NCBI GenBank assembly: GCA_050261115.1
Contig: JBLNCY010000065.1
Coordinates: 1-19,126, forward strand
Direction: 5' to 3'
Origin: Methanocella sp.
Lineage (GTDB): Archaea > Thermoproteota > Bathyarchaeia > Bathyarchaeales > Bathycorpusculaceae
Length of the DNA: 19,126 bases
Both the position numbers and the translations under genes were made by a program. The notes beneath the pieces were generated by a model, which was given only the letters and a program-made list of their open reading frames with translations, made no database searches and was not told the origin of the DNA. Shown one piece after another: positions 1 through 19,126 of the stretch (position 1 is its first letter; every line of letters begins with the position of its first letter).

Positions 1-567
1 TACCAGGCATCGGCTAAAGAAGTGGCCGCCATAGAGGTTCCTGATATGAATTTTCTTATGGTTGGCGGTCAAGGTGCGCCCGCTTCCCTAGAGTATCAGC
101 AGGCTCTTGAGGCACTCTTTCCATTAGCTTACGCCCTAAAATTCATGGTTAAGAAGTCTCAAGGGGTCGATTATGGGGTGATGCCGCTTGAGGGGCTATG
201 GTGGGTTGACGATATGACTAAGTTCAGCGTGGAACGGAAGGACGAGTGGAAATGGACCGCTATGATTATGCAGCCAAAATACATCACCGAAGATCTCTTT
301 AAAGAAGCCGTTGAGGAGGTGCGCAAGAAAAAAGCCCCCGCCGTCCTAGATAAGGTGCGCTTTGAAAGCTACCACGAAGGCAAAGCCGCACAGATTATGC
401 ATATCGGCCCCTACTCAGCCGAGGGACCAACCATACAGAAACTCCATGCGTTCATCAAAGAATCAGGGCATGAATTAAGCGGAAAACACCATGAAATCTA
501 CTTAAGCGACGTGCGAAAGACTGCGCCAGAGAAACTCAAAACCATCATAAGACAGCCCTTGAAATAA
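1..567 (+). CDS. GyrI-like small-molecule-binding domain protein (5'-truncated by window edge)
   Basis: Frame is open from base 1 (YQASAKEV...). Motifs PLEGLWW, WKWTAMIMQP, HIGPYSAE and HHEIYLSD are typical of Lin2189-type GyrI-like proteins. Confidence 0.88.
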   Translation, partial: YQASAKEVAAIEVPDMNFLMVGGQGAPASLEYQQALEALFPLAYALKFMVKKSQGVDYGVMPLEGLWWVDDMTKFSVERKDEWKWTAMIMQPKYITEDLFKEAVEEVRKKKAPAVLDKVRFESYHEGKAAQIMHIGPYSAEGPTIQKLHAFIKESGHELSGKHHEIYLSDVRKTAPEKLKTIIRQPLK

Positions 568-574
568 ACACCTG

Positions 575-1072
575 TTAGGGGGAAGCAAACACTAACTGCG
601 TTTGCTTAGACTTTTTCTGCTTTCTCCCCGTTTCCGTTGTCATTTCAGGCTCTGGCTGCGTTTCCAGCTCAGCAATCATATCCTTGAGGATTTTTATGAT
701 TTCTTTCTTCTGTTTTGCATTGTTGATGCTCCAATTTTCTTTGTTGGCGCGTTTGTGGGCGACTTTGTATTTGGTGCCGGTCATTTCGGTTGAGTAGTTG
801 TTGGCGTCGAGTTTCTTGACGATTTGATCGGCGACGATATACCAGTGGTATTCTGTTCCGACGGGTGCGCCTGAACCTTCAGGTGCTTTTCCTCGGCGTT
901 TTTTGCCGACTTTGTATGAGAATTTCCATTTGTTTGGGTCGGTTTTGGTTTCTTTCCATTCGCCTGCTTCGTATTGCCATGTGTGGCCATGTCCGACTTT
1001 GACTCCGGTGTATTTTTTGCCTTTGTATTCCTTGAGTTTGTTGAATTTAGATAAATCGGGTGCTTTTGACAT
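575..1072 (-). CDS. Lys-rich, aromatic-rich hypothetical protein (165 aa)
   Basis: ATG-started ORF with a family-like core YTGVKVGHGHTWQY...APEGSGAPVGTEYHWYI...KVAHKR. Converges on the GyrI-like gene with a 7-nt gap. Confidence 0.8.
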   Translation of the reverse strand: MSKAPDLSKFNKLKEYKGKKYTGVKVGHGHTWQYEAGEWKETKTDPNKWKFSYKVGKKRRGKAPEGSGAPVGTEYHWYIVADQIVKKLDANNYSTEMTGTKYKVAHKRANKENWSINNAKQKKEIIKILKDMIAELETQPEPEMTTETGRKQKKSKQTQLVFASP

Positions 1073-1200
1073 AGGTTCTACTTAAGTTTAGACGGTTTTA
1101 TAATTGTTCTGCCAAACAATGCTATAATTCTGGCTATTTGACGTTTTTGCCAATGGATATGGTGCTGATTGGCGTTTATTCCATAAATTGGCGCCTGATG

Positions 1201-1701
1201 TTAAATCAAGCGTTGAATCCGCAGAGATTTAAGCTGCTCCCGCAGTTTCTTATCCATCTTGGGGAAGCGAGCTGCCGCCTGTGGATGCACCATCTCAAAA
1301 TACTCAACCCCCATAACCCTGGGTGCTTTACACGCAGCCTTGCCCAAAAGCACAATCACCTTAGGCTTAACGATGCTAATTTCAGCCTCCAAATAGGGCA
1401 GGCAAGCCTCAATCTCATCGTCTAGGGGGCGCCGATTTTTTGGGGTGATGTGCTTGACGATGTTTGTTATGTAGAGGTCTTCTCTGCGTATACCATTCTC
1501 TAGCAATACCTGGGTGAGGTATTTGCCGGCTCTGCCCACAAAGGGTCTGCCTGTTTCGTCCTCTTCTGCCCCGGGGTTCTGCCCTACAAGCATAACCTCT
1601 GCGTTGCGGGGACCCTCGCCGGGAACACCATGTTTTGCGCCCTGCCAGAGTCGACATCGCCTGCAAGCATAGATTTCTCTACTGATAGCTTCTAAATCCA
1701 A
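1201..1701 (-). CDS. udg: Uracil-DNA glycosylase, family 4-like (Fe-S), variant motifs
   Basis: CRRC, VPGEG, GQNPGAEEDETGRPFVGRAG, YITNIVK, EIEAC and HP motifs. Start placed at TTG 1701 behind an AGGCGG RBS-like sequence rather than at 1740. Confidence 0.88.
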   Translation of the reverse strand: MDLEAISREIYACRRCRLWQGAKHGVPGEGPRNAEVMLVGQNPGAEEDETGRPFVGRAGKYLTQVLLENGIRREDLYITNIVKHITPKNRRPLDDEIEACLPYLEAEISIVKPKVIVLLGKAACKAPRVMGVEYFEMVHPQAAARFPKMDKKLREQLKSLRIQRLI

Positions 1702-1812
1702 AAACAATCCGCCTGTTGTTGAATAAATACAGTCACACAACTTAAAAAACTCGCTTAATTCTATTAATCAAGTTCTTGTATGCCAAAATAAGCGTTAGTT
1801 TCTGGCGGTTTT

Positions 1813-2112
1813 ATGCAGAAAGTATCGGTTTCTGGGTCCCTAATCGAGAGTGCCACTCGTGTTCTGCTAAGGATAGCTTTGGCTTTTGAGCCCCTAGCAC
1901 CCGCCGCCATCACCGTCTTGCTAAACCAGCAGCTGCATCGCTACAAAGAAGGCGGCATAGTCGGAGACTATAAAACCCACACCAAACGACTCGGACGATA
2001 CCATTACCGCATAGAAATCGACTTGGACCTTACTGGCATGCAAGCCTATCACCTGTTAGGCAACGTTTTTCCTAAACAGCTAGGACGTTTTGGGAGGTGG
2101 TTCCATGACTGA
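1813..2112 (+). CDS. Hypothetical protein (99 aa)
   Basis: ATG ORF divergent from udg, preceded by GGCGG. Its stop overlaps the start of the next small ORF. Confidence 0.65.
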   Translation: MQKVSVSGSLIESATRVLLRIALAFEPLAPAAITVLLNQQLHRYKEGGIVGDYKTHTKRLGRYHYRIEIDLDLTGMQAYHLLGNVFPKQLGRFGRWFHD

Positions 2113-2260
2113 AATGACAGATAAAAGCGGCAAAATGAAGTTGACAGTTGAAGTGGAAGTCAATGAGCAATTGATGGATGTCGTTAAGGAAGCGATGTCT
2201 AAGGCTTCAAGTAAACTGCCGGAAATGATGAAGCGCGGAGGCTCCGAAGCTAAGGAATAG
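2105..2260 (+). CDS. Small hypothetical protein (51 aa), absent from the ORF track
   Basis: Manual translation MTEMTDKSGKMKLTVEVEVNEQLMDVVKEAMSKASSKLPEMMKRGGSEAKE*. Strong RBS GGGAGGTGG at 2092-2100 and an 8-nt overlap with the upstream gene. Confidence 0.75.
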   Translation: MTEMTDKSGKMKLTVEVEVNEQLMDVVKEAMSKASSKLPEMMKRGGSEAKE

Positions 2261-2263
2261 CTG

Positions 2264-2482
2264 CTACATTTCGCTGGCTTTTTCAAGCACTTGGATGATG
2301 AGGCCGTCGTGGATGCGTTCTCCTTCTACGTCGGCTTCTTTTGCCGATTTTATCTTTTGTATATTCTTCGATGTGGGCTTCGATTGCCTTTCATTTCTTG
2401 TACACTGGGTACAAGTAGGATTTTTGCGCCCACAGTATCATTCGATCATCCTGAACTTTATTTTTTTGAAGCTTTTGGGCAT
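2264..2482 (-). pseudogene. Probable degenerate small gene (multiple frameshifts)
   Basis: Protein-like pieces in successive frames (GAKILLVPSVQEM / KAIEAHIEEY / KEADVEGERIHDGLIIQVLE / KASEM*) with no continuous ORF. Confidence 0.45.
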
Positions 2483-2635
2483 TACTTATTCTCCAGCGAC
2501 TTTTCATTTACCATCGTATCTTCTTTTTAGGGTTTTATTCTATAATCGGATTTATATCGGGAAAAAATACGGATGCCGCATAAGAAACGGCTCAAATTAT
2601 CGATCAATCACTAAATTGTTCATTTAATTCGATGA

Positions 2636-2648
2636 GAAAGCCTTTAAG
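2636..2648 (+). promoter_or_regulatory. Putative archaeal BRE/TATA element
   Basis: GAAAGCCTTTAAG located about 30-45 nt upstream of ATG 2680. Confidence 0.4.
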
Positions 2649-2679
2649 CCCCAATCCTACACTTTTCTAGGGATCAAAC

Positions 2680-2994
2680 ATGAAGTTTTTAATAATTCAG
2701 AGAGTAAAACGAGACATCTCCATGGCTCGCTGGGCGAAGTTGCTTCCGCTTCAATTCAAATACTTCGAAAAGCTTGAACAAGAAAAAACCCTCGAAGTCT
2801 ACTATCACCTAATCGGGCAACAGGGGAGCATGCTTATCGTAAACGTAGAATCCGACGAGAAACTCAGCCGCATCATAGGCCAAGACCCTCTCTTCTTTGA
2901 ATGCGAACGCGAAATCTACCCCCTAACCACACGGAAAACGCATGAAAACCAAATCCGAGAACTCTTGGGTTCACAATCTACCTTGGGCGTATAG
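2680..2994 (+). CDS. Muconolactone-isomerase/DUF3303-like dimeric alpha-beta barrel protein
   Basis: 104 aa with the pattern MKFLII...G..G.MLIVNVESDEKL..II..DPL......IYPL. Confidence 0.6.
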   Translation: MKFLIIQRVKRDISMARWAKLLPLQFKYFEKLEQEKTLEVYYHLIGQQGSMLIVNVESDEKLSRIIGQDPLFFECEREIYPLTTRKTHENQIRELLGSQSTLGV

Positions 2995-2995
2995 C

Positions 2996-3556
2996 ATGGG
3001 GTGCCATGGCGGATTCAGCCTCGACGAGGCGACAAGGCGCAGTTGGTACAGCCCCGAAGCAGTCCTCTCAGACCTAAAGGCGGGGATGACTTTTGTGGAT
3101 GTAGGCTGTGGAGACGGCTTTTTTAGTCTACTTGCCGCCAAAAAAGTGGGGCTTGAGGGGCGTGTGTTCGCTGTGGATGTAGATGGCTCAAGGGTTGGGT
3201 TGTTGTGGGATAAAGCCGCTGCGGCGGGTTTAACAAACATCGTTGCAGTGATTGCTAGGGCGGAGGATACGGTTTTCTGTGAGGGCTGCGCGGATATGGT
3301 TCTCTATAGCATGGACTTGCATGACTTTGACAATCCCCCGAGGGTGCTTGAGAACGCCCGCTTGATGCTTAAACCGACGGGGCGACTGGTGGATTTGGAT
3401 TGGAAAAAGACGCTGATGCAGATTGGGCCACCAGTGCATATCCGGTTTAGCGAGGACAAAGTGGCTGAGATGCTAAAAAAAGCGAAGTTTAAGGTGGAAT
3501 CCGTCAAAGAGGCAGGACCCTACCATTACCTCATAACCGCTGTTCCGGCGCCTTAG
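2996..3556 (+). CDS. Class I SAM-dependent methyltransferase
   Basis: Motif I VDVGCGDG, VFAVD, LHDF and LKPTGRLV. ATG 2996 lies 1 nt after the upstream stop, a better start than 2942. Confidence 0.9.
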   Translation: MGCHGGFSLDEATRRSWYSPEAVLSDLKAGMTFVDVGCGDGFFSLLAAKKVGLEGRVFAVDVDGSRVGLLWDKAAAAGLTNIVAVIARAEDTVFCEGCADMVLYSMDLHDFDNPPRVLENARLMLKPTGRLVDLDWKKTLMQIGPPVHIRFSEDKVAEMLKKAKFKVESVKEAGPYHYLITAVPAP

Positions 3557-4158
3557 GTGGTAGCTTGCGCATAGAGCTTAAGCAGGTCAGTTTTGAACCA
3601 TTCCGGCTGATCCTGATAAGCCGAATGCGTTGCGTTATTGTAAACAAGCAGCTTTGCATCAGGGAGCTTATCGACGAGTACACGCATCTCTTCGCCTGAG
3701 ATGACAGTGTCGTTGTTGCCCCAGATGACTCGTATGGGGAAATGGAAGTTCATATACTTGAACACAAGCTCGCTGTCCTTAAATGCGAAGGCTGGCGATA
3801 TCAAAAGCATGCCTTTCACGGGATGCTTCGAGGCATAGTTGAGTGCCATGTAGCCGCCTAAGCTTGCGCCCACCAGCACAGGTGCTTCGTCGCCAAATAG
3901 GCTGCTTATTGCTTCTGCTATGAGGGCTATGTTGGCTTGGGGGTCGCGTGTTTTGGGTTCACATTGGCTCTTAGCGCCATAGGGCATGTCGAGTGCAAGG
4001 AAGGGAATTTGTTTTTCTTGGAGTGTGTCGAATATTTTGATGCGTTGCCATACGCCGATATCGTAGGATAAGCCGTGGAGGAACACGATGGGAGTTCCCC
4101 CCTTGCCTTTGCTGTAAAGGGCTTGGCATTTGAAACCGGCGAAGTTAAGTGTGTCCAT
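3553..4158 (-). CDS. Alpha/beta hydrolase
   Basis: VFLHG oxyanion motif, nucleophile elbow GASLGG, WGNND acid and H in NATHSAY. Start at ATG 4158 (MDTLNF). Confidence 0.88.
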   Translation of the reverse strand: MDTLNFAGFKCQALYSKGKGGTPIVFLHGLSYDIGVWQRIKIFDTLQEKQIPFLALDMPYGAKSQCEPKTRDPQANIALIAEAISSLFGDEAPVLVGASLGGYMALNYASKHPVKGMLLISPAFAFKDSELVFKYMNFHFPIRVIWGNNDTVISGEEMRVLVDKLPDAKLLVYNNATHSAYQDQPEWFKTDLLKLYAQATT

Positions 4159-4295
4159 TTTCTCACTTCTTTTTGTTAATGACTTTGGGTGCTTATAGCT
4201 TTGGGTATAGCAGCGGTAACATGCTTTCTTCAAGGTGCCCTTTAGGTTGATTGCGTCCATAAAAGAAATATTGCCAAACCATCCACTAGTAATAG

Positions 4296-4793
4296 GTGAA
4301 TTTTTTGGCAGTAAAAGTCGGCGATAAAGCCCCAGACTTCACGCTCCCCAGCCAGATGGGCGACAACGTGAGCCTCAACGAATACATAGGCAAGAAAAAC
4401 ATCGTGCTTTTCTTCTACCCCAAAGACGAATCCCCCGGCTGCACAAAAGAGGTCTGTAGCTTCCGCGATAGCTACCAGCAACTAACCGATTTGGGTGCGG
4501 AGGTGCTGGGTGTGAGTGGGCAGAGTGTGGAGTCGCATGCGGCGTTTGCATCGCATTATGGGCTGCCATTTTTGCTCCTAAGCGACGTGGACAATAAGGT
4601 TCGAAATCTTTACGGTGTTCCCGCAACCATGGGCATCATACCCGGTCGAGTAACCTATATCATCGACAAGAAAGGCTTCGTACGACACATTTTTAACTCT
4701 CAGACGCAGGCCACGCGGCACGTTGAAGAAGCCAAACGCTCCCTAGAGGATCTGGTCAAGGAAGAGCAGACCCAAGCGACCCCCGCAGCCTAA
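4296..4793 (+). CDS. bcp: Peroxiredoxin, BCP/PrxQ family
   Basis: GDKAPDF, FFYPKDESPGCTKEVCSFRD (PxxxS/TxxC plus CxxxxC) and RVTYIIDKKG. Start may be GTG 4296 or TTG 4305. Confidence 0.93.
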   Translation: MNFLAVKVGDKAPDFTLPSQMGDNVSLNEYIGKKNIVLFFYPKDESPGCTKEVCSFRDSYQQLTDLGAEVLGVSGQSVESHAAFASHYGLPFLLLSDVDNKVRNLYGVPATMGIIPGRVTYIIDKKGFVRHIFNSQTQATRHVEEAKRSLEDLVKEEQTQATPAA

Positions 4794-4803
4794 GGCGCCC
4801 CTC

Positions 4804-6039
4804 ATGCTAAGCATCTACAATACGCTAACCCGACAAATCGAGCCCTTCAAACCCCAAAACGACAAGCAAGTCAAAATGTACACCTGCGGCCCCTCCACAT
4901 ATCAGCGCCCCCACATCGGCAACTACCGCACGTTCCTCTTCGAAGACATACTGCAACGCTACCTTGAGTATCAAGGTTACAAAGTCACGCGTTTAATGGC
5001 TTTAACTGACGTGGAGGATAAAGCGATAATGGAGGCTAAAAAGCAAAGACTACGCCTCGACGCCTTAACCCAGAAAAATGAAGCCATATTCTTCAAGGAC
5101 TTCGAGCTACTGTACATCAAAAAACCCGACTACCCCATTCGCGCCTCCCAAGCAGTAGACCAAGCCGCCAACCTCATAGCTAAGCTTCTTCAAAGCGGCC
5201 ATGCCTACTGGTACACCCATCAAGGCATCAAAAACGTCTACTTCGACCCTCTAAAATTCAGCGGCTTTGGTAAACTCGCTCACCTTGACATGTCCAAATG
5301 GCCCAAACGGCACCGCCGATACCACAAAGACACCTACCCCGGTACGCCCTGGAACATGGGCGACTTTATTCTCTGGCATGGCTGTGGACTTGAAAAAGTC
5401 TGCTACAAGACCCCGATTGGTAGTGGTAGGCCAGCGTGGAATATCCAAGACGCCGCCATCGTAACCAAGCATCTTGGCTTTAGCGTTGACATTGCCTGTG
5501 GAGGGGTCGATAATCTTGTGCGGCATCATGATTACACTATTGCGATTGTGGAGTCGATTTCTGGGCAGCAGTTTGCGGGTTTTTGGCTGCATGGGGGGCA
5601 CCTGTTTGTGGATGGCGCCAAGATGTCTAAGAGTACGGGTAATGTGGTTTATCCTTCTGATGTGCTTGAGAGGGGGTTTAGTGGGAGGCAGCTTCGGTTT
5701 TTCTTAATTGATGCGCCTTATCGTGATGAGTTGGATTTCACGTTTGAAAAGTTATCTGACTCTTCCGGGCGCCTTGAGAGTTTGAGGGGCATGATTAAGG
5801 CACTACAGCAGACCGTGCAGCCTTCCGATAAGTGTATGGGCGACTCCTATGTGGGGCGAATCACAAGTGAATTTGAAGCACACATGAACAATAACCTAGA
5901 CGTAGCCGGAGCAATCAAAACCCTCACCCAAACAGTCACAGAAGTATACGAGAAATCTGACGCTTTGCCCAGAGAAGAAATAGAAAATGTATTAGCTGAC
6001 TTAGCGCAGGTTGATTCTGTGCTGCAGTGTCTATTCTAG
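4804..6039 (+). CDS. Cysteinyl-tRNA-synthetase-like class I ligase (divergent paralog)
   Basis: IYNTLTR, MYTCGPS, HIGN, TDVEDK, DFILW, GRPAW, GGVD..RHH and KMSKS. Two Zn-ligand positions are substituted and the C-terminus is short. Confidence 0.85.
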   Translation: MLSIYNTLTRQIEPFKPQNDKQVKMYTCGPSTYQRPHIGNYRTFLFEDILQRYLEYQGYKVTRLMALTDVEDKAIMEAKKQRLRLDALTQKNEAIFFKDFELLYIKKPDYPIRASQAVDQAANLIAKLLQSGHAYWYTHQGIKNVYFDPLKFSGFGKLAHLDMSKWPKRHRRYHKDTYPGTPWNMGDFILWHGCGLEKVCYKTPIGSGRPAWNIQDAAIVTKHLGFSVDIACGGVDNLVRHHDYTIAIVESISGQQFAGFWLHGGHLFVDGAKMSKSTGNVVYPSDVLERGFSGRQLRFFLIDAPYRDELDFTFEKLSDSSGRLESLRGMIKALQQTVQPSDKCMGDSYVGRITSEFEAHMNNNLDVAGAIKTLTQTVTEVYEKSDALPREEIENVLADLAQVDSVLQCLF

Positions 6040-6267
6040 TTCGCCGACGAATTTTACGCGGTCAAAGTTTTCTACATTATGCGGCGCCATATCCAATTCT
6101 TCGGTTAAGTCTTTGCCTGCATCGTGCATGCCCATATGTTGTCCGTCTATCCAGAAACTGCTCTCAGAAACATCATATACTTTGCCTTGATATGCAAACC
6201 ATGCGGGTTTACCGTTTTTACCATCATTTGATTCTAGTTCTTGACGGGTTACTTTTCTTTGTGCCAT
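6031..6267 (-). CDS. Cytochrome b5-like heme/steroid-binding domain protein
   Basis: ELESNDGKNGKPAWFAYQGKVYDVS..W..G.H...H.AGKDLT.....APH....VGEL pattern. Confidence 0.9.
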   Translation of the reverse strand: MAQRKVTRQELESNDGKNGKPAWFAYQGKVYDVSESSFWIDGQHMGMHDAGKDLTEELDMAPHNVENFDRVKFVGELE

Positions 6268-6326
6268 GAAAATATGCCTCTGAAATTATTTGGTGGCTTG
6301 AGGGCAATAAAGGTTTAGCTTGCTTG

Positions 6327-7436
6327 CTAGTGGGCTATGGTGACGGTTTGGGTTTTAGCATTTATGTTTATGTTCCCTGTGCCGTGGACTGTGTTTGTGA
6401 TGTCTATGTTGCTTTCCGAGGGGTAGTTGCTGGAGTAAAGGGGCGATTGATCACCGGTGAAGCCTACGAGGCTAGTTTCGATACTACCCATGTTTGTTGC
6501 GGAGGTGACTTTTGCGGCGACGCCTGCATCGACCTCTAAACCCAAATAGATAGTGCCCGTGGTTGCAGCCGCATTTACCTCCATGTTGCCATCGAGCTGG
6601 CTTGTTTCTGTTATGTCCATAGCGATGTTGCCGGTGACCGTTTGTAGGTCAAGCGTGCAGTTGTCCAGGACGCCTATTTCATGTATGCGCAAGTTTACTT
6701 CCCCCGTCGTTGTTCTGAGAATGACTGGGCCGTTGAGTGCTGCTTTGTCTTGGAGGTTGGCTTCCACGTCGCCTGTGGTGGTTTGCAGCAAAAGGGCTTC
6801 TATGGTGACGCCTCGATCGGCTGTTAAGCTGATTTTCCCCGTTGTGGAGGTGACGTTGAGGTTTAGGTGGAGCTTGGGGTCTACATAGATTTGGACTGAG
6901 ACAGCTGCGCCTCTGGTCAGGGCGTTTTCTACGTTGATTTGGCTGTTAATGGTTAAGGTTCGGCCTATGGTTTGGTTGTCAAAGGTTACCGTCATAGGCA
7001 TGTCATCATTGGTGATGAAGCTGCTAGAGCCGTTGCCCTGCACGTGAATGAGGACTGCTTTTTCTCCGACTTCAAGTGTCATTATGTTGATTTGCCCGAT
7101 ATTGGTGGCAAAGTTCAGGTTGAGGCTATCAATTTCGGGGCTGCCATCGCTGAATGTTTTCTCAAAACTCCAAGACGTCGTCGGGATGAATAGTAACGCG
7201 GCAGCCACAGAAGCTAAGACTAATATGCCGATTAGGCCCGCTGTGAGGATGATGATGCGGTTGCTGCGGGGTTTTTGTGTTGCGGTTTCTGTTGGGGCTG
7301 GCGTTGGCGGTGGGTACTGCTGGACTGGCATGGGCGCGGGTGCTGGTGCATTGTGGGCTGCGATTGGTAAGCCGCATCGGTGGCAGAATCGGGCGCTCTC
7401 ATCTAGGGGTGTGCCGCATCTTCTACAGTAAGGCAA
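6327..7436 (-). CDS. Zinc-ribbon + Pro-rich linker + TM helix + DUF4097/adhesin-like beta-repeat membrane protein
   Basis: CRRCG...FCHRCG, a PAPAP linker, one hydrophobic helix, then repeated (T/S)TTG.(I/V) units. Confidence 0.8.
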   Translation of the reverse strand: MPYCRRCGTPLDESARFCHRCGLPIAAHNAPAPAPMPVQQYPPPTPAPTETATQKPRSNRIIILTAGLIGILVLASVAAALLFIPTTSWSFEKTFSDGSPEIDSLNLNFATNIGQINIMTLEVGEKAVLIHVQGNGSSSFITNDDMPMTVTFDNQTIGRTLTINSQINVENALTRGAAVSVQIYVDPKLHLNLNVTSTTGKISLTADRGVTIEALLLQTTTGDVEANLQDKAALNGPVILRTTTGEVNLRIHEIGVLDNCTLDLQTVTGNIAMDITETSQLDGNMEVNAAATTGTIYLGLEVDAGVAAKVTSATNMGSIETSLVGFTGDQSPLYSSNYPSESNIDITNTVHGTGNININAKTQTVTIAH

Positions 7437-7554
7437 TGAACAATGACCTCAAGTGTAGGGTGGGGAGGGGTAAATTTAAGGCTTTACCAGAAACACAAAA
7501 CCCTGACTCAGATAGGTAAAGCGCTTCTTGTCAGGGTTTCTTAACTAAGTTTAG

Positions 7555-8941
7555 TCAATGTTTATGAACGACCCTTTTTCGTAAAAACAGCAAAAGCCCA
7601 ATAGCTACTGCTGCTAAAATTGAACCGATAACAATCGGATTAATGACGTCATCCCATGTCTGTGGCGCTGCTAAGGTAAAATGTACCATCTTTGGCGCTG
7701 CCTGGTTACCTGCCAAATCAGCCGCGTACAAGACTATGTTGTGGTCGCCATTGTAGAATCCGTCTAGGGGTATTGTTGTGTTTGCGGTTATGGTAACGTT
7801 TGCTGCCCCATCAAGACTATAGTTTATCTGTGAAGTGGCCTCGTTTACGGTGAAATTAAGCAAAAGCTCTCTTGCGGTGACAGTTATGTTTGGGTTAGGC
7901 GAGAGCACCTCTATGACGGGTGGCCTTTTGTCGCCCGCCCAAGGCTTCATCAGCGGATAATTATCAGTGAAGCTGCCAGCAATAGAGAGTCCATACCCAT
8001 GGTCGCCTATGTCATCTCGGTTCAAGTCTAGTCCGCTGTATCGTGCGTAGTAGTTGCCTTCTGCTCCGTTGTCAAAGTTGCTTGTTCCCGTGACCGTGTA
8101 ATCGGTTTCGTAGTAGGTGGCTCCAAATATTACGCTGCCAAGGTGGATGTAGGGGTATTTAGTAGCTAAAAAAAAGTTGTTATGGAAAAATAGGTTCCCG
8201 TCAATATGGGTTGAGTATACATCGTAGGCTGTGGCGAATCGGATACCCATTGGAGAGGAGATGTTATTATCGGTAAAGGTGTTATAGTCTGCGTTTGTTA
8301 ACTGTAACCCTACTATGCCCTTCAGTGAGGGTGTTTTGGGTGACTGTGTTTTGGTTGCTTTCTTCGAGATAGATGGCTACATCATTTCCTTTCAGAGTAT
8401 TGTTTATGATTTGGTTTTTGGCAGAGGACGAGATGTCGATTCCAAAGTTGCAATTTTCAACGGTGTTGCCGGCTATGACATTATTTTGGGCTTGGTAGAG
8501 CCATATACCCTGAGCTGTTCCTGAATCGCAATGCCGAACAATGTTATTGGTAACGACACAGTTGTCCACGTTAAGAAGATGAATCCCACGCTTTTTAGTC
8601 CACTGAGTCGTATACGTTGGGTTATCAATGGTCATCCCACTTATGGTTACGTTACTATGGGTGACGAGTATAGCGGCTTGCCCAGTTATGGTCCAACTTC
8701 TGATTACAGCTTTACCATATTCGCCAATCAACGATATGGATTTGTTGATTTCAACTATCCCCTCGTAACTTCCGCCACGGACATAGACGGTGTCCCCAGG
8801 GTTTGCAGCGTCCACAGCGGCTTGAATAGAGCTGAAATCGTCTGGGACAGTGATTGCTTGGGGTTCTGCTATTGCTGGAAGCGGAAAAGTAAAGCAGGCA
8901 ACCAGAACGACCACAATGATAAACACCGCAAGTTTATTCAT
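7555..8941 (-). pseudogene. NosD/right-handed parallel beta-helix surface protein with Ig-like domain and C-terminal anchor, split by one frameshift
   Basis: Signal peptide, VPDDFSSIQAAVDAA.PGDTVYV and N.I..N repeats. Removing one base near 8318-8320 joins TLTE to GIVGLQLTNADYNTFTDNNISSPMGIRF. Ends with YSLDG...YAADLAGN, a TM helix and a basic tail. May be a sequencing error. Confidence 0.82.
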
Positions 8942-9029
8942 GACTACCAAAGATAGAACGAGAACACGGGGGTTATATCGTTTGCTTAAAACTGCTTTTC
9001 TGTGGGTGTCAAATGTGCTGGTAGAACCC

Positions 9030-9074
9030 TTTTATATCGCATAACAACCCAATATCTATTGGACTTTTAGGAGG
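9030..9074 (+). promoter_or_regulatory. Putative TATA box and Shine-Dalgarno for the PRT-hydrolase operon
   Basis: TTTTATAT at 9030-9037 and AGGAGG at 9069-9074, upstream of ATG 9081. Confidence 0.5.
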
Positions 9075-9080
9075 ATTTGT

Positions 9081-9755
9081 ATGGCTTATTTTAGTGATCG
9101 AGTAGATGCAGGCAAACGTCTTGCAGAGGCGTTGGCGGATTTTCGTGGGAAAGATGCGGCGGTGTTGGCGATTCCCCGAGGCGGCGTAGTTGTGGGCTAT
9201 GAGATTGCAACAGCGTTTATGTTGCCTTTGGATGTGATTGTGCCCCGTAAGCTGGGGTCCCCCGATAACCCCGAGTTAGCTATCGGTGCGATTGCAGAAG
9301 ACGGCTCAAGAGTGCTGGATAACCAGTTAGTGGTTTACTTGGGCGTCTCGGATGGTTACATTGAGGAGGAGAGTGAGCGGCAGCGGCAGGAAATCGCAAG
9401 GCGTATGAAGGTGTATCGGGCGGGCGCTGAGCCCATTGATTTGCAGAGTAAAGACGTCATAATCGTCGATGATGGCATAGCTACGGGTTCCACTATGAAG
9501 GCGGCGCTGCTGTCGGTGAGGAATCGGGGCGCTAAAAGCGTCACGGTCGCGGTGCCGGTTGGTCCACCCCAAACCATAACCGAACTCAAACACCTATCCG
9601 ACCGCGTTGTTTGCCTCTATACCCCCGAATACTTCCAGGCTATCGGGCAATTCTATGAAGACTTCAGCCAGACCAGTGATGAGGAAGTTATCCGGTTGCT
9701 TAAACTCTGCCGGGAAGGCCTGAAACTAAACCCCCAAGGAGTGAGCGCAATATGA
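9081..9755 (+). CDS. Type I phosphoribosyltransferase family protein
   Basis: FSDRVDAG, LAIPRGG, PRPP-binding motif VIIVDDGIATGST and IGQFYEDFSQTSDEEV. Confidence 0.92.
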   Translation: MAYFSDRVDAGKRLAEALADFRGKDAAVLAIPRGGVVVGYEIATAFMLPLDVIVPRKLGSPDNPELAIGAIAEDGSRVLDNQLVVYLGVSDGYIEEESERQRQEIARRMKVYRAGAEPIDLQSKDVIIVDDGIATGSTMKAALLSVRNRGAKSVTVAVPVGPPQTITELKHLSDRVVCLYTPEYFQAIGQFYEDFSQTSDEEVIRLLKLCREGLKLNPQGVSAI

Positions 9756-10402
9756 GTTCCCTTGAATCAGCCCTAAAAATCCCCGTAGGTAACGTGGAGG
9801 TCGAGGGCAACCTGTTTCTGCCCCAAGACGCCAAGGGGATTGTGGTGTTTGCGCATGGCAGCGGGTCGAGCCGCTTTAGCCCACGCAACCAGTATGTCGC
9901 CAAAGAAATCAACAAAGCCAACTTGGGCACACTCCTATTTGACCTCTTAACGCCCACGGAGGAAGAGGCGGATGAATTAACTGGCGAGTACCGCTTTGAC
10001 ATCGCCCTGCTTGCCCAGCGCTTGATCGGCGTTACCGAGTGGCTAAGAAACGACCCCACCACACAGAGTTACAAGCTGGGTTATTTCGGTGCGTCTACGG
10101 GTGCGGCTGCGGCTTTGATTGCGGCGGCGAAGTTGCCTGAAGCGGTTTCAGCAGTGGTTTCCCGGGGTGGCCGCCCGGATTTGGCGGGGGAGTATCTGAG
10201 TCAGGTGAAGGCGCCGACGCTGCTGCTTGTAGGCGGCTGGGACGAAGAAGTCCTCGAACTAAACCGGCAAGCCCAAAACCAAATGACCAACCAAAACAAG
10301 CTGGTAGTTCTCCCCGGCGCCACACACCTCTTTGAGGAGCCCGGTAAACTTGCAGAAGTCGCCCGATTCGCAACAGATTGGTTTAGTCAATACCTAGCGT
10401 AG
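9752..10402 (+). CDS. Dienelactone hydrolase family alpha/beta hydrolase
   Basis: FAHGSGSSRFSPRN, GYFGASTGAA, SRGGRPDLA and ATHLFEEPG. ATGA overlap with the PRT gene. Confidence 0.92.
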   Translation: MSSLESALKIPVGNVEVEGNLFLPQDAKGIVVFAHGSGSSRFSPRNQYVAKEINKANLGTLLFDLLTPTEEEADELTGEYRFDIALLAQRLIGVTEWLRNDPTTQSYKLGYFGASTGAAAALIAAAKLPEAVSAVVSRGGRPDLAGEYLSQVKAPTLLLVGGWDEEVLELNRQAQNQMTNQNKLVVLPGATHLFEEPGKLAEVARFATDWFSQYLA

Positions 10403-10849
10403 CTACTGTGCTTTAGGCTGCTCAATGAGCTTAAAGACTGCGTAATTCTCTGCCATCTCTGCCGTATAGAGCACGCTAAAAGCCAGCATGGCCTCAAGGG
10501 GTGCGTTCATGTAGACTTTGCCGCCGGATGCTTGCATAGCGTTTTTTTCTGAGGTTAAGAATACGGTGAGTACGTCACCGATTTGTAGTTCGTCGCCGAC
10601 TCGGTGTCCATCCTCTGATTCTTTGTCTAGGGGTATAGCTGTTTTCCATGCGGCTTCCCCGAAGTCCACGATGATGTAGGGGTGCCCTGCCTGGATTAGC
10701 GAGGAGACAGAAATCGAGGGTATGCACTTTGCGCATTGGCCTGATACTTCTATGAATTCGGTTTCGTTTAGGGGAATGACTAAAATTTTATGTACTGTGT
10801 TGTTTTGGTCTGTGACTGTAAAAAACCGCATAAAACCACAGTTACTCAA
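10403..10849 (-). CDS. Hypothetical protein
   Basis: 148-aa ORF filling the gap between genes, with a CAKC motif. Start is uncertain (TTG 10849 or the ATG of MRFF). Confidence 0.6.
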   Translation of the reverse strand: MSNCGFMRFFTVTDQNNTVHKILVIPLNETEFIEVSGQCAKCIPSISVSSLIQAGHPYIIVDFGEAAWKTAIPLDKESEDGHRVGDELQIGDVLTVFLTSEKNAMQASGGKVYMNAPLEAMLAFSVLYTAEMAENYAVFKLIEQPKAQ

Positions 10850-10930
10850 TGGTGGTTTTTGGCTTTAACTTTTTCTATACTCTGCAGAGGCAGGCTGTGG
10901 CGGTATAGGAAGGGGGTTGCAGCCCATAGG

Positions 10931-11517
10931 CTAGGCGGAGAATACTTTTTTGACAATGTCCGCGGCTTCCTTTAACCAGCCTTCACGCTGCGGCTGTGTA
11001 CTGGTCATCATAGGCGAGAAGAGTTTCCGCTCCACAGTTTTTACTCCAACAGTGTCAAGTATACAGACCTTCCAGAGATTTCCCATGGCATCCTTGCAGC
11101 GCATCTCTTCTTGGTCTTGGGGAGTATTGGAGGTGTTAAAGACTACGGCTTTTTGGGCTTTAAGTAAGCCGACTGGGACGCCGACTCCGGGGGCAACTTC
11201 CTGAAAGCGATAGGCAACGCCGGCACGGAAGACGCGATCGACCCAGCCGCATACGATCGCGGGGGGCATGCCCCACCATATGGGATGGATGATGACCAAA
11301 CCGTCGGCGTTGGAGAGTTCTTCGGTGTGTAGGCGTATGATGGGGTCGGTTAGGGTTTGCATCTCCGAGAGGGGTAGGGTGGGGTCGAATTTTTCTTGGT
11401 AGAGGTCATGGAAGAATACGGTGTGTCCCATAGCTGTCAGGGTATCTTTGGCGGTTTTGGCATGGCGTGGCTAAAACTGGATGGATTAGGGTTTCCAAGT
11501 ATGATTAGAATGTTCAT
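10931..11517 (-). pseudogene. NAD(P)H-dependent oxidoreductase, flavodoxin-2 (MdaB/KefF-like), frameshifted near the 5' end
   Basis: ATG 11517 gives MNILIILGNPNPSSFSHA. One base missing near 11461 shifts it from AKTAKDTLTAMGH...DLY..FDP...HPIWWGMPPAIVCGWVDRV. May be a sequencing error. Confidence 0.85.
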
Positions 11518-11602
11518 AAAAATTCACATAATATTTTGAGGCTGTCGTATTATATTAGTTTGTACAAAGCCCCTTAGAGAAGGCGCTAAGTCTTCTCGCT
11601 TG

Positions 11603-13603
11603 TCAGGTTTCATCACGATTCAGTGGCAGTTTGACCCAGAACTTTGTGCCCTTGTTTAGGTTGCTTTCAAAGCATATGCTGCCTCCCTGAGCCTCCACTA
11701 GCCGCTTTACCACCGCCAACCCCAGCCCCTGTCCCTTTGCTTTTGTGGTGAAGAGGGGCGTGAAGACTTTTGTTTTCAATGCATCGTCAATGCCGACGCC
11801 AGTATCTGCAATGGTAATGCATACGTGATTGTTTTCTTGATAGCCCGCGACTTCGAGGTTCCCGCCCTGAGGCATGGCTTGAATGGCATTGTTGATTAGA
11901 TTGGTGAGGGCGCGTCTTAGGAATGTGGGATCCGCATTTACTTTAGGCGCCGATTTCACGCCGATTGAGAGGTGGATTTTGTCTGGCACCTTGACGGCGC
12001 TAAAGACCTCTGCGATTAAGGCGTCTAGGTTGACTTCTTTCATTTCGGGGCGGAGTGCACGTGAGTAGTCTTGGAGGTCAGCGACGATTTTGTTGATGTA
12101 GCTGATCTCCTCGTCTACGCTGTCAAGGCTATTGATTATGTTAGCTTTAGCTTCAGTTTCCACGATGCTATCAAGCTCACTGCGTATAAGATAGATTTCG
12201 CCTGTGAGCGCCTGCAGGGGGTTGCGGATGTCATGCCCCACCATACCTGCAACTTGACCCATAGTGGCTAAGCGTTCCATCTCTACAAGTTGTTTGGTGC
12301 GTTCCGCTACGAGCTGCTCTAGGTGTTTGCTGTATTGGTGGATTTTTTCTTGGTCTCGTTTTCGTTGGGTAATGTCGCGTACACCGCCGATGACGAGTAC
12401 GCTTTTGCCTTGAGCGTCTTTTAGAATTCTTGCAGTGTCTTTGAGTGTTATGTATTGCCCGTTTTTGTGTAGGAACCGGTATTCTAGCACATAGTGGTCA
12501 AGTTTGGGGTCTGAAATTACGCGTTTCCATTTTGTTTTTATGCAGTCTCGGTCGTCGGGGTGGAGGTGTTCTATGACCCAGTCTAGTTTCCAGTTTGTCT
12601 CTTGGGGTTTGTAGCCGGTTAATCGTTCTAAGTCGCTCATGAAGTGTATTTGTCGTGTGTTTAGTTCAATTTCATAGACGCCTACGTTAGCGGCTTCGGC
12701 GACGACGCGGAAACGTTCCTCGCTTTTCTTTAGCGCCTCCTCTGCTTTGCGCTGTTCGGTTACATCTTGGTCTACGCCTACCACGACTTTGGCTTTTCCC
12801 TGTGCATCTACTTCTTTTACTTGCCGTTGAGCATGAAGAATACGGACTGTATTGTCAGGGCATATTATGCGGTAGTCAAAGGTTTCCCTGTGGTTTAGGG
12901 GCGAATCCATCATGATTTGAGCGTTCTTAATTGCGGCTTCTCGGTCATCAGGGTGGATGAAGCTTGCGTATTCTTCCCAGGTAAATCCCTTTGTTCGGGG
13001 TTCAACCCCAAAAACCTTAAACATGCCCGGAGACCAAGTGGCTAGGGGTTTTGTAATGTCCCATTCCCAACTGCCAAAATGCGCCACCTCTTCAGCTAGG
13101 GCAAGGAGTTTAGTGGTTTCAGCGGATGCATGTTGGGCGATCCTCTGTTCGGTTACGTCTTGGTCTACGCCGACGACAATTCTGAGTTTGCCGTCTTGGG
13201 TAAGTTCTTTTATCTGCCTCTGGGAGTGAATTATGCGTACTGCGCCGTCCCCGCGAATTATGCGGTAATCTAGGCTGCTCTTCTGGTTCAACTTCGGGGA
13301 AGTGTGGGCGGCTTGTATTCTTTTCGTGACCATTTCTAGGTCATCGGGATGGATAAAGCTGCAAAACTCCTCTAGCGATAACCCTTCAGCTTGGGGTTCT
13401 ATCCCAAAGATTCTAAACATCTCGGGGGACCAAACAGCTCGCGGCTTTGTAATGTCCCATTCCCAACTGCCAAAATGCGCCACTTCCTCGGCTAATTCTA
13501 ACAGTTTTGCCTTCTCGTCTTTTTCATTTGAAGGGGGCATGCTGGGAAGGTGGGCCGTTGTTGATTTTCCTTTGGTTGCAGAATTCGATTCTGAGGCTAA
13601 CAC
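11603..13603 (-). CDS. Cytoplasmic sensor histidine kinase with three PAS/PAC domains
   Basis: Three HPDD-containing PAS domains, H-box GHDIRNPL, N-box NLINNAIQAM, G1 DTGVGI, F FTPLFTTK and G2 GQGLGL. Likely start is GTG 13603 (GAGG upstream) or ATG 13540, not 13954. Confidence 0.92.
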   Translation of the reverse strand: MLASESNSATKGKSTTAHLPSMPPSNEKDEKAKLLELAEEVAHFGSWEWDITKPRAVWSPEMFRIFGIEPQAEGLSLEEFCSFIHPDDLEMVTKRIQAAHTSPKLNQKSSLDYRIIRGDGAVRIIHSQRQIKELTQDGKLRIVVGVDQDVTEQRIAQHASAETTKLLALAEEVAHFGSWEWDITKPLATWSPGMFKVFGVEPRTKGFTWEEYASFIHPDDREAAIKNAQIMMDSPLNHRETFDYRIICPDNTVRILHAQRQVKEVDAQGKAKVVVGVDQDVTEQRKAEEALKKSEERFRVVAEAANVGVYEIELNTRQIHFMSDLERLTGYKPQETNWKLDWVIEHLHPDDRDCIKTKWKRVISDPKLDHYVLEYRFLHKNGQYITLKDTARILKDAQGKSVLVIGGVRDITQRKRDQEKIHQYSKHLEQLVAERTKQLVEMERLATMGQVAGMVGHDIRNPLQALTGEIYLIRSELDSIVETEAKANIINSLDSVDEEISYINKIVADLQDYSRALRPEMKEVNLDALIAEVFSAVKVPDKIHLSIGVKSAPKVNADPTFLRRALTNLINNAIQAMPQGGNLEVAGYQENNHVCITIADTGVGIDDALKTKVFTPLFTTKAKGQGLGLAVVKRLVEAQGGSICFESNLNKGTKFWVKLPLNRDET
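13050..13483. repeat. Intragenic tandem PAS duplication, 396-nt period
   Basis: Identical 38-mer TTTGTAATGTCCCATTCCCAACTGCCAAAATGCGCCAC at 13050-13087 and 13446-13483. Confidence 0.9.
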
Positions 13604-13733
13604 ATATTGTGCCTCATATAATGTTTGGAGCCTGAGTATTAATAAGAGTTTCAGCCTAAACAGCCTAAGCCCATAGTTTGCCTGGCTGTAGGGATAAATA
13701 GGACAGAAAATAACTCTCCTTAGGAGACTTTTT

Positions 13734-14066
13734 ATGGAGAATGTAAAACATACGGCCCAAGAGGCTGCTGAAAAAATTCCCCAATTAGCCCATAACGCAA
13801 CCGATACTGTCGGCAGAGCTGTGCAGAACATCGCTGAGAACCTTGTTCCTATCATGGATCGTCTTGCAGGTACACAATCCAGCCTTACATTGCGTTTTGA
13901 GGATCTCACTTTAGATGTGGGGGCTACGAAAGCAAAAATCACTGGAGCGATCAATCTTGCGGCGTCCTATACTGAGCATAATGGTGGGGTTAAGCCGTTG
14001 TCTGGCGGAACCACTGACAAGGTTGATTTTGGAGAAGTTGACCGAACCGTAGTTGATGTAGAGTAG
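13734..14066 (+). CDS. Hypothetical protein (110 aa)
   Basis: AGGAGA RBS before the ATG, helical N-terminal half and beta-rich C-terminal half. Divergent from the kinase. Confidence 0.75.
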   Translation: MENVKHTAQEAAEKIPQLAHNATDTVGRAVQNIAENLVPIMDRLAGTQSSLTLRFEDLTLDVGATKAKITGAINLAASYTEHNGGVKPLSGGTTDKVDFGEVDRTVVDVE

Positions 14067-14220
14067 TCTTTTGGGTATGATTGTTGTTCTGATTTCCGGT
14101 GTTTTCGCGTTTGTAGTGTAGTCCATAAGGCTGTTTGGTTTATTTTGCTTGTTAATTGATAAATTTTTCAAATATTAGCACTTTATATATCGAAATAAAC
14201 GTAATCAGCCGAGCGGTGAT

Positions 14221-14394
14221 TTATCCCAAATACCGCAGCATCCGTTTAGTCACATAAAACAGCAACTTCTTTGCCCGTTTAGGTGCGACAGCCCCTTTTC
14301 TGACAAAATACTTAGCCGTTTTATTACTGCACAGTCGGTTCCAATACTTGCCATCCATAACTAAAACAAAGCCATAATTTGGCTGTGTTTCCAT
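14221..14394 (-). CDS. Small ORF (57 aa), possibly a truncated remnant, absent from the ORF track
   Basis: METQPNYGFVLVMDGKYWNRLCSNKTAKYFVRKGAVAPKRAKKLLFYVTKRMLRYLG* with a GGGGAG RBS upstream. Confidence 0.5.
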   Translation of the reverse strand: METQPNYGFVLVMDGKYWNRLCSNKTAKYFVRKGAVAPKRAKKLLFYVTKRMLRYLG

Positions 14395-14670
14395 TTAATT
14401 TCTCCCCGCTTGGATGTTTTGTTGGCGTTTAGAAGATAACGTTTATGGTAAAAAAACGGTAAGTGTTAAAAGAATAGCGCATCAGAAAAATTATTCCTCG
14501 TAGAAGCCAAGCTGGTAATTGATGTCTTATTCGACGCCAATGATTTGTAGCTGAATCATTCACTCACCTCTCTACTGCTATTTTCAGTCGGTTCGTCATT
14601 TGTTTTAAAAGCATTTCACGCTAATGCTTGTGTCCCAAGTTAACGGCTACGGTAAAGCAGTTCAGATTGT

Positions 14671-16956
14671 TTGGAGGTATAGCAAGTTAGAGGCTGGATT
14701 TTTGACGTTTATCCTGGCGATGAAGGCGAAATAGTAGTCTGGGTCATAAGCGAGAGTGGGGAACGTATCCGCTTAATCGATAGTTTCCAGCCTCAAATCT
14801 ATGTATCGGGCGCAAGAGAGAACGTCGAAGAGTGTCTTAGCAAGCTATACCATAACAAAGACATAGTTGGCTGGAAATTCATAGAAAAATATGCTAAGCC
14901 AACTGATCCGAAAAAAAGCAGCGTTTTGGAATTAACCCTAAAAGATTATCGGAAAGCAACCTACCTGACAAAAGAAATTCTGCGATTAGGGGACTACTCC
15001 CGTCTTGATGTTCATAACGCCGATCTGCATACCGATAGAGCGTATTTGTTTAGCAGAGACCTCTTTCCCCTAGCTTTTGTTGATATCCAAAAGAAGGGTG
15101 GACGGCTGGTCTACACCCTAAAAGATGATGTAGCGAGCACTGATTACTCTATTCTACCCTTGAAGACATTAAAGATGGAAATAAAGATTGCAAAGAGCGG
15201 CAAAATAGCACAAGTCACCGATCCCATAAAGCAAGTAACCCTGACTCAACAGGAAACCACCGTAACGATAGGAGAAAGAGATGAAGCTGAGACCCTTTTA
15301 AAACTCGCAAAGGCAGTCTGGGAGTTAGACCCAGACTTTTTGCTAACAAACGGCGGTGACTCCTACGTGTTTCCCTACCTGGCCCAACGAGCAGCCGAAA
15401 ATCAGTTGTCATACCAATTCACGCTAAGCCGGGATCCCGTTCCTCTGTCAAATAACAAAGCATCTGGCAGCACTTATTTCTCCTATGGACGAACCTTCTT
15501 TAGAGCTAATCCTCAACGTCTCTTTGGCAGGGTGCATATTGACTATTCCAACACATTTGTAATCTCCGAAGCAGACATAGATGGCTTAATCGAAATCGCC
15601 AGAACTTGCCGTGTACCACTACATACTGCTGCTCGCAACTCTATTGGATCAAGCATGACCTCGCTGCAACTCTACCAAGCCATAAAAGACGACCTTCTAA
15701 TTCCTAGAAACAAGAGTATTTCTGAAGCGTTCAAATCAGCGCAGGAACTCCTTATCGCTGATAGAGGCGGTTTCGTCTTTGAGCCAAGGGTTGGAGCCCA
15801 CGAACACATAGGCGAAGTGGACTTCAGCAGCATGTACCCCATGATAATGGCAAATAACAACATATCAGCCGAGACAATACTCTGTAAATGTTGCCCCGAC
15901 TCACCGATTCGCATACCCGATTTGAACTATCATATATGCACAAAACGTCAAGGCATCGTCGCTAAAACGACTCGTCTAGTCGTAGACAAAAGATTGTACT
16001 ACAAAAAAATGAAAGACCAATCACTCGATCCGCTGGTAAGCGAGATTTATAATAAGCGACAGATTGCGCTGAAATGGATTCTGGTCACATGCTTCGGTTA
16101 CTTGGGATTTAAGAACTCAAAATTTGGCACTATAGATGGTCATATTGGAGTCTGTGCTTTTGGGAGAGAAGCACTTCTTAACGCGGCTCACACAGCAGAG
16201 GATTATGGGTTTGAAGTAATTCATGGCATAGTTGACTCATTATGGCTCAAAAAACCAAACGCTCCAGTGGAAGAGTACAAAGCCCTCTGCGAAACAATCA
16301 CCAAAAAAACCAATATACCCATTAATTTTGAGGGTAAATACAAATGGATCGTCTTTTTACCCTCCAAAATGCACCCCAACATAGGTGTACTAAACCGCTA
16401 CTATGGCGTTATGGAAAGCGGCAAAATTAAAGTTCGGGGCATAGAGGTAAGACGCCGAGACACCCCCAAATTCATCAGTGACGCCCAAACGGATATGATA
16501 AAAGAGTTATCAACTGCAAACAACGTCTCTGAACTCTATGAACGAATCCCAAAAGCACTAAACGTAGTGGGGGCCTATCGGCAGAAGCTTCTGGATAACG
16601 AGATTCCTATTTGGGATTTAATCATAAAGAAGCATCTATCCAAAGAACCCAGACATTACCGGCAAAACGTAAGCCAGGTTATCGCAGCAAGACAGCTTCA
16701 ACAAGCGGGGGAACAGGTAAACGCAGGCAGCAGTCTAAAATTTCTTTTTACAGATGCAAAAAACAAAAGACCTTCCCGCAGGGTGAGAGCTCAACAGTTA
16801 ATCGGTGAAACAACCAATCCGGATACCCGCCAATACCTAAAGATGCTGTATGACTCTTCTGCTAACCTGCTGAGCTTTGCAGGATTCACGACAAGAGCCA
16901 TCTTCGAAGCGGTTACCAAACAAAAACAAGCCCATCTAGAACTTGCGAAATTTTGA
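14671..16956 (+). CDS. polB2: Family B DNA polymerase, PolB2 (Dpo2) group; 5' end interrupted by an in-frame TAG
   Basis: Motif A DFSSMYP, CKCC cluster, motif B RQIALKWILVTCFGY, motif C HGIVDS, LNRYYG and KVRGIEVRRRDTP. The frame is open from 14683 (QVRGWIFDVYPG...), 81 codons upstream of the track start at 14926. Confidence 0.9.
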
Positions 16957-16970
16957 GTTGCGCTGGCGCT

Positions 16971-17020
16971 AAAAAAAATATTTTTTTTTTCGGGGGACGG
17001 TCGTTAAAAAATTTTTTTTT
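16971..17020. terminator. Paired oligo-A/oligo-T tracts, probable intrinsic archaeal terminator
   Basis: A8-TA-T10 at 16971-16990 and A6-T9 at 17006-17020, just after the polB2 stop. Confidence 0.6.
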
Positions 17021-17115
17021 GGACAACGGAAATGTAAAAAACCCCTAATTTAGAGCGATATGCAACTTGCATCGCCACTAATTGCTCTCAACGCTCGGGG
17101 AGGGGGCTAGTAAAC

Positions 17116-17331
17116 TTGGCGGGGAAGAGATACAGGGGTAATCAGCTTAAGGTGATTAGTGGCAAAGAGGCGACCCTAAACCGAATAACGATGCTAATTC
17201 TGGACTGCTCAAAAAAGTCGCTAACCAGATATGACCCTGAGGGTAAGAGCCCTGACTATGCGGATATTTTGATGTTGACCTCTCGAGCTGCTCGAAAAAA
17301 TATTTTTCAAAAAGCCGTGGTTAGGCGTTGA
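17116..17331 (+). pseudogene. Short ORF, possibly the truncated N-terminus of a winged-helix-type protein
   Basis: GGGGAGGGGG upstream of a TTG start. The first ~40 aa look protein-like (LKVISGKEATLNRI..LIL...KSLTRYD) and the rest does not. Confidence 0.35.
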
Positions 17332-17372
17332 CACCTTCAAATATTGAGCGTATCATCGTTACTGGTTAGATT

Positions 17373-17681
17373 CTAAGACTTTTTTGATTTACGTATGACT
17401 TCTGCAAAGACGCCGTTAGCATCGAAAAGTAGATCAATGCGGTAGTCACCTTTAGCCCAGCCTAGCACTAGCCTTCCATTACCTGCTGGGTTGACAGTGG
17501 AAGGTGGCCCCAGAACAGACATTATTTCTTCTCTTGTTTTACCACTAAGCGTACCCAAACTTGAAATCTTCTTATTTATTGGGGGAGACATCATTGGGAG
17601 AACTATGAGGCGTGCAACTATTGCAATTAAAAAGAAGGAACCTAAGGAACCTAGAAAAAAAGCAATCGTTGCAGCATCCAT
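17373..17681 (-). CDS. Membrane-anchored small protein with BamE/SmpA/BLIP-like motif
   Basis: N-terminal TM helix followed by GKTREEIMSVLGPPS and W.......L.FD.NG. Confidence 0.7.
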   Translation of the reverse strand: MDAATIAFFLGSLGSFFLIAIVARLIVLPMMSPPINKKISSLGTLSGKTREEIMSVLGPPSTVNPAGNGRLVLGWAKGDYRIDLLFDANGVFAEVIRKSKKS

Positions 17682-18122
17682 GTTACCACTTGCTTAACCT
17701 CTTGCTATTTTCCAGTATATAAAATGTTTCCTTTAGCTTACTTTTTGTTGGAAAGTATTAATTTACTTTGATATTGCCCCTAGGAAACCTCTAAACATTT
17801 CTCTTTTGATGCCATACTGTTTCAATTAGCCTCTGGCTTGATAGAGTTCCATATTAGCGAGTATGCTTGCTATTGCTATTTTACCGCTGAACTCACATTT
17901 CACAAACAAAAATGCCCTTCTACTTACTAACCAGTAACCCGCAACTAATCAGAGGGGACAAGACAGGCTCGAAGAGTGCACCGTTTGGTCATGCCAACAA
18001 AGGGAAAAGAAGCAGCCGCATAAACAATGAAATTAGAAGCAGCTTACGACAGAAAACGAATAACCGTTTTCTGCAATATGTAAGAAATAGACTTTAACTA
18101 AAATATGCACTTAGTCAGGTTG

Positions 18123-18326
18123 TCATTTCTTCTTTTGAAGCACACATTTTGCTTCATGATTTAGTATATACAAGCCAAAAAGTGTCAACACTACGCCCAC
18201 TATTAGAAGCACAATCAAGGACTCATATCCTAAATATTGGTCCAATAGTGTCCAAACGCTTCTAAAAATGAGTACAGATGCAAAAAGGAGTATGAACTCG
18301 CCGAGTAGTATTTTAGTCCAATGCAT
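18123..18326 (-). CDS. Small two-TM membrane protein
   Basis: 67 aa with two hydrophobic helices separated by RSVWTLLDQY. Confidence 0.7.
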   Translation of the reverse strand: MHWTKILLGEFILLFASVLIFRSVWTLLDQYLGYESLIVLLIVGVVLTLFGLYILNHEAKCVLQKKK

Positions 18327-18436
18327 AGCGGTTGCCTTAACCCTAAAGTCTTGGATTCAGAAAATTTAGGCATTACGGGATTACTTCAGAAAAACCGTTG
18401 AGAACTGCTAAGAGGCGAAATTACGGTTTTTTAGCG

Positions 18437-18751
18437 TCATACTTTGAGTCTGCTTAGTCTTTCATACAGCGCGTCAAAAACTAGTTTCTTTTTCTCCTTG
18501 CTTAAATGGAAGAGGACCTTTGAAATCATCTCTTCTGAGACTGTGAAGATATAGTTTAGTTTTATAACGCTGTCTTTTATGGCGCCATCACTTTTGGTAA
18601 GCGGTATCCCCTTCATCTTTAAGTTGCTGGTTACACCGGCTATTATGACGTTGCCTAACTCCTCGAATAGAACCACTGCTGGTCTCGTCTTGATTTCAGA
18701 ACTGTCCGCAAATTGAACGCTAGTGAGGATAACATCACCAGGTTTAAGCAT
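18437..18751 (-). CDS. mazF: Type II toxin, PemK/MazF family endoribonuclease
   Basis: GDVIL...QFAD....KTRPAVVL, IIAGVTSN and DSVIKL..IFTV. Confidence 0.88.
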   Translation of the reverse strand: MLKPGDVILTSVQFADSSEIKTRPAVVLFEELGNVIIAGVTSNLKMKGIPLTKSDGAIKDSVIKLNYIFTVSEEMISKVLFHLSKEKKKLVFDALYERLSRLKV

Positions 18752-18977
18752 GTTCCCAAGCCTCGTCTTCTTCGTTATCCCATAGTTCTTTCATTTTTGC
18801 TTGTTGAATTCTGTGGATAAACTCATCATATTGTCTTCTATTTTTGTGTTCCTTTGCAAGTTTTAAGAGGTTTAATATGGTTTCATTGTAGGTTTCTCTT
18901 GGATATTTCTTGATATTTTTTAGCTCTTTAACGATGGACTTCTTGAGTTGTATGGTGGTAGTCTCATCTTCGGTCAC
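18744..18977 (-). CDS. Putative cognate antitoxin (RHH-like N-terminus, acidic C-terminus)
   Basis: Directly upstream of the toxin with an 8-nt overlap. TTIQL...EL..IK....ETYNETI..LL followed by ELWDNEEDEAWE. GTG start. Confidence 0.8.
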   Translation of the reverse strand: MTEDETTTIQLKKSIVKELKNIKKYPRETYNETILNLLKLAKEHKNRRQYDEFIHRIQQAKMKELWDNEEDEAWEHA

Positions 18978-18984
18978 TATATAT

Positions 18985-19015
18985 CGCCTATAATTATTGT
19001 ATAACCGCCTATAAT
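18985..19015. promoter_or_regulatory. Direct repeat, candidate TA autorepression operator
   Basis: CGCCTATAAT at 18985-18994 and 19006-19015, immediately upstream of the antitoxin start. Confidence 0.5.
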
Positions 19016-19126
19016 ATGTCGCTTGTGGAAATGGATTTTATAAGCCTTGGAGCTAACTCGACGATTTCACCGCCAGCACCATAAAGCTAGAAAAGGCTAA
19101 ATTCAATTTAGAATTGAAATTGGAGC

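What the first reader, a model, noticed from the sequence alone, without database searches (positions are those of the whole stretch)
4804..6039. CysRS paralog with a remodelled amino-acid/Zn pocket and short C-terminus: candidate non-canonical ligase
Seen: the ATP motifs HIGN (aa 37-40) and KMSKS (aa 273-277) and C28 are intact. Canonical GRPGWHIECSAM reads GRPAWNIQDAAI (D216 in place of Cys). Canonical DLxFPHHENE reads DNLVRHHDYT (T245 in place of Glu). An unusual segment WPKRHRRYHKDTYPGTPWNMGDFILWHG precedes them. The protein stops at 411 aa, just after the helical bundle, without a recognisable distal anticodon-reading segment. Known: E. coli CysRS selects cysteine through a Zn held by C28, C209, H234 and E238, and MshC is a CysRS paralog of similar length that ligates Cys to a small molecule. 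Inference: this is an adenylating enzyme with altered substrate and possibly a non-tRNA acceptor. The changes cluster in the pocket while the ORF stays intact, which argues against decay.
Basis: partly seen in the sequence, partly recalled or inferred. Interest (0 to 1): 0.75.

Follow-up and report, generated by a model that had tools for sequence, protein, structure and literature searches.

The report
Accessory cysteinyl-tRNA-synthetase-like ligase of Bathyarchaeia
This gene encodes a well-conserved, expressed second copy of the cysteine-tRNA-charging enzyme that lacks the anticodon-reading domain and has a rebuilt active site. It probably activates cysteine for some job other than ordinary protein synthesis, and that job is not yet known.

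Summary
ORF 4804-6039(+) encodes a 411-aa CysRS-family protein with HIGN, KMSKS and C28 intact. It reads D216 for Cys209 and T245 for Glu238, has a basic CP1 insertion, and has no anticodon-binding domain.

It belongs to a monophyletic clade (WN[IV]QD, RHHDY, KDTYPG..GDFILW) found almost only in Bathyarchaeia. The clade is under purifying selection (median dN/dS 0.14), and the stretch occurs in contigs from metatranscriptome libraries.

It is a paralog, not the housekeeping enzyme. Of 19 other carrier genomes, 18 also hold a canonical cysS. In this genome the expected cysS site lies at a contig break.

Thermoplasmata housekeeping CysRS also has Asp at position 209. MshC, which still selects cysteine through zinc, also lacks Glu238 and reads HHEYS, close to HHDYT here.

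Five further positions that are invariant or nearly so in tRNA-charging CysRS are replaced, four of them also in MshC.

My best reading is that it makes Cys-AMP on a Cys/Asp/His metal site and transfers it to a non-standard acceptor. That acceptor could be a small-molecule amine, as in MshC, or an RNA held by the basic CP1 loop. Neighbouring genes vary between lineages and often look stress- or redox-related. I found no dedicated tRNA, no fused form and no description in print. The acceptor is unresolved.

The parts
4804..6039 (+). ORF of the 411-aa CysRS-family paralog (stop codon included)
   Evidence: The AF2 model has pLDDT 93.9. Foldseek gives TM 0.89 to CysRS 8qhp and 0.85 to MshC 8hfn.
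4885..4887 (+). C28, the first metal ligand, retained
   Evidence: Alignment to 1li5. Present in 30 of 30 clade and 93 of 93 canonical sequences.
4912..4923 (+). HIGN, the ATP-binding signature (the HIGH motif)
   Evidence: N at the last position is also the majority form in canonical CysRS, 78 of 93.
5005..5010 (+). T68-D69. T68 is the alpha-amino contact (T83 in MshC).
   Evidence: Passage of PMC9736012.
5290..5382 (+). Lengthened, basic CP1 loop (MSKWPKRHRRYHKDTYPGTPWNMGDFILWHG), the hallmark of the clade
   Evidence: Net charge of aa 160-186 is +4.8 +/- 1.0 in 30 clade sequences against -1.1 +/- 2.5 in 93 canonical ones. Invariant P, D.Y.G and N.G.FILW columns across distant members. The equivalent loop reads base pair 1:72 of tRNACys (passage of PMC5389517).
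5437..5451 (+). WNIQD, in place of the canonical WHIEC. W is kept, H206 becomes N, E208 becomes Q and C209 becomes D.
5494..5496 (+). A231, in place of His224 (DIHGGG becomes DIACGG)
   Evidence: H in 93 of 93 canonical sequences. In 30 clade sequences the commonest residues are A (20), G (6) and H (1); only the three commonest were printed. MshC has Q here.
5521..5538 (+). RHHDYT, in place of the canonical PHHENE. H241 (= H234) is kept, P233 becomes R, N237 becomes Y and E238 becomes T.
   Evidence: MshC reads PHHEYS.
5620..5634 (+). KMSKS loop
   Evidence: Present in 118 of 121 homologs.
4296..4793 (+). AhpC/TSA peroxiredoxin gene, 10 nt upstream on the same strand. It is a loose partner of the paralog.
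   Evidence: Pfam PF00578, E 3.3e-39. Directly upstream in 74 of 80 genome loci. A contig of one RNA library spans the junction at 4752-4920. The pair is separable: 5 loci have the paralog without Prx, and G017 has Prx without the paralog.

Best explanation
[quoted passage not shown] It works beside the housekeeping CysRS.

**Step 1 (inferred from retained residues).** It binds ATP through HIGN and KMSKS. It binds an L-alpha-amino acid through G29, S31 and T68. It forms an aminoacyl-adenylate, most likely cysteinyl-AMP. The thiol would be selected on a metal held by C28, D216 and H241, with W212 packing on the side chain.

**Step 2 (inferred from what is replaced).** The activated residue is not handed to A76 of tRNACys in the standard way, because the second half-site is rebuilt. 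H224 becomes A/G, P233 becomes R, N237 becomes Y, E238 becomes T/N and Q241 becomes I/V. Four of these five positions are also changed in MshC, and two are changed to the same or a like residue.

I favour an MshC-like amide ligation of cysteine onto an amine-bearing acceptor. That acceptor is probably anionic, given the invariant R240 and the basic CP1 loop. The product would be a thiol compound used in oxidative or electrophile stress defence. Nothing about substrate or acceptor has been shown experimentally.
For: **Paralog status**
- 39 of 41 related genomes have a canonical cysS above the cut-off.
- 20 of the 41 hold this paralog: 18 intact (G000 included) and 2 broken.
- 18 of the 19 carriers other than G000 also hold cysS. 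The exception, G009, is 56% complete.
- In G013, G426 and G349, cysS abuts a gene whose G000 homolog is truncated by the end of contig C64.

**Distinct clade**
- SH-aLRT support is 99 for the clade. It lies outside the 49-row full-length CysRS group (support 99) that contains the Bathyarchaeial canonical CysRS.

**Selection and expression**
- dN/dS has a median of 0.137 and a maximum of 0.261 over 50 pairs.
- Contigs from 4 metatranscriptome runs, at 99% identity or more, cover parts of the ORF.

**Adenylation and amino-group residues**
- C28, G29, T68, D69, W212, H241, H242 and N40 are kept in 30 of 30 clade sequences. KMSKS is kept in 118 of 121 homologs.

**Cysteine remains plausible**
- Asp at position 209 occurs in 120 of 120 Thermoplasmata CysRS.
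- MshC binds Zn with three protein ligands and no Glu.

**Likeness to MshC**
- HHEYS in MshC against HHDYT here. DIQGGG in MshC against DIACGG here, where the canonical motif is DIHGGG. Q241 is lost in both.
- The CP1 loops are of almost equal length, with PG at the same place. That regional alignment is weak, E 0.046.
- Both are about 410 aa with no anticodon-binding domain.

**Stress and redox context in separate lineages**
- Peroxiredoxin directly upstream in 74 of 80 genome loci.
- A Y-family polymerase directly downstream in 4 of 4 loci of two other families and in 12 metagenome loci.
- In the metagenome loci: ferritin-like 9, nitroreductase 6, hydrolase-OsmC 6, MatE 8.
Against: - No conserved partner genes for making an acceptor were found. 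Neighbours differ between lineages.
- In same-genus genomes without the paralog, the flanking genes persist, so the local synteny is inertia rather than a pathway.
- A PIG-L deacetylase (the MshB/BshB type) does not track the paralog. It is present in 3 of 5 genomes without the paralog and in 4 of 5 with it, and it is absent from the single-contig carrier G040.
- A review states that neither mycothiol nor its genes are known in archaea (PMC7278568, section 14 read).
[quoted passage not shown] MshC's loop at that place is acidic. Both points favour an RNA acceptor.
- The stress theme among neighbours was not tested against a background.
- The combination of Asp209 with no Glu238, plus H206N and E208Q, has no characterised precedent, so cysteine is not assured.
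- I could not place MshC or CysRS* in the tree.
Confidence: 0.4

Rival explanations
1. It is an RNA-directed enzyme. It still aminoacylates an RNA: either tRNACys or another tRNA through acceptor-stem recognition alone (like CysRS*), or a non-3'-end site on an RNA (as GluQRS does; that example is recalled, not from a call). The extra positive charge of the CP1 loop would compensate for the lost anticodon-binding domain.
For: - The CP1 loop is basic throughout the clade: +4.8 +/- 1.0 against -1.1 +/- 2.5 in canonical CysRS.
- That loop is the element that reads base pair 1:72 in CysRS. An engineered CysRS lacking the anticodon-binding domain and carrying a changed CP1 motif cysteinylated a tRNA in vivo (passages of PMC5389517).
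- The enzyme has no conserved partner genes and no fusions. That suits an acceptor present in every cell.
- By HMM score and by fold it is nearer to CysRS than to MshC.
Against: - H224 (93 of 93), Q241 (91 of 93), P233 (87 of 93) and N237 (78 of 93) are conserved in tRNA-charging CysRS, including the Asp-bearing Thermoplasmata enzymes, and are all replaced here.
- No tRNA gene is linked to the paralog. There are 11 tRNA predictions in 179 loci (2.14 Mb), none of them Cys or a suppressor, and none in the window.
- G000 has a single tRNA-Cys(GCA) and no suppressor among 41 tRNAs found. That scan did not look for introns.
Confidence: 0.3
2. The amino-acid specificity has changed. The metal is lost or re-purposed and the pocket (D216, N213, Q215, R240, D243, Y244) selects a non-thiol substrate, for example Ser/Thr, 2,3-diaminopropionate, or an anionic side chain such as O-phosphoserine. 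This concerns step 1 only and can be combined with either acceptor hypothesis.
For: - Seven pocket-region positions differ from canonical CysRS and are fixed in 30 of 30 clade sequences: S31, N213, Q215, D216, R240, D243 and Y244.
- Two Glu residues are removed and an Arg is added.
- Position 245 varies (N 37, T 18, V 15, S 6, I 1 among 77 metagenome members), so it is not a ligand.
- No characterised enzyme combines Asp209 with the loss of Glu238.
Against: - C28, H241, W212, T68 and G29 are invariant. These are the residues that define cysteine and zinc recognition in CysRS and MshC.
- Asp209 and the loss of Glu238 each occur in enzymes that still use cysteine.
- No SepCysS is present in the genome: 36 bits against a cut-off of 365.
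Confidence: 0.3
3. It is the organism's only, merely divergent, housekeeping CysRS.
For: In G000 no canonical cysS, SepRS or SepCysS was found.
Against: - G000 is 94.85% complete in 66 contigs.
- The expected cysS neighbour is cut by the end of contig C64.
- 18 of 19 other carrier genomes have both genes.
- The paralog is absent from 6 of 24 same-genus genomes and broken in G021, G022 and G396, so it is dispensable.
Confidence: 0.03
4. It is a catalytically dead or decaying copy, or a pseudo-enzyme with a purely regulatory role.
For: Occasional broken copies (G021, G022, G396) and a patchy distribution.
Against: - dN/dS is about 0.14.
- The HIGN and KMSKS motifs and the amino-group contacts are invariant.
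- The fold is confident, pLDDT 93.9.
- The stretch is found in RNA libraries.
- There are 141 relatives in species-representative genomes and at least 528 in metagenomes.
Confidence: 0.04

Closest known systems
MshC (L-cysteine:GlcN-Ins ligase of mycothiol synthesis; PDB 3c8z, 8hfm)
   Same: - About 410 aa, with the CysRS catalytic core and helical bundle but no anticodon-binding domain.
- HIGH-type and KMSKS motifs are present.
- No Glu at the E238 position, and Tyr at the N237 position (HHEYS against HHDYT).
- His224 and Gln241 are lost.
- The CP1 loop is of similar length.
- It is an accessory enzyme beside a housekeeping CysRS.
   Different: - MshC keeps WHVEC (H206, E208, C231 as second Cys ligand) and P233. 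Its CP1 loop is acidic.
- The TIGR03447 score here is 183.8 against a cut-off of 485.1.
- No mycothiol pathway is known in archaea (PMC7278568, section 14).
- The PIG-L deacetylase does not co-vary with the paralog.
- MshC could not be placed in my tree.
Canonical CysRS (TIGR00435; E. coli 1li5/1u0b, 8qhp)
   Same: - Best sequence and fold match: 8qhp E 6.4e-63 and TM 0.89.
- C28, T68, W205 (W212 here), H234 (H241 here) and the ATP motifs are retained.
   Different: - It scores below the family cut-off, 312.8 against 340.
- It has no C-terminal anticodon-binding domain.
- H206N, E208Q, C209D, H224A, P233R, N237Y, E238T and Q241I are all changed.
- It has a basic CP1 insertion.
- It sits in a separate deep clade.
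Thermoplasmata-type CysRS (e.g. SYC_THEVO)
   Same: Asp at the Cys209 position, in 120 of 120 sequences.
   Different: - These are full length (about 452-470 aa).
- They keep H206, E208, H224, P233, E238 and Q241.
- They nest inside canonical CysRS in the tree, so the Asp arose independently.
- That they are the sole CysRS of those organisms is my recollection, not a call.
CysRS* of Desulfobacterales (dedicated to selC* tRNACys-UCA)
   Same: [quoted passage not shown]
   Different: - CysRS* is encoded next to selC* and selB*. No tRNA or selB-like gene is linked here.
- The active-site residues of CysRS* could not be compared. Its alignment is in Supplementary Figure S14 of PMC5389517, which I could not see.

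Membership tests
Class I aminoacyl-tRNA synthetase catalytic superfamily (CysRS-type core, PF01406) | Rossmann-fold core with HIGH-type and KMSKS signatures | tested here: met
   PF01406 E 1.3e-73 over aa 15-320. HIGN at aa 37-40 and KMSKS at aa 273-277. The fold matches CysRS at TM 0.89.
Canonical cysteine--tRNA ligase (TIGR00435) | Score above the curated equivalog cut-off | tested here: not met
   312.8 bits against a cut-off of 340. Canonical genes of relatives score about 390-570.
Canonical cysteine--tRNA ligase (TIGR00435) | Zinc site made of C28, C209, H234 and E238 (the ligand set is recalled from the E. coli structure literature, which I could not open) | tested here: not met
   C28 and H241 are kept. 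C209 becomes D216 and E238 becomes T245.
Canonical cysteine--tRNA ligase (TIGR00435) | C-terminal anticodon-binding domain | tested here: not met
   The match ends at model position 397 of 466. There is no DALR_2 or CysS_C hit. The protein ends after the last helix, 390-407.
Canonical cysteine--tRNA ligase (TIGR00435) | Charges tRNACys with cysteine | not testable with these tools
   This needs an aminoacylation assay.
MshC (TIGR03447) | Score above the curated equivalog cut-off | tested here: not met
   183.8 bits against a cut-off of 485.1.
MshC (TIGR03447) | Zn held by two Cys and one His, plus the substrate thiol (C43, C231, H256) | tested here: not met
   The second Cys is Asp here (passage of PMC9736012). 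The three-ligand layout without Glu is shared.
MshC (TIGR03447) | Occurs together with the other mycothiol genes (MshA, MshB, MshD) | tested here: inconclusive
   Only the PIG-L (MshB-type) family was searched. It does not co-vary with the paralog and is absent from the carrier G040. MshA and MshD were not searched.
CysRS* (selC*-dedicated CysRS) | Genetic linkage to a dedicated tRNACys (selC*) and to selB* | tested here: not met
   No tRNA in the window. There are 11 tRNA predictions in 179 loci, none Cys or opal. selB* was not searched for as such, but no recurrent neighbour cluster of that kind appeared.
CysRS* (selC*-dedicated CysRS) | Lacks the anticodon-binding domain and has an altered CP1 loop | tested here: met
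   with passages of PMC5389517. The actual CP1 residues differ: PTVS there, a basic insertion here.

The most novel reading that the evidence does not exclude
The clade is a third functional class of CysRS paralog, after MshC and CysRS*. There are two versions of this reading.

(a) It is the committed ligase for a still-unknown low-molecular-weight thiol of Bathyarchaeia. That would be the first MshC-like thiol pathway in archaea.

(b) It is an enzyme that cysteinylates an RNA at a non-standard site, or a non-cognate tRNA, as part of an oxidative or DNA-damage stress response.

A bolder variant, not excluded by the evidence, is that the rebuilt pocket (R240, Y244, N213, Q215 and the Cys/Asp/His metal site) activates an anionic cysteine relative such as O-phosphoserine. 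That would make it a class I counterpart of SepRS.
Probability: 0.3. Interest if true: 0.85.

Novelty: new variant of a known kind. Interest (0 to 1): 0.62.

Why it matters
Paralogs of aminoacyl-tRNA synthetases are a recurring source of new chemistry: mycothiol, glutamyl-queuosine, recoding of stop codons. Only two CysRS paralogs are listed in the review I read (PMC9437257, passages).

This clade is abundant. It has 141 relatives among species-representative genomes and at least 528 in metagenome contigs. It sits in Bathyarchaeia, a widespread, mostly uncultured archaeal group whose thiol and redox biochemistry is largely unknown.

If the enzyme builds a thiol cofactor, it would reveal a new archaeal redox buffer. 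If it acts on RNA, it would add a case of tRNA recognition without an anticodon-binding domain, or of RNA modification.

The clade also offers a natural Cys/Asp/His variant of the CysRS zinc site. That variant could be used to test how much of cysteine selectivity rests on the full four-ligand site.

Tried and rejected
**Local gene cluster as a pathway: rejected.** The neighbours are the MIase-like gene, a methyltransferase, an alpha/beta hydrolase, the peroxiredoxin, the paralog and a Zn-ribbon protein. They are conserved in 72-78 of 80 genome loci. However, same-genus genomes without the paralog keep the flanking genes, so this is synteny and not a functional unit.

**Mycothiol- or bacillithiol-like route via a PIG-L deacetylase: rejected.** There is no co-variation.

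**Dedicated tRNA partner: not found.** The scan did not look for introns.

**Structured RNA in the window: none.** No Rfam family reached its gathering score.

**Fused forms: none found.** None of the 120 longer proteins listed (of 166 with E <= 0.001) carries the clade motif. The longer forms are canonical-type CysRS fused to PALP or GT2 domains. The tool itself calls this weak evidence.

**Conserved cysteines C194 and C200 as a new metal site: rejected.** They are not conserved in distant clade members.

**Cysteine-persulfide-synthase reading: not pursued.** The KIIK motif is recalled, not from a call. The second Lys position is variable in the clade (position 76).

**Recent duplication of the Bathyarchaeial cysS: rejected** by the tree.

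**Bacterial occurrence: probably an artefact.** The one locus labelled "Candidatus Acidoferrum" (L038, 7.2 kb) carries the full Bathyarchaeial synteny. It is probably mis-binned.

**RNA-library coverage gaps.** Gaps within the ORF prove nothing either way.

**Literature.** Searches found no description of this clade. The searched library lacks most subscription journals.

**Steps not taken.** I did not run complex prediction, because I claim no protein-protein binding. I could not inspect model coordinates. I could not put MshC or CysRS* into the tree, because no stored sequence of either was available to me.
Full report
**1. The observation**

The ORF at 4804-6039(+) encodes 411 aa. Pfam places it in the CysRS catalytic family (PF01406, E 1.3e-73, aa 15-320). 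Pfam finds no anticodon-domain family.

NCBIfam scores it at 312.8 bits for cysS, below the 340-bit cut-off, with the match ending at model position 397 of 466. For MshC it scores 183.8 bits against a cut-off of 485.1.

The residue-by-residue alignment to E. coli CysRS (1li5) gives these equivalences:
- C28 = C28
- T68 = T68
- W205 = W212
- C209 becomes D216
- H234 = H241
- E238 becomes T245

Coordinates of every motif were re-derived. The one qualification is that HIGN is not unusual: 78 of 93 canonical representatives have N at that position.

**2. It is a family, not an accident**

Among the 121 proteins returned by the homology search (64-100% identical, mostly 411 aa, query and an identical copy included):
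- 112 carry GRP[AS]WNIQD
- 119 carry RHHDY
- 118 carry KMSKS

An exhaustive HMMER search of 50%-identity cluster representatives found 15 of the best 150 with both motifs, at 41-62% identity. Nearly all the others read GRPGWHIEC and FPHHENE.

Across these distant members the invariant columns include the CP1-loop motif (P, D.Y.G, N.G.FILW), W-N-x-Q-D and DN..RHHDY.

In a quick maximum-likelihood tree of 71 sequences the clade is monophyletic (SH-aLRT 99). It lies outside a well-supported group (99) of 49 mostly full-length CysRS, which contains the Bathyarchaeial housekeeping enzymes. Its nearest neighbour is another short form, P0145, which reads WNVQC and HHENT. The tree is midpoint-rooted and contains no MshC or CysRS*.

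Fifty gene pairs of 80-99% protein identity give dN/dS with a median of 0.137 and a maximum of 0.261.

**3. Who has it**

A scan of one genome per prokaryotic species found 141 relatives. Of the best 80 loci:
- 74 are titled Bathyarchaeota or Bathyarchaeia
- 5 are titled "uncultured archaeon"
- 1 is titled "Candidatus Acidoferrum"

The Acidoferrum locus is a 7.2-kb contig with the full Bathyarchaeial gene order, so it is probably mis-binned.

In a sample of 401 genomes of the phylum, the paralog (426 bits or more) occurs in 9:
- 5 of 11 genomes of the window's genus, one of them broken
- 3 of 4 genomes of a genus in another family
- 1 of 1 genome of a genus in a third family

A metagenome scan found at least 528 relatives. 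That scan used the two motifs as its search patterns, so the presence of the motifs there is circular. What it adds is diversity (41-59% identity to the window's protein) and the variability of position 245: N 37, T 18, V 15, S 6 and I 1, among 77 with HHDY.

**4. Paralog or sole CysRS?**

In the window's own assembly (94.85% complete, 66 contigs) this is the only cysS-like gene. Neither SepRS nor SepCysS is present.

Among 41 related genomes, however, 39 have a canonical cysS above the cut-off. Twenty hold the paralog: 18 intact (G000 included) and 2 broken. Of the 19 carriers other than G000, 18 hold both genes. The exception, G009, is 56% complete.

In three same-genus genomes the canonical cysS lies against a gene of 262-290 aa. 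Only the first 102-103 residues of that gene's G000 homolog align, at positions 66649-66957 of the 66958-base contig C64. The expected cysS site is therefore just beyond a contig end.

Six of 24 same-genus genomes lack the paralog, and G021, G022 and G396 have broken copies. It is an accessory gene.

**5. Expression**

Near-identical DNA occurs in bioreactor, soil, digester, sludge and compost metagenomes. Six metatranscriptome runs hold 26-51% of the sampled words.

In four of these runs, from four studies, contigs at 99% identity or more cover parts of the ORF. One contig (4752-4920) spans the peroxiredoxin/paralog junction.

These are assembled contigs from RNA libraries. DNA carry-over cannot be excluded, and the data give no transcript ends or levels.

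**6. The amino-acid half-site**

Thirty clade sequences were compared with 93 canonical representatives. The canonical set was chosen by GW[HS].EC and HH..E, so its uniformity at E208, C209 and E238 is by construction.

The clade keeps C28, G29, T68, D69, W212, H241 and H242. It fixes S31, N213, Q215, D216, R240, D243 and Y244.

Two precedents blunt the inference of a new substrate.

First, all 120 Thermoplasmata-type CysRS retrieved read GRPGWH[IV]EDT. This set includes the proteins named for Thermoplasma acidophilum, T. volcanium (SYC_THEVO), Picrophilus and Ferroplasma. They have Asp at position 209 and keep every other canonical residue. That Asp arose independently, because these enzymes nest inside canonical CysRS.

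Second, M. smegmatis MshC aligns as GRPGWHVECSAI ... DIQGGG ... FPHHEYSAAH. Its zinc is held by C43, C231, H256 and the ligand thiol only, with T46, T83 and the G44 carbonyl binding the alpha-amino group (passage of PMC9736012).

The paralog therefore has the MshC three-ligand layout with the Thermoplasmata Asp. Cysteine remains the most economical substrate; I put it near 55-60%. The combination of changes, together with H206N and E208Q, has no characterised example.

**7. The acceptor half-site**

Several positions are conserved in tRNA-charging CysRS and were not used to pick the canonical set: H224 (93 of 93), Q241 (91 of 93), P233 (87 of 93) and N237 (78 of 93). In the clade these are A/G, I/V, R and Y.

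MshC also lacks H224 (Q), Q241 (H) and E238 (S), and has Tyr at position 237. I could not find what H224 and Q241 do in CysRS. The E. coli structure paper was not held.

This shared pattern, the similar length and the missing anticodon-binding domain are the case for an MshC-like transfer.

Against it stands the CP1 loop. It is lengthened and basic throughout the clade: +4.8 +/- 1.0 against -1.1 +/- 2.5 for aa 160-186. [quoted passage not shown] An engineered CysRS without the anticodon-binding domain and with a changed CP1 motif cysteinylated a tRNA in vivo (passages of PMC5389517). MshC's loop of the same length is acidic (this regional alignment has E 0.046).

An anionic acceptor is therefore likely. 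RNA is an obvious candidate.

**8. Genomic context**

In the window's genus the peroxiredoxin gene lies 10 nt upstream on the same strand, in 74 of 80 loci. The wider gene order is conserved in 72-78 of 80 loci.

Same-genus genomes without the paralog keep the flanking genes:
- G005 and G024 lack both the peroxiredoxin and the paralog.
- G017 keeps the peroxiredoxin alone.
- Five loci have the paralog without the peroxiredoxin.

So only a loose peroxiredoxin-paralog pairing remains.

In two other families the paralog is followed within about 10-20 nt by a Y-family DNA polymerase gene, in 4 of 4 loci.

In 80 divergent metagenome loci, about 50 of which have 1.2 kb or more of flank on a given side, the recurrent neighbours are:
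- Y-family polymerase, 12 loci (only 2 protein clusters at 70% identity)
- ferritin-like, 9
- SDR, 8
- MatE, 8 (7 clusters)
- nitroreductase, 6
- hydrolase-OsmC, 6
- CNNM/CorC, 6
- DsrE, 6
- DUF3786, 6

Many of these are stress or redox genes, but I ran no background test. No gene is universal. In particular, no glycosyltransferase, deacetylase or acetyltransferase set recurs.

PIG-L deacetylases do not co-vary with the paralog. No tRNA gene is linked. No Rfam family matches in the window. No fused form was found among the 120 longer relatives listed.

**9. Structure**

AlphaFold2 with a 98-sequence alignment gives pLDDT 93.9 and pTM 0.93, ending in helix 390-407.

Foldseek ranks CysRS first (8qhp TM 0.89, 1li5 0.85) and MshC close behind (8hfn 0.85).

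The ESM Atlas lists short CysRS-like clusters and MshC clusters among the nearest by features. These are leads only.

**10. Literature**

The review PMC9437257 (passages read) lists MshC and CysRS* as the CysRS paralogs.

PMC2922099 (passages) asks whether MshC is a one-off and treats MetRS paralogs.

PMC8762117 and PMC5424206 (passages) discuss Bathyarchaeota SepRS and Sec systems but not this protein.

PMC7278568 (section 14) states that mycothiol and its genes have not been found in archaea.

Six full-text searches returned nothing on this clade. The library omits most subscription journals.

**11. Verdict**

The finding is real and describes an uncharacterised, abundant, lineage-restricted CysRS paralog.

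- The claim of an altered amino acid is possible, but it is weakened by two natural precedents.
- A non-tRNA acceptor is plausible, roughly 40% against 30% for an RNA-directed role.

I rate it a new variant of a known kind, with interest about 0.6.

Noticed in passing
G000 contig C64, positions 66649-66957 (outside the window): The assembly breaks inside the gene that flanks canonical cysS in three same-genus genomes. The housekeeping cysS of this organism is therefore probably unassembled rather than absent.
   Followed up: yes
proteins P0207, P0280-P0390: Thermoplasmata-type CysRS, including those of cultured Thermoplasma, Picrophilus and Ferroplasma, read GRPGWH[IV]EDT in 120 of 120 sequences. 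This puts Asp at the position of zinc ligand Cys209 while E238 is kept, giving a natural variant of the CysRS zinc site.
   Followed up: partly
proteins P0145, P0203, P0232, P0128, P0136, P0147: There are other short (about 405-417 aa) CysRS-like forms without an anticodon-binding domain. P0145 reads WNVQC and HHENT and is sister to the clade. P0203 and P0232 lack the conserved Trp (GRPGNAIYC, GRPGTHSYC) and read SD for TD. These look like further uncharacterised paralog families.
   Followed up: no
proteins P0391-P0510: Canonical-type CysRS occurs fused to a PALP (cysteine-synthase-like) domain, in forms of about 760-800 aa. One is named for a Woesearchaeota MAG and one is called cysteine synthase of Desulfobacteraceae. 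It also occurs fused to a family 2 glycosyltransferase domain, mostly in proteins named for Chloroflexota.
   Followed up: no
L020, L106, L107, L108 and 12 metagenome loci (e.g. L131:9208-10329): In two other Bathyarchaeial families the paralog is followed within about 10-20 nt, on the same strand, by a Y-family (IMS/Dpo4-like) DNA polymerase gene. The pairing is unexplained.
   Followed up: partly
L038 (contig titled Candidatus Acidoferrum, 7232 bp): This contig carries the complete Bathyarchaeial gene order around the paralog: UDG, a small ORF, the MIase-like gene, methyltransferase, hydrolase and peroxiredoxin. It is probably a mis-binned archaeal contig in a bacterial MAG.
   Followed up: partly
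window 14000-19126: G+C falls to 0.38-0.45 here, against 0.47-0.53 upstream. The region holds a family B DNA polymerase ORF (14926-16956, PF00136 E 7.4e-38) and otherwise only short ORFs without Pfam matches. It may be foreign or mobile DNA.
   Followed up: no
window 6027-6269 (+): An 80-aa ORF overlaps the paralog's stop codon. It has no Pfam match and a BLAST counterpart in only 12 of 80 loci, so it is probably not a gene. RNA-library contigs run through this stretch, as far as 6258-6291.
   Followed up: partly
G005 locus L109:5842-5898: A 19-residue remnant resembling the paralog's C-terminus (58% identity, E 0.023) lies between the Zn-ribbon gene and the hydrolase gene in a genome that lacks the paralog. 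This is a weak hint that the gene was deleted there.
   Followed up: no
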